The notes beneath the pieces are model-generated. The model saw only the letters and a program-made list of their open reading frames with translations, was not told the origin of the DNA and did not search any database. DNA of 59,318 bases, the filler included. It is 4 parts of 4 records of this genome, joined end to end, with 100 filler letters (N's around TTAATTAATTAA, not from the genome) between each part and the next. Parts side by side here need not be neighbours in the genome. Positions count along the whole stretch, not along the records: positions 31,834 to 54,113 come from SRR31156797_7068; 3 more parts are not named here. One strand, written 5' to 3'. The translations under genes and the position numbers were made by a program. How positions within the stretch are numbered: the stretch's first letter is position 1; each line of letters begins with the position of its first letter. Shown here in pieces: positions 1-59,318 of the stretch.

Positions 1-919
1 TCTCCCTCTTCTTCAACATCCTGGCATGACCGACTATTCTTATTTTTCCTTTCGTGTTAATAAGATATACACCAAATAAGATCAACGTCATAAAGATTAA
101 ATGAAGCGGCAAAATTTCTTCACCATCAACCATGCCCCAGCCTATTGCAAAAATAGGAATAATATAGGTTACTGATGAAGCAAAAACAGGCGGTACATAG
201 CGTATCATGCTATTCATGAGCAACATAGCTAATGCTGTTCCCATTACGCCCAATACTATTAAAGCTAACAGATGATAACCCCAGCCTTCATTTTGTGTGG
301 GTGATTGCAAATCAGTAGTTAGCAAATATACTAATGCAACAGGAAAAAGAAATGAGAATGACATACTTGTAATTTGCACCCCTGTCAGATGTGAAAGTCT
401 GGCTTTAATCTCATTAATGTTTATGCCGTAGCATGTTGTGGCTAATACGATGTAAAAGGCATAACTGTTCACACTGTCTAAACTAATGGTTTCCCCTGCT
501 CCAATAAGGCCGGCAGCTCCAATTAAACCTATAAATACACCAATATATTGAAGCCTGAATACTTTTACTTTATATAGTATTACGCCTATGATAACTGTAA
601 ATAAAGGCGTTAGTGAATTTAGCATTCCTGCCATGGCACTATCAATGCGTGTTTGAGCTTTTGTAAAAAGAAAGGCCGGGATAAAACTTCCAATAAAACC
701 TGCAACAAGTAAACTTTTGAGGTCTTTCTTTTTAAGTTTTTGCAAATGTTTAATTGCAAATGGCATCAGTACCAAAGAAGCACTAATTATTCTGATAGCT
801 GCAGCTTGGTCACTTTCAAAACTGATTAATCCAATTTTCATTAAAATGAATGAACTACCCCACACAAATCCTAGCAGTAATAAAACAGCATATTGAACCA
901 GGCGCTTTTCTAAATACAT
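1..919 (-). CDS. DMT/EamA-family transporter, 3' end runs off the window
   Basis: Manual translation from ATG at 919 gives MYLEKRLVQYAVLLLLGFVWGSSFILMKIG...LNSLTPLFT...VTYIIPIFAIGWG. It is hydrophobic with a duplicated EamA pattern and has no stop before base 1, so it is absent from the ORF track. Confidence 0.9.
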   Translation of the reverse strand, partial: MYLEKRLVQYAVLLLLGFVWGSSFILMKIGLISFESDQAAAIRIISASLVLMPFAIKHLQKLKKKDLKSLLVAGFIGSFIPAFLFTKAQTRIDSAMAGMLNSLTPLFTVIIGVILYKVKVFRLQYIGVFIGLIGAAGLIGAGETISLDSVNSYAFYIVLATTCYGININEIKARLSHLTGVQITSMSFSFLFPVALVYLLTTDLQSPTQNEGWGYHLLALIVLGVMGTALAMLLMNSMIRYVPPVFASSVTYIIPIFAIGWGMVDGEEILPLHLIFMTLILFGVYLINTKGKIRIVGHARMLKKRE

Positions 920-944
920 TATTTTGACTTTTATAAAATGATGT

Positions 945-952
945 CAAAGGTA
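945..952 (-). promoter_or_regulatory. Bacteroidota -7 promoter element (TACCTTTG) for the DMT gene
   Basis: Reverse complement of CAAAGGTA matches TAnnTTTG, about 25 nt upstream of the ATG. Confidence 0.55.
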
Positions 953-1097
953 ACTAATCTGAACTTGTGAAAATGAAATGCAATAAAAAATATCCATTTT
1001 TGAACAGATGTCTCATCTCAAAAATTAAATGATGTTCGACTTCAGCAATATATTTTTTTGTAATTTCATAAACTTTCAACTTTGTAAACTATAATTT

Positions 1098-1889
1098 ATG
1101 AAAAGGTTCCTTTTATTTACCATATCAGCATTAATCACAACTTTTGTATTGGCTCAAAATCAATTAACCATTAAGGGCAACCAAATCTGGGTTAGAGAAA
1201 CGCCTAAAACTGGCGAAGTTGTATTGAAACTTAATGATGGAGTTGTATGTGATATACTTAAAAAAGGGGAAGAGCAAATTATACGTGGGCATAAGGATTA
1301 CTGGTATAAAATAAAACATGAAGGTAAGACTGGTTGGGTGTTTGGCGCTCAAACTTCTCTCATGCGAATAGCCACCATTGATGACCTTGAATTATTCCTT
1401 GATTTCTTCTTGAAGACATACTATTTTGGGAATAACCTTGAAAAATTAATAATCACTAAAAACTGGAAAACCAGTCATTTTTTACATCCTGAAATTGGAG
1501 TTTTCAGAATGTATAATCCCGGTGCAGCATGTGTATTATTTGGCTGGCAAAGCAAGGGATATAAAGAAGATAAGTTTCTGAACTATCAGATTCCTGCTAA
1601 AGAGAACATTACCTTCTTTTCTAATAGATTACCAAATGGCGGGTTTTGTGAATCAACCGATGAATCAGATGGTGTTTATTATAAATCAGTAGATAAGCTT
1701 CCTGTTTATCCGGATATGAGCGGAGATTATAAGATACTGGAGTTGCCAGTTCCGGAAAAATATAAAAATGGTGAAAAAGCACTAGTTAAGCTTCTTTCAG
1801 ACGGATGGGTTACCAAAAAAATGTATTTTATGATAGTTGAAGGACAATGGCGACTGGTAGTAATAGATGATTGCGATTGCTCAGCGTAA
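1098..1889 (+). CDS. Secreted SH3b-domain protein with an uncharacterised Cys-containing C-terminal domain
   Basis: Signal peptide; SH3b-like IWVRETP...YWYKIKHEGKTGWVFG; ends in DDCDCSA. Confidence 0.7.
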   Translation: MKRFLLFTISALITTFVLAQNQLTIKGNQIWVRETPKTGEVVLKLNDGVVCDILKKGEEQIIRGHKDYWYKIKHEGKTGWVFGAQTSLMRIATIDDLELFLDFFLKTYYFGNNLEKLIITKNWKTSHFLHPEIGVFRMYNPGAACVLFGWQSKGYKEDKFLNYQIPAKENITFFSNRLPNGGFCESTDESDGVYYKSVDKLPVYPDMSGDYKILELPVPEKYKNGEKALVKLLSDGWVTKKMYFMIVEGQWRLVVIDDCDCSA

Positions 1890-1892
1890 AAA

Positions 1893-2000
1893 GTTCCAGG
1901 TTCCGTGTTTCAAGTTTCGGGTTGCCCTAAATAGTTCTGTGCTAACTTGAAACTTTTTAACTTGAAACCTGAAACCCAATACAACTTGAAACCTGAAACT
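1893..2000. repeat. Inverted arrays of degenerate heptamers (GTTYCAR on the left, YTGAAAC on the right)
   Basis: GTTCCAG GTTCCGT GTTTCAA GTTTCGG, then TTGAAAC/CTGAAAC copies in the opposite orientation. Confidence 0.8.
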
Positions 2001-2007
2001 AAATTAT

Positions 2008-2015
2008 TACCTTTG
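2008..2015 (+). promoter_or_regulatory. Bacteroidota -7 promoter element (TACCTTTG) for pheT
   Basis: Exact TAnnTTTG about 40 nt upstream of the ATG. Confidence 0.6.
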
Positions 2016-2055
2016 TCAGTCGATTTTTTAAGCAAACAGATAAACGACTAACAAT

Positions 2056-4500
2056 ATGAAGATTTCGTATAAATGGCTGAAAGATTATCTTGATTTTGAT
2101 CTTACTCCTGAAGAGGTGTCTCGTATTTTAACTGATACCGGACTAGAAGTAGAAGGTCTGGAAGAGGTTGAAACTGTTAAAGGGGGATTGAAAGGAGTTG
2201 TAATAGGGAAAGTGTTGACATGCAAACCTCATGAGGATTCAGATCATTTGAGTGTGACAACTGTGGATATTGGCGATGGAGAGCCTGTACAAATTGTGTG
2301 CGGTGCGCCTAACGTTGCTGAAGGACAAATGGTGCCTGTTGCAACTGTTGGAACCACTTTATATAACGGTGACGAGGAGTTTAGAATTAAAAAATCAAAA
2401 ATTCGAGGACAGGCGTCGTTTGGAATGATTTGCGCTGAGGATGAGCTAGGTCTTGGTTCTTCACATGATGGAATTATGGTTTTGGCCGAAGATGCCAAAG
2501 CCGGAACACCTGCCAGCGATTATTTCAATGTAGAAAGCGATTACGTATTTGAAATAGGATTGACACCTAACCGTATTGATGGTGCCTCTCACATAGGAAC
2601 TGCAAGAGATTTGGCTGCATTCCTCAATATGAATAAACCAACACAATATAGGAAACCATCTGTTGATGCATTTAAGGTTGACAAAACAAATAATCCAATA
2701 AAATTAACTGTTGAAGATACAGACGGTTGCTATCGTTATTCGGCAACTGTGATTGAGGGTATTGAGGTAAAAGAATCTCCGGATTGGCTTAAAAATAAAT
2801 TGGTTGCCATTGGTCAAAGCCCAATCAATAATGTAGTTGATATTACCAATTTTGTATTGCACGAAGTTGGCCAGCCATTACATGCTTTTGATGCGGATCA
2901 AATTGAAGGAAATCATGTAATTGTAAGAAACCTGCCTAATGGTACGAAGTTTACCACATTGGATGAGGAAGAGCGCGAATTGACAGGTAGCGACCTAATG
3001 ATTTGTAACGAGAAAGAAGGAATGTGTATTGCCGGAGTTTTTGGTGGTAATAAAAGTGGTGTAACGGAAAAAACTACACGTGTATTTCTTGAAAGTGCCT
3101 GGTTTAATCCTGTGCGTGTACGTAAAACAGCTCGTCGCCATGGATTAAACACCGATGCCTCGTTCCGTTTTGAGCGTGGTACCGATCCTAATATTACCAT
3201 TTATGCTTTGAAACGTGCTGCATTGCTTATCCAGGAACTAGCTGGAGGAGAAGTTACTAGTGAGATTTTGGATGAGTATCCAAAACCAGCTTCTCCTTTT
3301 GAGATTCAATTCAATATGAAACGTTTCTATACATTGGCTGGCAAGAATATCGATAAAGATTTAGTAATCAAAATACTTACATCACTTGAGATTGAGGTAG
3401 AGGATAAAGGTGATGTGCTTGATTTAAAAGTGCCACCATACCGTGTTGATGTGCAGCGTGAAGCTGATGTGACTGAAGAGATTTTACGTATTTATGGATA
3501 CAACAATATCGAAATTTCTGATACGGTTCATTCTTCATTGAGTTATCAACCAAAACCTGATGAGGAAGCCTTGCGAAATCGTATTTCTGATATGCTTACC
3601 GGAACAGGCTTCAATGAGGCTATGAGTAACAGTATTACCAAAGCAGATTATTTTGAAAAATTCGAATCATTCAATGCTGAGGAATCTGTAATGCTAATGA
3701 ATCCATTAAGTAATGATCTTAATGCTATGCGTCAGACATTACTTTTCTCAGGTATGGAGGCTGTTGAGTATAATGCTAATCGTCAGAATGCCGATCTCAA
3801 ATTGTTTGAATTTGGTAAAGTATACTTTTACAATAAAGGCGATTACGAGAATAACTTGAAAGCATACAAAGAGCGGTGGCAGCTGGCAATTACCATAACT
3901 GGGAATAAGAATGCTGAGAACTGGAATACTCCTATAAATTTAAGCAGCTTTTATGAATTGAAAGCTCATACTGACAACGTGCTGAAACGAATGGGAGTTA
4001 ATGTTGATGAAATACAACAAGAATACCTGACTAATGATATTTGCCGCGAAGGATTAGTTTACAAATACAAAAACAAAGAGATTGCTCGTTTGATGATTGT
4101 TTCTAAACAAGTGAAAGCACATTTTGACCTTAAAAATGATGTTTATTTCGCACAGTTAGAGTGGGAGTATTTGGTCAAACTTTACGGTAAAACCAAAACA
4201 CAAATAAATGAAGTGTCTAAATTTCCTGCAGTTCGTCGTGATATGGCATTATTGCTGGATAAGAAAATTACATTTGATGAGTTAAAACAAGCTGCGTTGA
4301 AAGCAGAAAAGAACCTCATCAAAAATGTGGGGTTGTTCGATGTATATGAAGGAGAAAATATTGAAGAAGGTAAAAAATCTTATGCCTTATCATTTATCAT
4401 TCAGGATGAAGAAAAAACATTGAAAGACAAACAGATCGATAAGATTATGAATAAGCTTAAAGGTACATTCGAACATCGATTTGGCGCTCAATTGCGATAA
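2056..4500 (+). CDS. pheT: Phenylalanyl-tRNA synthetase beta subunit
   Basis: MKISYKWLK start, tRNA-binding OB domain (IVCGAPNV), LTPNR, RFERGTD, C-terminal FDX-ACB (FPAVRRDMA); 814 aa. Confidence 0.98.
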   Translation: MKISYKWLKDYLDFDLTPEEVSRILTDTGLEVEGLEEVETVKGGLKGVVIGKVLTCKPHEDSDHLSVTTVDIGDGEPVQIVCGAPNVAEGQMVPVATVGTTLYNGDEEFRIKKSKIRGQASFGMICAEDELGLGSSHDGIMVLAEDAKAGTPASDYFNVESDYVFEIGLTPNRIDGASHIGTARDLAAFLNMNKPTQYRKPSVDAFKVDKTNNPIKLTVEDTDGCYRYSATVIEGIEVKESPDWLKNKLVAIGQSPINNVVDITNFVLHEVGQPLHAFDADQIEGNHVIVRNLPNGTKFTTLDEEERELTGSDLMICNEKEGMCIAGVFGGNKSGVTEKTTRVFLESAWFNPVRVRKTARRHGLNTDASFRFERGTDPNITIYALKRAALLIQELAGGEVTSEILDEYPKPASPFEIQFNMKRFYTLAGKNIDKDLVIKILTSLEIEVEDKGDVLDLKVPPYRVDVQREADVTEEILRIYGYNNIEISDTVHSSLSYQPKPDEEALRNRISDMLTGTGFNEAMSNSITKADYFEKFESFNAEESVMLMNPLSNDLNAMRQTLLFSGMEAVEYNANRQNADLKLFEFGKVYFYNKGDYENNLKAYKERWQLAITITGNKNAENWNTPINLSSFYELKAHTDNVLKRMGVNVDEIQQEYLTNDICREGLVYKYKNKEIARLMIVSKQVKAHFDLKNDVYFAQLEWEYLVKLYGKTKTQINEVSKFPAVRRDMALLLDKKITFDELKQAALKAEKNLIKNVGLFDVYEGENIEEGKKSYALSFIIQDEEKTLKDKQIDKIMNKLKGTFEHRFGAQLR

Positions 4501-4524
4501 TTAGTTTAAATATTAGAATAGATT

Positions 4525-4556
4525 AAGCCGGAGGAGACTTCTTTCGGCTTTTTTTA
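4525..4556 (+). terminator. Rho-independent terminator after pheT
   Basis: AAGCCGGAGGAG-ac-TTCTTTCGGCTT followed by a T-tract. Confidence 0.8.
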
Positions 4557-4603
4557 TGTAGGTATTCTTATAAGAACCTGGAAAATCAGTTTAATCTTTG
4601 TCA

Positions 4604-4633
4604 TTCGTTCAAGAAATTCATCCGTTCGTTCAA
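4604..4633 (+). promoter_or_regulatory. Putative LytTR binding site: TTCGTTCAA-N12-TTCGTTCAA
   Basis: Perfect 9-bp direct repeats at 4604 and 4625, upstream of the kinase and of a TACTTTTG -7 element at 4662-4669. Confidence 0.75.
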
Positions 4634-4687
4634 AAATTATGAATATCACGTTTCAATATTGTACTTTTGATACAAATTAGAATCGAA

Positions 4688-5704
4688 ATGAAGAAAACGA
4701 CACAGATAATCACAAATATCACTTTTTGGTTACTTATTTTTACCGTACAATTTCTACTTTCAAGTCAGTTTGTAGATTATGAAAAGGCTACTTATTTTGC
4801 TGCAGGAAATGTATTCTTCCAGGCCTCATTATTCTATATAATCTCACAAGTATTATTCCCATTGTATTTCAATAAGGGCTTTGTCAAAACTTTTGTTTTA
4901 TTGAATATTCTAACGCTTGTGTTCATTGCAACAGCTCAGTCATTTGTTGAAATTTGGGCTAGTCAATATGTGGAACCACCTGTTAATAAGCCAGATAGGC
5001 CTGGGTTCTTTATTGTATTCAGAGCTTTTAACTGGTTATTATTAGTTGATTTTGTAGCTACAACATTCGGATTATATCGGCATGTAAAAGAGCGTGAAAT
5101 ATATCAGAAAAGATTAAGTGAAGAAAAGTTAAGCACCGAAATTAAATTATTAAAAGCCCAAATAAACCCACATTTTGTATTCAATGCGCTAAACAACATA
5201 TATTCCATGACCTATATGAAACACGATAAAGCTCCCGAAAGTGTATTGAAACTCTCACAAATGCTTCGTTATGTGTTTGATGATTGTAGCAAAGACCTTG
5301 TGCCGCTCTCATCAGAGGTAACTTACATTGAAAATTTTATTGGATTTCAGCAAATGAAATCTCCGCATGAGCAACAAATAACTTTTGAAACAGATATTCA
5401 AAACCCAAAAATGTCAATCGCACCGATGCTCATGATTCCTTTTCTGGAAAATAGTTTCAAATTTAGTCGTATTGAAGAATCACAAGATTCGAAGGTAGAT
5501 ATAAAGCTATTGAACGACTCTAATAGCTTAATTTTTAGCGTGGAAAACACATTTGATAAGGATAACCTTCCTGCATCTGGTAGTGGAATGGGAATTAAAA
5601 ATGTGCAAGATAGATTACAATTAATCTATCCCGGAAAGCATCAGCTTGATATAAAAAAAGAGACAGGGCTTTTCAGTGTATTACTTAAAATTAGGATAAC
5701 ATGA
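4688..5704 (+). CDS. LytS/YehU-type membrane sensor histidine kinase
   Basis: N-terminal TM helices, H-box LKAQINPHFVFNALNNI, PFLENSFK, GMGIKNV. ATG at 4688 preferred over TTG at 4667. Confidence 0.92.
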   Translation: MKKTTQIITNITFWLLIFTVQFLLSSQFVDYEKATYFAAGNVFFQASLFYIISQVLFPLYFNKGFVKTFVLLNILTLVFIATAQSFVEIWASQYVEPPVNKPDRPGFFIVFRAFNWLLLVDFVATTFGLYRHVKEREIYQKRLSEEKLSTEIKLLKAQINPHFVFNALNNIYSMTYMKHDKAPESVLKLSQMLRYVFDDCSKDLVPLSSEVTYIENFIGFQQMKSPHEQQITFETDIQNPKMSIAPMLMIPFLENSFKFSRIEESQDSKVDIKLLNDSNSLIFSVENTFDKDNLPASGSGMGIKNVQDRLQLIYPGKHQLDIKKETGLFSVLLKIRIT

Positions 5705-6420
5705 ATATTAAATGCGCCGTAGTTGACGATGAGTTTTTGGCCAGACAATATTTGACCGATTATGTTAAGAAGGTGCCTTTTCTGGAATTTATTGGAGATT
5801 ATAATTCGCCTTTAAAAGTTATGGATCAAATCACGGCTGGTGAAATCGATTTGTTATTTCTGGACATTCGAATGCCTGATATTTTAGGAACCGAATTTCT
5901 GCGCTCGCTTTCCAACCCACCTATGGTAATATTTACAACTGCTTACAGCGATTATGCTCTGGAAGGATATGACTTACATATTATTGATTATTTGCTTAAA
6001 CCATTTCCATTTGACCGATTTCTTGCGGCTGTGAATAAAGCCAAAGAGCAGTTTGAATTAATACAACAATCCGCCTCTAAAAACACTGAAGAGTTACTTC
6101 CGGAGTTCCACGCCAACTACCTCGTGGTAAGAGCCGATCGCAAATATTACAAAATCAACTATGAAGATTTATTTTTGGTAGAAGGTCAGAAAGCTTATGT
6201 TACATTCCATACCGATCAAAAGAAAATTACAGCATTGTTATCTATGAAAGATCTTGTTGATCAACTACCCCAGGATCAGTTTGTTCGTATTCATAAAAGT
6301 TATATTGCCAGCATCAAACACATGGAAGAACTGGAAGGTGGACAGGTGAAAATTAAAGGAGAATGGTATCCTATTGGCAAAAGTCACAAGGAAGAAGTGG
6401 AAAAGGTTTTTGGAATTTGA
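5701..6420 (+). CDS. LytTR-family response regulator
   Basis: Receiver domain (VVDDE, LFLDIRMP, YLLKP) plus LytTR FVRIHKSYI; overlaps the kinase stop (ATGA). Confidence 0.95.
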   Translation: MNIKCAVVDDEFLARQYLTDYVKKVPFLEFIGDYNSPLKVMDQITAGEIDLLFLDIRMPDILGTEFLRSLSNPPMVIFTTAYSDYALEGYDLHIIDYLLKPFPFDRFLAAVNKAKEQFELIQQSASKNTEELLPEFHANYLVVRADRKYYKINYEDLFLVEGQKAYVTFHTDQKKITALLSMKDLVDQLPQDQFVRIHKSYIASIKHMEELEGGQVKIKGEWYPIGKSHKEEVEKVFGI

Positions 6421-6690
6421 ATTAAATAGTTAGAAATTATTATTGATTGCCAAATCAAACTTCCTAAAAAAAACATTTGTTACTGTTGCGCTTTATATGT
6501 CAGATTTTTTTAATCAATTCAGTCAATAATTTAATTGATAATACGCTACCTTGTTAATTATATATAAAGAGCTTTTCTCTTTTACTTATGAAATTCTTGT
6601 TTTCATTAATTCTACGGTCAACTCTATTCAGGGAAGGTCAAATGACAATTATCCGATATCTATGATCTGATATCTAAGCTCAACTCAAAT

Positions 6691-6720
6691 TTCGTTCAAG
6701 AAATCCGACCTTTCGTTCAA
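6691..6720 (+). promoter_or_regulatory. Second putative LytTR binding site: TTCGTTCAA-N12-TTCGTTCAA
   Basis: Identical 9-mers at 6691 and 6712, about 60 nt upstream of the RND operon. Confidence 0.75.
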
Positions 6721-6782
6721 AAAGTTTCTGCGCCCATAAACCAACAGGTATTTTCGCCATCAAATTAATAAAACTTAAAATC

Positions 6783-7907
6783 ATGGCACGACGAATTATT
6801 TATTTAGTAGTAAGCTTAGGGATTTTGTTCTTAGCATTTATCTTTTCATCATTCCTAATCAAAAACAAACCCGTACCTCCAAAAGATGAAACCCAAAAAA
6901 ACCTTTTGGAAGTAAAAACAGAACAGGTAGCATATACCGATCAGCAAGTTTCTTTTACCAGGCGCGGTCGCGTATACAGCTATGCAGAGTTGCCACTTTC
7001 TTCACAAGTTGGCGGGAAAATTGAAGCAGGTGATGTACCGCTTAAGGTTGGTGCCAGCTTTTCTAAAGGCGATTTGCTTTTTAAAATATATGATGAAGAT
7101 TTTAAGGCTTCATTACGCTCACAGCGTAGCTCGTTAGTGCAGGCGCTGGCAGGTATTTTACCTGATATGAAAATTGATTACCCTGCAGAATATCCTGCCT
7201 GGCAAGCCTTTTTTAGCTCCATTAAAATAGATGAACCACTGCCTGAATTACCTGAAATCACCTCAGAATCGTTGCGGGTATTTTTAGCGTCAAAAGGAAC
7301 GCTAACCTCCTACTATAGTATTCAGCAAAGCGAGATCACTTTTAAGAAATATAAGGTTTTTGCACCATTTAACGGCACATACCAGAATGTGCAAATGCTT
7401 CCAGGTTCTGTAATTAACCCCGGAACTATGGTTGCTTCATTATTACGAACAGATCTACTAGAAATAACCGTTCCTGTAAAACCCGAAACAACAGCATGGT
7501 TAGCTAAAGGTCAAAAAGTTAGCATTCAACTAGACGACAATCAGACAGGTAATGGATTCATCGACCGTATTTCTCAATTTGTGGATCCGGGTACACAAAC
7601 ATTGAATGTATATGTATCTGTCAAATCTCCTGACACAAAAAACATACGCTCAGGAAGCTATGTAAATATTGACTTTGATATTGACAAGCAAACGAAAGGT
7701 CTGCTTTTACCGCGAGAAGCAATTGTTAATCGCAATGAAGTATACGTGATTGAAAATGGAAAGCTCAATAAGCAAAAAATTGAAATCATCACTGAACTAG
7801 AAGACAAGGTTATTATTAATGGAATCAATGAAAATGTAACCATTGTGGTAGAATCTATCGTGGACGCTAAAATTGGGGATGAAGTAATTGCGCTCCCAAA
7901 TTCATAA
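6783..7907 (+). CDS. RND efflux periplasmic adaptor (MFP)
   Basis: N-terminal anchor, lipoyl-like SQVGGKI and APFNG segments, VDPGTQT; first gene of the operon. Confidence 0.9.
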   Translation: MARRIIYLVVSLGILFLAFIFSSFLIKNKPVPPKDETQKNLLEVKTEQVAYTDQQVSFTRRGRVYSYAELPLSSQVGGKIEAGDVPLKVGASFSKGDLLFKIYDEDFKASLRSQRSSLVQALAGILPDMKIDYPAEYPAWQAFFSSIKIDEPLPELPEITSESLRVFLASKGTLTSYYSIQQSEITFKKYKVFAPFNGTYQNVQMLPGSVINPGTMVASLLRTDLLEITVPVKPETTAWLAKGQKVSIQLDDNQTGNGFIDRISQFVDPGTQTLNVYVSVKSPDTKNIRSGSYVNIDFDIDKQTKGLLLPREAIVNRNEVYVIENGKLNKQKIEIITELEDKVIINGINENVTIVVESIVDAKIGDEVIALPNS

Positions 7908-7928
7908 ACCAACTGAAAAATTTTGAAG

Positions 7929-10900
7929 ATGAAAAAGATAGTTTCCTTATTTGTTAAATACCCATTTTACGGGAAAATGTTTATTGCTGCATTGGTGCTC
8001 ATTGGAGGTATCTCATTGTATAGCATGAAAAAAGCCACCTTCCCTTTAATGGAATCACATAATATTACCATCACCGTAAGTTACCCGGGCGCTACTCCAA
8101 AAGAGATGGAAGAAGGTGTAACTACTCTGGTAGAGAATGCTATACGAGGACTTGCGGGTATCAAAGAGTTTAGCTCCGAATCGCGTGAAAATGTAGCAAC
8201 TGTTAGTATTACAGCGCTTAGCAACTACGATATTGACGAACTCCTTTATGAAATAAAAAATGCAGTTGATGGGATTTCAAATTTCCCTGCAGCAGCAGAA
8301 AAACCTATTGTCATAAAGCAACGGAGAACAGACATGGCAGCATTTCTCTCTGTTCATGGCAAGAATGATGACCTCATTGCATTAAACAAGGCTGTTAAGC
8401 GCATTGAAGATGATTTTTTGGCGACCGGAATCATCACACAAATCAATATTTTGGGGTTACCTCAAAAAATGGAAATCTCGGTAGAGTTGGATGAGACTAC
8501 TTTACAGCGTTACCAAATCACCATGGAAGAGATCAAGAGTGCTATTAGCGCCAATAATAATGATATTCATGGTGGAACTATTAAAAACGAACGTGAAGAA
8601 CTACTTGTGTTGAGCCGTCAGCGCTCGGTTGATCCGGATGATATCAAAAACATAGTGGTGAAATCTGACCAGCATGGAAATAATATCCTGGTAAAAGATT
8701 TAGCCAATGTAACTCTCCAATTTGAAGAAACACCTGGAGCCAGTTATGTAAATGGTCAAAGAAATGCAGTTATTTTCCTTAGTAAATTGAATAATGAAGA
8801 TCTGGAAGAGATCTCAGACTTTGTAAACAACTACATTGAAGAGTATAATGCAATGGAGAATGGTTACAGCATTGATATCATGTTTGATTTTCACAACCTG
8901 GTAAACAACCAATTAAATCTACTCATCAATAACGGTTTAATAGGTGTAATTTTGGTTATCATAATGCTATCATTACTGTTAAATGTGCGCTTGTCATTTT
9001 GGGTGGCATGGGGCATTCCTGCAAGTTTTCTAGGCATGTTCGTAGTGGCAGCTTTGAGTGGTGTAACACTTAACATGATTTCTCTTTTCGGAATGATCCT
9101 CATCATCGGTATTTTGGTAGACGATGGAATTGTAATTGGGGAAAATATTTTCACCCATCATGAAATGGGAAAATCGCCAAGGCGCGCCGCCATCGATGGA
9201 ACCATGGAGGTGTTGCCAGCAGTATTTACATCAGTTGCCACAACTATTATTGCATTTATGCCACTGTTTTTCATTGAAGGAGGCCTAGAAATGATGTATG
9301 AAATGGCCTTTGTTGTTGTGGTTAGCCTGATTTTCAGCTTAATTGAAGGAATGTTTGTACTGCCAAGTCACCTTGTAGCTTCAAACGCCTTAAAACCCAT
9401 TAAGAAAAAGTCAATTTATGGAAAAATACGGAAGGGAACAGACAAATTCATCTTTGGATTCAGAGACAAGATTTATGCGCCATTTGTAAGCTGGAGCTTA
9501 AAGCGAAAATTTGCCTCATTTACAATTGCTATTTCACTATTTGTAGTAACCGGCGGCATGTTGCTTGGCGGTGTAATTCCTTTCACTTTCTTCCCACCTG
9601 CTCCGGCTGATATGTTCACTATCGATATGGCATTGAAACCCGGAACAAATCAGGAATTAACCCTTGAAAAACTTAATTATATTGAAAAAACAATTTGGGA
9701 AGCCAATGAAAAAATCAGAGAAGAGCAAGGTGATACCATTTCGTATGTAAAAGTAACGGAAGTAAGCGTTGGATCAGCTTTTTCAGGAGGAGAAAGTGGC
9801 ACGCACGCAGGCATGGTTCGTGTTTTCCTCAATAAAATTGATGAGACCAATGTAACTGAAGATATTGTTAAGCAACGCATTAGTAAAGAGCTGGGGAAAA
9901 TACCGGAAGCTTACAAATTAGGTGTGGGAGCTTCGAACCGATTTGGAGCACCGGTATCCATTAGCCTTATGGGTTACGATCTGGATCAACTCAATGGTGC
10001 TAAAAATGATTTGATTAACGAATTGGAGCAAATGACCTCGCTTTACAACATTGTTGATAACAGTCAGCTGGGTAGTCAGGAAATAAGGCTAACCCTCAAA
10101 CCACAAGCTTACAGTCTTGGACTCAACCAACAAACATTAATGAGTCAGGTCAGAAATGCATATTACGGCAGTTTAGCACAGCGCATGCAAGAAGGCAAGG
10201 AAGAGATTTGGATTTATGTGCGGTATCCGTTAGAAAATCGAGAAACGATAGGCGAACTAGAACAAATGCAAATCCGCACGGCCAAAGGAACTTTTCCATT
10301 GAGCCAGGTTGCCAATCTGGAATTTGAACGCAGCCTGAATAAAATAAACCGCTATAACGGGCGTAGGGAAATTCGCGTTGAGGCCTATATGAAAGATCAG
10401 GAAGAATCTGTTTTACCTATCATCAGTACAGTTGATGAAGATATCATGCCTACAATACTGGAGAAATACCCTGATATTGATTACATGCATCAGGGCCAGC
10501 AAAAAGACACCAACGAAGAGATGGGCAGCATGATGACCTATTTTGGAATAGCTTTTTTAATTATTGTAATCATCATCATGCTCTACTTCAAATCGGCTCG
10601 ACAGGGCATACTTGTGTTGTCTATGATTCCATTTGGTATACTTGGTGCCATTTGGGGGCATGGTATACACGGTGAAACATTTTCACTAATGAGCATGTGG
10701 GGATTAGTGGCTATGTCCGGAACCATCATTAACGACGCCATTGTATACATGAGTAAATACAATCAAAACATTGTGAAAGGAATGACCGTTGCAAAAGCTT
10801 CTTTCGAGGCAGGGAAAGCCCGTTTTAGAGCTATCTTTTTAACGACTGTAACTACCACTGCCGGACTTATGCCACTTATTCTGGAAGGAAGTAGTGATGC

Positions 10901-11150
10901 CCGTATGCTTATCCCAATGGCTATATCATTGGCATACGGAATTCTATTCGGTACATTCTTTATTTTGATATTACTACCGCATTTCATTCAGTTGTCAAAC
11001 AGCCTGCATTTGAATTGGGTAAGATTAACGAAGCGTCAGAACCCAATACCAGAAGATCTGGAGGTAGCATTAATCAACCATCGTATTGATCAAACATTAA
11101 AAAAGAATATGGCCATTGATTTCAAAAATGGAACATCAGAAGACGCATAA
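7929..11150 (+). CDS. RND efflux permease (AcrB/AcrD/AcrF family)
   Basis: About 1070 aa; YPGATPKEME, GILVDDGIVIGENI, RFRAIFLTTVTT. Confidence 0.95.
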   Translation: MKKIVSLFVKYPFYGKMFIAALVLIGGISLYSMKKATFPLMESHNITITVSYPGATPKEMEEGVTTLVENAIRGLAGIKEFSSESRENVATVSITALSNYDIDELLYEIKNAVDGISNFPAAAEKPIVIKQRRTDMAAFLSVHGKNDDLIALNKAVKRIEDDFLATGIITQINILGLPQKMEISVELDETTLQRYQITMEEIKSAISANNNDIHGGTIKNEREELLVLSRQRSVDPDDIKNIVVKSDQHGNNILVKDLANVTLQFEETPGASYVNGQRNAVIFLSKLNNEDLEEISDFVNNYIEEYNAMENGYSIDIMFDFHNLVNNQLNLLINNGLIGVILVIIMLSLLLNVRLSFWVAWGIPASFLGMFVVAALSGVTLNMISLFGMILIIGILVDDGIVIGENIFTHHEMGKSPRRAAIDGTMEVLPAVFTSVATTIIAFMPLFFIEGGLEMMYEMAFVVVVSLIFSLIEGMFVLPSHLVASNALKPIKKKSIYGKIRKGTDKFIFGFRDKIYAPFVSWSLKRKFASFTIAISLFVVTGGMLLGGVIPFTFFPPAPADMFTIDMALKPGTNQELTLEKLNYIEKTIWEANEKIREEQGDTISYVKVTEVSVGSAFSGGESGTHAGMVRVFLNKIDETNVTEDIVKQRISKELGKIPEAYKLGVGASNRFGAPVSISLMGYDLDQLNGAKNDLINELEQMTSLYNIVDNSQLGSQEIRLTLKPQAYSLGLNQQTLMSQVRNAYYGSLAQRMQEGKEEIWIYVRYPLENRETIGELEQMQIRTAKGTFPLSQVANLEFERSLNKINRYNGRREIRVEAYMKDQEESVLPIISTVDEDIMPTILEKYPDIDYMHQGQQKDTNEEMGSMMTYFGIAFLIIVIIIMLYFKSARQGILVLSMIPFGILGAIWGHGIHGETFSLMSMWGLVAMSGTIINDAIVYMSKYNQNIVKGMTVAKASFEAGKARFRAIFLTTVTTTAGLMPLILEGSSDARMLIPMAISLAYGILFGTFFILILLPHFIQLSNSLHLNWVRLTKRQNPIPEDLEVALINHRIDQTLKKNMAIDFKNGTSEDA

Positions 11151-11162
11151 AAATCATAGAAA

Positions 11163-12479
11163 ATGAAAAAAATACTTATCATATTAACCATGTTGGTTAG
11201 TGGGACATTGGCAGCACAAGAGGCTGCCGATAGTCTCTCTCTTGAGCAAGCAGTTTCCATCGCATTAAAAAACAATTATGGAATTGTGATTGGAAAACTT
11301 AACTACGAACAGATACAAATCAATAATAATTGGGGCAACACAGGTGCATTACCAACACTTTCCGGTTCAGGAAATCTTTCCAAAGGTTATGAGTGGATGG
11401 ATACGGATGACTCCGAAAGTGTAACCTCATCAGCAAGTTTGAATTTGAATTGGGTTATTTTCAGAGGATTCTCGGCCAGAATTACCAAAAAACAATTGGA
11501 AAAACAAGAATCGCTGTCGAAAGGAAACTTGAATCTGATTGTTGAAAACACACTTATATCTGTCATACATACCTATTATCAGGTGCTTTTGGAAAAAGAA
11601 AATTTGAATTTTGCTGAAAAAACAGTACAACTTTCAAAGGACAGATATGAGCAAGCTAAAATGAAAAAAGAGATGGGAAGCAGCAATTCTTATGAACTTT
11701 TATTGGCTCAAAATACATGGTTAGAAGATCAATCGAGCTACCTTTCTGCAAAAGCAAATTATCAATTGGCAAAGCGACAGCTCAATTACTTAATGGCAGT
11801 GCCACTAGATACTGCAATTAGGGTTTCTGACAGTTTTGAAGCACCTGAAAACAACTACATGTTAAATGAACTTACAGACCGTATGCTAGCCAATAACTAT
11901 ACACTCAAAAACCAATATTTAAACGTAGAAATGGCCAAATTGGAAACAAGGCAAACCAAAAGCAATTTTGCGCCGGTCATTTCCGGAAATCTGAGTAGCG
12001 GATACACAGATTACGAAAAAGAATATACACCCAATCCAATGCTCGATCAAAGTACTTCAGGATGGAACACCACAGCCAGTGTTGGTTTGACTTTCAATAT
12101 TTACGAAGGAGGAACCCGTAAGCGTGCACTTAAAATTGCCGAGATGAATGAAGAAGTTGTAAAGACTGAAACCACAGAGAAACAACAAGAACTTAAAAAG
12201 CAATTGGCTCAGGAATTTGACTTGTACAACATCAATAAAGAGTTGCTGAAAGTGGCTGAAGAAAACTTAAAAGCAGCTGAGTTAAACTACAAATTATCAG
12301 AAGAAAAATTCAATGTAGGTGCCATTAATAGCTTCAATTTCAGAGATGTACAACAAATATACACCAATGCTACGAATATGTATAACCAACGGGTATTCAA
12401 TGTAATAGCCAGCAATTTGGCATTGTTACAGCTCACCGGAGGAGTTGTAGATACTTACCAGGCAGAAGATAAAGAATAG
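11163..12479 (+). CDS. TolC-family outer membrane factor
   Basis: Signal peptide, LSLEQAVSIALKNN, duplicated OEP pattern; third gene of the RND operon. Confidence 0.9.
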   Translation: MKKILIILTMLVSGTLAAQEAADSLSLEQAVSIALKNNYGIVIGKLNYEQIQINNNWGNTGALPTLSGSGNLSKGYEWMDTDDSESVTSSASLNLNWVIFRGFSARITKKQLEKQESLSKGNLNLIVENTLISVIHTYYQVLLEKENLNFAEKTVQLSKDRYEQAKMKKEMGSSNSYELLLAQNTWLEDQSSYLSAKANYQLAKRQLNYLMAVPLDTAIRVSDSFEAPENNYMLNELTDRMLANNYTLKNQYLNVEMAKLETRQTKSNFAPVISGNLSSGYTDYEKEYTPNPMLDQSTSGWNTTASVGLTFNIYEGGTRKRALKIAEMNEEVVKTETTEKQQELKKQLAQEFDLYNINKELLKVAEENLKAAELNYKLSEEKFNVGAINSFNFRDVQQIYTNATNMYNQRVFNVIASNLALLQLTGGVVDTYQAEDKE

Positions 12480-12500
12480 AGCATAATAATGCCGTCGTGC

Positions 12501-12550
12501 AAAGCCGCAACTAAAAATTGAAAGGGGTTTCATGGTTAGTTGCGGCTTTT
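12501..12550 (+). terminator. Terminator-like inverted repeat after tolC
   Basis: AAAGCCGCAACTAA ... TTAGTTGCGGCTTTT. Confidence 0.7.
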
Positions 12551-12560
12551 AACATTCAAT

Positions 12561-12833
12561 AAGCTGCCCTTACAGGGCGCTGATCTGTTATCGGACTTAT
12601 TACCCATGGCGCTGCCATGGGTTTAAATGAATTGCCCTTTCAGGGTATTATAAAGAAAGAGAATGTAACCAGTAGTTGTCAGATTGAAGCGAGATTTTAA
12701 CCAGATCTGAGGAAAAGTCTCAATTGCACTAACCTGAGACTTTATAGCGGGCTGAAGGCCCATCTTATTTTAACCTGAGGCAGCGTCTCAGGATTAAGGA
12801 CTGATATTAATTGGCGCCTTGCAAGGACAACTT
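12561..12833. repeat. Inverted pair of about 90-nt REP-like multi-hairpin elements
   Basis: Copy 1 at 12561-12648 (+) and copy 2 at about 12744-12833 (-) have the same three-hairpin layout, with a central hairpin AAAGTCTCA...TGAGACTTT at 12714-12743. Confidence 0.75.
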
Positions 12834-13202
12834 ATGAAATCCATCCCATTTTGAACAATATAAAAATCAAACTGTTCCTTACTTGAACCATTATAATGTT
12901 CATATGAAAAGTATATTTAATGAAAAGACCAACTGGTTTGATTTACTCCTAACTACTCGGGCTGGTTTTTTCTTGATTACAAAGTTCTTTTCTCCACAAC
13001 TTATAAAAATTCAAAATAGATTTTACCATACTCAAAACTCACACTATCCACCTAAATATCAGGATAGTTATAGTGATTTATGACACAGAGGGTTATTTGA
13101 AGTATTTAAATATGTGAAAAATTTAATTATATTAGCAAACATTAAAATATGTAAATGATTAAACTGTTACATATTCATAACGTTGAATAAATAAATCTGC
13201 CT

Positions 13203-14711
13203 ATGATAAAGAAAGTTTTAGTGGCCAATAGGGGCGAAATTGCAGTGCGTGTTATGCGTACATGTCGTGAAATGGGAATACGTACAGTTGCCGTTTATTC
13301 CGATGCAGATCGCCGATCAATGCATGTGCGATATGCCGATGAAGCAATACACATTGGGCCGGCACCTTCTCGAGAAAGCTATTTGAGAATGGACAAGATT
13401 TTAGAAGTGGCTAAGCAAACCAAAGCTGATGCCATCCATCCCGGTTATGGTTTCTTATCTGAAAATGCAGAGTTTTCAGAGGCTTGTAAAAAAGAAGGAA
13501 TCATTTTTATTGGTCCCGATGCGCATGCCATTAATACAATGGGTGATAAAATCTCAGCTCGTAAAACTATGGAAGCTGCTGGTGTACCAATCGTGCCTGG
13601 AACACTAAATCCTATTGATGATGAGGATGAAGCAATTACTAAAATCAAGGAAATTGGTCTGCCGGTAATGATAAAAGCTTCTGCCGGTGGTGGTGGTAAA
13701 GGAATGCGTATGGTGAAAGAAGAGAAAGACATCGTGTCGGCTATTCGCAGTGCTCGTTCTGAGGCGCTTGACGCATTTAATGATGGCAGTGTTTACATCG
13801 AAAAGTATATTCAGTCGCCTCACCATATTGAGTTTCAAATTTTAGCTGATAATCATGGGAATGCGTTACATTTATTTGAGCGCGAATGTTCTGTGCAACG
13901 TAGGCACCAGAAAGTAGTTGAAGAAACTCCTTCTCCATTATTGAATCAGAAAGTGAGAATGAAAATGGGAGAAGATGCTGTAAATGCAGCAAAAGCTGTA
14001 AACTATAGTGGTGCAGGAACAGTTGAGTTTGTGATGGATGATGACCTCAATTATTATTTCCTTGAAATGAATACACGCTTGCAGGTTGAGCATCCTATTA
14101 CTGAGCGTGTGGTGGGGGTTGATCTGGTAAAAGAGCAGATCAATATTGCCAATAACGAAAAGTTATCTTTCAAACAAGAAGATTTGATGCAGCATGGACA
14201 CGCTATTGAGTGTCGTATTTATGCAGAAGATCCTGATAATAATTTTATGCCCAGTCCTGGTGTAATAAAACACATTACTGAGCCTTTAGGTGTAGGTGTT
14301 CGTACGGATGGTTACGTGTATGAAGGATTTGAAATCCCAATGCATTATGACCCTATGATCTCTAAATTGATTGTATGGGGAGCCAATCGCGATCATGCTA
14401 TTGCGCGTATGAAAAGAGCATTGTATGAGTATAAAATTACCGGTGTAAAAACATCTATTCGTTTCCTTGAAAAGGTAATGGAGCACAAAGTGTTTCAATC
14501 TGGTAAATACAATACCACATTCATTGACAAGTATGGTGATGATCTTTTCGAAAAAGAAGAATGTAAAGGTGAATGTCAGGATATGGCCATTATTGCTGCC
14601 TTTCTTGATTATCAGCATAAGCTGGCCAAAGCGAAACCACCTAAGCATGGTGGCCAAATGACCAATAATTGGAAAGCTTACGGACGACGTAGAATTAAAA
14701 TCAGAATCTAA
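13203..14711 (+). CDS. accC: Biotin carboxylase subunit of acetyl/propionyl-CoA carboxylase
   Basis: VLVANRGEIA, HPGYGFLSEN, GGGGKGMR, ERECSVQRRHQK, EMNTRLQVEH. Confidence 0.95.
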   Translation: MIKKVLVANRGEIAVRVMRTCREMGIRTVAVYSDADRRSMHVRYADEAIHIGPAPSRESYLRMDKILEVAKQTKADAIHPGYGFLSENAEFSEACKKEGIIFIGPDAHAINTMGDKISARKTMEAAGVPIVPGTLNPIDDEDEAITKIKEIGLPVMIKASAGGGGKGMRMVKEEKDIVSAIRSARSEALDAFNDGSVYIEKYIQSPHHIEFQILADNHGNALHLFERECSVQRRHQKVVEETPSPLLNQKVRMKMGEDAVNAAKAVNYSGAGTVEFVMDDDLNYYFLEMNTRLQVEHPITERVVGVDLVKEQINIANNEKLSFKQEDLMQHGHAIECRIYAEDPDNNFMPSPGVIKHITEPLGVGVRTDGYVYEGFEIPMHYDPMISKLIVWGANRDHAIARMKRALYEYKITGVKTSIRFLEKVMEHKVFQSGKYNTTFIDKYGDDLFEKEECKGECQDMAIIAAFLDYQHKLAKAKPPKHGGQMTNNWKAYGRRRIKIRI

Positions 14712-14722
14712 ATCCCGGAATT

Positions 14723-15229
14723 ATGTCATTAGAAATAAAATTAAACGATAGAACCGCTAATGTGGATCAAATTAGTGTTGATGGTTCAAAGTATTTGATT
14801 CGTGTCGATGATAAAACATATGAGGTTGATGCTATTGAAGTTGAAAAAGGTGTATACTCATTTCTGCACAAAGGCAAATCCTATAATATTGAGGTAATTG
14901 AGGGAGAGAATAGTAAGAATTTCTCTGTCAATACATGGCACGATAGCTACACAGTAGACATCATTGATGCTGAACGTAAATACCTGATGAGCAGAAATTC
15001 AGGCGAAAGTGATGATGAAAGACACATCAAAGTGCCTATGCCTGGTAAAGTAGTAAGAGTACCTGTAAAAGTAGGAGATGAGGTAAAGGCAGGTGATACT
15101 GTTGCTGTGGTATCTGCCATGAAAATGGAAAGTGAGTATAAAGTAAAACAAGACCGTGTAATTAAAGAGGTATTGGTAAAAGAAGGTGATATTGTTAAAG
15201 GAGGCCAAACAATGGTTATTGTAGAATAA
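14723..15229 (+). CDS. Biotin carboxyl carrier protein
   Basis: PMPGKV and AMKME biotinylation motif. Confidence 0.93.
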
Positions 15230-15298
15230 TCCAACATCCAGTATCCAACATCCAATATCCAACATCAAATATCCAAGATCTATTATCCAAAATCTATT
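15229..15298 (+). repeat. Ten tandem degenerate heptamers (ATCCAAC-like)
   Basis: ATCCAAC ATCCAGT ATCCAAC ATCCAAT ATCCAAC ATCAAAT ATCCAAG ATCTATT ATCCAAA ATCTATT fill the whole intergenic gap. Confidence 0.9.
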
Positions 15299-15302
15299 AA
15301 AA

Positions 15303-16835
15303 ATGAGTATACAGAAAAAATTCGATAAATTAGAACAACGCACCAAAGAAGCCATGTTAGGTGGAGGTGAAGAAAGAATAGAGAAACAACATAAAGCAGG
15401 TCGATTGACGGCTCGTGAACGTATTGATTTATTACTCGACAAAAATACGTTTGTGGAGGTAGATCGTTTTATGACCCACCGTAACCAAAATTTTAAAATG
15501 GAGAAATTCTTTGGAGATGGTGTTGTAACAGGTTACGGAAAAATAGATGACCGTTTGGTTTATGTGTTTGCACAGGACTTTACGGTTTATGGTGGTACAT
15601 TAAGTCGCGCTAATGCCGATAAGGTGGTGAAAATCATGCAAATGGCATTGAAGATGGGCGCTCCGGTTATTGGATTAAACGACAGTGGTGGTGCACGTAT
15701 TCAGGAAGGTGTGGAGAGTTTAGCCGGATACGCTGATATTTTCCACCTAAATGTGCGCTCATCAGGAGTAATACCTCAAATTTCTGCTATTCTTGGGCCA
15801 TGTGCCGGTGGTGCTGTGTACAGTCCGGCATTGACTGATTTCATCATGATGGTTCAGAAATCAAGCTACATGTTTGTAACCGGACCGGATGTAATTAAAA
15901 CTGTTACGCATGAGGAAGTAACGAAAGAAGAATTAGGTGGTGCAATGACGCACAATTCAAAAAGTGGTGTGGCACACATGATGGCTGAAGATGATGAAAA
16001 GGCCATGATGATGTTGCGTGAATTGATGAGCTTCTTACCATCAAATAATATGGAAGATCCTCCAATTAAACCTTGTACGGATGATGTTCACCGCGAGGAT
16101 AATTCGCTGCAGGAATTGGTCCCTGATGACCCAAACAAACCTTATGATATCAAAGATATTATTACAACTGTAGTTGATGACAAAAACTTTTTTGAAATCA
16201 TGCCACACTATGCTCAGAATATAGTGGTTGGGTTTGCTCGTATGGGAGGTCGTCCGGTTGGGATTGTAGCCAACCAGCCTGCTCACCTTGCCGGAGTGTT
16301 GGATATTGAATCAAGTATGAAAGGCGCTCGCTTTGTGCGTTTCTGCGATTCATTTAATATTCCGCTAATTACTTTCGAAGATGTTCCGGGATTCTTACCG
16401 GGAACTGATCAGGAGTTTGGTGGAATTATTAAGCATGGAGCTAAATTATTGTATGCGTTCTCAGAAGCAACAGTTCCAAAAATTACAATTATTACGCGAA
16501 AAGCCTATGGTGGAGCTTATGATGTAATGGCAAGTAAGCATATTGGTGCCGATGTGAATTTGGCTTATCCAACAGCTGAAATTGCTGTGATGGGACCGGA
16601 AGGAGCTGTAAATATTATCTACAGAAAAGATAACCTAAACGAAGAAGAGCGCAAGCAAAAAGTGGAAGAATACAAAGAGAAGTTTGCCAGTCCTTACCGA
16701 GCTGCTGAATTGGGTTATATTGATGAAATTATTTACCCAAAACAAACCCGACCGAAAATTATCGCAGCCCTCGAAATGACCCAAAATAAAACAGAGGCTA
16801 TGCCGCCTAAAAAACACGGAAATATACCGTTATAA
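15303..16835 (+). CDS. pccB: Acyl-CoA carboxylase carboxyltransferase (PccB/MmdA type)
   Basis: [47 protein letters not shown]. Confidence 0.9.
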
Positions 16836-16841
16836 TAACCT

Positions 16842-16872
16842 GAGCCGAAGCAAATGTTTCGGCTCTTTTTTT
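16842..16872 (+). terminator. Rho-independent terminator after pccB
   Basis: GAGCCGAAGC-aaat-GTTTCGGCTC followed by a T-tract. Confidence 0.85.
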
Positions 16873-16912
16873 GAATTCATTTTCATTATATTTGCTTTCA
16901 ACTTAATTCTAT

Positions 16913-19253
16913 ATGAAGCAATTCGGAATCGGGTATTTATTAATATTTTTTGTTCTTAGCTTTAATGCAGAGGGGCAAAAACCATTGAAACATTTTAATG
17001 TTGATAATGGACTTTTAAGCTCAGAGACTTATCAGGTTGTTCAAGATCACAAAGGTTATATTTGGATTACTACAGATGGTGGTGTCAGTAAGTTTAACGG
17101 TAATACATTTAAGCATTTTAGCAGTGCTGAGGGTTTAACTGAAAGTACTGTACTTGAATTGTTTGAGGATAGTAAAAACCGGATGTGGTTTGTAATGATC
17201 ACTAACGAATTGGCTTATGTTGAGAATGATACAATACATATATTTCCATATAATGATTCTATTTCTTTACATAATGATAAAGAGCGTTTTCCATTAAAAA
17301 AGAGCTTTTATGTAGATAGTCTGGATAATGTGTATGTTGGATTATATTTTAACGACATTTTTCAAATATCTTCTGATGGAGAATTTAAAAAAGTTATTCC
17401 TAAGGGCAAAGGTGTAAATACTATTTTCAAGATTGAAGATAAGTACATGTTTACCGCAAAAAAGAGAACTGAAAAGAAACATTCAAAAGATAAGCAGGAG
17501 CTTAACGCATTTTTTGAAGTTTACCATCCATTTCTAAAAGATTCATTAATGCATTTTAGATCAATTAGAACAAATGCAAGAACTATTCTTGAGGAATATA
17601 ATGGAAAGATTTTATATACTGATTATAATAAGTTATTTGTATTCAACGAGGATGGAACATATAATGAGCATTATTTTGAGCATGATATATTATGGCTTTC
17701 AAAAGACAAGTTGAATAATTTGTGGTTTGGCTTTCATTATGGTGGAGCAGTCGTATATGAAGATTTGAGTTTTACACAAAAGAAATACCATATTTTGCCA
17801 AACTCGTCTGTATCATCTGTGCTTTGCGATAATGAGGGAGGTTATTGGTTTAGTACCTTAAACAATGGAGTATATCTGTATTCCTCTTTAGCATATAAAA
17901 ACTATGGACAGGATAATGGTATAAGCGTTATACCTATAACAGAAATAGAATCATATAAAAACAGTATCATATGCGCTGGAGTTGGTGATCAATATTATAC
18001 AATTACGGATAATCAGGTTTTTACAAATAGAATTAATCTCGATATAAAACCTGCTAATTGTAAACTTATGAGTGTTTATGGTGACTCAATTTTTATGAGT
18101 TTCAATTTAAATCCGAATTATTTAATCTATCAAAATAGTATAAAAGATTTGAGAGTCCCCAGCTATGCTACAGCTATTTTACCATATGATGACATTAGTT
18201 TATTTTTTCATAGAAGAAGCATCAAAGCTCTAAAAGATAGAAAGATTTCTTCTGCGCATTTTGACGAGTTTAACGAAGTTTATGATGCCATAAAGTATAA
18301 TGATACTTTGGCCTGGCTTGTTACAAATAATGGACTTTTTCAGTATGATTTAAATAGAAAGAATTTATTACGACCCAGACAAAGTAGTAAGCTTACTAAC
18401 CGATCCAACTCAATTTCAAAAGATAAAGAAGGAATTGTTTGGTTTACTTCAAAAAATCGAATATTGAGCATTTCAGACAGTATTGTAAATAGCTTTACTT
18501 CGCCGATATTAAGGAATAGTTCAATTAGTTGCCATTTGGTTATTGATTCTTTGCTTTTTGTTGGAACAAATAATGGAATATTTCGATTCAAAAAAATCAA
18601 GGATTCTGTAATAGTTGAAAGTGGAAACCGAATTCATAGTGGATCCGGCTTATTAAATAATGAAGTTTATGATATTGATTATGCTGAAGGATATATATAT
18701 GCAGCTACATCAAAAGGAGTAAGCTCATTTCCTGTGCATCAGCAAAAAGCTAAATCACCACTTTATATTGATAAAGTATTGATTAATGGGAAAGATACAG
18801 CCATATTTCCTTATTACGAATTGTCCTATAATCAAAATTATATTGATTTTCAGTTTGTAGCATTGAATTTTCAAAGAAACGAACCAATAGTCTATCAATA
18901 TAAATTGGAAGGTATTGACAGGTCCTGGAGAGAAACAAAAGAAAGTAAAATTCAATACGCACTTTTACCACCCGGCAAATATTCTTTTCAAGTAAAAGCA
19001 ATTAATTCATTTGGGATAGTGAGCGAATTAGAAGATCCCATTTCTATTACTATTCATAAAGCATTCTATAATACAATTTGGTTTCAGGTTCTGGTTGTTT
19101 TGGTTTTTCTATTATTGGTTACTGCTATTTTCTTATCAATTTTACGTGTAAGACTTCGCGAGGCCAATAAACGTTATCTAGTTGAACAAAAACTGAATCA
19201 AAGCCGCCAACAAGCTTTGAGTGCTCAAATGAATCCTCATTTTATATATAATT
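16913..19253 (+). CDS. Beta-propeller/YYY-domain LytS-type sensor kinase, truncated at contig end
   Basis: Reg_prop repeats (QDHKGYIWITTDGG), YYY domain (YQYKLEGIDRSW...LPPGKYSF), TM helix, then AQMNPHFIYN at the gap; TATATTTG -7 element at 16887-16894. Confidence 0.9.
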
Positions 19254-19353
19254 NNNNNNNNNNNNNNNNNNNNNNNNNNNNNNNNNNNNNNNNNNNNTTA
19301 ATTAATTAANNNNNNNNNNNNNNNNNNNNNNNNNNNNNNNNNNNNNNNNNNNN
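19254..19353. other. Artificial contig linker (N44-TTAATTAATTAA-N44)
   Basis: Six-frame stop linker; composition jumps from AT-rich to GC-rich across it. Confidence 0.97.
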
Positions 19354-22076
19354 TCGAGCACGGCATTGAGAAGGGTCCCATCGTCAGCGGGATGGGCAAG
19401 ATTCTCGCCTACTATCTCGAGGGGGACGGGCACGACATCACCGACCTGCGGACGATTCAGGACTGGGTGGTCAAACGCAGCCTCCAGACCGTCCCGGGCG
19501 TCGGTCAGGTTCTCAGCCAGGGAGGGTATGTCAGACAATACCAGGTCCGTATCGCTCCCGAACAGCTCCTCAAGTACGACCTGACCATCGATGAGGTGGT
19601 CGAGGCCGTTCGGAACAACAACCTCAATATGGGGGCCGGTCTGATCGAGCGCGGCGCCGAGGAATTGATGGTCCGGACGCTGGGGCTCCTCAGCGATGCC
19701 AACGATATCGAAGGGATCGTCATCAAGAGCGTCCGGGGCAATCCGGTTCACGTCCGGGACGTCGCCTCGGTGGAGTTCGGCAATGCTTTCCGGCGCGGCG
19801 TTGCTTCCATCGACGATCAGAAGGAGATTGTGGTCGGGAATATTTACAAACTGCACGGCTCCAATTCTTTTGAAGTCATCCGCCGCATCAAGGAGCGGAT
19901 CGAGCAGATCAATCAGACGCTTCCGGAGGGTGTGAAGGTCGTGCCGTTCCACGACCAGTCGGCCCTGGTGAAAAACAGTATCGATACGGTCAGAAACTCC
20001 CTCGTGGTGGGATTGGTTCTGGTGTGTGTGGTCGCCTTCGTCTTCCTGGGGAACCTCCGTAACGCCTTGATCATGGTCTTCTCCCTGCCGTTTGCGATCC
20101 TGCTGACGTTCTCCCTGATGTATCGCTACCGGATGCCCGGCGATCTGATCTCGTTTGGAGGCGTGGCCATTGCTCTGGGTATGATCATCGACGCCACCAT
20201 CATCATGGTGGAGAAGATCCAGGCATCTCTGCAAGACCCGAAGGCCGAGCGCTCCACCGCCGAGGTCATCATCGAGACCAGCAAGGAAGTCGGCAAACCG
20301 ATATTCTTTGCCGTCGCGATCATCATTCTTGTCTTCCTGCCGATCTTCACACTCCAGGAGGTGGAGGGCAAGATGTTCCGGCCTCTCGCCTTCTCTGTGA
20401 CCGTCACGATGCTGGGTTCGCTCGTCTACGCCCTGGTCGTGGCCCCGGTCTTTTACAGTGTCCTGCACAAGAAGACGCACGCCGAGCGGACGAAGGCGCA
20501 GCAGGAATCCGCCTTTCATCGCGCCTATCGGAGAGTCCTCGAACTGACTTTGGGTCGAGCGGCAGCGGTCTTGAGCGTGGCTGTTCTGTTGCTGGCACTT
20601 GGCGCCGCGACGTTCACGACGTTGGGAAAGGAGTTCATTCCGACGCTCCAGGAAGGGTCCGTCCAGATTCTCGCGCACATGAATCCCAATATCTCCCTGA
20701 AGGAGATCAGCCAGGTAACACGGAAACTGGAAGGCGAGGTTGCGGCCCTGCCGGAAGTCCGGCAGGTGGTGTCCGAGATCGGCTATGGCGAAGTCGGCCC
20801 GCACATGCACCACACCAACTTCGCCTGCCTTACCGTCGAGCTGCATCCGCGCAAGCAGTGGGGCACCGTGGCAACGCAAGAGGCGCTGGTTGCGAAGATG
20901 GACGAGGCACTCGCCGGCTATCCTGGTGTTTCCATCAGTTTCTCGCAACCGATCCAACACGAGATCGATGGACTGGTGGCCGGCGCCGGCACTCAGGTGG
21001 TGGCCAAACTCTTCGGGCCCGACCTTGAAGTGCTGGAAGAGAAAGTGACACAGGTTGAAGAGGTCCTGGCGCACGTACCGGGGGCGGTCGATGTGAGAAC
21101 GGAGCAGTATTCCGGTCAGACCCAGGTCCAGATCCAGCTCGATCGACACCAGATTGCTCGTCACGGGCTCAGCGGCTATCAGGTTCAGCACACGATCCAC
21201 GACGCCGTGGGCGGGGAGATCGTCGGTGCCGTGCTCGATGGAGAGAAGAGCTTCGGTATCAATGTCCGATTCGACAAGCCCTACCGAAACGACGTGGACG
21301 CCATCGGCAGCCTGCTGGTGCGCACGCCATCGGGGTACACCGTGCCGGTCAAACAGCTCGCCCGCGTTCACACTGTCACGGGGCTGCGCCAGATCAGCCG
21401 CGAGGACACGCGCCGGTACATCTCCGTGCAATGCAACGTGCGCGGTCGCGATGCGGGCCGCTTTGTGGAAGAGGCACGCCGCGCCGTGGCCGAGCAGGTG
21501 GATCTGCCCGCTGGATACGAGCTGGCCTGGGGCGGGCAGTTCGAGTTGCGCCAAGCGGCCAACAAGCGGCTTGCGATCATCGTGCCGATCACGCTGGCGC
21601 TGGTCCTCATCATGTTGTATGGCATGTTCAACTCGGCCAAGAACGTCCTGCTGATCGTTCTGAACATCCCATTGGCCTTCGTCGGTGGTGTGTTCGCACT
21701 CGCTTTGCTGGGCGGCAATCTGAGCATTCCCTCTTCGATCGGATTCATTGCCCTCTTCGGGATTGCGCTGACGGATGGGCTCGTGCTGGTCTCCCACTTC
21801 GAGTTCCTGCGCCGCACCGGTTTGCCGCTGAGGCAGGCGGTGGTCAGCGGGTCGCTCTCGAAGCTCCGGCCTGTCATTATGACCACCGTGACCACGGCAC
21901 TCGGACTGTTGCCGCTCATCCTGGCCACCGGGATTGGCTCGGAAGTGCAACGACCGCTGGCGATCGTGGTCGTTGGAGGTCTCTCGTCATCGACCCTTCT
22001 GACGCTGATCGTCCTGCCTGCGCTGTACGTGCTGGCCCACGACGACCGCGCGCCGGCGGTGAAACCTCTGACCTGA
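19354..22076 (+). CDS. CusA/CzcA-type heavy-metal RND permease, 5'-truncated
   Basis: The frame is open back to the gap (EHGIEKGPIVSGMG); LRTIQDWVVK, GMIIDATIIMVE, EGKMFRPLA, GSEVQRPLAIVVVGGL. Confidence 0.93.
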
Positions 22077-22206
22077 CGAAGGCACGCGAAGGGCATCGCA
22101 TCACACCAGCGTATTCACGTCAGCGGCAATTCTGCTATAATCGCGGCGAAGATCGCCCCGACGGGGCTTTGAGCAAAAAGGCAGCGGCAACCGATTGGAG
22201 TGCGGC

Positions 22207-23451
22207 ATGGAATGGTATCACCTTATCAGCCTTGTGGTAGTGCTGCCACAGCTGGTATTCTCGTTTCAAGTGCTGAACAATTATCGGTATGCGCTGCGCG
22301 AAAGCAAGAAGACGCGTGCCTCGTACCGTCCCAGAACCGTGATGATCGTGCCCTGCAAGGGGCTCGACACGAACTTTCGCGACAATATCCGTTCATTTCT
22401 TCTCCAGGACTATGACAACTTTCTGCTCTGGTTCGTGGTGGCCGACGAGGCCGACCCCGCCTATCCGGTGCTCTGTGAGCTGAAGCAGGAGCACGCCTCG
22501 AACTCCAAGGCTGACGATATTCAGATCCTGGTCGCCGGCGACGCCCACGCTCGGGGCCAGAAGGTTCACAATATGCTGCACGCCTACCGCCGGATCGACC
22601 CCTCCATTGAAGTCCTTGCCTTTGCAGACGCCGATGCGTGCATCCACGAGCACTGGCTGAGCCACATCGTTTACCCGTTGCGCAAGTCCAGGATCGGCGT
22701 GACCAGTGGATATCGTTGGTTCGTGCCCGAAACGAACAACCTGGCCAGTCTGGCCCTCTCGGCGGTGAATGCCAAGATTGTCCAACTTCTGGGCAACACC
22801 CGTTTCAACCTGGCCTGGGGCGGTTCTATGGCGATCCGGGTGGAAACGTTCCGCAAATTAGGCCTGGACGAGATCTGGCCGCGAGCCCTCAGCGACGATC
22901 TCGTCGTCAGTCGCGGCGTCAAGCAGGCGGGTTTGAAGGTGACCTACGTGCCGGCGTGTTTGGCCGCCTCGGTGGATCGGATGACCTGGTCCCAACTTGG
23001 TGAGTTTGCCCAGCGACAGTTCGTGATCACCCGCATCGGGGCGCCCCGCACCTGGTGGTTCGGACTGTGCAGCAGCCTGTATTCCGTGTTCGGTCTATGG
23101 GGACTGGTGGCCGCAGCGTTGCTGGGCCAGGGGCCGCGCGAACGTCAGGTGATCTATGGCATCGCGGCCGTGCTCTTCTTTTTGAGCCAGATACTCCGGG
23201 CGATACTGCGACAGGAGATGGCCGGCGCTCTGCTGGTCCAGCAGCGTCCCCAGATGAAATGGGCGAAAATAGCGGACGTGCTCTTCTTCTGGGCATGGTC
23301 GATCCTACTGCTGCTGTTCATCATCTCTTCCGCGTTCCGGCGGACGATTACATGGCGCGGCATCCGGTACGAGATGGTGAGTCTGACAGAGACGACCATG
23401 CTCGCTTCCGATTCGGACGATGACCCGAGACCATCCGCATCCGGCCGATAG
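22207..23451 (+). CDS. GT2/GT21 membrane glycosyltransferase (ceramide glucosyltransferase/HpnI-like)
   Basis: IVPCKG, QKVHN, FADAD (DxD), WGGSMA, SDD, C-terminal ITWRGIRY; SD GGAG and TGCTATAAT at 22133-22141. Confidence 0.82.
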   Translation: MEWYHLISLVVVLPQLVFSFQVLNNYRYALRESKKTRASYRPRTVMIVPCKGLDTNFRDNIRSFLLQDYDNFLLWFVVADEADPAYPVLCELKQEHASNSKADDIQILVAGDAHARGQKVHNMLHAYRRIDPSIEVLAFADADACIHEHWLSHIVYPLRKSRIGVTSGYRWFVPETNNLASLALSAVNAKIVQLLGNTRFNLAWGGSMAIRVETFRKLGLDEIWPRALSDDLVVSRGVKQAGLKVTYVPACLAASVDRMTWSQLGEFAQRQFVITRIGAPRTWWFGLCSSLYSVFGLWGLVAAALLGQGPRERQVIYGIAAVLFFLSQILRAILRQEMAGALLVQQRPQMKWAKIADVLFFWAWSILLLLFIISSAFRRTITWRGIRYEMVSLTETTMLASDSDDDPRPSASGR

Positions 23452-23646
23452 CTGCGCCCATGCCAGAATGTCACCGCAACCGAGCGCCGACGCGCCGCCA
23501 TCTGCCCTCCGGAATGTGCTTCCTGCATCGGCGAGTCACGCAGCGCTGGGCCGAGGGAATGCCGAATATAACGTTTGAAATGGACCGAACGGCCTGTTAC
23601 CATGAATCGTTGGCGGCTACAGCACTGACGCACAGGACAAGGGAAT

Positions 23647-24423
23647 ATGGATCTATCGATTGTCATACCGGTGTACGAAGAGAGCGAGAAGATCGTCCGC
23701 GATATTCGCGACGCAGCCGAGTTTCTGGTCGGCAACGACATGACGGGCCAGATCATCGTCGTGGACGACGGCAGCGCCGACGACACGGCTGACGTGGCGC
23801 GGACCGCACTTGCGCGTCCCTGCGCGGGTGTTGCTCTCGAGGTGATTCGCTACGCCGAGCACAAGGGCAAGGGCTGTGCCGTTCGAACGGGCATCACCAG
23901 CGCAACCGGTGACTTCGTGATGTTCGCCGACAGCGGGTCCTGTGTTCCGTACGAAGAAGTGCTGCACGGTCTCAAGCTGATCAAAGACGGCCAGTGCGAT
24001 ATTGCCCACGCCTCGCGGAGACTGGATGGATGTTGCGTCGACTATAGCCAGGCGTTCCATCGCCGCATCTGTTCGAACCTGTTCCGGCTGTGCATTATGT
24101 GGCTCATGGGAATTCCCTCCCATCTGACCGACACTCAGTGTGGCTTCAAGATCTACCGGGGAACCGTTGCCCAGCGTCTGTATGGCGCTGCCGTCACGGA
24201 CGGATCGGCCTTTGACATTGAGATCATTTTGCGCGCCCGACGTGCCGGCTACAAGATCAAGGAATTCCCCGTGCGCTGGACGGCCGATCCGGACAGTCGG
24301 CTCTCGGTGGTCAAGAGCGTCTGGTACATTCCCCGCGAGCTGTGGCACATTAAGATGGCGTTGCGCCATGAGCCCAGGCATCGACCTCAACCGGCCCCCA
24401 CGGCGTATCGCCAGGACTCCTGA
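23647..24423 (+). CDS. GT2 polyprenol-phosphate glycosyltransferase (ALG5/DPM-like)
   Basis: LSIVIPVYEE, VVDDGSAD, GKGCAVRTG, DTQCGFK, FDIEI. Confidence 0.88.
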   Translation: MDLSIVIPVYEESEKIVRDIRDAAEFLVGNDMTGQIIVVDDGSADDTADVARTALARPCAGVALEVIRYAEHKGKGCAVRTGITSATGDFVMFADSGSCVPYEEVLHGLKLIKDGQCDIAHASRRLDGCCVDYSQAFHRRICSNLFRLCIMWLMGIPSHLTDTQCGFKIYRGTVAQRLYGAAVTDGSAFDIEIILRARRAGYKIKEFPVRWTADPDSRLSVVKSVWYIPRELWHIKMALRHEPRHRPQPAPTAYRQDS

Positions 24424-24694
24424 CCGCCCGGAGTGTTTCCACCGCGGTACGCCCCAGGCATCCACAGACGCTTTGACCAGGATAACAGCACCCTCATGTG
24501 GATTCTGCCCAGAGAGGGAGCTGTTCCCCCACGTCGCCTGGTGGTGACGTATTCCCAAGGCTTTCTGGATAATCCAGTTTTTGTTGATTTTTTCTCCCCG
24601 GACCGCGTCTATTGGAATGAAGGGACGTTGTGGACGCCGCTGGCCTCGGAGGGCGCAGGGAATATGAGAGGCTGTCATCGCCGTGATCGAGCGG

Positions 24695-24710
24695 TGGCGC
24701 GGGTTTTGCG
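24695..24710 (+). promoter_or_regulatory. Sigma54 (-24/-12) promoter upstream of the psp operon
   Basis: TGGCGCG-GGTT-TTGCG matches TGGCACG-N4-TTGC with exact GG/GC spacing. Confidence 0.7.
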
Positions 24711-24890
24711 CTTGACAGCCAGAAGGCGTGGGAGTACAGAGGCAAATACCATAGCGCGACGATGCTGCGTGCCTCCTGTGGAGGGAGGGTAGCCGCGGAG
24801 CACGAGGGACGATTAGAGGGGTCACCCAGCCTCTCGTCGTCGGTCATTCCGGAAGCCGTACGGCCGGAAGCCTAGAGAAGGAGAATCACC

Positions 24891-25580
24891 ATGGGACTTT
24901 TCAAACGTTTACACCGCATCACCGTCGGTCGGATCGAGGCCTTTCTCTGTCGCGTCGAAGATCCGGAACTGGTCTTTCCTGTCCTCGTCAAAGAGATGCA
25001 GGAACAACTGGAAGCAGCCACCGAGGCCGAGGCGAAGGCCACCGTGACACTCAAGAGCTGCGAGCGGGAAGTCAAGCGGCACGGCGAGACCGTCGACCGG
25101 TATGGCAACGGGGCGCTGCTGGCGATCAAGAAGGGTGACGAAGGCACGGCCCGCCAGTCGGTGCAGGCGCAGATCGAGGCCGAGCGGGCCGCCGAGCTTT
25201 CCGAGAGAAACCTGGAGATCGCGCGGCAGTCACTGGATCGGGCCAACATGAATCGGCAGCGCATCCAGCAGCAACTCGAGGAATTGCAGGCCAAGAAGAA
25301 CGAGATCCTCACGCGGGCCCGCGTCGCCAAAGTGCAGAAGAAGATTCAGGCGACCGTCAACGGGAGTACCGGATCGACCGACAGCATCCTGGACGCTGTG
25401 GCCCGGCTCGAAGCCCAGGTCGAGGAGACGGAGGCGGAGTTGGAGATCCAGGCCAGCCTGACGGGCGAGGGGACCGCGGGTCCGTCACTCGAGCGCAAGC
25501 TGAACGAACTGGACCAGGAAGCGGCGATCGAGAAGCGTCTGGCCGAGTTGAGAGAGAAGGCTGCGAAAGGCGCTTCTTAA
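24891..25580 (+). CDS. PspA/IM30 (ESCRT-III superfamily) protein 1
   Basis: MGLFKRL amphipathic start, VEDPE, GDEGTAR, coiled coils, C-terminal IEKRLAELREK; SD AAGGAG. Confidence 0.9.
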   Translation: MGLFKRLHRITVGRIEAFLCRVEDPELVFPVLVKEMQEQLEAATEAEAKATVTLKSCEREVKRHGETVDRYGNGALLAIKKGDEGTARQSVQAQIEAERAAELSERNLEIARQSLDRANMNRQRIQQQLEELQAKKNEILTRARVAKVQKKIQATVNGSTGSTDSILDAVARLEAQVEETEAELEIQASLTGEGTAGPSLERKLNELDQEAAIEKRLAELREKAAKGAS

Positions 25581-25672
25581 GCGCCTGCTCTTTTCCCCAA
25601 CCTGGCCGATTGCAGTGCGACACGTAGGCGGCGCCGAATTCTCGTCATGCCGCCGGTGTAAGGAGAGAAGCC

Positions 25673-26344
25673 ATGTCGATCTTTGACAGAGTTCGGAGAA
25701 TCACCAAGGCCAACATCAACTGGTTGTTGGACAAGGTGGAGGTGCCCGAGCAGGAACTCGAATCCAAAATCAAGGAACTCGAAGAAACGATCCAGGAAGG
25801 GCGGGAAAGCGCCGCCGCCTACGGCGCGACCTTCCGCCGGCTGGAGCACGAGCAGCAGCAGCTCAAGCAGCAACAGCAGGGCCTCGTTGGGCAGGCCGAA
25901 CAAGCGCTCAAGGCCGGTGACGAAGCCACGGCGCGCCGCGCGCTGACAGACAAGGTCAAGATCTCCGAACGCGTCGGCCAGATCGCGCCGGGCATCGAGA
26001 ACGGGCGCAAGACATACGAACTGCTGCGCGACAATCTCATTCGCTTGCAGGAACAGCTCAAGGTCGCGAAGCTGAAACTCGACGACCTGAAGGCCCGCAA
26101 GCGGACAGCCGAAGCCCAGAAGGCCTTCGATCAGCATCTGGGCCAGGCTCTGGGGGTCGGCCAGGACGGCGTCGCGTTCGACCGGCTGGAGGATGAGGTC
26201 ATGCAGGCCGAGGCGGAGGTCGAGATCCGGCAGGAAATGCACGGCGACGCCCTCAGTGACGTCGAGCTGATGCAGCGCTCCCGGGACCTTCAGATCGAAG
26301 CGGAATTGCAGGCGATGAAAGACCAGCTCGAAGACGAATCGTAG
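25673..26344 (+). CDS. PspA/IM30 protein 2
   Basis: MSIFDRVRRITKANINWLLDKVEVPE, GDEATARRAL, AFDRLEDEV, IEAELQAMK. Confidence 0.92.
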   Translation: MSIFDRVRRITKANINWLLDKVEVPEQELESKIKELEETIQEGRESAAAYGATFRRLEHEQQQLKQQQQGLVGQAEQALKAGDEATARRALTDKVKISERVGQIAPGIENGRKTYELLRDNLIRLQEQLKVAKLKLDDLKARKRTAEAQKAFDQHLGQALGVGQDGVAFDRLEDEVMQAEAEVEIRQEMHGDALSDVELMQRSRDLQIEAELQAMKDQLEDES

Positions 26345-26369
26345 TCGGCGCATGTGAAAGGGCACCACG

Positions 26370-27044
26370 ATGGTGGAATTGATCACAGCCGCCTTCGCCC
26401 CGGTAAATGTCGTGTTCACGGTCCTGCTCCTGTTGACGGGGCTCTACTGGATCACGGTGATCCTCGGGGTGCTCGATGTCAATATCTTTGATGTCGAGGT
26501 CCCGGATTCCGGCCTCGAGGCCGCCGCCGACGTCGATATCGATGTCGACGGGGACATCGGGGTCGACGGTGACGCGAGTTTTCTCCGCTCGTTCCTGCAC
26601 TTCTTCTACGTCGGGGAAGTGCCCACGATGGTGCTGGTGAGCATCCTCGTGCTGAGCCTGTGGTCGTTTTCCGTGCTGGGCAACTACTATTTCAACCCGG
26701 GCGGTTCGCTTCTGGTCGCGACGCCCATCTTTGCTGTCAATCTTGTCTTCAGTGCGTTTGTGATGAAGTTGTGCGCGGTACCGCTGCGGAGACTCTACAC
26801 GATGCTGAACAAAGACTACAACGCTCCGGGTCGTATCCTGGGGCGCATCGGCAAGGTCATTACGACCCAGGTGAGCAAAGACAAGATGGGACAGGTCGAG
26901 GTGTCCACCAAGGGCGCGCCGATTGTGTTGAATGTCCTGTCGCAGGATGAGCACGTGTTTGCCAAGGACGAGGAGGCTGTTGTCGTCAAGAAAGAGGACG
27001 AAAAGGGGATCTATCTCATCGCACCCGTAGATTTGGAGAGATAA
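26370..27044 (+). CDS. YqiJ/NfeD-like membrane protein with OB fold
   Basis: TM helices, acidic DVDIDVDGD linker, GEVPTMV, C-terminal OB-like GRIGKVITTQV...GQVEV; directly upstream of flotillin. Confidence 0.8.
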   Translation: MVELITAAFAPVNVVFTVLLLLTGLYWITVILGVLDVNIFDVEVPDSGLEAAADVDIDVDGDIGVDGDASFLRSFLHFFYVGEVPTMVLVSILVLSLWSFSVLGNYYFNPGGSLLVATPIFAVNLVFSAFVMKLCAVPLRRLYTMLNKDYNAPGRILGRIGKVITTQVSKDKMGQVEVSTKGAPIVLNVLSQDEHVFAKDEEAVVVKKEDEKGIYLIAPVDLER

Positions 27045-27046
27045 AC

Positions 27047-29041
27047 ATGTTAGCTGCCATGACTGACGCCGTACTAACCACCATTATCATCTTCATTGTT
27101 TTATTCATCGCCGGGTTTCTGGCCCTGCTGGTCAAGTGCTACCGCAAGGTGCTCCAGGGCCAGGCCTTGATTCGCAACGGGGTCGGAGGTACCCGCGTCA
27201 GCTTCTCGGGCATGTTCGTGATTCCCATTCTGCATCGCGGGGAGTACATGGACATCTCGGTCAAGCGCATCGAGATCGATCGGCGCGCCGAGCAAGGGCT
27301 GATCTGTAAGGACAACCTGCGGGCCGATATTGTCGTGGCCTTCTTCGTGCGGGTCAACAATACCGTTGAGGACGTCGTCAAGGTCGCCCAGTCGCTGGGT
27401 TGCGAACGGGCCTCGGACCGCCAAGCGCTGGTTGAGCTGTTTGATGCGAAGTTTTCCGAGGCGCTGAAAACCGTGGGCAAGCAGTTCGATTTCTCTGAGC
27501 TGTACACCAATCGGATGCGTTTTAGGGAGCAGATTCTCGATGTGATCGGGACGGACCTGAGCGGCTACGTGCTCGAGGACGCCGCCATCGATTACCTCGA
27601 GCAGACGGATAAGAAGCTGCTGAAACCCGACAACATTCTCGATGCTGAAGGTATCAAGAAAATTACTGTGCTGACGGCCGAGCAGTTCGAGATGGCCAAC
27701 GAGCGTGAGCGTGAGAAAGACAAGACCATCACGCAGCAGAACGTAGAGGCTCAGGAGGCGATCCTCGAACTCAACAAGCAACTGGCCGAGGCGGAAGCCA
27801 AGCAGCAGCGAGAAATCCTCACGATCCAGGCGCGGGAGGAGGCCGAGACGAAGAAGGTCGAGCAGGGCGAGCGTGAGAAGGCCGAGAAAGCCCGCATCAC
27901 GGCCGAAGAGGAAATCGCCGTGGCCGATGAGAACAAGCAGCGGCAAATCATCGTTGCCATGCGTAATAAAGAACGCACCGATGCCGTCGAAACGGAGCGC
28001 GTCGAGCGCGACCGGGGCATCGAGGCTACCGAACGCGAACGTGTCGTGACGATCGCCCAGGTCGAGAAGGACAAGGCGGTCGAAGGGGAGAAGAAGGAGT
28101 TGCAGGCGGTCATTCGCGAGCGGGTGATCGTCGAGAAGTCGGTCGCGACCGAGGAAGAGCACATCAAGGATGTACGGCAATTCGCCGGCGCCGATCGTAG
28201 CAAGCGCGTCCAGATCACCAAGGCCGAAGAAGAGGCCGAGCAGGCGCTGGTCAAGGACATCAAGCAGGCCGAGGCGGCCAAGAAGGCCCAGGAGTTCTAC
28301 GCCGAACAGCAGATCATCGAGGCGCAGGCCAATCAGGATGCGGCCGAAAAGAATGGCGAGGCCAAGAAGACCCTGGCGGCCGCGTCGGTGAAAGAGCACG
28401 CGGTGGTCGGGACGGCCGAGGCAGAGGTTATGGAGGTTCGGGCGGTGGCCGTCGAGAAGGAAGGAACCGCTGAGGCCAAGGTTATGGAGTTGAAGTATCA
28501 CGCCGAGGCCGATGGCATTCGCGACAAGGCCGAGGCGATGAAAATCTTCGATGCCGTCGGCAAGGGGCACGAAGAGTTCAAGCTCCAGCTCAATAAGGAC
28601 AAGGAGATCGAACTGGCCGAGATCGACATTCGCCGTCAGATTGCCGCCGAACAGGCCCGCATCGTGGGCGAGGCGCTCAAGTCGGCCAACATCGACATCG
28701 TCGGTGGCGAGAATCGGTTCTTCGAGCGGCTGGTCAATTCCATCACGACCGGCAAGAGCGTCGACCGCATGGTCAACCACAGCGACGTTCTCACCGATGT
28801 CAAAGGCGCCTTGATCGGGCCGGACATGGACAGCACGCGGAACCAGATTCAGAAGTTCGTCTCGCAGTTCGGCCTGACCTCTGAAGACATCAAGAACCTG
28901 ACGATCTCCGCCCTCGTGATGAAGCTGATGGGCAAAGCTGACAAGGAACAGAAGGGCTTCCTCAGCGGCGTTCTCAAGACGGTCAAGGAACTCGGCATTG
29001 GTGACAAGCCTGTGAAGGACCTGGGATTGAAGGGCAAGTAA
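27047..29041 (+). CDS. Flotillin/SPFH (YqiK-like) protein
   Basis: N-terminal TM, GLICKDNLRADI, FSEALKTVG, long AEA-rich coiled coil, ANIDIVGG. Confidence 0.92.
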   Translation: MLAAMTDAVLTTIIIFIVLFIAGFLALLVKCYRKVLQGQALIRNGVGGTRVSFSGMFVIPILHRGEYMDISVKRIEIDRRAEQGLICKDNLRADIVVAFFVRVNNTVEDVVKVAQSLGCERASDRQALVELFDAKFSEALKTVGKQFDFSELYTNRMRFREQILDVIGTDLSGYVLEDAAIDYLEQTDKKLLKPDNILDAEGIKKITVLTAEQFEMANEREREKDKTITQQNVEAQEAILELNKQLAEAEAKQQREILTIQAREEAETKKVEQGEREKAEKARITAEEEIAVADENKQRQIIVAMRNKERTDAVETERVERDRGIEATERERVVTIAQVEKDKAVEGEKKELQAVIRERVIVEKSVATEEEHIKDVRQFAGADRSKRVQITKAEEEAEQALVKDIKQAEAAKKAQEFYAEQQIIEAQANQDAAEKNGEAKKTLAAASVKEHAVVGTAEAEVMEVRAVAVEKEGTAEAKVMELKYHAEADGIRDKAEAMKIFDAVGKGHEEFKLQLNKDKEIELAEIDIRRQIAAEQARIVGEALKSANIDIVGGENRFFERLVNSITTGKSVDRMVNHSDVLTDVKGALIGPDMDSTRNQIQKFVSQFGLTSEDIKNLTISALVMKLMGKADKEQKGFLSGVLKTVKELGIGDKPVKDLGLKGK

Positions 29042-29145
29042 GGCACGTAGGGTGGCTTCGACGCTATAGGCGTTGATCCGTTGGCCAAAGCGTGGGGGCG
29101 AGTAGCCATTCGCCCCTACCAGATATCCCGACGAAGGGTGTGACG

Positions 29146-31733
29146 ATGGACGACAACAACACAGGCGACCGTCAGGCCGAGGCCCCGGAGCAGGTCCAGC
29201 TCCAGGGTGGGACCTATGAGATTCTCCGAGCCCGGCTTGGGAGCCACAGCAAGGAACTCCGCAGTCGGCTCAATGAGCTGAATGCCGCGCGGAAGGACGT
29301 TTTCGGGGCCGTCGAGAACAAGCTGCTCTCCAGCGAACGTGTCTCGACGAGCAACAACTGCGTCCCGCGCGACATGGTTCCGGTCGGGGACAAGTTCATA
29401 TTCGGATACAACGTCTTCGTGGGGCTCCGCGCCGAGACCGTACTGGAGGATGTCTTTGCCATCTACCAGTGGAAAGAGGGCACCTTCAGTCCGTGTCCGC
29501 TGGACCTGATCCGCTGTGGTGAATTCGAATCCGATTTTCGGAATCTGTACAAGTACTATCGGCGCACCGTTTTCGCCAAGTTCTCCGTCATTGGTCCGCA
29601 TCTGTTTATGGTCTTTCGCGTGGGCCGGGACGTCACGGACGTGAAAACGTTCAAGTGGCTCATCCGGGAGGGGTCGCTCGAATACGTCGACAATCGCAGC
29701 GACCACGAGTACGTCTTTCCGTCACAGCACCAGTTCGAGTGGCGGCGCGTGACGCAGGACATGTTTCACGAGGGCAAGAACCCCCACATGTCCATCGAGG
29801 ATCGGGTCTTCGTTGAGACGGTTGGCGGGGACCTGACCGTCAAGATCGAGGACAACACCGAGACGGGTGAGGGCATCTACGCCGAGCCGGTCGACAATCC
29901 GGATCAGACGCTCAGCGACGCCGAGGTGTACTACGCGATCGTGGGTAACGTCATTCTCCTGAAGGTGCGCCCGTACGAGGAAAAGACATTCCGCTACATT
30001 CTCTACAACGAGAAACTCCAGCGAGCCATTCGGATCGATGTGATCGAGCAGGCCTGTTTGCTGCTGCCCGAAGATCACGGGCTCGTCTTTCCCAAGGGAT
30101 ACTACCTCCAGACGGGTGAGCAGAAGCTGTTCGAGACGCAGATGGACGATATGGTCTTCGAGAAGCGTCTCGATTCTCCTAACGGCGAAGACTATCTCTA
30201 CATCTTCTACAACCGCGAGAGCGGCGTCTATGTGCTGCTTTCCTACAACATCATCGAGCAGAAGATCGGCACGCCCGTGGTCTGCAACGGGTACTCGTTC
30301 TTCGAAGACGGCACCCTGATGTATTTCCGCGCCAATGGGGAGGCCAAGAAGCACCACGTTATCCAGATCTGGCAGACGCCCTATTACGGCCCCGATTTCA
30401 CCATCCCCGTCCGGCATGAATCGGAACTGTACAAGATCGGCAACAAGGACATCGTGCGGTGCATGGCTGAATGCAACGAGGTCATGATGCTGATCGGCCA
30501 GGACGAGACCTACGCGGATCTCTACCTGGACATCAGCCGGAAGGCCGAGGAGATCCAGGATGCGTACTTCTGGATCGCCTCGCCCGAGACGTTCCGTCTG
30601 GACGAACCGCTGGTGGGCATTGAAACCGCGGCCCGCGCGGCCGTCGACGAATACGAGAAGGTCGCGCGCACCAAGGACAACACGCGGGCCGAGATCGGGA
30701 GGGTCAGCAAGGAGGTCCGCGAGATCATCGAGGGCCTCGACTATGGCCGGATCGACGACATCAGTGGCTTCGTCGAACGCCTGACCCAACTCCGCTCGGT
30801 TCGGGGTGCGGTGATCTCGTTGCGGGACCTGCGCTATGCCGATACGGAGATGATCGAGACGCTGGAAGGCGAAGTGGCCGAGCATACCGAGCAGCTCTCG
30901 CGCCAGTGTGTGGAATTCCTGCTCGAAGCCGCATCGCTCGATCCGTATCGCCGGACGGCCGAGCAGCAGAAGCAGCAGGTGCCCCAGTTGCAGAAGGTCA
31001 CGGAGGCCAAGGCACTCCAGCAACGGGTCACCGAGACCGCGTCGGAGTTGGAGATGCTGACCGATATCGTCAGCAATCTCAAGATTGAAGACGCGACGGA
31101 AACGATCGCCATCATCGACAACATCTCGCTGGTCTATGCCCAGGTCAACCAGGTCAAGTCGACCCTGAAGAACAAGCTGAATGAAATCGGCCGGGTCGAG
31201 GGCCAGGCCGAGTTTAGTGCGCAACTGAAGCTCATCGACCAGTCCGTGATCAATTATCTCGACGTGTGCGACACGCCCGAGAAGTGCGAAGAGTATCTCA
31301 CCAAATCGATGGTCCAACTTGAGAACCTGGAGAGCCGATTCGCGGACTTCGAGGAGTTCGTCGTGCAGCTGGCGGACAAGCGCGAAGAACTCTACGACGC
31401 CTTCGAATCGCGGAAGGCCCAGTTGGTCGCCGAACGCAACCAACGGGCGTCGGCGCTGATGGCCTCGGCCGAGCGCGTGCTCAAGGGCATCGAGAATCGG
31501 GTGAAGGCCTTTTCCGACATCAATCAGATCAACGGGTACTTCGCTTCCGATCTGATGATCGACCGCATGCGCGAGACCGTTAAGCAACTGCGGCGGCTGG
31601 GCGACACGGTCAAGGCCGAGGAGGCCGAGGGCCGGCTCAAGAGCATTCACCAGGACGCGGTGCGACAGCTCAAGGACCGACAGGCCCTGTACGAAGACGG
31701 TGAGAACGTTATCCGTTTCGGGAGCCATCGATT
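29146..31733 (+). CDS. Large 'DNA repair ATPase'/DUF3686-like protein (propeller-like region plus coiled coil), 3'-truncated
   Basis: GGTYEILRARL start, VFVETVGGDLTVKIEDNTETGEGIY, QIWQTP; runs into the gap. No P-loop is visible in the retained part; the AAA domain is expected beyond the gap from recalled family architecture. Confidence 0.78.
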
Positions 31734-31833
31734 NNNNNNNNNNNNNNNNNNNNNNNNNNNNNNNNNNNNNNNNNNNNTTAATTAATTAANNNNNNNNNNN
31801 NNNNNNNNNNNNNNNNNNNNNNNNNNNNNNNNN
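31734..31833. other. Artificial contig linker
   Basis: N44-TTAATTAATTAA-N44. Confidence 0.97.
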
Positions 31834-33048
31834 GTACAGAAAATGGGGATTGATCTGGGACTGAAGATAGCGGTTCTCCATATCCTTCCTGCGGATCTCC
31901 ACGGCGTAAACCCGGTCTATATAGCCCTGCAGATCCTGGCACATATGATTGAAACCGGCCTGGAGCCGGCCGATCTCGTCCTGAACCGTCACGGGAAGGC
32001 GGATATCCAGCTCCCCCTGCCTGACCCGGTCGAAGGCGCCGAGAAGGAGAAAGAAGCGCCTGCTGCTCAAGCGGAGCAGTCCGAAGGCCGTCAGGAGGGC
32101 CACCAGGAATCCGCCCAATGCGACCAGTGTCATCTTGAGTATCATCAGGTTCAGAGGCTTCTTGATCTTTTCCAGTGAGACCAGATTGACCAACACCATC
32201 CCCCCCTGGTCCAGAAATCTGGTCCGGATAAGATAGGAGCCGGCCCGGCGTATTCCGGAATCCTGAAGGCTCAGATGATCCCTCGCGAAGTCGTCAAGAC
32301 CGGGGCTGCTGCTGAACAGGATCTGTCCCATCCTGTTGAACAGGAAATACTCCCCCTTCCTGTCCGGGCCGGAGCGCTCCAGCTCGCGCTGGAGGATCTG
32401 GGGGGAGAGGTTCATCAGCAGGTGGGCGATGGGCTCCCTCGAAGGCAGTATGGCGGGATCGTACACCGTTGAGATAAGCGAGATGACCTGGGGATAGCGG
32501 GAGGTCAGATAGCGGCTGGGATTGTCGGGAAAGAGCTGGAGGAATTCCCTCTGATCGATCCACCCCGCTATCCGGGGATCCCCTTTGAAGTCATAGCGGG
32601 GGATCATATTGCGGTTGGCGCGGAAGGCGCTGTGATAGGCCTCCCCTGAAACGGGGATCAGCACGAGGTCGAGAAGGTCCCTGTTGGCGGCGGGCAGGGT
32701 GTCCATATAGGAGATGATCTTCTCCTCGCCTCCTGATTTCAAGAACTCCTCCGGCTGATAGAGCATATCCCTGATCCACCATGCCATCTCATTCCTCAGG
32801 TGGATCTCGATGGCGATGTTGTATAGGTCATCGTACTCGGAACGAACCGCCCGCTCCAGAATCTCAAGGTTTTCGTCCTCCATCCGGAGATCCTTGTTCT
32901 TGAGCAGCCCGTACATGTCAAAGAGGAGGACCCCATACACGCTTCCCATAAAGACGAGGATCAGGACGGAGTAGACGATCAGTATCTTCAGGATAATACT
33001 GGCATCTGAGATCCTCTTCTTCAGGTACGGGAGCGCAGCGAATTTCAT
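31834..33048 (-). CDS. YesM-like HAMP sensor histidine kinase, 3'-truncated
   Basis: Two TM regions, HAMP (DEIGRLQAGFNHM), LQSQINPHFLY at the gap. Confidence 0.9.
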
Positions 33049-33153
33049 GGCGTATCATTATAGGCCCGGAATCCCGATCCGGCCATATTTAATAATCAGA
33101 GAATCTCTTTAAAAAACTGTGCAGCCCCCATTCGTCGCCCCTGATGGCGGCCT

Positions 33154-34650
33154 TCAGGGGCGGGGCTGCAGGGTCTTTCTCATCAGTTCGGTCATCCGCC
33201 TGTCCTCGTTCTGCATCCGCCAGTGGAGCAGCTTCCGGCTGTAGCCCCACATAAGGGGGATAGCCTCCCCGCTCCCCGAGAGATCATCCAGCTCTCCGGG
33301 ATCGGCTTCCAGGTCGAAGAAGAGGGGATCGTAGGAGGGATCGGCGAACTCCACGTACTTGTATCGTTTGTCCCGGACGATCCAGATCAGCTTCTTGTGA
33401 TCATCCTCTTCCGGACGGAAGGGATCGCTGTAGTCGAACTCGCTGAAAACGGCCTCATGCAGAGCCTCTTCCCGGCTGCCGTCAAGGTAGCCTGCCAGGC
33501 TCTCGCCCTGAACGACCCCGGGTATGGGACGGTCCATCAACTCCAGAAGGGTGGGAACGATATCCACCGAAGAGACCAAGTCCGTTACCGTCCGGCCCCG
33601 GGTCGCATCGCCCCGGGCAGAGGGATCCCGGATGATCAGGGGCACCCGGATGGCCGAGTCGAAGTAATGGCCCTTGTCATTGAGCCAGTGGTCTCCGTTA
33701 TAGGCTCCGTGGTCGGAACTGAAGATGATCAGGGTTTCGTCCCACTGCCCCGTCTCTTTAAGATAGTCGAAGAGCCGTCCCAGGTTGTCATCCACCTCGC
33801 TGACCATGCCGTGATAGAGGGCCCGCTGCTCCCGGCAGTAACGGACGACGCCCTGGTCATCGGTTCTCATCATACCCCTGAGATAGGGATGTCCCGCGTC
33901 CCGCTCCTCTTCGCTGCGGGAGGGAGGGGGCATGGTCTCGGGATCGTACATATCGTGATAGGGTTCGGGGCAGATCTCGGGATGGTGGGGCTTGTAGATG
34001 TTGAGATTCAGGGTCCAGGGCCTGTCTCCGCTGGAGGCGATATAGTCCAGAGCCCGATCGGTGAGGAAATGGGTTTCGCTCTCCTCCCGGCTGCATAGGG
34101 CGGGGTAGCTGCGCTCCCATCGCTCCCCCGGCCCCTCTTCCGGGACGTCCCAGGCGCGCATCTCGTATTTCCCCAGCGCCTCTTCGGGATATCCCCGGCC
34201 CCGCAGGAACTCTCCGTACTCGGGGCTGAAGCTTTCGTGATAGAGCTCGGTATCGAAACCGGGCAGGGTATTGTCATAGGCAAAGGTCCTGCGCCGCTCG
34301 TCACCCTCAGAAAGGATCGCCGGGTCCACCGCGTAATCATGATTCCCGATCAGGACCGGTTCCCGCCCCGACTCCCTGAGCCAGCTGCCCCAGTTGTTCT
34401 CCGCATCCGCCAGGGGGACCTGGTTTCTCGTGGACCGATTCCTGTGGAGATAGGTCCCCGACATGAGGCAGGCTCTGCTGGGGCCGCAGGGGGAGGCCTG
34501 TACGACGCAGGTCTCGAAGCGGACCCCCTCGGCGGCCAGGCCGTCAAGGGCCGGTGTTTTAACAAAATCATTCCCATAACAGCCCAGGGCGTCGGGCCGC
34601 ATCTGATCGGAGATGATAAACAGAACATTCTTAATCTCGCTCATATCCAT
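33154..34650 (-). CDS. Sulfatase-superfamily hydrolase, phosphonate monoester hydrolase/phosphodiesterase-like
   Basis: IISDQMR, formylglycine motif CGPSR, RNQVPL, PHHP, SDHG, C-terminal KLLHWRMQNEDRRMT resembling PMH enzymes. Confidence 0.82.
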   Translation of the reverse strand: MDMSEIKNVLFIISDQMRPDALGCYGNDFVKTPALDGLAAEGVRFETCVVQASPCGPSRACLMSGTYLHRNRSTRNQVPLADAENNWGSWLRESGREPVLIGNHDYAVDPAILSEGDERRRTFAYDNTLPGFDTELYHESFSPEYGEFLRGRGYPEEALGKYEMRAWDVPEEGPGERWERSYPALCSREESETHFLTDRALDYIASSGDRPWTLNLNIYKPHHPEICPEPYHDMYDPETMPPPSRSEEERDAGHPYLRGMMRTDDQGVVRYCREQRALYHGMVSEVDDNLGRLFDYLKETGQWDETLIIFSSDHGAYNGDHWLNDKGHYFDSAIRVPLIIRDPSARGDATRGRTVTDLVSSVDIVPTLLELMDRPIPGVVQGESLAGYLDGSREEALHEAVFSEFDYSDPFRPEEDDHKKLIWIVRDKRYKYVEFADPSYDPLFFDLEADPGELDDLSGSGEAIPLMWGYSRKLLHWRMQNEDRRMTELMRKTLQPRP

Positions 34651-34654
34651 ATCC

Positions 34655-35953
34655 TTATACGGTAACCGGCTTATCCGCGATATCCCGTCTGCGGGAGAGG
34701 TCCAGGGCCATGGCCCCTGCGCCGAGGACGGCGCTGAGGACCCAGAGTACCAGCAGAAGATCCCAGCCGAAATGCTGCACCGCCAGGCCCGTCAGCACCG
34801 AGGCCGCCCCTGCGGCCAGGTAGGAGCAGAAGTCCAGGAAGCCCGCCACCGTGGAGACAGCGCCCATCCGGGCGAAGTTCATGGGGATAACCCCCAGGAG
34901 CAGGGTGTTCGCCCCGTACATAAAGGCGGAGGTCAGGGACAGCAGGAGGAGCCCGCCCCACAGAGGGCCGTCTCCCCAGAGGATCAATCCGCCCAGTGAG
35001 AGAGCGGCCGACAGCAGCAGGATGAGGATGGTCCTCTTCTCCCGCCCTCCGGTCAGGCTGTTCAGGCGGGAGGCCAGGAGCATCCCTCCCAGGTTCATGA
35101 CGGGAACCAGCAGGATGAGCTTGACCGTCAGGTCCATCCCCAGATTCCAGCGCTCCAGGATAAAAACAGGTCCCCAGAGCCCGATCCCGTCCTTGACCAT
35201 GCCCTGAGCAAAACAGGCCAGCACGGTCATCCCCAGCCGGGAGCTCTTGAAGATCTCTCTGAGTCCGGGCTTGGGCCCGTCGTCCCCGGCGGCCTCCGCG
35301 TGAAGGGTGTTGGGGCTCACCAGCCCCAGGTCCTCGGGCCGCTCCCGAAGGAAGATGAACCAGAGCAAGGCGAAGGCCCCTATAAAGGCTCCGGGAACCT
35401 GGAAGGCGCTCCTCCATCCCGATACGGCGACCAGATGGCCCGAGAAGCCCCAGGCCAGCAGAAAGCCCACCGCCATGGAGGTGGAGAGTCCCACGGCGAC
35501 GGCGGCCCTCTTCTCATGGGAGAACCAGTGGGAGACGGTCTTGACGATGGGCCCCCAGAGCATGGACTGGAAATACCCGTTGAAACCCCATAGGACCAGC
35601 ATCACGGGAACCGCCCCGGCGAGGCCGAAGAGGAGGTTGGCCAGAGCGGCGACGATCAGGCCGATGAAGACGAACTGACGGGAGGAGCAGCGGTCCCCCA
35701 GCCTGCCGTTGATCAGCTGTCCCGTGCCGTAGATCCAGAAGAAAGCGGTCCCCAGCAGTCCCAGGGCCGCCTTGGAGACGCCCAGGTCCTCCTCCAGCGC
35801 CGGCAGGGCCACCGACAGGTTCACCCGGCCGAAGTAGATCAGGGCGTAGGCGGCCCAGCAGAGGGAGAAGGTCAGGATCTGCCCCCTGAAAAGCCTGCGT
35901 CTGTCGCTGTCCCCCGGGCTGATGGCCCCGCTCCCGTTTCCGTCATTTTTCAT
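34655..35953 (-). CDS. MFS transporter, OPA (GlpT/UhpC-like) family
   Basis: YFGRVNLS, YGTGQLINGRLGD, NGYFQSMLWG, HWFSHEKR, AGFLDFCSYL. Confidence 0.85.
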   Translation of the reverse strand: MKNDGNGSGAISPGDSDRRRLFRGQILTFSLCWAAYALIYFGRVNLSVALPALEEDLGVSKAALGLLGTAFFWIYGTGQLINGRLGDRCSSRQFVFIGLIVAALANLLFGLAGAVPVMLVLWGFNGYFQSMLWGPIVKTVSHWFSHEKRAAVAVGLSTSMAVGFLLAWGFSGHLVAVSGWRSAFQVPGAFIGAFALLWFIFLRERPEDLGLVSPNTLHAEAAGDDGPKPGLREIFKSSRLGMTVLACFAQGMVKDGIGLWGPVFILERWNLGMDLTVKLILLVPVMNLGGMLLASRLNSLTGGREKRTILILLLSAALSLGGLILWGDGPLWGGLLLLSLTSAFMYGANTLLLGVIPMNFARMGAVSTVAGFLDFCSYLAAGAASVLTGLAVQHFGWDLLLVLWVLSAVLGAGAMALDLSRRRDIADKPVTV

Positions 35954-37610
35954 ACAGCAGCTCCTCTCCGTCGGACCTCAGGATCCCGTAGCGCTCTATC
36001 CGGTCGCCCACCCTCCAGCGTACGGGGGTGGTGGAGGCCGTCCAATTCAGGGGCTCTGCGGGGGGGGCGGGAACGGCGACCTTCCGGAAGGCCGCCTTCA
36101 GGTCCCGGCGGATCTCGCCGCTCACGGCCTCGGGGCCGGCGGAGACGAACAGGGGGGTGCCGCTGTCGGCCAGAAGGCGGAGCCACTCGCGGTTGAGTTC
36201 CCAGGGGATCCGTCCGTCTATGCCCACGCAGTCGGCGTCCACATGGTAGAAGCTGCCGTGCTGCCCCATGCGGTGAGACAGGGCATTGATACCGTGGCGC
36301 CTGGTCTTCTCCCAGGAGAAGCTGCTGGTATCCTCCCCCGTCCTCTGTATGGGGATGATCCCCGCCGCCAGATGAGTCAGGGTGTTACAGCCGATCACAA
36401 GGGCCTCGCCGGCCCCGTCGGCGACGGCCCTGTAGAAGTCCTTCACGATCTCCGCGCTGGTCCGGCTGCGGTCGGCGAAGGGGACGCGGGGCTCCTCCCT
36501 GTTCAGCGCGGCGGCCTGGCTGATCATATCCGCCGCCTTCAGAACGGCCTCGTTGTAACGGGTGATCCTGTTTCCGAAGCGGTTGCCGTAGGTGCCGAAG
36601 ATATCCCGGGTGGAGAAATCGTGCTTGATAAGGCGGAATCCCCATTCACAGGTCATCCTGGCCGTATCCTGCCGCACCACATCCAGGACCTCGGGGAGGG
36701 AGGGATCCAGCTGGTAGCCGCCCTGGGGTTCGGAGAAGCGCCGCCAGGAGAAGGGATACTTCTCCACGGTCTGCAGGGGACGGAACCAGATGCCCGGCCT
36801 CACACCCTCGGCCTCCATGGCACCCGCGAGAGAGGGCATGTCCGGGAAGAAGTGATTCCCCCTGTCCCAGGGGCCTCCGTTGTAGTCCCGGAAGTAGCTG
36901 CAGCTCTGCCAGCCGTTATCGATCACCATATAGGGACGGTTATCCGATTCGCATAGTTCGGACATAAGAACCGAATCCTCCAGTATCTCCTCCCGGGAGG
37001 AGGTAATGCCGTAGGTATAGTACCAGTTGTTCCCCCCGTACACGGGATGGTCGGGAAGCACCGGATCGGGGCAGAGTTCGCGGCAGAAATCATGATGGAC
37101 CTGATAGGCCCTCTTTCCCTCCTCTCCCCGGTGAACGCGGATTACGGCGGCCTCGAGGCATCGCTCTCCCAGAAGGACGGGTTCCGTGCCGTTGCGCAGA
37201 TCAAGAAAAAGGGAGACTCCCTCTTCGTCCGCCCTCCAGAAACACATGGCCGACGGACCGGTCTCCACGCCTACGCCCCAGCAGCAATCCCTCTCAAGGG
37301 CCAGAAAGTACCAGGGGAGATTACGCTCGGGACGGATGCCCGCCCACTCCAGATCCCCGTAGGCTCTCTCCCACTGATCCCCCATAAAGAGGGAGCCTTC
37401 TTCGGGCTCGCCCTTCCATCGGAGATGGATGCGCCTGATCCCTCCGGTACCGCACTCCACCGTCAGCCTGCTGCGGCCCTTCTCTTCAACGATCCGCAGC
37501 CTGCTGTCTCCGGCTGTCCAGCCGCTGTTTCCGCAGACCGCGGGATTCCATCTATCCTCTTCCTGTATATGCACCGTATCGGGTGCGCCCGTGATTCTCA
37601 TGTAGTCCAT
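35943..37610 (-). CDS. GH36/GH27-clan (alpha-galactosidase-like) glycoside hydrolase
   Basis: GGNNWYY, VIDNGWQ, PGIWFRPL, IKHDF nucleophile, QRTGED. Confidence 0.75.
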   Translation of the reverse strand: MDYMRITGAPDTVHIQEEDRWNPAVCGNSGWTAGDSRLRIVEEKGRSRLTVECGTGGIRRIHLRWKGEPEEGSLFMGDQWERAYGDLEWAGIRPERNLPWYFLALERDCCWGVGVETGPSAMCFWRADEEGVSLFLDLRNGTEPVLLGERCLEAAVIRVHRGEEGKRAYQVHHDFCRELCPDPVLPDHPVYGGNNWYYTYGITSSREEILEDSVLMSELCESDNRPYMVIDNGWQSCSYFRDYNGGPWDRGNHFFPDMPSLAGAMEAEGVRPGIWFRPLQTVEKYPFSWRRFSEPQGGYQLDPSLPEVLDVVRQDTARMTCEWGFRLIKHDFSTRDIFGTYGNRFGNRITRYNEAVLKAADMISQAAALNREEPRVPFADRSRTSAEIVKDFYRAVADGAGEALVIGCNTLTHLAAGIIPIQRTGEDTSSFSWEKTRRHGINALSHRMGQHGSFYHVDADCVGIDGRIPWELNREWLRLLADSGTPLFVSAGPEAVSGEIRRDLKAAFRKVAVPAPPAEPLNWTASTTPVRWRVGDRIERYGILRSDGEELLYEK

Positions 37611-37749
37611 AGGACCTTCATCATATTCCCGCCTTCATGAGAAAGACAGGGACCCTTGTGAGGTCCTTATGGACGTTTGTGTGCTTATGGATCGCTTATA
37701 GGCACCTGAATGATGATCAGCCGGGACCGGATCAGCGGCCGCGGCACGG

Positions 37750-38577
37750 TCAGTTCCTGCGCAGGGAGATCGGGCTTGTCCCGAAATGGTCCTTGAAGCG
37801 GTGAGAGAAGTAGCCCGGATTCTCGAAGCCGGTGCGGAAGGCGATCTCCTTGACCGAGAGCCCGGTGTTCTCGATAAGATCAGCGGCCCACTTCATCCTC
37901 TGATTCCGGAAGTAGCGCATGGGCGAGATCCCCAGATACTCGGAAAAAAGGCGGTTCAGATGGGAGACGCTGACGCCGGCGGCCTCCGCCAGCTCCCGAA
38001 CCGGCAGATTCCGATCCAGATGTTTTTGTATATACCCCATGGATCGGACGATCGGCGCCGGGTAGCTTTCCCGGCGGTCCCGCCGCAGTTCCAGAAGAAG
38101 CCGATACACCAGGGCGCTCAGCTCAATGCCGTCGCAGGCTCCCTCCAGTTCGGCGCTCACCGCCTTGAAGAGGCCCTTCACTATGCCCGGCTCCGCGGGA
38201 TGGCATACCCCCGCCAGGGACCACAGGGGCGACAGGAGCTCCGCGTCCGTTGAAGAGAGTACGAGGAAACGCTTGAACAGGTATCCCGAGTCTCCGCACT
38301 CGTAGCGATGGGGAATCCCGGGGGGCAGGATATAGAGGCTTCCCCGGGAGACCGCGAAGCGGCGCTCCCCCAGGGTGACCCGGGCATCTCCGCCGGTCAC
38401 CAGCTCCAGGGTGAACTCCCTGTGCCCCTTCCCCCGCGCATAGGAATCCCCGCGGCCCCAGACGGCATAGCCCGCCTTGTCGACCATCAGAGGCAGATCC
38501 TGTCCCTCCGAGGGCCTGCGTATCCACAGGCGGCTGAAACAGCGCCCTCGTTTCTCTGGGAAATCATCATAGACCAT
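37750..38577 (-). CDS. AraC-family regulator
   Basis: Cupin-like PPGIPHRY plus C-terminal HTH (VKEIAFRTGFENPGYFSHRFK). Start at 38577 preferred. Confidence 0.9.
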   Translation of the reverse strand: MVYDDFPEKRGRCFSRLWIRRPSEGQDLPLMVDKAGYAVWGRGDSYARGKGHREFTLELVTGGDARVTLGERRFAVSRGSLYILPPGIPHRYECGDSGYLFKRFLVLSSTDAELLSPLWSLAGVCHPAEPGIVKGLFKAVSAELEGACDGIELSALVYRLLLELRRDRRESYPAPIVRSMGYIQKHLDRNLPVRELAEAAGVSVSHLNRLFSEYLGISPMRYFRNQRMKWAADLIENTGLSVKEIAFRTGFENPGYFSHRFKDHFGTSPISLRRN

Positions 38578-38700
38578 ATGAAGAGAGTAAATCCTAAATG
38601 AGAAAAAATCACAACTATTAGGAATATAAATGCATTTATATCGATTTAAAAACGGACTTATGATCGGAATAGACAATTACAATGATAGGGAGTTTATGAT

Positions 38701-40440
38701 ATGTGTCAGAAATCACAGTGGAGAGACGTGCTGATGGAGATCCCGGAACCCGAGGATTGCCGGGTAACGGTCAGACAGGACAAGGATTCGGAAACCGGAC
38801 TGATAGAGCTGAGTTGGGAGTCCGACGGCCCCCTGCCCGATCTCAGCTTCACCCTGTGGCAACCCCTCAAGGAGATCCACGGGGTGTGGAATCCCTCCCT
38901 GCGCTTCAACAAGGGCTTCGATGTGGACTGGGTCGAAGGATTCCGCAGTGAGGCCCTCTCCTGGGCCCCCGTGGTCGGCCTCTACCGCTATGACGGCCGC
39001 AACGCCCTTACCCTGGCGGCGGACGACGCCCTCCGTACCATGAGGATAGACAGCGGGGTCAACGAGGAGACGGCCCGCTTCAAATGCGTCTTCCACCTCC
39101 CGGCGGACGGGACGGGCCGCAAAACCCGGAGCCTCAGACTACGCCTGGACGACCGGCCTCTGCCCTACCACCGCTGCCTGAAGGAGGTCTCCCGCTGGTG
39201 GGAAGAGCTCTACCCTCCCCTGCCCACCCCCGAGGCGGCCACCCGCCCCCTTCTCTCCACCTGGTACAGCTTCCATCTGGGGCTGGACGAGAAAAGCCTG
39301 CTGGCCGAGTGCACCCGGGGAAGGGAGCTGGGCCTCGAGGGCATCATCATCGACGACGGCTGGCAGACCGAGGACAACCAGAGGACCTACGCTTTCTGCG
39401 GCGAATGGAAACCGGCGGCGTCCAAAATCCCCGACATGGGCTCCCTTGTACAGAAGATCCATGATCTGGGCATGAGCTGCATGCTCTGGTACGCCCTCCC
39501 CTACATAGGAGAGAAGACAGACGACTACGAGAGCTGGAAGGACAGGGTGCTGGCCATCGAGCCCGCCTACCCGGCCTGGCACGTGCTGGATCCCCGCTAC
39601 CCCGAGGTGAGGGAGCATATCGTCTCCACCTATGTCCTGGCGCTGGAGGACTGGGACCTGGACGGCTTCAAGCTGGACTTTCTGGACCGCTTCTCCCGGG
39701 CTCCCGCTATCAGGAATCCTGCAAAAGAAGGTATGGATATGACCTCGATCCCCGAGGCGGCGGACCGCCTGCTCACCACCCTGGCGGAGCGCCTGACCGC
39801 ACTAAAGCCGGAGATCCTCCTGGAGTGCCGCCAGACCTATATAGGCCCCCTGAGCCGACGCTACGGCAACGTCTTCCGTGCGGAGGACTGCCCCAACAGC
39901 TCCCTGACCAACAGGATCAGCCTGCTGGATATCCGACTGCTCTGCGGGGAAACGGCCACCCATGCGGATCCCCTGATGTGGAATACCGGGGAATCCCCGG
40001 AGAGCGCGGCCATGCAGTTCACCCACACACTCTTTTCGGTGCCCCAGGTCTCGGTTCCCTTGGAGGAACTGCCGGATGAACACCGGAGGATGATCCGCTT
40101 CTGGATCGGCTTTTATAAGGAGCACAGGGAGCTTCTTCTGAGGGGGGATATGGCTCCCCGCAGTCCCGAAGGGCTCTACGACCAGGTGATCCTGGACAAC
40201 GAGGAGGAGAGGATGATCATCTGTTACAACAGATCTCTGGTCGAGCTGGATTCGGAAAAGGGCGTAACCCTGGTAAACGCCTGCTGGGAGAAAGAGCTGA
40301 TCCTCAAGCGTCCCGATCACGCCCCTGAGCGAGCCTATGTCCTGAGGAACTGTCAGGGCGAGGAGGTCGGCAGCGGCAGGATCGGCGGAGGGCTCAGCGC
40401 CGTTTCCGTTCCTCCCGCCTCGGTACTCAGCCTTAACTGA
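38701..40440 (+). CDS. GH36 alpha-galactosidase
   Basis: STWYS, IIIDDGWQ, FKLDF, FRAEDCP. Confidence 0.85.
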   Translation: MCQKSQWRDVLMEIPEPEDCRVTVRQDKDSETGLIELSWESDGPLPDLSFTLWQPLKEIHGVWNPSLRFNKGFDVDWVEGFRSEALSWAPVVGLYRYDGRNALTLAADDALRTMRIDSGVNEETARFKCVFHLPADGTGRKTRSLRLRLDDRPLPYHRCLKEVSRWWEELYPPLPTPEAATRPLLSTWYSFHLGLDEKSLLAECTRGRELGLEGIIIDDGWQTEDNQRTYAFCGEWKPAASKIPDMGSLVQKIHDLGMSCMLWYALPYIGEKTDDYESWKDRVLAIEPAYPAWHVLDPRYPEVREHIVSTYVLALEDWDLDGFKLDFLDRFSRAPAIRNPAKEGMDMTSIPEAADRLLTTLAERLTALKPEILLECRQTYIGPLSRRYGNVFRAEDCPNSSLTNRISLLDIRLLCGETATHADPLMWNTGESPESAAMQFTHTLFSVPQVSVPLEELPDEHRRMIRFWIGFYKEHRELLLRGDMAPRSPEGLYDQVILDNEEERMIICYNRSLVELDSEKGVTLVNACWEKELILKRPDHAPERAYVLRNCQGEEVGSGRIGGGLSAVSVPPASVLSLN

Positions 40441-40442
40441 GA

Positions 40443-40480
40443 ATCCTGTCCGGAGAGACTGCGGATCTCTCCGGATAGGA
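40443..40480 (+). terminator. Long hairpin after GH36
   Basis: ATCCTGTCCGGAGAGA ... TCTCTCCGGATAGGAT; no clear U-tract. Confidence 0.5.
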
Positions 40481-40572
40481 TCGGCTGCTCTGGCAAAGCG
40501 GGAGGAATGACGGGAACATGGTTTCACTCCGTCTTTCCATAAGGGTACTGATACAGTGCTGCTCCCCATACA

Positions 40573-40587
40573 GTTGACGGAATCAAC
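40573..40587. promoter_or_regulatory. Putative MarR operator GTTGA-N5-TCAAC overlapping the marR -35
   Basis: GTTGACGGAATCAAC; TTGACG at 40574 and TATATT at 40598. Confidence 0.7.
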
Positions 40588-40629
40588 CTTGTATAGGTAT
40601 ATTGTATTGAAATCCCAGGGAGGGCGGAT

Positions 40630-41064
40630 ATGGATAACACCGGAATATCACAACTGAGTCGCGCCTTAATCCAGATCGGATGGTATTTCGGCCCGAACGG
40701 CGTAGAGGGAGGCTGGTGCAGCGATCTCTCCCTGAGCGAGATCATAGCGCTGAATAAGATATACCAGACCAAAGAATGCTCTGTAAAAGACGTGAAAACC
40801 ACCCTCAACTACACCAAAAGCGGTGCCACGAGAATCGTCAATCGCCTGGAGAAGAAAGGATACGTTCAAAAGGTAAAGGCCGAGACCGATGCCAGATTCT
40901 GCTGCATTACCGCAACGGACGAGGGGGAAGAGGTGTTGAAAAAGGCCGACTCAACGTACGCAGACAAGTTTACCGACCTTCTGAACACATTCCCCTCTGA
41001 CGCCACAGAGGGTATAAAAGCCAACTTTATCTCCATTGCCAGGAGACTGGATGATGAGATATAG
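40630..41064 (+). CDS. MarR-family regulator, Cys-containing
   Basis: TKSGATRIVNRLEKKGYV...DARFCCITATDEG; also WCSDLS. Confidence 0.88.
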   Translation: MDNTGISQLSRALIQIGWYFGPNGVEGGWCSDLSLSEIIALNKIYQTKECSVKDVKTTLNYTKSGATRIVNRLEKKGYVQKVKAETDARFCCITATDEGEEVLKKADSTYADKFTDLLNTFPSDATEGIKANFISIARRLDDEI

Positions 41065-41093
41065 GTCCAGGGTCCAGTTTTTCAGCAATTTTA

Positions 41094-41187
41094 GTTGACT
41101 CCTTCAACCACTATGCGTATACTAAGCTTATAGTTGATCATGTCAACTATAAAAAATCAAACACAAATGGTTGACGCATTCAACCAT
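41094..41187. promoter_or_regulatory. Three GTTGA-N5-TCAAC operators plus a sigma70 promoter upstream of the permease
   Basis: Sites at 41094-41108, 41133-41147 and 41170-41184; TTGACT (41095) N17 TATACT (41118). Confidence 0.78.
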
Positions 41188-41195
41188 AAAATAAG

Positions 41196-41262
41196 GCCCT
41201 TCGGCCCTACCCAAGGAAATCACCAGGGCTCCAGTGGAGCCTTGGTAGTACAAGGAGATTAA
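41196..41262 (+). promoter_or_regulatory. Conserved 5'-leader element, copy 1
   Basis: GCCCTTCGGCCC-tacccaaggaaATC-a-CCAGGGC TCCAGTGGA GCCTTGG-..-AAGGAG-ATG. Confidence 0.75.
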
Positions 41263-42159
41263 ATGAATACTCTGATGGAAACTATCCACTTTTTTCTATT
41301 TATCATGGCGGAGCTGACGGTGCTCTTCATAGGGATCAGTACCCTTGTGGCTTTCATCCTCATGTACATCCCCCCGGAGAAGATCAAGAACTGGCTTTCC
41401 CGAAAGGGATTGTGGGGCAACCTTCTGGGCTCTATGGTCGGGGCGCTGACCCCCTTTTGCGCCTGTTCGACCATCCCCATGACCCTGGGCATGCTGAATG
41501 CGGGAGCCCCCTTCGGACCCGTCATGTCCTTCGTCATAGCCTCTCCCCTCCTGAATCCCATCATCATCGGCATCGTCGCCACCCTGATGGGACTGAAGGC
41601 CGCCGTCCTTTACTTCTCCATCACCTTTCTGGGGGCCATGGTCTTCGGCTTCATCCTGGAGGCGACGGGAGGGGGAAAACTGGTAAAGAAAGTAAGGCTG
41701 AAAAACGGAGGCGACGGTATCACCGGAGCCGATATCCCCGAGACCCTGAAGGGGAAGCTGAAAGAGTCCTTTCTGTCCGCGTGGAGAGATTTCTCAGGGA
41801 TATTTATCTACCTCCTTATCGGAGTCGGAATCGGAGCGGGGATCTACGGCTACATCCCCCAGGACCTTGTGGCGAAGCTGGCCGGTCCCCAGAACCCGCT
41901 GGCCATACCCGTTTCCGCCATCATCGGCATCCCCCTGTACATCAGAGCCGAAACGGCGATCCCCATCGGCCTTGCCCTGTCACAGAAGGGGATGAGCCTG
42001 GGAGCCGTTATCGCCCTGATAATCGGAGGCGCCGGTATGGCCATTCCGGAAATGAGTATGCTCGCCAGTATCTTCAAGAAGAGGCTGGTCGGCTCGGTCG
42101 TATCGGTCATCTTTCTGACGGCCGTACTGGGCGGTTACACATTCAATATGATCCTGTAG
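41263..42159 (+). CDS. ArsP/DUF318-family permease
   Basis: TPFCACSTIP, ASPLLNP, GIPLY, SIPE-like AIPEM. Confidence 0.88.
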   Translation: MNTLMETIHFFLFIMAELTVLFIGISTLVAFILMYIPPEKIKNWLSRKGLWGNLLGSMVGALTPFCACSTIPMTLGMLNAGAPFGPVMSFVIASPLLNPIIIGIVATLMGLKAAVLYFSITFLGAMVFGFILEATGGGKLVKKVRLKNGGDGITGADIPETLKGKLKESFLSAWRDFSGIFIYLLIGVGIGAGIYGYIPQDLVAKLAGPQNPLAIPVSAIIGIPLYIRAETAIPIGLALSQKGMSLGAVIALIIGGAGMAIPEMSMLASIFKKRLVGSVVSVIFLTAVLGGYTFNMIL

Positions 42160-42194
42160 GGATCAGAAGCATAGAGAGATAGAGGAGTTTGGCT

Positions 42195-42365
42195 ATGAAA
42201 GACAAGAAGAACGGTCTTTTCGATTTTTTGAGAGGAAGCGGCAGCTGCGGATGCGGCGGAGGATTTGTGTATGAAGACGATGAGAACGAAAAATCTTCGG
42301 ATGAAAAGCGCGAGACGAAGAAGGATGAAAAAAACAAGGTGCCTGTGAGAAAAGGCTGCTGTTGA
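42195..42365 (+). CDS. Small 56-aa Cys-rich, highly charged protein (not in ORF track)
   Basis: SD AGAGGAG at 42181; MKDKKNGLFDFLRGSGSCGCGGGFVYEDDENEKSSDEKRETKKDEKNKVPVRKGCC*. Confidence 0.75.
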   Translation: MKDKKNGLFDFLRGSGSCGCGGGFVYEDDENEKSSDEKRETKKDEKNKVPVRKGCC

Positions 42366-42497
42366 TGTAGGATATGATTCTTTCGGGGATATGGAGTCCC
42401 ACGCCTCGGGGCCGGAAGGAGGGTTTCCTCTTGCGATTACACAGCCCTGCGAATCAGATCTATACATAGTGGCCTGGATGAGATCGGTTCAAACCCT

Positions 42498-42575
42498 TCA
42501 GTCAGCAAGATGTTCAAGCGGGTCACGGGAGTCACCCCCAGTCAATACCGAAAGGATTTAAAGCAAGACTCCTGA
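42498..42575 (+). pseudogene. Remnant of an AraC C-terminal HTH
   Basis: Translates SVSKMFKRVTGVTPSQYRKDLKQDS*; no recognisable AraC sequence upstream. Confidence 0.65.
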
Positions 42576-42582
42576 CAAATAC

Positions 42583-43371
42583 TCAGCATATCTTCCGGAA
42601 TTCGGAAGCGGTCCGGCCCGTCTGCTTCTTGAAAACCCGGCTGAAGTGCAGGGGATCCCGGAAGCCCACGGATCGGGCGACGATGTCGATGCTGTAGGAG
42701 GTGGTCATGAGCAGCTCCATGGCCTTGTCTATGCGGTACCGTCTCAGGTAGTCTCTCGGGCTCTCCCCCGTCTTTTCCTTAAACAGATGGGAGAAGTAGC
42801 TGCGCTCCAGGCAGATGTGGTCCACCACATCCGCCACCGCAATGGGCCGGGTGTAGTTTCTCTCGATAAACAGGAGGGCCCTGCGCACATGATCGTCCTG
42901 ATCCGGGATCCTTCCGTCGGCGGAAAAGCGCTCGACCTCCCCGATGACCTTCATAAGGGTTCCCAGGATGCGCCACTCGCTGCCCGGCGTATCCCTCTTG
43001 GTCTCCATGATCTCATCCAGATAGTAAAAGGCCCGGCAGCTGTCGTCGAAGTTCAGAACGGGATTGTCCGGCCCCAGCCCCCAGGATCGGAAGGTCCGCA
43101 CCAGATCCTCCCCGTCGAAGCCGATCCAGGAGTAGGACCAGGGCGTGTTCTCATCGGCCCTGTACAGGGCGGGGGTATGGGGAAAGATGACGAAGCCCTG
43201 TCCGGCCCTCAGCTCGTAGCGCCGTCCTCCGCACATACACCATCCGCAGCCGGAACTGACAAAATGGATCAGAAAGTGATCCCTGGCCATAGGCCCGGAT
43301 TGATGACCGGGAGGGCAGTCCTGTTTCTTGCAGTAATAGACATTGTAGGGGCGGGATTTCATAGGCTTCAT
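42583..43371 (-). CDS. AraC-family regulator (MsmR-like ligand-binding domain)
   Basis: GPMARDHFLIHFV, PWSYSWIGF, VARSVGFRDPLHFSRVFKK. Confidence 0.92.
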   Translation of the reverse strand: MKPMKSRPYNVYYCKKQDCPPGHQSGPMARDHFLIHFVSSGCGWCMCGGRRYELRAGQGFVIFPHTPALYRADENTPWSYSWIGFDGEDLVRTFRSWGLGPDNPVLNFDDSCRAFYYLDEIMETKRDTPGSEWRILGTLMKVIGEVERFSADGRIPDQDDHVRRALLFIERNYTRPIAVADVVDHICLERSYFSHLFKEKTGESPRDYLRRYRIDKAMELLMTTSYSIDIVARSVGFRDPLHFSRVFKKQTGRTASEFRKIC

Positions 43372-43477
43372 ACTATCATGAATAGGAGGATCGGCAAGGA
43401 TGAATCACACAAATATCCATATAAAAGAACATATTGACAGCTCGCCCATACCTCCTTGCAGGGGGTATACTGAAGCA

Positions 43478-45610
43478 ATGAAAGGCTCTATAAAAAGCAT
43501 CCCCCGATTCTGGATAGTCTCTTACGCCCTTACCTTTCTCCTTCCCATGGTTCTCCTCTGCTTCTCCTTCCTGAGCAGTGATAAATACTGGGAGAAGGAT
43601 GTGCGGAATTTCTATCTCAGAGCCGCGGCCTATCATGCGGAAAAATCGGATGATCTGTTCAGGAAGATTGAGATGCTGGAGCTGGAACTGGGATGGGACA
43701 AACGATCGACGATGCTGAGTCACAGCTCCCGCCTGGGCCCCGAAGAGTATTATGAGGCTCTCAGCCTCAAAGGTTTTATCAACAACAGCCTCGTGAGCCG
43801 TCCCTTCCTCAAAGAACTGCTCCTCTATTTTCCGGACCAGGAAAAGATCCTGACCAAAAACGGCCTGTACGATAAGGAGGAGTTCATACGCCTCTTTCCA
43901 TCGGCTGCCCAATCGCGTGCCCGTGAGTTTTTAAGCCGCTCCCTATCCGGTAGCACATCCCGCGGACTCTACCGGCTGCCGGAACAGGATGCGCTCTCCT
44001 CCCTTGTTATGATAAGGCGCTTTCCTCTCAACTCCGCCTCCGGCCCGAAGATTGCGGTGATCAGCATACTGGACCGGGTTTACTGGGAAGAATCGTTCAG
44101 AACTCTTTTCCCCGGTAGGAACAACGGCGGTGATTTCCACCGGACCGGAGAAGAGGACGGCCTTATCCATTTCGCGGGAACGTCTCCGCGCAGAAAGACG
44201 CAGGAAGTGAGAATCCCTTCGTCGGTTCTGAAGGGAGAGTACCGCTATGCATTCCCCCCTCCGGGGGAGTACGGAAACTATCGCCTGGCCCGGATAGTCG
44301 GACTTGCCGCCATGCTGATATGCCTGGTGGGCGGTTCGGTCTTCACAGTATATTCGGTTCGGATGAACCTCAGGCAGATCAAACCGATCTACAAGCTCCT
44401 CTCCTCTGAAACAAGCTCCCCCCAGGTTCTGAAGAACAGGGTGGAAGGGATTCTGGACAGGAACAGGATGATGGCGGGACGTCTGGAAAAGGTACGGCTT
44501 CTCCAGATGATATGCGGTAGCGACGTCGAGAGCCGGGACGGCAGCCTTGCGCGGCTCCTTCCCCATGAGAGCCATCTGATCTGCCATTGGAAGGGAGAAG
44601 AGACCCCTTCAATCCCCTCTCCGGAAAAGGGAATCATACTGGAATGGCCCCGATTCCGCGGAGACGAATCCCTTCTCTTATGGAACGGTCCGTCCGATGA
44701 GGAAACGGGAGTGAAAACCCTTCTTGAAAATACCTTCCGCCAGGAAGGCATCCCCGCCGGGTGTAGTCATTCGGTGGGAGAACTCAAAGACCTTAAAGAC
44801 GCCCTGGAACAGGCGGGGGAGGCTTCGGAGTACAGCCGTCTGAACGGAACGGCGGGGCTGATGGTCTACGCCAGCGAATCAGGAACCCAGAGACTGCCCG
44901 AGGGAAAGGGTACCCTGAAACTCGTCAATATACGCAGGCATATAAAGTCCTGCGAATGGAGCGCCGCGCGGAGAGAGATCAGCAGCTATATGACAGAGCT
45001 CAAAGACCCCGGGATCTCGGCGGCGATGATACGCATCCAGGCCTACGCCCTGTTGTCCGCCCTGGCCGATGGATTGGGACGGCTGAGGTCGACAGACGCG
45101 GCGGGTCTTGCGGAGCGGATAGACGGCCTGACCCGGGACTTCGAAGCCTCAGGACGCCTCAGCGCCATGGAAGAATCGGTCATCGCTCTACTCGAAGAGC
45201 TGGAGACTCAGACCACCGAAGAAGACGGAGCCAGCGGCCCCTGGACCTCCCAGGTATCGGATTACCTGGAAGAGCATTATGGAGACAGCGGTCTCTCCGT
45301 ACAGGGCATGGCCGAAGAGCTGAGCACGACAGCCTCCTATCTCTCCTCCGTATTCAGGAGGGAGAACGATACGGGACTGCTCGGCTTTATCCACAGATTC
45401 CGGCTCAGGAAGAGCCTCCCCCTGATCAACGACAAGAGCAATTCCATCAGAGAGAGCGCCGAAGCGGTCGGGTTTATGGGCTCCAACGCCTATATCCGTT
45501 CTTTCAAGAAATATCTGGGGATCACCCCCGGAGGCTTCAGGGCGCTTTCTGATGATGAAAAATGGGCGATCATCGAAAAAATGGAAGATTCCCGTACCCG
45601 AAGGGGCTGA
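43478..45610 (+). CDS. Membrane-anchored AraC regulator (YesS/YtdP-like)
   Basis: Two TM segments flanking an extracytoplasmic region; C-terminal HTH (YLSSVFRRE, YIRSFKKYLGITPGGFR). Start at ATG 43478 preferred. Confidence 0.8.
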   Translation: MKGSIKSIPRFWIVSYALTFLLPMVLLCFSFLSSDKYWEKDVRNFYLRAAAYHAEKSDDLFRKIEMLELELGWDKRSTMLSHSSRLGPEEYYEALSLKGFINNSLVSRPFLKELLLYFPDQEKILTKNGLYDKEEFIRLFPSAAQSRAREFLSRSLSGSTSRGLYRLPEQDALSSLVMIRRFPLNSASGPKIAVISILDRVYWEESFRTLFPGRNNGGDFHRTGEEDGLIHFAGTSPRRKTQEVRIPSSVLKGEYRYAFPPPGEYGNYRLARIVGLAAMLICLVGGSVFTVYSVRMNLRQIKPIYKLLSSETSSPQVLKNRVEGILDRNRMMAGRLEKVRLLQMICGSDVESRDGSLARLLPHESHLICHWKGEETPSIPSPEKGIILEWPRFRGDESLLLWNGPSDEETGVKTLLENTFRQEGIPAGCSHSVGELKDLKDALEQAGEASEYSRLNGTAGLMVYASESGTQRLPEGKGTLKLVNIRRHIKSCEWSAARREISSYMTELKDPGISAAMIRIQAYALLSALADGLGRLRSTDAAGLAERIDGLTRDFEASGRLSAMEESVIALLEELETQTTEEDGASGPWTSQVSDYLEEHYGDSGLSVQGMAEELSTTASYLSSVFRRENDTGLLGFIHRFRLRKSLPLINDKSNSIRESAEAVGFMGSNAYIRSFKKYLGITPGGFRALSDDEKWAIIEKMEDSRTRRG

Positions 45611-45728
45611 ATACCCCGTTCCCATCCCCTGATTCGCGGCGCCCTGTTCCGCTGCGAAAAAACAGCGATATACGATCCTCTGCCCATGCCTCCATACTGG
45701 GGAAAAACTTAAAGGAGTAATCTTAGAA

Positions 45729-46973
45729 ATGAAAAAGATCGTAACCCTTTCCCTTCTCGTTCTGCTCAGCGCAGGATTCATTTTCGCCGGGGGCTCGCAG
45801 GATGGTTCTTCAGGCGATAAGGCCCGGATAACCTACGGCTACTGGAGCGCTGACCAGGAACCCGCCATAGAGGCGATCAGAGAGGCCTATAATGCCGAGA
45901 ATCCCGGAGTGGAAATAGACTTTGAGATCACCCCCTGGAGCGAATACTGGACCAAACTGGAAGCCTCTGCCATGGGCGGAACCATGCCCGACCTGTTCTG
46001 GATGCACGCCAACCGTTTCGCCAGCTACGTCACCAATGACGTACTGATGAACCTGAGCGACCTGGACGTGGACTACAGAGACTACAAAGAAGAGATCCTG
46101 AGCCTCTATACCTACAAGAACGACTACTATGCAGTTCCCAAGGACTTCGACGTGGTCGGTCTGTTCTATAACAAGGAGATCTTCGACGACGCCGGCATGG
46201 CTTACCCCTCTGCCGACTGGACCTGGGACGATCTTCTGGCCGCCGCAAAGGAACTGAACGATCCGGAAAACGGAATCTTCGGCTTCGCCGCCCCCGACAC
46301 CAACCACCAGGGTTATTTCAGCGTCATCTACCAGAACGGCGGCTCCGTTCTGGACAGGGAAGCCGGAGTTTCCCATATGGACAGCCCCGAGACCATAGAG
46401 GCCGTACAGTTCTGGAAAGACTTCATTGGAAAGCATAAGGTCTCCCCCACCCAGGAGCAGATGGCCGATACGGATGCCAAGACCCTCTTCACATCGGGCA
46501 AGGTCGCCATGCTCTTCCTCGGTTCCTGGAAGATCACGGGCCTGGCCGAGAACGAGGCCATCAGGGACAAGTTCGACGTGGCGCCCCTTCCCCGGGGAGT
46601 CAGACAGGCGACCATCATGAACGGACTGGGCTACTCCGCCTCCGCAGCGACGAAGAGTCCCGAAGCGGTGCGCTCTTTCATCAGCTTCCTCGGTTCGGAA
46701 GAGGCAGCCCGCCTACAGGGTACGCACGGAGCCGCCATTCCCGCCTTCAAAGGGCAGGAGCGCTCCTGGCTGAGCACCTTCCCCCAGTATGACGTGGAAA
46801 GCTTTATCGAGATGGCATCCTACGGGGTTCCCCTGCCCACCTCTCTCTCCAAGTCGAAATGGGAGCCCGTCATGGAATCCCATATGAGAAAGGCCCAGGC
46901 GGGAGAGGAATCGGTGGCAGAGGCCTGTCGAAGCATCGCCGAAGAGATGAACGCATACCTCGGCAGAGAATAG
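45729..46973 (+). CDS. Sugar ABC transporter substrate-binding protein
   Basis: Spirochaete-style signal ...FAGGSQD, PWSEYWTKL, LFYNKEIFD, WTWDDL. Confidence 0.92.
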   Translation: MKKIVTLSLLVLLSAGFIFAGGSQDGSSGDKARITYGYWSADQEPAIEAIREAYNAENPGVEIDFEITPWSEYWTKLEASAMGGTMPDLFWMHANRFASYVTNDVLMNLSDLDVDYRDYKEEILSLYTYKNDYYAVPKDFDVVGLFYNKEIFDDAGMAYPSADWTWDDLLAAAKELNDPENGIFGFAAPDTNHQGYFSVIYQNGGSVLDREAGVSHMDSPETIEAVQFWKDFIGKHKVSPTQEQMADTDAKTLFTSGKVAMLFLGSWKITGLAENEAIRDKFDVAPLPRGVRQATIMNGLGYSASAATKSPEAVRSFISFLGSEEAARLQGTHGAAIPAFKGQERSWLSTFPQYDVESFIEMASYGVPLPTSLSKSKWEPVMESHMRKAQAGEESVAEACRSIAEEMNAYLGRE

Positions 46974-47007
46974 CTCCTCTTTTAACCGTACCCATTTAAC
47001 CAAAACA

Positions 47008-47036
47008 ACTGCCGGAGCTGTCAGCTCCGGCAGTCT
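47008..47036 (+). terminator. Intercistronic hairpin after the SBP gene
   Basis: ACTGCCGGAGCTG-t-CAGCTCCGGCAGT. Confidence 0.55.
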
Positions 47037-47051
47037 CGATCAGGAGACTCT

Positions 47052-47927
47052 ATGAAAAAACAGGACTGGTTCTGGGGATATGCCCTGGCCCTCCCTACCG
47101 TGGCGGGCCTGGCGATTCTGAATATCTATCCCATCTGCAGAACCGTTTTTATGAGCTTCACCCGCTCCTCCGGCTTCGGACGATACAGCTGGGCGGGGGT
47201 GGAAAACTATATTCGCATGCTGTCCGATCCCCTGGTATGGCAATCCCTGGGCAACACCCTTGTCTTTACGATCCTCTTCGTACCGATGGGCCTGATCCTG
47301 GGCCTTGCCTCCGCAGGCGTCCTTTCTGCTGTAAAGAGAGGTCAGAAGGGCTTCAGGACCGTTTACTTCCTGCCCCTGGTTGTGGCTCCCGCCGCGGTGG
47401 CCATACTCTGGCGATGGCTGTTCAACGCGGACTACGGTCTGATCAACTATCTTATCTCCCTGGCAGGCATCGAGGGCCCCCGCTGGCTCACCCGTCCGGG
47501 CTTCTCCCTCTTCTCCCTCTCGGTAGTGGCCGTATGGAGCGAACTGGGCTATAACATTGTGATCCTCCTTGCAGGTCTTCAGGACGTGCCCGAATCTTAT
47601 TACGAAGCGGCGAAGATCGATGGAGCCTCGGGGCTGAGACAGTTTATCTCCATATCCCTGCCCCTTCTGACCCCATCGCTCTTCTTTCTGATGATCACCA
47701 ATGTCATGAAGGCGGTAAAGCAGTTCGATCTGGTCTATATGATGATCGATAAGATGAACCCCGCCCTGGAAGAGACCCAGACCCTGCTCTACCTCTTCTA
47801 CAGCCATGCCTTTGAAAGAAACGAGAAGGGCTACGCCTCGGCGGTCGTGCTTCTGGCCGTCCTTCTGATCATGCTCATAACCTTCTTCCAGTTCCAGATG
47901 CAAAAAAGGTGGGTTCATTATGAATAG
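47052..47927 (+). CDS. Carbohydrate ABC permease
   Basis: GVENY, LAGLQDVPESYYEAAKIDGA EAA motif, GYASA. Confidence 0.93.
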   Translation: MKKQDWFWGYALALPTVAGLAILNIYPICRTVFMSFTRSSGFGRYSWAGVENYIRMLSDPLVWQSLGNTLVFTILFVPMGLILGLASAGVLSAVKRGQKGFRTVYFLPLVVAPAAVAILWRWLFNADYGLINYLISLAGIEGPRWLTRPGFSLFSLSVVAVWSELGYNIVILLAGLQDVPESYYEAAKIDGASGLRQFISISLPLLTPSLFFLMITNVMKAVKQFDLVYMMIDKMNPALEETQTLLYLFYSHAFERNEKGYASAVVLLAVLLIMLITFFQFQMQKRWVHYE

Positions 47928-48747
47928 AATCAAAGATATGGGCCGGACGGCCGCCTACGCACTCCTCCTGCTGGGAGCGGTTCTGATGATATTTCCCTTT
48001 ATCTGGATGCTGCTGAGTTCTCTCAAATCCTACGGAGAGGCCATACGCATCCCCCTGACCTTCCTGCCGGAGCAGTGGAGAGGGGACAACTACAGCAAGG
48101 CCTTGAAGCTTCTTCCCTTTGCCAGGCTCTACTGGAATACGGCTCTGATGATTGCGGGACGCTGCCTCTGCGCCTTTTTCTTCTGTTCCATGGCCGGCTA
48201 CTCCTTCGCCAGACTCCGCTACCCCGGACGGACCGTCCTGTTCAGCCTGGTACTGATACAGATGATGGTGCCTTCCCAGGTCTTCGTCATCCCCCAGTAC
48301 ATCATGGTGCTGAAGATCGGATGGCTGAATTCCATCCCCGGCCTTGTTTTTCCGGGTCTGGTAAGCGCATTCGGAACGTTCCTTCTCAGACAGTTTTACA
48401 TGACCGCTCCCGCGGCCCTGGAGGAGGCGGCTCTTATTGACGGCGCCAACAAGGGGCAGATATACTGGAAGATCATGCTACCCCTTGCCAAAAACTCCCT
48501 GATGGCCCTCGGCATCTTTACGGCTCTCTTCGCCTGGAAGGATCTTATGTGGCCGCTGATCATCAACACATCCATCGACAAGCTGACCCTCTCCTCGGGA
48601 CTGGCCAATCTTCAGGGGCAATACGACACGAACATCCCCGTCGTACTGGCAGGCAGTATGATCGCCACACTGCCGATGATCCTGATCTTTCTCGTATTCC
48701 AGAACCACTTCGTCAAAGGCATCGCTTTTACGGGGAGCAAAGAGTAA
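47920..48747 (+). CDS. Carbohydrate ABC permease
   Basis: AGYSFARL, LEEAALIDGA, WKDLMWPL, FQNHFVKG. Confidence 0.93.
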   Translation: MNRIKDMGRTAAYALLLLGAVLMIFPFIWMLLSSLKSYGEAIRIPLTFLPEQWRGDNYSKALKLLPFARLYWNTALMIAGRCLCAFFFCSMAGYSFARLRYPGRTVLFSLVLIQMMVPSQVFVIPQYIMVLKIGWLNSIPGLVFPGLVSAFGTFLLRQFYMTAPAALEEAALIDGANKGQIYWKIMLPLAKNSLMALGIFTALFAWKDLMWPLIINTSIDKLTLSSGLANLQGQYDTNIPVVLAGSMIATLPMILIFLVFQNHFVKGIAFTGSKE

Positions 48748-48750
48748 GGG

Positions 48751-50307
48751 ATGACAGGCATTCAAAGGGGAGCGCTGCGGCTCTGCGTTCTTTGCGCAAG
48801 CCTCTTCCTGACGGGCTGCTCCGAAACAGAAGAGACACCGGCCGCCAGGCTCAGCTATTGGGTGGAAATCCACCCGGAGGCGGCCAAGCTCATGGAAAGC
48901 TACAATGAGAATGAGGCCTACAGGGAGATACAGAGAAGAACGGGAATCGAGGTGGAATTCATCCACCCTCCCCTGAAACAGAAGAGGGAGCAGTTCGAGC
49001 TGCTTCTGGCCTCCGGGGATCTGCCGGACATTATAGGAAGCGTCGACCATCTGGGAGGCTACCCGGGAGGTCCCGACAAGGCCGTACAGGACGGCCGCTG
49101 GCTGAGGCTCAACGAACTGATTGAGGCCCATGCCCCCCACTACAACGCCCTGTTGAAGACGAATCCGGAGTTCCGCAGAGGGGCGGTCTCGCCCGAAGGG
49201 AACATCAGCTCCTTCGATATGGCCATGACCGAGCCCGCCCTCCCCTGGCAGGGAATGATCATCAGAAAGGACTGGCTGGACATCCTCGGCCACCCCGTCC
49301 CGGAAACCATCGACGACTGGGAACGGGCTCTGACGGGCTTCAAGGAGGTCCTCCATGCGGAGGCCCCTCTGAATATCAGGCTGGACGGCGCCTTCTTCCG
49401 CTCCCAGGTCTTTGCGGGGGCCTGGAACACCGGATTCTGCTGGATCAACAAGGAAGGCAGGGCTCTCTGGGGACCGTCCACTCAGGAATATCGGAGCTTT
49501 CTCCTCACCCTCCGCCGCTGGTACGAGAGGGGCCTGCTGGATCCGGAGTTCGCCATCCGCCATGACGACAGCATAGAACGGGGCATGATCACCGGAAGGA
49601 TGGGAGCCTGCAACAGCTACTACGCCTGGTACGATGTCTTTCTAAAGGCTAATAGCGACGATCCCCGTTACGATCTGGCGGGAGCGCCCTACCCTGTCCT
49701 GAACAGGGGTGACCGCGTGCGCCTGAGCCACTACCTTCCTGCGAATCAGCAGAACCGGACGGTGATCACAAGCTCCTGCGGCGATCCCGTATCGGCTGTA
49801 AAGTTTCTGGATTACGGTTACGGCGCCGAGGGTTCCCTTCTCCTGACCTACGGCCCCGAAGGAGTCAGCTTCGAAAGAAAGGAGGGCGATCCCTATTTTA
49901 CAGACCTTCTGCTCAACAATCCCGACGGCCTTCCCTACAACACCATCCAGTACCGCTATGCCATGAACCACGGCCCCTTCCTAATCGACGGAGGTAAAGA
50001 CAGGGCCAAAAAGATGCCCTCCCAGATTACAGAGGCCCAGCGCCTCTGGGCCGAAGCCGGTCACGACTGGATGTGGCCCCGGATGATCTATTCCATGGAG
50101 GAGGCGCAGACCATCAGCAGCCTTTCGCCGGGATTGGAATCCTACAGCCTCGATATGACACTCAGATTTATCATGGGCCTGGAAGATCTGAACAACTGGG
50201 ATACTTATGTTGACGAATTGATCTCCAGAGGACTGATTGAACTGACAGAGGCCAAACAGAGCGCCCTTGATCGTCACATGTCCGCTCCGCCCCCCTTGTC
50301 TCCCTGA
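48751..50307 (+). CDS. Second extracellular solute-binding lipoprotein (LplA/aldouronate type)
   Basis: Lipobox LTGC, RRTGIEVEF, LLASGDLPDI, IRKDWLD, PETIDDW. Confidence 0.88.
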   Translation: MTGIQRGALRLCVLCASLFLTGCSETEETPAARLSYWVEIHPEAAKLMESYNENEAYREIQRRTGIEVEFIHPPLKQKREQFELLLASGDLPDIIGSVDHLGGYPGGPDKAVQDGRWLRLNELIEAHAPHYNALLKTNPEFRRGAVSPEGNISSFDMAMTEPALPWQGMIIRKDWLDILGHPVPETIDDWERALTGFKEVLHAEAPLNIRLDGAFFRSQVFAGAWNTGFCWINKEGRALWGPSTQEYRSFLLTLRRWYERGLLDPEFAIRHDDSIERGMITGRMGACNSYYAWYDVFLKANSDDPRYDLAGAPYPVLNRGDRVRLSHYLPANQQNRTVITSSCGDPVSAVKFLDYGYGAEGSLLLTYGPEGVSFERKEGDPYFTDLLLNNPDGLPYNTIQYRYAMNHGPFLIDGGKDRAKKMPSQITEAQRLWAEAGHDWMWPRMIYSMEEAQTISSLSPGLESYSLDMTLRFIMGLEDLNNWDTYVDELISRGLIELTEAKQSALDRHMSAPPPLSP

Positions 50308-50335
50308 AGCGTCCATTATTATACTCTCATTGTAT

Positions 50336-51055
50336 ATGGCAAAGAGCAGAAGGGGCCTCCTCTCCAAAAGGTTGAGCCGGGCCGTTATGGAATACGACCT
50401 TATCTCTCCGGGCGACCGGATACTCCTGGCCCTTTCGGGGGGCAAAGACTCCCTGGCCCTGGCCTGGTTTCTGGGACGTATGGCCGGTTCCTACCCCGTC
50501 CCCTTTACGGCGCAAGCCCTCCATGTCCGGTCGGAGGTCCATCCGACCACCCTCGCTCCGGCCCTGGAAACGATGATGGCCCATTGGGGAGTCCCCCTGA
50601 TCGTCCTGGACCAGCCCATCCGGGACAGCCTGAAGCCGGGAGAGGATCCGAACTGCTTTATCTGCGCCCGCAAAAGGAGAGAGGCCCTTCTCTGCTACGC
50701 GAAGGAGGAGGGCTATCAGGCGGTGGCCCTGGGTCACCATATGGACGACATCCTCTGCACCCTGCTGATGAATATGGTATGGAAAGGGGAGACGGCGGCT
50801 ATGCCTCCCCTGCTGGACTACGGGGAGGGATTAAAGATCATCCGCCCCTTGAGCCTTATTCAGGAGCATCTGATCGAAGAGTTTATACAAGAGATGGGGT
50901 GGAGGATTCCCGCCAAGCGCTGCCCGTATCAGGGGGAGGACTCAAGACGGATAGAGGCCGCCCGGCAGCTGAGAGAGCTGACCGCGGGCAAGGACAGCCT
51001 GAAGTACAATATGTACAGGGCTTTGAGTCATATAAACAGGGACCTGCTTCCCTGA
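50336..51055 (+). CDS. ttcA: tRNA 2-thiocytidine biosynthesis TtcA-family protein
   Basis: PP-loop SGGKDS, CFIC, LGHHMDD, IIRPL. Confidence 0.8.
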   Translation: MAKSRRGLLSKRLSRAVMEYDLISPGDRILLALSGGKDSLALAWFLGRMAGSYPVPFTAQALHVRSEVHPTTLAPALETMMAHWGVPLIVLDQPIRDSLKPGEDPNCFICARKRREALLCYAKEEGYQAVALGHHMDDILCTLLMNMVWKGETAAMPPLLDYGEGLKIIRPLSLIQEHLIEEFIQEMGWRIPAKRCPYQGEDSRRIEAARQLRELTAGKDSLKYNMYRALSHINRDLLP

Positions 51056-51059
51056 CGGA

Positions 51060-51413
51060 TCAGCCGGCTTTGGTAGAGCAGGTTCCGGTCGTGCAGCTTT
51101 CGCGGGTCGACACCTTGATAATCTTCCTGTCGGCGTTGAGCTGTTCGTCATCCTCTGCGAAGGAGGCGGCGTCTCGGAGGAATTTCATGGCCTTCTCATC
51201 GGCAATGAAATACTCCACCCATTTCCCGTCTTTCCTCTGATCCACAAGCCCCGCGTTCTTCAGAATTTTGAGATGGTTCGACAGGGTGCCCCCGGCGATT
51301 TCCAGAACCGAAAGGAGTTCGCAGACGCAGAGGGGCTTTTCCAGAAGCATCATGCAGATACGAAAACGATTGGTCTCTCCCAGAGCTTTGAATCGGCTTA
51401 CTAGATCTTTCAT
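51060..51413 (-). CDS. ArsR/SmtB regulator with As(III)-type CVC site
   Basis: FKALGETNR, PLCVCEL, LSNHLKILKNAGLV, RKDGKWVEY; divergent from the permease. Confidence 0.92.
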   Translation of the reverse strand: MKDLVSRFKALGETNRFRICMMLLEKPLCVCELLSVLEIAGGTLSNHLKILKNAGLVDQRKDGKWVEYFIADEKAMKFLRDAASFAEDDEQLNADRKIIKVSTRESCTTGTCSTKAG

Positions 51414-51436
51414 GCCTAAAAAATACCAGAAAGGGC

Positions 51437-51482
51437 TTGCCAAAGCAATACTTAAGCTATACATTTAGCTAATCATCGAAAC
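51437..51482 (+). promoter_or_regulatory. Promoter (TTGCCA-N17-TACATT) and probable ArsR operator
   Basis: AGCTA-tacatt-TAGCT palindrome over the -10 in the arsR/permease divergent gap. Confidence 0.5.
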
Positions 51483-51496
51483 ATAAAGGAGCAGCC

Positions 51497-52465
51497 ATGA
51501 AGGCATTCACACTGCTGGCAGACTATCTGACCTACACGCTTCTGGGCATGGACCCCGCAGGCAGGTGGTCCGGTTCGGTACATTTTTTTATCGAAGACAT
51601 CAGCAAGATTTTCGTCCTGCTTTTTATAATGATCTATCTTATCGCCCTGCTCAGAGCCGGGGTGGATACGGAAAGGATCAGGCACTACCTCCAGGGCAAA
51701 CACCGGGGCTTCGCCTATCTTCTGGCCTCCCTCTTCGGAGCGGTCACCCCGTTCTGCTCCTGTTCCAGCATTCCCCTCTTTCTGGGATTCACCTCCGCCA
51801 GGATCCCCCTGGGCATCACCATGGCCTTCCTGATCACCTCCCCCATGATCAACGAGGTGGCCATCGTCCTTCTGGGCTCCATCCTGGGACTCAGGTTTAC
51901 GGTTCTGTATGTTATCACGGGAATGGCCGCGGGGATCCTGGGAGGTTTCTTTATCGACGCCATCAAGGCGGAGAAATATCTGACCACGCTGGGGCAGCAG
52001 GCCAGGGACATGAAGGCCGGCGATGAGGGGTACGAGAAGAGGAAACTGAGCTTCAAAGACCGTCATGATTTCGCAAAGTATGAGCTGAAGGATATCGTAG
52101 GCAGGATCTGGAAGTGGATCCTCCTCGGCGTCGGCCTGGGGGCCTTCCTCCACGGATTCGTTCCCGAGGAGTTTATCACCAATCATCTGGGCAGCCACAA
52201 CTGGTGGACCGTTCCCTCCGCCGTCGTACTGGGCATCCCCCTCTATGCCAATGCCAGCGGCATCATCCCCATAGCCGAGACCCTTCTGGCCAAGGGGCTT
52301 CCCGTGGGAACCACCATGGCCTTTATGATGAGCGTCGTGGCCGCCAGCTTCCCCGAGTTTATGATGCTCAAGCAGGTGATGAAGCCCCGGCTGCTGGTGA
52401 TATTCTTCCTGATGCTGCTGTTCTTCTTTACGGCAGCCGGATGGATATTCAATCTGGTATTCTGA
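51497..52465 (+). CDS. ArsP-family permease (organoarsenical efflux-like)
   Basis: HFFIEDISKI, TPFCSCSSIPLF, TSPMINE, GIPLYANA, SFPE. Confidence 0.9.
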   Translation: MKAFTLLADYLTYTLLGMDPAGRWSGSVHFFIEDISKIFVLLFIMIYLIALLRAGVDTERIRHYLQGKHRGFAYLLASLFGAVTPFCSCSSIPLFLGFTSARIPLGITMAFLITSPMINEVAIVLLGSILGLRFTVLYVITGMAAGILGGFFIDAIKAEKYLTTLGQQARDMKAGDEGYEKRKLSFKDRHDFAKYELKDIVGRIWKWILLGVGLGAFLHGFVPEEFITNHLGSHNWWTVPSAVVLGIPLYANASGIIPIAETLLAKGLPVGTTMAFMMSVVAASFPEFMMLKQVMKPRLLVIFFLMLLFFFTAAGWIFNLVF

Positions 52466-52540
52466 GATAGGAAACCGCGTCCGATTCCTCCCCGATGCGA
52501 AGGACCGACAGGGGAAGATGGATTATAATAAGTTGAGAAG

Positions 52541-52615
52541 GCCCTTCGGCCCGTTAAGGATAGATCGCGGAAGCGCTAGCTGGAGCTTCCGGAAAACATA
52601 AGGAGAAGAAAAACA
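52541..52615 (+). promoter_or_regulatory. Conserved 5'-leader element, copy 2
   Basis: GCCCTTCGGCCC-gttaaggatagATC-g-CGGAAGC GCTAGCTGGA GCTTCCG-..-AAGGAG-ATG; TATAAT at 52524-52529 just upstream. Confidence 0.75.
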
Positions 52616-52846
52616 ATGAAGATCGAAGTACTCGGATCAGGATGCGCCAAGTGCAAGGCCCTGGAAGCCAACACAAGAGAGGCCGTAAAGGACGCCGGCA
52701 TTGAAGCGGAGATCGTAAAGGTTCAGGATATGAAAGAGATCCTGGCCTATCAGGTGATGTCCACCCCCGCACTGGTCGTGGACGGCAAGGTCGTCAGCAC
52801 GGGCAAGCTTCTGAGCCCCGAACAGATCGTCCCCCTACTGGGATAG
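52616..52846 (+). CDS. Small thioredoxin-fold redox protein (MTH895/Thioredoxin_3 type, ars-associated)
   Basis: IEVLGSGCAKC, VMSTPALVVDGKV; 76 aa. Confidence 0.92.
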   Translation: MKIEVLGSGCAKCKALEANTREAVKDAGIEAEIVKVQDMKEILAYQVMSTPALVVDGKVVSTGKLLSPEQIVPLLG

Positions 52847-52910
52847 GCAGGGGATAGGCATATCAACAGATCTCCGGTGAATCTGAGGGGGATCTGCAGC
52901 TTAAGGTCGC

Positions 52911-52945
52911 AAAGGCCGGAACCGCTTGTGTTCCGGCCTTTTTTG
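52911..52945. terminator. Terminator between convergent genes
   Basis: AAAGGCCGGAAC-cgcttgt-GTTCCGGCCTTT followed by a T-tract. Confidence 0.8.
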
Positions 52946-52980
52946 CGGGCGCCTCAGCCTGCGTCGAAGCACAGAGAGGC

Positions 52981-54039
52981 TCAGCCCAGTTCCTCGGCGG
53001 CGTCCTTCACAAGCTGGGACTCTCCCCTCCGGCAGATAAGAGCCTTTCCGTTCCTGATGACAACGATCAGATCCTCCACTCCGCAAAGGGCTACGGGGAT
53101 GTCCGAATAGACGAAATTCCCCTTCCCTTCCGCCTCGAAGACGGGCTGTTCCGCGGGAGGATTCAGATCGGCTATGACATCCCAGCTTCCCACGTCGTTC
53201 CAGTCGAAACCGGAACGGACCATGGAGATCAGGCCGCTCTTCTCCATCAGGGCGTAATCGACCGAGTCTCGGGGCAGAGCGGCGTAGAGCTCGCTCAGAG
53301 GACCGTCGGGCATGACCACGGTGATATCGTTTTCCACATACGAGTCGGGACCGGAGTATTCCCCGTCGAAGGGGGTCTGCATTGCGGGAGTCCCCTTCCT
53401 CAGCTCATCCTGAAAAACAGACAGCTTGTAGGTGAACATTCCCGAGTTCCACAGGTAGTTTCCGGCTTTCAGAAAAGCCTCGGCCGTTTTCTGATCGGGT
53501 TTCTCTTTGAAAGAGATGACCTTGAAGCCGGGGGCGTCCTCCTCTCCCGCCTCAATATAGCCATATCCGGTGGAAGGGAAGTCGGGTTTGATTCCGTATA
53601 CCACCAGGCTGCCCCGCGCCGCCAGGACAGAGGCGGACTCAACATCGCGGCCGAATCCTTCTACATCCTTGATCAGATGATCCGCCGCGAGGACGAGGGC
53701 TGACGGGTCTTCTCCGCCCTCATGCCCTTTGAGCCAGGCAGCCGCATAGGCCAGGGCGGGTCCGGTGTTCCGGGCCTGGGGTTCTGCCAGAAAAACCATC
53801 TTCTTCCGGATCTCCGCCGGAAGGGAGCGGCTGTCCTCAAGGGCGGCTCTGATATGGTCCTTATGGGTCACCACCAGGATCTTTCCGCTGATGCCCAGTG
53901 AGGCGGCGCGGTTCACCGTGCCCTGGAAGAGAGACTCCTCCCCCTGAACGGTCATAAACTGCTTGGGTTTACTGCTATTAGATGCCGGCCAGAGTCTCTT
54001 TCCGGCTCCTCCGGCCATAATGATGACATGATCTACCAT
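52981..54039 (-). CDS. manC: Mannose-1-phosphate guanylyltransferase
   Basis: IMAGGAGKRLWP...PKQF, EPQARNTGPA, TGYGYI, FKEKPD, WNSGMF, SVDYALMEK, WNDVGSW. Confidence 0.92.
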   Translation of the reverse strand: MVDHVIIMAGGAGKRLWPASNSSKPKQFMTVQGEESLFQGTVNRAASLGISGKILVVTHKDHIRAALEDSRSLPAEIRKKMVFLAEPQARNTGPALAYAAAWLKGHEGGEDPSALVLAADHLIKDVEGFGRDVESASVLAARGSLVVYGIKPDFPSTGYGYIEAGEEDAPGFKVISFKEKPDQKTAEAFLKAGNYLWNSGMFTYKLSVFQDELRKGTPAMQTPFDGEYSGPDSYVENDITVVMPDGPLSELYAALPRDSVDYALMEKSGLISMVRSGFDWNDVGSWDVIADLNPPAEQPVFEAEGKGNFVYSDIPVALCGVEDLIVVIRNGKALICRRGESQLVKDAAEELG

Positions 54040-54113
54040 GATTATTTTATCTCCTCTTTCCTGCCAAAGCACCACAGGGGCTTTGGTGATTTATTCTCAT
54101 TGGGCCGAAGGGC
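54040..54113 (-). promoter_or_regulatory. Conserved 5'-leader element, copy 3 (at contig end)
   Basis: Reverse strand: GCCCTTCGGCCC-aatgagaataaATC-a-CCAAAGC CCCTGTGGT GCTTTGG-..-AGAGGAG-ATG. Confidence 0.75.
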
Positions 54114-54213
54114 NNNNNNNNNNNNNNNNNNNNNNNNNNNNNNNNNNNNNNNNNNNNTTAATTAATTAANNNNNNNNNNNNNNNNNNNNNNNNNNNNNNN
54201 NNNNNNNNNNNNN
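54114..54213. other. Artificial contig linker
   Basis: N44-TTAATTAATTAA-N44; composition drops to very AT-rich after it. Confidence 0.97.
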
Positions 54214-54241
54214 ATTTGTCCTTGACAAGGGTTCCAGTTTA
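54214..54241. mobile_element. Possible IS terminal inverted repeat (IS3-like)
   Basis: Reverse complement TAAACTGGAACCCTTGTCAAGGACAAAT resembles IS3-family ends from memory. It lies at the contig edge exactly where macrodomain homology stops. Confidence 0.35.
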
Positions 54242-54348
54242 TTAAAGCTGTCAAAGAATTTATAAACACTAATCAAAATATAGAAAAGATAATATTTGTA
54301 TGCTTTGACAACGAGAATTATTCACTATATAAAAAGCTAATAATTTAA
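54241..54348 (+). pseudogene. C-terminal fragment of a canonical macrodomain (YmdB-like) gene
   Basis: IKAVKEFINTNQNIEKIIFVCFDNENYSLYKKLII*; in-frame TGA at 54223 upstream. Confidence 0.65.
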
Positions 54349-54593
54349 CAAAGTAGTAACTCTCCATACACTTGGTTTTTTTCTCCGGTTTTTTTATAGT
54401 AATAGAAAACATCTTTCCGAATATTAACTCTAGATAAACAGAGGTTAAATATAATTTAATTTTTCACTTTTTCACAAAGTTGTCTACAAAAATATTGCAT
54501 ATTTTCAATAAAATTAAGGTTTTTTTGTTTTCAATTTGTGAAAAATATGGTATAATCCTCATGGAGACTATAAAGATTATTGGAGGTTATGCT

Positions 54594-55169
54594 ATGTGTA
54601 TGTCTAAAGAGTTGCAAGTGAAATTGATATCAAACAAATGTGTTAACGAAGTAGAAAGTGAAACTTTAATTACAGCGGTAGATTCTAAAGGGATTTGGTG
54701 TGGACAAGTTGATATGGCTATTAGAAATAATGTCGGGGACTTTTATCACCAATCATTATTAGGACACATTACTCAAAAAAGCGGTATGCCAATGTTTGAA
54801 GATGGACAAGTTCTTGAGATCATGGGAGAAGATGGTCATAAAGGTACTTTTAATAATATCGTATTTGTAATCGATGATACAGAAAAACCTTTAGCTGAAA
54901 TCGTATATAACGGATTAGCAAAAGCTAATAAAGAAAACAGACAAGTTGTATCGATGTCATGTATCAGAGCCGGTGAATCTTTTGGAAGAAAAGAGTCTAG
55001 TTTCAAAGAGATGGCAAAAGAAGTGTATAGAGGAATTAAATTACTTCAAAACAGCGGAGTAGCAATTAATATCAAAAAACTATTAATGTTAACTTATGAC
55101 AACAATGAGTATAGAAACCTATTATTGAATGAATTCAACAACGACGAATCAGTTGTAGCAATTTACTAA
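54594..55169 (+). CDS. Divergent macrodomain-like protein, paralog 1
   Basis: EVESETLITAVDSKGIWCGQVDMAI aligns by eye with macro DAIVNAANxxLxGGGGVDGAI, and VSMSCIRAGESFG with IAFPAISTGxYG; SD GGAGG and TGGTATAAT upstream. Confidence 0.65.
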   Translation: MCMSKELQVKLISNKCVNEVESETLITAVDSKGIWCGQVDMAIRNNVGDFYHQSLLGHITQKSGMPMFEDGQVLEIMGEDGHKGTFNNIVFVIDDTEKPLAEIVYNGLAKANKENRQVVSMSCIRAGESFGRKESSFKEMAKEVYRGIKLLQNSGVAINIKKLLMLTYDNNEYRNLLLNEFNNDESVVAIY

Positions 55170-55196
55170 TTATTGAAACTAAAATATATAAATATT

Positions 55197-55236
55197 AACC
55201 ACAAGATGCCTGTTTATCGCATTTTGTGGTTTTTTA
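55197..55236 (+). terminator. Rho-independent terminator
   Basis: AACCACAAGATGC ... GCATTTTGTGGTT followed by a T-tract. Confidence 0.8.
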
Positions 55237-55373
55237 TTTTTTGATTCTTTAATTTTAACAAATCAGCTGCTTAAACATCAGACAAATTATTATTGACTAA
55301 TAAGAAAACAATTGTTATCATATAAACAATCACCAAAAAATTACTTCTAAGTTTAACAATTGAGAGGATAAAA

Positions 55374-57083
55374 ATGAAAAAACATTGTATTTATTTAACA
55401 TTTTTCTTGTTGATCAATACTCTGATATGGAGTAAACAAAAGAATATATTGATTATTCATTCCTATTCACCGAATAATCTCTGGACAAAAAAAATCCAGG
55501 ATAAACTATACTCACATTTTACAGAAAAAGACGAATCTTATACTCTGTTAACTGAGTATTTAGACATTCATCATTTAAATGGTAAACAACCAGCTAAAAG
55601 GCATTCACAATACTTAAAAAGGAAATATAGAAATTTAAAGATAGACTTAATTATAGCTACTGACGATTCTGCAACCAAAAACGCTCTGTATAAAAGAGAG
55701 TTTGGTCAAATATTTAAAGACACTCCTATATTAGGAACTGGAATAAGTCACTATAAAAACTTTAAAACCGATTTTCCTGATATTGATAATACTCATCTAA
55801 TTCTGGAACAACCTAGTTTTAGAGAAAATATAGAACTAGCTATGCAGCAAAATCCTAATGCTAAAAAATTATTTCTAATCTCTGATCATACTTTAACAGG
55901 ATGGGGGATAAGAGAAGAGATAGATGAGTACATAAAAGAGTTTAATTTAAGATTTGAATGGTCAAATAAAATGACATATGAAGTGTTAAAGAAAAAAGTG
56001 GCCTCTCAAAATAAAAATACCATTATTTTGTTTTATCAGTTTTTCAAAGACAAAACCGGAATGGCTTACAATCCCAACAAAACAATCTCCGAATTAACTA
56101 ATCTTTCTCAAGTACCTATTTATGTTAATTGGGATTATTACTTCAACAGTGGAGCATTTGGGGGAAAATTATACTCTTCAGAGGAGTTAGCTAATTATAC
56201 CTGTCAGATTGCTGATAGGATATTATCTCATGAAAAACTACCAGAAATAATCGAATATGGACAAATTAACGATTATTATTTTGATCACAGAATTATAGAA
56301 AAATACAGCTATGAGAATAGATTTTATCCGGAACAAACAAATATAGTTAATAAACCTGAGAATTTTTTTGTAAAAAATAGGAAATTAATCATTTTACACT
56401 TAATTGTTTTTTCAGTTGGAATAGTTTTGCTTTTACTAGCGTATTCAAATATAAAAAAACAAATTATTATTAACCAAAAAGATAAAAAACTGCTAGATGA
56501 ACAGAATGAAATCATATATAGAATCGGAAATATAATTGAATCACGGTGTAACGAGACTAAATTTCACGTAGAAAGAGTTGGTTTAATCTCTAAACATCTC
56601 GCAATCAAAATCGGCTTGCCTATAGAAGAAGCAAATCTGATTAAACAGATATCACCACTACACGATGTAGGAAAAGTTGGAATTCCCGATAATGTTTTAA
56701 ACTCTACGGAAAAACTATCAAACGAAGAGTTTGAAATCATGAAAGAACATACCAGTATTGGTTATAACATCTTAAAAGGCAGCGGAAAAAGAAATATTGA
56801 TTTGGCAGCCATCGTTGCACATCAACATCATGAGAGATGGGATGGAAATGGTTATCCGCAGAAATTAAAGGGGGAAGAGATTCATCTCTTTGCAAGAATT
56901 ACAATGGTAGCTGACGTTCTTGATGCTCTACTTAGTAAAAGATCATATAAAAAAGAGTGGACATTCGAAGAAGTAATTAAATTTCTCCAAGATGAAAGTG
57001 GAAAAATGTTTGATCCTAAAATAGTTGAAGTAACAGTTGAACATCAAAACGAAATACATTATCTCAGAAATTCTATTGTATAA
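55374..57083 (+). CDS. Membrane-anchored HD-GYP cyclic-dinucleotide phosphodiesterase with periplasmic sensor domain
   Basis: Signal, ILIIHSY sensor domain, TM helix, HVERV, LHDVGKVGIPD, HHERWDGNGYP, ADVLDAL. Confidence 0.9.
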   Translation: MKKHCIYLTFFLLINTLIWSKQKNILIIHSYSPNNLWTKKIQDKLYSHFTEKDESYTLLTEYLDIHHLNGKQPAKRHSQYLKRKYRNLKIDLIIATDDSATKNALYKREFGQIFKDTPILGTGISHYKNFKTDFPDIDNTHLILEQPSFRENIELAMQQNPNAKKLFLISDHTLTGWGIREEIDEYIKEFNLRFEWSNKMTYEVLKKKVASQNKNTIILFYQFFKDKTGMAYNPNKTISELTNLSQVPIYVNWDYYFNSGAFGGKLYSSEELANYTCQIADRILSHEKLPEIIEYGQINDYYFDHRIIEKYSYENRFYPEQTNIVNKPENFFVKNRKLIILHLIVFSVGIVLLLLAYSNIKKQIIINQKDKKLLDEQNEIIYRIGNIIESRCNETKFHVERVGLISKHLAIKIGLPIEEANLIKQISPLHDVGKVGIPDNVLNSTEKLSNEEFEIMKEHTSIGYNILKGSGKRNIDLAAIVAHQHHERWDGNGYPQKLKGEEIHLFARITMVADVLDALLSKRSYKKEWTFEEVIKFLQDESGKMFDPKIVEVTVEHQNEIHYLRNSIV

Positions 57084-57234
57084 GTATATGTATAAACTAA
57101 TGACAATTTGCTTAAAAAGAAGGTAATTGAGTTTTCTTTTTGAATAATAATGTGATATACTTTTTATGAGGAGAGAGTACTAACTGTTTATTTTTCTGAT
57201 TTAGGAGAATAAGCATTCATGGGGAGGAATTGTT

Positions 57235-57804
57235 ATGGCAAAAGAACTTCAAGTTAGACTGGTAGCGAACAAAAGTGTATGTGAAGTTGAAAGTGAAGCA
57301 CTTATAACTGCAGTAGATTCTAAAGGGATCTGGTGCGGGCAGGTTGATATGGCAATTAGAGATCAAATAGGTAATTACTATCATCAATCGTTACTTGGTC
57401 ACATTACTCAAAAAAGTGGTATGGCAATGTTCGAAGATGGACAAGTACTTGAAATTGTAGGAGAAGAGGGACATAAAGGTGTCTTCAATAATATAATATT
57501 CGTTATTGATGATACTGAAAAACCTCTGTCTGAAGTCATATATGCCGGATTAGCTAAGGCTAATAAAGAGCAATATGAAGTTATATCAATGTCGTCTATT
57601 AGAGCAGGTGAATCTTATGGAAGAAAAGAGGAAACTTTCGAAGAGATGGCAAAAGAGGTTTATAAAGGAATAAGATTATTCCTAAACAGCGGAGTAGAAA
57701 TTCAAATCAAAAAATTACTTATGATTACATATGATAATGATGAGTATAGAAATCTTCTAATAGAAGAATTCGGTAAAGATGAAGCTGTAGTAGCTATATA
57801 TTAG
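57235..57804 (+). CDS. Divergent macrodomain-like protein, paralog 2
   Basis: Ungapped match to paralog 1 (about 146/189 identical by manual count); SD GGGGAGG. Confidence 0.65.
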   Translation: MAKELQVRLVANKSVCEVESEALITAVDSKGIWCGQVDMAIRDQIGNYYHQSLLGHITQKSGMAMFEDGQVLEIVGEEGHKGVFNNIIFVIDDTEKPLSEVIYAGLAKANKEQYEVISMSSIRAGESYGRKEETFEEMAKEVYKGIRLFLNSGVEIQIKKLLMITYDNDEYRNLLIEEFGKDEAVVAIY

Positions 57805-57807
57805 CAT

Positions 57808-57836
57808 AATGCGCCCTTTAAATTAGGGCGTTTTTT
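57808..57836 (+). terminator. Rho-independent terminator
   Basis: GCGCCCT-ttaaatt-AGGGCGT followed by a T-tract. Confidence 0.75.
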
Positions 57837-57992
57837 ATTTTTTTGATAGTTTTTTTAATAGATTATCTATTTTTTAATTGTTCGATTGAAATCATACTTA
57901 ATTTACGATATACTATTAGAAGACCTTTTAAATAAGTTTTCTAGTCATAAATCAAATGTAGCATGGTAAGAGAAAATAAGGAGGAAGACAGA

Positions 57993-59123
57993 ATGGTTTT
58001 TAACGTACCTTTGAAAAAAGTAGTAGATGATTCATATGATATAGAAATAGGAAAGGATCTGTTTGCTAAATTTGCAACTGATCTAAAGAACGGATTAACT
58101 AAAAAAGTAAATAAATACGCAATTATTACTGATAAAAATGTTGAAGCTCTATATGCGGAAAAAATGCTAAATGCACTTAAAGAAGCTGGAATAGAAGCGG
58201 AGTTATTCTCTTTTGAACCTGGCGAGCAGAATAAATCAAGAGAAACTAAAGCAATGATTGAGGATCAATTAATTGATAAAGGTTATAGAAGAGATACTTG
58301 TATTATAGCATTAGGTGGAGGAGTTGTTACTGATTTATCTGGATTCTTAGCTGCAACATACTGTAGAGGAGTTCCTGTAGTTTATTATGTTACTTCTATT
58401 CTGGCTGCTGCAGATGCATCAATTGGAGGAAAAACAGCAATCGATACTCCGGCGGCTACTAACTATATCGGGGTATTTAATCAACCGGACAGAATATATA
58501 TTGATATCGATACATGGAAAACTCTTCCTGTAAGAGAGATCAGAGCAGGTTTAGTTGAGACTATAAAACATGCATGTATTTTAGATGAAAAGTTTTTTAC
58601 TTATCTTGAAGAAAATATTGAAAAAATTGTTGATCAAGAGGGTAATGCAATATTAGATGAAGCTGTATGCGAGCATATTTCAAATAAAAACTGTACTATC
58701 AAATTCAATGTAGTAGTTGAGGATGAGCAAGAATCAAACTACAGACAAATACTTAATCTGGGGCATACACTTGGAAGAGCATTAGAGCCTCTTACTAATT
58801 ACGAGCTTAATCACGGTGAAGCTGTATCTATAGGGCTAGCTTATCAGGCTGAAATAGCTAATCAGTTAGGTTATCTTGATAGAAAATCTACTGACAGAGT
58901 AGTGACTCTTCTTAGACAAACAGGACTACCTACAGAAGTTCCTGCTGATATAACTACAGAAGTTTTAGTAGATAAAATGCATACTGATAAAAAATCAAGA
59001 AATAATCAAATTAGATTCATTATTCAGGAGAAAATCGGGAAAGTTGCTAAAAACAGTGATGGAAATTATTCTATTCCGATTACTGATGATAAACTAAAAG
59101 AGATGATAAATAAAATCAGATAG
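57993..59123 (+). CDS. aroB: 3-dehydroquinate synthase
   Basis: GEQNKS, ALGGGVVTDLSGF, DASIGGKT, LNLGHTLG, HGEAV, DKK; SD AAGGAGG favours ATG at 57993. Confidence 0.93.
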   Translation: MVFNVPLKKVVDDSYDIEIGKDLFAKFATDLKNGLTKKVNKYAIITDKNVEALYAEKMLNALKEAGIEAELFSFEPGEQNKSRETKAMIEDQLIDKGYRRDTCIIALGGGVVTDLSGFLAATYCRGVPVVYYVTSILAAADASIGGKTAIDTPAATNYIGVFNQPDRIYIDIDTWKTLPVREIRAGLVETIKHACILDEKFFTYLEENIEKIVDQEGNAILDEAVCEHISNKNCTIKFNVVVEDEQESNYRQILNLGHTLGRALEPLTNYELNHGEAVSIGLAYQAEIANQLGYLDRKSTDRVVTLLRQTGLPTEVPADITTEVLVDKMHTDKKSRNNQIRFIIQEKIGKVAKNSDGNYSIPITDDKLKEMINKIR

Positions 59124-59141
59124 TTTAACTATAAATATATA

Positions 59142-59171
59142 TGAGGCTGAGAATAATCAGTCTCTTTTTTT
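59142..59171 (+). terminator. Rho-independent terminator after aroB
   Basis: GAGGCTGA-gaataa-TCAGTCTC followed by a T-tract. Confidence 0.75.
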
Positions 59172-59318
59172 AATTATAAAATATAAGGTTTTTAGCTTTT
59201 AATTAGTCGTATAATATTAATGAGAATTCTTAAATTCAATATAATTTATATATTTGTCCTAATTATAATGAATGTTGTAAACTGAGCAAAATATGCTAAT
59301 GATTTAACAGCTGTTCTT

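Follow-up and report, generated by a model that had tools for sequence, protein, structure and literature searches.

An operon of Phycisphaerae-type Planctomycetota with two PspA paralogues, a flotillin and a giant ATPase, most likely a lineage-specific form of a widespread membrane-maintenance module

Introduction

What could an operon do in which two divergent PspA genes stand before a flotillin and the gene of a giant ATPase? Such an operon occupies positions 24891-31733 of the window, by which the whole analysed stretch of 59,318 nucleotides is meant; it is a chain of four unrelated contigs, with N44-TTAATTAATTAA-N44 spacers between them. The original prediction was of an ESCRT-like system, in which a PspA pair is recruited by a flotillin scaffold and remodelled by a dedicated ATPase. 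The layout of five co-oriented, closely spaced genes was recovered, with all five on the + strand and intergenic gaps, from pspA1 to the ATPase gene, of 92, 25, 2 and 104 nt. The supposed gap before the rest of the last gene was not, as the sequence that follows is a different contig.

The neighbourhood had been expected to be known from comparative genomics, and it is. Ravi et al. 2024 (PMC11237479), in the portions available, describe the same operon type with CesT/Tir-PspA instead of the PspA pair, report a PspA-less abbreviated triad as widespread, and interpret these associations as sub-membrane assembly machinery; Planctomycetes are unmentioned in the available main text. A literature search found no mechanistic study, in line with the original prediction. 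The kind of operon is thus known and uncharacterised, and what is new here is the PspA pair in place of CesT/Tir-PspA. The operon is most likely a lineage-specific form, from Phycisphaerae-type Planctomycetota, of a widespread and experimentally uncharacterised membrane-maintenance module.

Results

Identity of the five genes

The predicted gene identities were upheld by Pfam matches and, for the flotillin, by similarity to YqiK and the SPFH fold. pspA1 (24891-25580, +) encodes a 229-aa PspA/IM30 protein (PF04012, E 1.8e-22, residues 2-224), with AAGGAG 8 nt ahead of its ATG and 467 nt of intergenic DNA upstream. A sigma-54-like -24/-12 match (24695..24709, +; TGGCGC-N5-TTGC, 1 mismatch) lies 182 nt 5' of pspA1, scored against what we take to be the sigma-54 consensus. 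Sites with up to 2 mismatches are not enriched window-wide (34 found vs 45.6 expected), and this one is a weak lead, suggestive by position only. A terminator-like hairpin (25568..25586, +; 8 pairs, 5 G-C, T-rich tail) overlaps the pspA1 stop codon and could possibly act as a partial terminator setting the ratio of PspA1 to the downstream products; the region shows no excess of such sites either (9 vs 5.8 +/- 2.4 in shuffles).

pspA2 (25673-26344, +) encodes a divergent 223-aa PspA/IM30 paralogue (PF04012, E 4.3e-27). The two proteins share 28% identity across 216 residues (E 4e-19), which agrees with their description as clearly divergent. When both were tested for an N-terminal amphipathic helix, hydrophobic moments as large as those observed arose in 733 and 267 of 2000 shuffles.

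The third gene (26370-27044, +) encodes a YqiJ/YuaF (NfeD-like, DUF1449) membrane protein, with PF21001 at 24.3 bits (cut-off 23) and an E value of 0.002 to E. coli YqiJ. Three hydrophobic (TM) segments and an acidic loop of DxD repeats are combined with a C-terminal OB-like domain. Its stop codon is 2 nt ahead of the start codon of the YqiK-type flotillin (SPFH) gene (27047-29041, +; 664 aa). No Pfam match was obtained on scanning this flotillin, which was identified by its 31% identity to E. coli YqiK (residues 4-443, E 5e-47) and by the SPFH fold. It has an N-terminal TM helix; the SPFH domain covers residues ~32-196 and long helices residues 197-546, and the C-terminal part is a conserved helical extension. 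The best Foldseek matches of the model (pLDDT 74.4) were prohibitin, flotillin 9bq2, stomatin, HflK/C and QmcA (E 1e-9 to 3e-7). After the hydrophobic segment comes KCYRK, which by the positive-inside rule would place the scaffold on the cytoplasmic and not the periplasmic face.

A giant soluble ATPase with a divergent AAA+ module

The last gene (29146..31733, +) is the 5' part, 862 codons, of a DUF3686 + DUF7902 gene (PF12458, E 6e-184; PF25472, E 7e-26). It is cut by the contig end at 31733. The ATPase domains had been placed beyond a gap; they do lie outside the window, but the next part is another contig and not the remainder of the gene, and in the whole stretch the homologue P0001 (1791 aa) is matched only by its residues 1-862, at 93.6% identity. 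ATG 29146, which fits the 94%-identical P0001, is the most likely start, in preference to GTG 29092. The model of the 5' part (pLDDT 86.8) consists of a helix (22-53), a beta-propeller (59-410) and helices (427-848). Judged from relatives, the full-length protein would be ~1790 aa and ~200 kDa.

An AAA domain is present in all 120 full-length homologues among the matches listed (1619-1893 aa), confirming the expected C-terminal AAA domains; in P0001 the module spans residues ~1272-1400. Its PF00004 match is partial (E 7e-7, profile positions 1-67 of 131). The Walker A motif SPPGYGKTT is invariant in 41/41 aligned relatives and present in 67/67 full-length locus ORFs. Walker B is Asp-Asp in the same 41, and Asp-Glu in none of the 67. 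Between the two motifs no aromatic pore-loop motif was evident by eye. With such a Walker B and no evident pore loop, vigorous substrate threading is not assured, and a switch-like ATPase appears equally possible. No hydrophobic segment was found in the protein, which is soluble. The Vps4-like reading of the ATPase was not sustained: there is no MIT domain, the N-terminus being a helix and then a propeller, and AAA+ is the only defining trait in common.

In source names the protein is called 'DNA repair ATPase', and the Pfam description of DUF3686 reads 'ATPase involved in DNA repair'. Were that label correct, the membrane genes would be unrelated neighbours. The label had been doubted, and no visible basis for it was seen: DNA-binding, nuclease and helicase domains are all missing from P0001, P0009 and P0051, and solved proteins resemble the ATPase only along ~36-67 residues at the P-loop, namely RuvB (E 1e-3; ~36 residues only) and Rix7/NVL. 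A LexA-family regulator stands divergently upstream in Bacteroidota loci, as a repair gene might have it, but the synteny with membrane proteins described below argues otherwise, and the literature search returned no paper with 'DUF3686', nor with 'DNA repair ATPase' together with 'flotillin'. A repair function is barely credible.

The conserved core is YqiJ-flotillin-ATPase

A planctomycete-led query gave at least 584 matches, and the gene neighbourhood was surveyed at the 79 that scored best, so that the survey is biased. Among these best 79, 58 of the 63 loci with at least 2.6 kb upstream have flotillin 5' of the ATPase gene in the same orientation, and YqiJ is present in 48 of 61 with at least 3.6 kb; median gaps are 109.5 nt (flotillin-ATPase) and 11 nt (YqiJ-flotillin). 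By name the loci belong to Planctomycetota, Verrucomicrobiota, Bacteroidota, Desulfobacterota, Clostridia and others. In a plasmid collection 13 records match the ATPase, and the five loci inspected (Pseudomonas, Streptomyces, Proteus, Deinococcus, Hymenobacter) hold all three core genes. Recurrence of this order across several phyla is more than chance. Only 7 of these best 79 loci have a PspA gene 10 kb or less from the ATPase gene, and 72 have none in that range, in agreement with the widespread abbreviated triad of Ravi et al. The conserved core is YqiJ-flotillin-ATPase, and not the whole set of five genes; co-conservation of all five, as originally predicted, holds for flotillin and YqiJ and fails for PspA. 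In two Hymenobacter loci a DUF559 endonuclease-like gene is found between the flotillin and ATPase genes.

The tight flotillin-ATPase synteny could be read by analogy to HflK/C-FtsH, with a flotillin cage bounding a membrane patch, the ATPase extracting, unfolding or assembling membrane clients, and PspA merely patching stress. SPFH scaffolds are paired with AAA+ machines in the solved FtsH-HflK/C complexes 7wi3 and 9cz2, and the predicted beta-propeller could plausibly bind clients or adaptors. P0001, however, has no protease domain or membrane anchor, its Walker B and pore region speak against a strong unfoldase, and no conserved client gene is nearby: the next most recurrent neighbour cluster reaches 12 of the best 79 loci, with members of unrelated Pfam families. 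This arrangement is improbable.

In five of the 63 assessable loci among the best 79 (L009, L020, L040, L055, L060) there is no flotillin, so the ATPase can stand alone. All of these except L055 lie beside MksE, TIR, Uma2, DUF4258 and TumE genes, which would suit a conflict or defence module acting against phage or membrane-attacking agents by membrane sensing or sacrifice, as would the copies on megaplasmids or secondary replicons and the endonuclease-like gene inside the Hymenobacter interval. Defence-like neighbours are confined to those four loci, though, and housekeeping-type neighbours are found in most; PADLOC models gave nothing beyond coiled-coil noise with the five proteins (E 0.004-0.009). 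A defence role is accordingly very unlikely.

PspA is a variable addition to the core

Linkage of PspA to the triad varies in position and subfamily among the loci. L004 and L005 have a PspA1-type gene, 35-37% identical to PspA1, on the downstream side of the ATPase. In Bacteroidota PspA is upstream (L024, L064, L074, L076, L084), preceded by CesT_Tir_1 in L024, L076 and L084 by Pfam match or annotation and in L064 by cluster membership; in L074 the ORF upstream of PspA has no Pfam match. These Bacteroidota proteins are only 16-18% identical to the PspAs of the window. On pQBR103 a yjf-type PspA operon is fused to the triad. Among 120 listed matches, 71 PspA relatives are PspA1-type and 49 PspA2-type, the latter 68-93% identical to PspA2. 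Conservation of the pair was judged only indirectly, by contigs of matching size in the listed matches: 11 contig sizes are common to both lists, and 19 of 28 distinct sizes of at least 6 kb recur in the ATPase or flotillin match lists. Close relatives appear to retain the pair.

The C-terminus of PspA1 bears EAAIEKRLAELR (residues 210-221). Among the matches listed, a C-terminal [DE]xx[LIVM]xxRLxx[LM][KR] helix is found in 66 of 71 PspA1-type and none of 49 PspA2-type relatives; it resembles what we take to be the MIM1 consensus of eukaryotic/archaeal ESCRT-III. PspA is reportedly established as a member of that superfamily, by Liu et al. 2021. These features would fit an ESCRT-like system in which PspA1 and PspA2 co-polymerise, flotillin is the recruiting platform, and the polymers are disassembled or recycled by the giant ATPase, acting as a dedicated, non-homologous Vps4 analogue. 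At least three arrangements, in three phyla, link PspA to the triad; Ravi et al. (PMC11237479, in part) propose ATP-dependent remodelling for PspA-AAA+ associations; and Vps4-like ATPases appear absent in bacteria according to the available part of a 2025 review (PMC7619361), which would leave the niche open. Against this, PspA is adjacent far less often than flotillin (7/79 vs 58/63 of the best 79 loci), the ATPase has neither an MIT domain nor a canonical AAA module, and an acidic-x-x-L-x-x-L-K helix is common across PspA, e.g. in Bacteroidota sequences, so that the PspA1 motif may be a family trait plus Arg. The ESCRT-like system is doubtful.

Discussion

We favour, with about even confidence, a flotillin-centred membrane-maintenance module before whose core the PspA pair has been placed as a lineage-specific effector. 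Physical interaction among the operon proteins was shown by none of the computational tools, and we infer both the interactions and the ATPase substrate in what follows. On the inner side of the membrane, flotillin and YqiJ would form an SPFH scaffold. Solved SPFH cages with the AAA+ protease FtsH and with NfeD partners (7wi3, 9cz2, 8z5g) were returned by the structure search. The scaffold would bring PspA1/PspA2 polymers to stressed membrane, as the SPFH protein YdjI, described as required for PspA localisation, does in B. subtilis (PMC8581546, in part). The ATPase may dock through its propeller/helical part, with the extra C-terminal domain of flotillin as the candidate site, and ATP binding and hydrolysis would remodel or reset the scaffold-bound assemblies. 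Among candidate substrates flotillin alone is universally linked, and PspA would be an add-on client in some lineages.

Comparison with known systems

The class of Ravi et al. shares the flotillin, YqiJ and ATPase families and an upstream PspA, and its architecture was found again in L024, L064, L076 and L084; the window has no CesT/Tir and a second divergent PspA in that place. As in E. coli yqiJ-yqiK and B. subtilis yuaF-floT, the YqiJ-like partner is directly upstream of flotillin, and YuaF is the sole PDB match of the YqiJ family profile (E 0.076). This conserved NfeD-SPFH operon logic is described in the available text of PMC2636767. In contrast, no ATPase or PspA gene is beside yqiK in E. 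coli, and YqiK, the one protein compared, lacks the C-terminal ~230 residues of ATPase-linked flotillins, whose family profile spans it only at positions 9-447 of 694.

Proteobacterial pspFABCDE also has a PspA effector. PspB, PspC and PspF, by contrast, were not found here, as originally observed, on scanning 8 main, 4 small and 6 antisense ORFs; the contig is just 12.4 kb, so this absence is uninformative for the whole genome. PspF is an NtrC-type AAA+ transcription factor, its architecture unrelated to this ATPase.

Like HflK/C-FtsH, in which the coupling is both genetic and physical, the module sets an SPFH scaffold with an AAA+ machine, but its ATPase has no peptidase domain or TM anchor and its scaffold would be cytoplasmic. 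With ESCRT-III and Vps4/CdvC the window shares several ESCRT-III paralogues beside an AAA+ ATPase gene and, in PspA1, a possible MIM1-like helix. Its ATPase differs in lacking an MIT domain, in the divergence of its single AAA+ module, whose Walker B is Asp-Asp, in being linked as a rule to flotillin and not PspA, and in its size, presumably ~4x that of Vps4.

B. subtilis pspA-ydjGHI differs in having no AAA+ ATPase and a single PspA, and we take YdjI to belong to a different SPFH subfamily from the flotillin of the window. In both, an SPFH protein, membrane partners and PspA are encoded together, and in B. subtilis the first two are described as needed for membrane localisation of PspA (PMC8581546, PMC9239133, available parts).

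Gene organization of the operon contig

The 59,318-base window is composed of four contigs that are unrelated to each other, with G+C contents of about 0.37, 0.60, 0.57 and 0.29. They are separated by spacers of the form N44-TTAATTAATTAA-N44 (six runs of 44 N) at 19254-19353, 31734-31833 and 54114-54213. Apparent ORFs crossing the spacers, such as ORF 29092..31785 which enters an N run, are artifacts. All the genes on the second contig (19354-31733; 12.4 kb) are on the + strand. The operon consists of pspA1 (24891-25580, +; 229 aa; PF04012, E 1.8e-22), pspA2 (25673-26344, +; 223 aa; PF04012, E 4.3e-27), a YqiJ-like gene (26370-27044, +; 224 aa; PF21001), a flotillin gene (27047-29041, +; 664 aa; without Pfam match) and a gene for a DUF3686 and DUF7902 ATPase (29146-31733, +; PF12458, E 6e-184; PF25472, E 7e-26), which is cut after 862 codons. 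The intergenic gaps are 92, 25, 2 and 104 nt, and 467 nt lie 5′ of pspA1. The ATPase start was assigned to ATG 29146 and not to GTG 29092, because P0001, a 94%-identical full-length homolog of 1791 aa, begins at that residue. When the whole window was searched by tblastn, residues 1-862 of P0001 matched solely at 29146-31731, with 93.6% identity.

The original prediction described five co-oriented, closely spaced genes with two clearly divergent PspA/IM30 proteins and no pspB, pspC or pspF in the contig. ORF calls, Pfam matches and gaps of 2-104 nt bear out this description: PspA1 and PspA2 are 28% identical, and the PspB, PspC and PspF families were absent from the 18 ORFs (8 main, 4 small and 6 antisense) scanned on the 12.4-kb contig. 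No second PspA, YqiJ or flotillin homolog was found elsewhere in the window. The genes 5′ of the operon (19354-24423) are on the same strand and all envelope-related, namely a 5′-truncated AcrB/CzcA-type RND transporter (to 22076, +), a GT21-like glycosyltransferase (22195-23451, +) and a GT2 glycosyltransferase (23647-24423, +).

No Rfam match was obtained in this contig, and promoter and terminator scans gave counts no higher than in shuffles. A sigma-54-like -24/-12 element (TGGCGC-N5-TTGC) is present at 24695-24709 (+), inside the 467-nt region 5′ of pspA1; the pattern is not enriched across the window. The pspA gene of E. coli depends on sigma-54 and PspF. A G+C-rich hairpin with a T-rich tail at 25568-25586 (+) overlaps the pspA1 stop, ahead of the 92-nt gap. 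This hairpin is a candidate partial terminator, which may yield excess PspA1.

Flotillin and the YqiJ-like protein

Direct searches with the flotillin gave little: there was no Pfam match even at E 10 (Band_7 undetected), no phmmer match in PDB, and a score of 17.3 bits (E 0.002) against the cut-off of 700 for NCBIfam FloT. Its family profile matched only QmcA in PDB (E 7.8e-4), over a coiled-coil stretch. By BLASTP, residues 4-443 are 31% identical to E. coli YqiK (E 5e-47), and relatives of the protein are named flotillin or YqiK by their sources. In the structural model (pLDDT 74.4), a TM helix precedes an alpha/beta domain (32-196), which is followed by very long helices (197-546); a single hydrophobic segment is found at residues 1-36. 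Foldseek searches of PDB with this model returned prohibitin, flotillin, stomatin, HflK/C, erlin and QmcA-YbbJ at E 1e-9 to 3e-7. From sequence likeness and modeling, the 664-aa protein is identified as a YqiK-type SPFH flotillin with an N-terminal anchor and a long coiled-coil region.

The flotillin family profile aligns with YqiK at positions 9-447 of 694 only. As YqiK is covered only up to profile position 447, the ATPase-linked flotillins have a C-terminal extension, which in the window protein comprises about 230 conserved residues (residues ~430-664; ~28340-29038, +). E. coli YqiK, which has no linked ATPase and is the one ATPase-less flotillin compared, does not have this extension. The ATPase may dock at this extension.

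The YqiJ-like protein has three hydrophobic segments and a marginal PF21001 score (24.3 bits, cut-off 23). E. coli YqiJ aligns with it at E 0.002, and its Hymenobacter counterpart is annotated DUF1449. NfeD-like proteins end in a soluble OB-fold domain; with the family profile, the C-terminal part here had a sole and weak PDB match, to 59 residues of the YuaF soluble domain 2k14 (E 0.076). The YqiJ-like gene lies 2 nt 5′ of the flotillin gene in the window, and the median gap is 11 nt over 48 loci (from the best 79 of at least 584). Between hydrophobic segments 1 and 2 is an acidic DxD-repeat loop, DVNIFDVEVPD...DVDIDVDGDIGVDGD (26475-26573, residues ~36-68), whose DxDxD pattern is kept in the 48-sequence family alignment. 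The loop might bind cations or polyamines; polyamine-type genes adjoin the module on the plasmid pQBR103.

Domain architecture of the ATPase

As the gene breaks off at codon 862, the window does not contain the AAA module, which is seen in relatives. The original prediction that the ATPase domains are not visible here is correct, but they do not lie beyond a gap: position 31734 is a spacer, so that the contig ends there and the sequence beyond belongs to an unrelated contig. When only longer proteins were searched, 5444 of the 7998 candidates scored were relatives at E <= 1e-3. PF12458, PF00004 and PF25472 were present in 120/120 of the listed relatives (1619-1893 aa; mostly Phycisphaerae/Sedimentisphaerales), in agreement with the proposal that the DUF3686 family carries C-terminal AAA domains. 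Among 50%-identity cluster representatives, an index-free search gave 1150 matches at E <= 1e-3, of which 369 reached E <= 1e-30. P0001 has DUF3686 at 37-475, DUF7902 at 597-680 and one AAA module at ~1272-1400.

The AAA module was the most conserved block in an alignment of P0001 with 41 full-length representatives taken from 150 listed cluster representatives. Walker A (SPPGYGKTT) is invariant in this alignment and present in 67/67 full-length ORFs from the fetched loci. Walker B is hhhhDDIQH, both Asp residues being invariant in 41/41 aligned sequences; the strict DD form occurs in 59 of the 67 locus ORFs and the DE variant in none of the 67. Both Walker motifs asked for in the original prediction are present in relatives, Walker B as Asp-Asp. 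The DnaA initiator likewise has an Asp-Asp Walker B.

The PF00004 match in P0001 is partial (positions 1-67 of 131, E 7e-7). In profile searches of PDB, the matches were confined to about 36-67 residues around the P-loop, in RuvB (E 1e-3) and Rix7/NVL, and an Atlas search with the AAA part gave generic AAA/AAA_5 clusters only. A second, degenerate AAA domain considered at residues 860-1240 was rejected, as comparison with the AAA module gave an hhalign probability of 0.2.

The window's 862 residues were modeled at pLDDT 86.8 from a 65-sequence alignment. In the model, residues 22-53 form an N-terminal helix, 59-410 a beta-propeller and 427-848 helical bundles; no hydrophobic segment was found in the ATPase. 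DUF3686 is thus predicted to adopt a beta-propeller fold. The Foldseek matches were proteins that combine a propeller with helices, at low global TM-scores, and WD40 propellers (DCAF1) with TMt 0.41-0.43. A 'protocoatomer' N-terminus was discarded: IFT-A, nucleoporin and HOPS subunits were the top matches, but with TM <= 0.19 on the query, while the propeller alone fits well. On the basis of the model, the N-terminal part is treated as a generic propeller plus helices.

The listed relatives are named 'DNA repair ATPase', 'MoxR-like ATPase' or 'AAA family ATPase' by their sources. If the first of these names were right, the protein would act in DNA repair, and nothing found points that way. No domain in P0001 and the further homologs P0009 and P0051, and no gene context, supports such a role. 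The suspicion that the label is probably wrong is thereby supported, and this widely propagated name should not be trusted.

Conservation of the gene neighborhood

Species-representative genomes were scanned for the ATPase; at least 584 relatives were obtained among 600 matched stretches, and the best 79 loci were kept. Their ORFs were searched with profiles seeded from the window proteins, and doubtful ones with Pfam and a cleaner PspA profile. Among these best 79 of at least 584 loci, a same-strand upstream flotillin gene was found in 58/63 loci with at least 2.6 kb upstream and YqiJ in 48/61 loci with at least 3.6 kb upstream; L013, a locus with no ATPase ORF, is outside both denominators. 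Of the 79 loci, 7 had a true PspA gene in the 10 kb fetched on either side of the ATPase gene. Therefore, the conserved unit is the YqiJ-flotillin-ATPase triad, and of the five-gene neighborhood originally proposed the triad is conserved but the PspA genes are not. No other widely shared neighbor family was found in these 79 loci.

The PspA gene is directly downstream of the ATPase gene in two Phycisphaerae loci (L004, L005), upstream of YqiJ in four Bacteroidota loci (L024, L064, L074, L076) and on the opposite strand in L021. Pfam places a CesT_Tir_1 gene ahead of PspA in L024 and L076, and cluster membership does so in L064; the L074 ORF had no Pfam match. 'PspA' matches of 592-603 aa in L039 and L073, obtained with the first PspA HMM iteration, are PEP-utilizing enzymes by Pfam and were rejected. 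In the plasmid collection the ATPase occurs in 13 records, and in those inspected YqiJ and flotillin were upstream in 5/5 and PspA was present in 2/5. On pQBR103 of Pseudomonas fluorescens SBW25 (L080; record 85112-97641), PspA, a rhomboid protease, DUF2491, DUF350, DUF1190, a glutathionylspermidine synthase-like protein, the YqiJ-like protein, the SPFH protein and the ATPase are encoded in a single co-oriented row, in which a yjf-type PspA operon is joined to the triad. PspA has joined the triad repeatedly, in different ways.

The neighborhood had been noted in comparative genomics, as the original prediction stated: the available text of Ravi et al. 2024 (PMC11237479) describes both a CesT/Tir-PspA form of this operon and a PspA-less triad that is widespread. 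The pQBR103 row combines two PspA operon groups which that text keeps separate.

Several further genes were observed near the ATPase. In the Bacteroidota loci a LexA-family regulator (HTH and peptidase S24) is divergent and upstream of the CesT/Tir-PspA-YqiJ-flotillin-ATPase operon (L024:4936-5643, -; L084 of the plasmid collection:2589-3374, -; also L064, L074, L076), and may act on this operon as an SOS-like or cleavable repressor. In two Hymenobacter loci a DUF559 gene (Vsr-like endonuclease fold) separates the flotillin gene from the ATPase gene (L064:9533-9952; L076:9356-9910). Two Phycisphaerae/Sedimentisphaerales genomes have, immediately after the ATPase gene and in the same orientation, a gene for a transglutaminase-like/DUF3857 protein of ~1280 aa (L001:15440-19282; L002:15457-19344). 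A separate 606-aa classical AAA protein (PF00004, E 7e-25) is found near the triad in four loci (L012:4204-6021, L015, L018, L022).

A role as a defense module is hinted at by the carriage of the ATPase on plasmids (the 13 records) and by the defense-type neighbors of its flotillin-less copies. Four of the five flotillin-less ATPase loci (among the best 79 of at least 584) have defense-island-like surroundings; the neighbors are MksE and a TIR-domain protein in L009, Uma2 endonuclease in L020, DUF4258 in L040, and TumE/HVO_A0114 and a 1517-aa DEAD-box protein in L060. A PADLOC search, however, gave coiled-coil noise only.

The PspA pair

PspA1 and PspA2 span positions 1-218 and 1-215, respectively, of the 220 positions of PF04012. 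Both score below the NCBIfam equivalog cut-offs, for example 90.7 and 87.6 bits for TIGR02977 (cut-off 242.95). Both are therefore PspA family members and not E. coli PspA orthologs. PspA1 is 35-37% identical to the PspAs 3′ of the ATPase in L004 and L005, and 16-18% to the Bacteroidota PspAs. When an N-terminal amphipathic membrane-binding helix was looked for, residues 2-21 proved basic (+4 in PspA1, +3 in PspA2), with hydrophobic moments of 0.33 and 0.45 which were reached in 733/2000 and 267/2000 shuffles.

Among 120 listed PspA relatives from a search with both proteins, 71 were PspA1-type (67-96% identity) and 49 PspA2-type (68-93%). Co-location in these close relatives was judged from coinciding 'longest contig' sizes, which do not show gene order and can be equal for different contigs. 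Eleven contig sizes were common to the two PspA lists, six of them between 2.6 and 5.5 kb; ten were common to the PspA and ATPase lists and 15 to the PspA and flotillin lists, and 19/28 distinct sizes of at least 6 kb reappeared in the ATPase or flotillin lists of relatives. Indirectly, this indicates that the window's close relatives retain both PspAs beside the triad. In four species representatives with ATPases 69-73% identical to P0001 (L001, L002, L003, L016) the pair is missing.

The pattern [DE]xx[LIVM]xxRLxx[LM][KR] occurs within the last 45 residues of 66/71 listed PspA1-type proteins versus 0/49 PspA2-type proteins. In PspA1 it is EAAIEKRLAELR (25518-25553, +; residues 210-221), in the C-terminal helix. 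This pattern resembles the MIM1 motif, which mediates the binding of certain ESCRT-III subunits to the Vps4 MIT domain. A caveat is that a related acidic-L-x-x-L-K helix closes many PspAs. PspAs of multicellular magnetotactic bacteria are without MIM motifs, according to the accessible part of a preprint (10.1101/2022.11.08.515611).

That the ATPase is a true PspA disassemblase is a legitimate hypothesis. PspA1 and PspA2 would then form a two-component ESCRT-III polymer on a flotillin/YqiJ platform, with PspA1 as the 'A-type' subunit carrying the MIM1-like C-terminal helix and PspA2 as the 'B-type' subunit without it; the giant beta-propeller AAA+ ATPase, whose architecture is unrelated to that of Vps4, would bind the PspA1 tail and dismantle the polymer with ATP. 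The PspA1 tail has, however, no MIT domain in the ATPase to receive it, and we consider this mechanism improbable. If true, bacteria would have a convergent counterpart to ESCRT-III/Vps4, and the gap currently described in the field as 'no Vps4-like ATPase in bacteria' would be closed.

Discussion

On the best-supported interpretation, flotillin is the center of a sub-membrane module that has its own ATPase, and some lineages have added PspA effectors. The data favor this reading over the ESCRT-like model, in which the ATPase recycles the PspA pair on a flotillin scaffold, because flotillin/YqiJ and not PspA is the constant partner of the ATPase; the ESCRT-like model, although legitimate as a hypothesis, is disfavored also because the architecture and motifs of the ATPase are not those of Vps4. 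New in this analysis are the PspA-PspA operon form in Phycisphaerae-type bacteria, the PspA1-specific tail motif and conserved PspA pair in Phycisphaerae-type relatives, the invariant DD Walker B, the C-terminal extension of ATPase-linked flotillins relative to E. coli YqiK, and the counts tying the ATPase to flotillin rather than PspA. The ATPase-flotillin tie, the PspA1 tail motif and the flotillin extension each open a direct binding experiment, and cultivable carriers of the module include Hymenobacter, P. fluorescens SBW25 plasmid pQBR103 and Streptomyces. The openly accessible literature searched contained no experimental work on the ATPase, and the original statement that no mechanistic characterization is known stands to that extent. 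One operon unites flotillin, an NfeD-like partner, a dedicated ATPase and, in some lineages, PspA. The module bears on what bacterial flotillin cages do and on bacterial ESCRT-III switching without Vps4. How PspA/Vipp1 switch between polymer and monomer without Vps4 is called an open question in the available text of a 2025 review (PMC7619361).

Comparison with known systems

Vps4/CdvC have an N-terminal MIT domain, whereas none was matched in P0001, P0009 and P0051, where the modeled N-terminus is a helix followed by a propeller. They have a classical AAA cassette with an Asp-Glu Walker B and Vps4_C; the ATPase has a partial PF00004, DD and no Vps4_C match. They are regularly paired with ESCRT-III genes, whereas PspA is near the ATPase in 7/79 (the best 79 of at least 584 loci). 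In its domains and motifs the ATPase is not a Vps4. The module could also be a client-processing machine of the HflK/C-FtsH kind; that ATPase has TM anchors and a peptidase domain, and P0001 is without either. The classical Psp system (pspFABC) has PspB, PspC and PspF beside PspA, unlike the 18 ORFs scanned on the window contig.

Other systems bring the same partners together. In B. subtilis YuaF is the NfeD-like partner of flotillin, and the YqiJ-like family of the window resembles YuaF weakly. PspA occurs with band-7/FloT and NfeD in Acidobacteriota, as given in the accessible part of Popp et al. 2022. The SPFH protein YdjI carries PspA to the membrane in B. subtilis, according to the available text of PMC8581546, and solved SPFH cages in PDB include AAA+ and NfeD partners. 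By analogy, these last two precedents fit a flotillin-centered module.

Follow-up and report, generated by a model that had tools for sequence, protein, structure and literature searches.

A two-hairpin repeat located at ribosome-binding sites in a few marine spirochaete genomes

Three copies before an ArsP_1 permease gene, trx and manC

Two genes encoding ArsP_1 permeases, a Thioredoxin_3 gene (trx) and manC occur in a contig (contig C, 31834-54113) of the window, i.e. the whole stretch of 59,318 nt that was analysed. The 12-mer GCCCTTCGGCCC is found exactly three times in the window, each time shortly upstream of one of these genes, at 41196-41207 (+), 52541-52552 (+) and 54102-54113 (-). 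When up to one mismatch is allowed, 0.49 matches are expected in the window and three were reached by 1 of 100 shuffles. The 12-mer is part of a unit of ca. 60-70 nt. It corresponds to the first hairpin of the unit, P1, which has 4-5 bp and a GC tetraloop form; after an A-rich linker comes a second hairpin, P2, with 7-11 bp and no fixed sequence, then a GGYAG motif, a few bases and a final AAGG that forms the SD together with the flanking AG or GAG. The features are as follows.

41193-41257, + strand: copy 1, whole unit, before an ArsP_1 permease gene (assigned by Pfam; ATG at 41263)
41193-41195, + strand: AAG of copy 1
41195-41198 paired with 41203-41206, + strand: P1 of copy 1, loop CTTC
41207-41222, + strand: linker of copy 1
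41223-41245, + strand: P2 of copy 1, followed by TAGTAC
41252-41257, + strand: SD of copy 1, AAGGAG
52524-52529, + strand: TATAAT, in the flank of copy 2 and outside the unit
52538-52605, + strand: copy 2, whole unit, between the second ArsP_1 permease gene (stop codon ending at 52465) and the Thioredoxin_3 gene (ATG at 52616)
52540-52543 paired with 52548-52551, + strand: P1 of copy 2
52552-52567, + strand: linker of copy 2
52568-52591, + strand: P2 of copy 2
52600-52605, + strand: SD of copy 2, AAGGAG
54051-54113, - strand: copy 3, unit lacking its 5' side at the contig end, before manC (ATG at 54039)
54113-54102, - strand: 12-mer of copy 3
54086-54064, - strand: P2 of copy 3
54054-54051, - strand: SD of copy 3, GGAG

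A covariance model built from the element matched copy 1 at 41193-41251 (73.9 bits, E 1.7e-22), copy 2 with 48.8 bits and copy 3 with 61.1 bits, and gave no other full copy in the 59-kb window. All three lie where the initial annotation had reported them, with the AAG that it placed before the 12-mer in copies 1 and 2 and, in copies 1-3, the same order of 14 nt ending in ATC, a purine, a hairpin, the SD and the ATG. The contig break that it described is also there, contig C ending exactly at the 12-mer of copy 3 with N-linkers after it. That it did not recognise any riboswitch or leader family agrees with the comparison to Rfam 15, in which the whole window had no match at or above the gathering threshold, the surroundings of copies 1 and 2 gave chance-level matches alone (E 0.39-6.2) and nine related loci gave tRNA matches only.

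Copy 2 had further been placed at an mRNA 5' end on account of a TATAAT. This word indeed ends 11 nt before the copy, and the empty trx site of the closest relative, an Oceanispirochaeta MAG (G001), carries a TATAAT-like word, TACAAT; a consensus scan found no -35 box partner for the TATAAT, nor any consistent promoter among the copies. Contigs assembled from RNA libraries, which may contain DNA, span copy 3 together with manC, and one of them (X6 record 21, 52452-52783) covers copy 2 and trx and starts 89 nt upstream of copy 2, against this copy marking an mRNA 5' end. Nor is such an end the defining site of the unit in general: a co-oriented open frame stops no more than 120 nt upstream of as many as 28 of the 39 terminal copies (an upper bound, stop-to-stop frames being counted), and some units begin at the stop codon of the upstream gene.

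Architecture, pairing and position of the unit

Some features first described as fixed are so in the three window copies only. The 12-mer, invariant in these, has variant loops and compensatory stem changes in relatives, and the spacer of exactly 14 nt belongs to a linker that ranges from 13 to 16 nt once relatives are included. CCCTTMGGCC, the core of P1, is the most conserved word, even where P1 pairing is reduced. The stem described as 7 bp is present in each copy and extends to 10 pairs with 3-nt loops in copies 1 and 3, so that the TGG attributed to its cap, although conserved, is partly in the stem. Covariation of this hairpin was borne out: P2 pairs were changed on both sides in 10 of 10, and paired P2 cells amounted to 87% in 18 copies and 92% in 75 copies. 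For the whole structure, pairing reached 90.3% and 93.5%, respectively, versus about 77-78% in shuffles. G.U pairs outnumber A.C mismatches (58 versus 22), which indicates that the hairpin is read on one strand rather than being a symmetric duplex palindrome; it is on the sense strand that the hairpins are maintained. A conserved GTAG or GCAG stands at the foot of P2 in 28 of 39 copies; with GTCG counted as well, the 3' foot carries such a word in 32 of 39. The unit showed neither a conserved internal loop nor a pseudoknot.

As the initial annotation had it, the unit lies in sense orientation upstream of an SD and a start codon: all 36 terminal units of G001 and the three of the window are followed, after 7-18 nt, by a start codon in the same orientation. 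Of the 46 clusters in the other genomes, 26 are no more than 60 nt away from an ORF that has at least 100 aa and runs in the same direction, and some arrays have no gene start nearby. The downstream genes are as mixed as first noticed, 30 of 36 falling into many different Pfam families with no common pathway.

Distribution, arrays and empty sites

The covariance model was scored against 38 related genomes, with 145 candidates per genome, matches counted at E<=1e-5 and copy numbers being lower bounds. Seven genomes carry the element, with at least 97 copies in G007, 40 in G001, 19 in G006, 11 in G005, 7 in G003, 3 in G011 and 2 in G008, while the 145 candidates scored in each of the other 31 gave no match at this threshold. 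These carriers are exactly the genomes whose ManC is at least 76% identical to that of the window. The family is multi-copy and confined to a small clade, in keeping with the earlier hint of further copies, and a regulatory leader limited to three copies is ruled out by the numbers in G007 and G001. In a blastn comparison of window positions 40600-42200 with five relatives, the element alone matched and the genes did not. The raw 12-mer is not enriched in a relative genome (7 matches versus 7 for the reversed control); the non-random feature is the whole architecture.

Arrays of 2-4 model matches make up 25 of the 46 clusters, and orientation is single in 43 and mixed in three. Nested and truncated units occur in relatives, new units in tandem follow internal AAGG words of older ones, and identical P2 sequences are found on unlinked contigs of G007. 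These features, the clusters of mixed orientation included, are signs of copying. Further copies in random orientation or away from start codons had initially been taken as what would indicate a REP or a MITE. Much of what was found goes that way (from at least 2 to at least 97 copies per genome, tandem, nested and truncated units, filled versus empty sites), but orientation is non-random and the unit is therefore not an ordinary REP either. A classical MITE moved by a DDE transposase was rejected: the unit alignment has no terminal inverted repeats, its ends AAGGCCC... and ...GGTAGGACATAAGG not being inverted complements, and a count over copies gave no clear target duplication beyond AAGG, with sharing between left flank and right end not above expectation.

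Orthologous sites with and without the unit were compared. At manC, the site is filled in the window and G001 and empty in G003, G005, G006, G007, G008 and G011, while at trx it is filled in the window and G007 and empty in G001, G006 and G008. The glmS and glgA sites are filled in G001 only, and the OTC site has two units in G001, a degenerate one in G006 and none in G007 and G003. The trx site reads ...gagattAAGGAG... in G001 versus ...gttgagAAG[unit...CATAAG]GAG in the window, which places the insertion point exactly at the SD with the break at AAG|GAG; for most of the compared sites the flanks are too diverged to fix exact borders. The filled and empty patterns could in part correspond to losses.

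Interpretation and comparison with known elements

The element is a two-hairpin repeat whose sites number in the dozens or hundreds in a few genomes of marine spirochaetes, almost all of them at a ribosome-binding site that it rebuilds. We consider it probable that this is an interspersed repeat, non-autonomous and specific to its clade, which copies into SD sites and is transcribed within leaders. The unit would be, or would have been, copied into such sites by a strand-specific mechanism, and its insertion would be tolerated because the SD is rebuilt. Transcription would then occur in 5'-UTRs and, more often, in intercistronic RNA, and the pair of hairpins may there serve the cistron that follows as a buffer or stabiliser. 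The unit may thus bring a benefit at the RNA level, and would not be a ligand-specific or pathway-specific switch. Against this reading, no mobilising enzyme was found, none of Y1_Tnp, RVT_1, IS110 DEDD or the TnpB-type zinc ribbon tracking the carriers; terminal inverted repeats are absent, and AAGG, the one word that could be a target duplication, is needed for P1 and for the SD as well. The SD is predicted to be only moderately accessible, its unpaired probability averaging 0.44 and exceeding 0.5 in 13 of 38 copies, so that insertion is not necessarily harmless to translation. More tentatively, the unit could be a non-autonomous SD-homing element which targets ribosome-binding sites, regenerates them from its own 3' end, moves in a strand-specific manner as RNA or single-stranded DNA and has been retained by the host as a structured leader insulating or stabilising cistrons before 1-3% of genes, P2 turning over faster than its flanks with pairing kept.

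A rather doubtful alternative, put forward in the initial annotation, is a global cis-regulatory leader. In this case a trans-acting factor, be it a protein that binds RNA, an sRNA or the ribosome itself, would read P1, the linker and P2 before the SD and so control how a large and mixed regulon is translated or degraded, similarity between copies being kept by selection. The sense orientation of all 36 G001 units and their constant spacing from the start codon would fit, as would strong covariation with G.U exceeding A.C and the copies kept before manC in the window organism as well as in G001, and before one same gene in G005, G011 and G008. P2 sequences also all differ across the 41 copies of G001 and the window and are nonetheless paired, which argues for long residence under selection, hence a host function, and not for recent selfish spread. 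The linker contains GGA and A-rich words, of the type bound by CsrA or Hfq. Such a leader is however difficult to reconcile with a 50-fold range of copy number among close relatives, orthologous genes that gain or lack the unit without pattern, the occurrence of units that are nested, truncated or in tandem and of a few inverted ones, arrays remote from gene starts and the lack of a common pathway.

It is improbable that the unit is a REP/RAYT-type or IS200/IS605-derived palindrome-associated element, which a Y1 (HUH) transposase would recognise by its hairpins, move as single-stranded DNA and insert 3' of AAGG. PATEs derived from IS200/IS605 have subterminal hairpins, lack terminal inverted repeats and insert 3' of a fixed tetranucleotide. 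The unit has strand-specific hairpins, one near each end, and no inverted ends; AAGG stands at the left border of 27 of the 41 copies, but this word, which P1 and the SD contain too, need not mark an insertion target. With REPs and BIMEs the unit shares GC-rich imperfect palindromes, a GTAG-like word (the GTAG/GCAG at the P2 foot), high-copy mosaic tandem arrays and, presumably, transcription within operons. In these incomplete assemblies, Y1_Tnp (PF01797) was detected in 8 of the 38 genomes, of which G001 is the sole carrier among the seven; G007 lacks it, and no RAYT correlation is seen. A RAYT (Y1_Tnp) gene is typically flanked by inverted REPs, whereas that of G001 has one unrelated-looking unit ca. 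870 nt away and no flanking inverted pair. In REPs a tetranucleotide of the GTAG type precedes a GC-rich palindrome on its 5' side, and the elements lie mostly after gene ends (PMC3184786), whereas here the tetranucleotide is 3' of the hairpin and the units are polar to gene starts.

Less probable still is a DNA-level role, the unit being a repeated site, joined to a palindrome able to form a cruciform, at which for example gyrase, a nucleoid protein or a regulator would bind. Conservation of the P1 core even where its pairing is reduced would suit it, and other interspersed repeats are described as binding IHF or gyrase (PMC3184786), but the G.U excess points to a one-strand hairpin and polarity toward the downstream gene is strict. 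A riboswitch or other ligand-sensing leader, evoked by two helices and a conserved single-stranded linker before the SD, can hardly be credited given the lack of an Rfam match and of an internal loop or pseudoknot, at least 97 copies in one genome, unrelated downstream genes and tandem and truncated units.

Among known leaders, the ompA-type 5'-UTR stabiliser comprises a hairpin, a single strand, a second hairpin and a single strand with the SD. This order of parts is identical in the spirochaete unit, but the ompA leader serves one gene and stands at a genuine mRNA 5' end, and the unit is multi-copy and often operon-internal. MIRUs, in the accounts cited, insert at start codons with gene expression spared (PMC12548453, PMC3184786) and form short (40-100 bp) tandem units in operons, co-oriented with genes, with empty and filled sites; the co-oriented arrays in operon spacers described above are similar. 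They belong to another phylum, have no sequence similarity to the unit, whose two-hairpin architecture is its own, and their small ORF, as described there, overlaps neighbouring stop and start codons (translational coupling), whereas the unit rebuilds the SD; a MIRU-type ORF ending at the start codon was found in only 11 of 38 copies. Neisseria REP2 and IR-A/IR-B of Borrelia, likewise a spirochaete, are reported in the cited text to lack terminal inverted repeats, to lie directly upstream of ORFs, to have two internal stem-loops and to carry a ribosome-binding site (PMC3184786), and the unit is similar in these respects. By the same text these elements are 120-150 bp long and carry a promoter and ATG, whereas the unit has ca. 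60-70 nt, ends inside the SD, half of which it carries, leaves the ATG outside, has no consistent promoter, forms arrays and is mostly intercistronic. Pneumococcal BOX elements are, according to that source, also modular, variable in number, intergenic and transcribed, and can modulate expression (PMC3184786), but they consist of boxA-boxB(n)-boxC modules and have no SD-splitting position.

Small interspersed repeats are common, but those known to settle preferentially at translation starts and to mend what they disrupt there are very few. If confirmed, splitting the SD and then rebuilding it would be a third solution, next to the coupled ORF of MIRUs and the ribosome-binding site brought in by REP2-type repeats. 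A repeat family can also give rise to strong covariation and to a constant location ahead of start codons, which are alone no sign of a riboswitch-like regulator. The more than 100 natural leaders, which resemble an isogenic series with one scaffold and different stems, could be used to study hairpin effects on translation and mRNA decay in spirochaetes.

Structure of the unit in the window and in related genomes

The element is confined to the third contig of the window (31834-54113), where three copies are found at 41193-41257 (+), 52538-52605 (+) and 54051-54113 (-), upstream of genes for an ArsP_1 permease, a Thioredoxin_3 protein (trx) and a ManC-type nucleotidyltransferase, respectively. 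The second copy has another ArsP_1 gene on one side and the thioredoxin gene on the other. All three contain the same 12-mer:

41196, + strand: 12-mer GCCCTTCGGCCC, exact match (copy 1)
52541, + strand: 12-mer GCCCTTCGGCCC, exact match (copy 2)
54102-54113, - strand: 12-mer GCCCTTCGGCCC, exact match (copy 3)

With one mismatch allowed, 0.49 matches to this word are expected in the window, and three were reached in 1 of 100 shuffles. AAG directly precedes the 12-mer in copies 1 and 2. In all three copies the 12-mer is followed by 14 nt ending in ATC, a purine, a hairpin whose sequence varies between copies while pairing is retained, a Shine-Dalgarno sequence (SD; AAGGAG or GAGGAG) and an ATG, and the initial annotation, which had listed these parts and their positions, was correct for these three. 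Folding of the window copies gives two hairpins: P1 (GGCC/CUUC/GGCC), made of the 12-mer and the preceding G, and P2, which has 10 pairs and a 3-nt loop in copies 1 and 3. The whole window gave no Rfam match at gathering thresholds, nor did the surroundings of copies 1 and 2 in E-value mode, in line with the initial annotation, which had recognised no riboswitch or leader family in it, and a covariance model (CM) search of the window returned copies 1-3 only.

The G+C contents of the four window contigs (0.365, 0.60, 0.579 and 0.30) differ strongly, so that these contigs probably do not all originate from one organism; they are joined by 44-N runs flanking a TTAATTAATTAA linker. Between a MarR-family gene (40630-41064) and copy 1 lies a perfect 8-5-8 palindrome, ATAGTTGA-TCATG-TCAACTAT (41131-41151), which looks like a putative operator for the MarR regulator because it is placed just after a promoter-like TTGACT-17-TATACT (41095-41123).

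Across the family, P1 is a 4-5 bp tetraloop hairpin. In G001, the closest relative and an Oceanispirochaeta MAG, the loops CUUA, UUCG, CUGC and UGA occur besides the window type, and the stems include compensatory or wobble variants (e.g. GACC/GGUC and GGUCC/GGGCC); the 12-mer had been called invariant, which holds for the window copies but not for these other loops and stems. The linker is A-rich, measures 13-16 nt and frequently ends in AAUCAC. The proposed covariation of P2 was borne out, since all 10 pairs change on both sides in the 18 seed copies of the CM and also in 75 independent copies from six genomes, with 87% and 92% of P2 cells paired, respectively. Over the whole structure these values are 90.3% and 93.5%, against ca. 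77-78% in shuffled controls and at most 57% with slid partners, the 75-copy alignment having been fitted to the CM, which favours the structure. There are 58 G.U pairs to 22 A.C mismatches, indicating that the hairpins count as sense-strand structures, in RNA or in one DNA strand, and not as a symmetric duplex palindrome. The word 3' of P2 is GTAG (16 copies), GCAG (12) or GTCG (4), in total 32 of 39 copies, and AAGGAG or a close variant follows a few bases past it, 5-14 nt 5' of the start codon. At the other end, 27 of 41 copies open with AAGG. The alignment displayed no inverted ends, and a count of target-site duplications beyond AAGG gave no overall excess; single suggestive longer duplications were seen at two loci (8 nt in L037 and 6 nt in L089).

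Copy number, spread and position relative to genes

An exact-pattern scan (AAG + 12-mer + N11 + ATC) of 185,579 species genomes, one genome per species, returned 31 stretches, two of which, both in G001, have the full architecture. The other 29 have no hairpin or SD downstream, and most of them have one coding-like flank in common. The seven exact 12-mers of G001 all display this same architecture. The reversed control also gave seven (with one mismatch, 81 in G001 vs 114 in the control), so the raw 12-mer count was dropped as a measure of the family and the signal resides in the architecture rather than in the word. Among 27 new 12-mer loci from 38 related genomes, nine have the architecture, and the other 18 resemble chance matches in coding sequence.

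The CM, seeded with 18 copies, was then used to search the 38 related genomes (the "order"-level set is composed of the same genomes as the "family" one), with 145 candidates scored per genome, so that the counts below are lower bounds.

CM matches in the seven carrier genomes (minimum numbers)
Genome, E<=1e-5, E<=0.01
G007, at least 97, at least 115
G001, at least 40, at least 53
G006, at least 19, at least 42
G005, at least 11, at least 19
G003, at least 7, at least 11
G011, at least 3, at least 3
G008, at least 2, at least 17

No match at E<=1e-5 was found in the other 31 of these genomes. Further copies, as had been suspected from the window, exist in related genomes. The seven carriers coincide exactly with the genomes in which identity to the ManC of the window reaches 76% or more, and the next group (67-73%) has no copies; with a ManC 91% identical, G001 is a close relative of the window organism. 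When window positions 40600-42200 were compared with five carriers by blastn, the element alone was matched (query ca. 587-672, up to 83% identity) and the flanking genes were not.

Of 38 copies examined in G001, 36 are solo or terminal and the other two are upstream members of tandem pairs. All 36 are co-oriented with an ORF, with 7-18 nt from the end of the model to the start codon. The downstream genes, 30 of which have Pfam matches spread over many different families, are functionally unrelated, as the initial annotation had remarked from the window genes: they include glmS, glgA, manC, a galE-like gene, two carbamoyltransferase genes, a carbamate kinase gene, and genes for ABC ATPases, msrAB, a TolC-like protein, Usp, RidA and others. 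Many units are intercistronic: for up to 28 of 39, the 120 nt on the upstream side contain the end of a co-oriented open frame of at least 100 codons, a maximum figure since stop-to-stop frames were included, and at some loci the AAGG of the unit overlaps the upstream stop codon (TAAGG). This indicates that the element is tied to the ribosome-binding site and not to the mRNA 5' end, where it had been placed earlier; a consensus scan revealed no recurrent promoter within the unit.

In the other genomes, 46 clusters of 1-4 CM matches, a sample biased towards top scores and arrays, comprise 21 solo, 15 double, 7 triple and 3 quadruple arrangements. The last unit lies within 60 nt of a co-oriented ORF (>=100 aa) in 26 of these clusters and within 100 nt in several more. 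Orientation is mixed in three, ca. 10 have no nearby gene start, and one unit pair of G005 adjoins the apparent end of a convergent gene. Some high-scoring units adjoin tRNA genes (L090 of G005, 1298-1800; L091 of G011; L109/L113; L172/L167 of G007), in stretches of ca. 250 nt that end in a duplicate of the last ca. 18 nt of the tRNA followed by a terminator; these stretches might mark an integration scar, encode an sRNA or contain a source copy. ARAGORN called a 95-nt "tRNA-Ala" overlapping the L109 unit, for which the Rfam tRNA model made no call.

Two RNA-library contigs cover window copies. One (52452-52783) spans the end of ArsP, the spacer, copy 2 and trx; the other (53751-54113, with 10 nt past the contig end) spans manC, copy 3 and a few bases upstream. 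These contigs are assembled, may contain DNA and do not resolve start sites, and they fit transcription of the unit within the mRNA, and read-through from upstream of the TATAAT that precedes copy 2. One DNA run has a 4-nt insertion, GATG (a local duplication), at 52516, just upstream of this TATAAT. In DNA run X2, unitigs break at 52541-52570, and in a short unitig 18 letters, AGATGTGTATAAGAGACA, abut the first base of the 12-mer (52541); we take these letters to be the end of a transposase-library adapter. A similar adapter-like join occurs at 52815 in the same run, and a 1014-nt contig from another run extends 520 nt past 54113. Adapter-like letters are likewise found at the start of the G008 contig behind L066. 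The break of the contig at the 12-mer of copy 3 had been taken as a hint of more copies; such copies do exist, but in view of these data the break may stem from library preparation or assembly, at a site prone to fragmentation, and does not prove a repeat.

Filled and empty sites and signs of copying

The ArsP-trx-manC region is syntenic in G001, G003, G006, G007 and G008. The manC site is filled in the window and G001 and empty, also by CM check, in G003, G005, G006, G007, G008 and G011, where the leaders run directly into AAGGAG or AAAGGAG. The trx site has one unit in the window and two CM matches with fragments in G007, and is empty in G001, G006 and G008. The empty site of G001 reads ...atatgagattAAGGAGttacagtgATG and the filled site of the window ...ataagttgagAAG[GCCC...CATAAG]GAGaagaaaaacaATG, so that by comparison the extra DNA of the window lies exactly within the SD, which its final bases restore. 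In G003 (L211), the trx gene downstream of ArsP apparently has no 5' part, with C-terminal coding sequence only past the permease stop. Two further sites, glmS and glgA, are filled in G001 only; at the former, G006 reads TAAcctcAAGGAGtcatataATG, and G007 and G003 have a short fragment directly past the stop codon. At OTC, G001 has two units, G006 has a single degenerate one, and G007 and G003 have none. The two genomes filled at trx are not sisters, and those filled at manC form another pair, so that either independent gain at SD sites or loss must have been repeated.

Features of G007 point to copying: a newer unit frequently begins after the AAGG (or GAGG) with which P2 of an older one starts (...AATCACC|AAGGCCC...), blocks composed of several units are found again at other loci, and P2 sequences are shared unchanged between unlinked contigs. 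Slippage from one AAGG word to another can account for local arrays and half-units but not for spread to distant loci.

Searches for a mobilising enzyme, in which absence is weak evidence because the assemblies are incomplete and unannotated, gave no family that tracks the carriers among the 38 genomes. Y1_Tnp (RAYT/IS200-type) is present in eight genomes, of which only G001 is a carrier, and its gene there is not bracketed by units; RVT_1 is present in 23 (6 carriers and 17 non-carriers), IS110 DEDD in 17 (1 carrier) and the TnpB-type zinc ribbon in four, its matches in carriers being weak ones only. The non-carriers G009 and G010 have 10-12 near-identical reverse-transcriptase ORFs (RVT_1, ca. 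451 aa) and G009 has 10 identical IS110-type genes; these look like active mobile elements unrelated to the repeat family.

Signs of retention and relation to known repeats

The P2 sequence is different in all 41 copies of G001 and the window, and all are well paired, a pattern that fits poorly with recent bursts and suggests that the hairpin is maintained at each site. Between the manC copies of the window and G001, several P2 pairs differ, at least two of them on both sides (compensatory). G005, G011 and G008 have in common a unit upstream of one gene (MTFGQT...; L227, L234 and L117); between G005 and G011 its flanks are 87-100% identical and the inner P2 is different, again as a perfect hairpin. 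A search of five genomes, allowing up to 3 mismatches, gave no donor for the divergent hairpin of G011, and the difference could reflect in-situ compensation, quasi-palindrome template switching or conversion from lost copies. Folding predicts moderate accessibility of the SD with the unit (mean unpaired probability 0.44), with no clearly free SD.

Literature searches returned no published description of this element. Related material is found in parts of reviews of small bacterial repeats (PMC3184786) and of translational coupling (PMC12548453), in a report of TAACTGA repeats before genes in Beggiatoaceae (PMC4679880), and in a MITE census in which spirochaete genomes are MITE-rich and whose passage on this does not name the present family (PMC11602168). 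The closest kinds are MIRUs and repeats of the REP2 and IR-A/B type. According to passages of the two reviews, MIRUs are tandem and co-oriented, occur within operons at sites that may be empty or filled, and are reported to insert at start codons, sparing expression (PMC3184786, PMC12548453). The present family shares this logic but has no coupled ORF, an internal ORF ending at the start codon occurring in only 11 of 38 copies. Neisseria REP2 and Borrelia IR-A/B are described, in a section of the former review, as having no inverted ends, two stem-loops and an RBS, immediately upstream of ORFs (PMC3184786); here too the logic is common, whereas the present unit is much shorter, shows no recurrent promoter and has no ATG of its own. 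The present family differs from both in that it splits and rebuilds the SD. It departs from REP/RAYT systems in transposase, side of the GTAG word and location.

The element reported by the initial annotation is therefore real and was well observed, but its reading as a global leader is less good than that of interspersed repeats at SD sites: that it is a genuine regulatory 5'-leader, hitherto unrecognised, seems unlikely. On balance we favour, with some confidence, a new family of small interspersed repeats with a precise and unusual preference for Shine-Dalgarno sites, for whose transcribed hairpins a host function is plausible.
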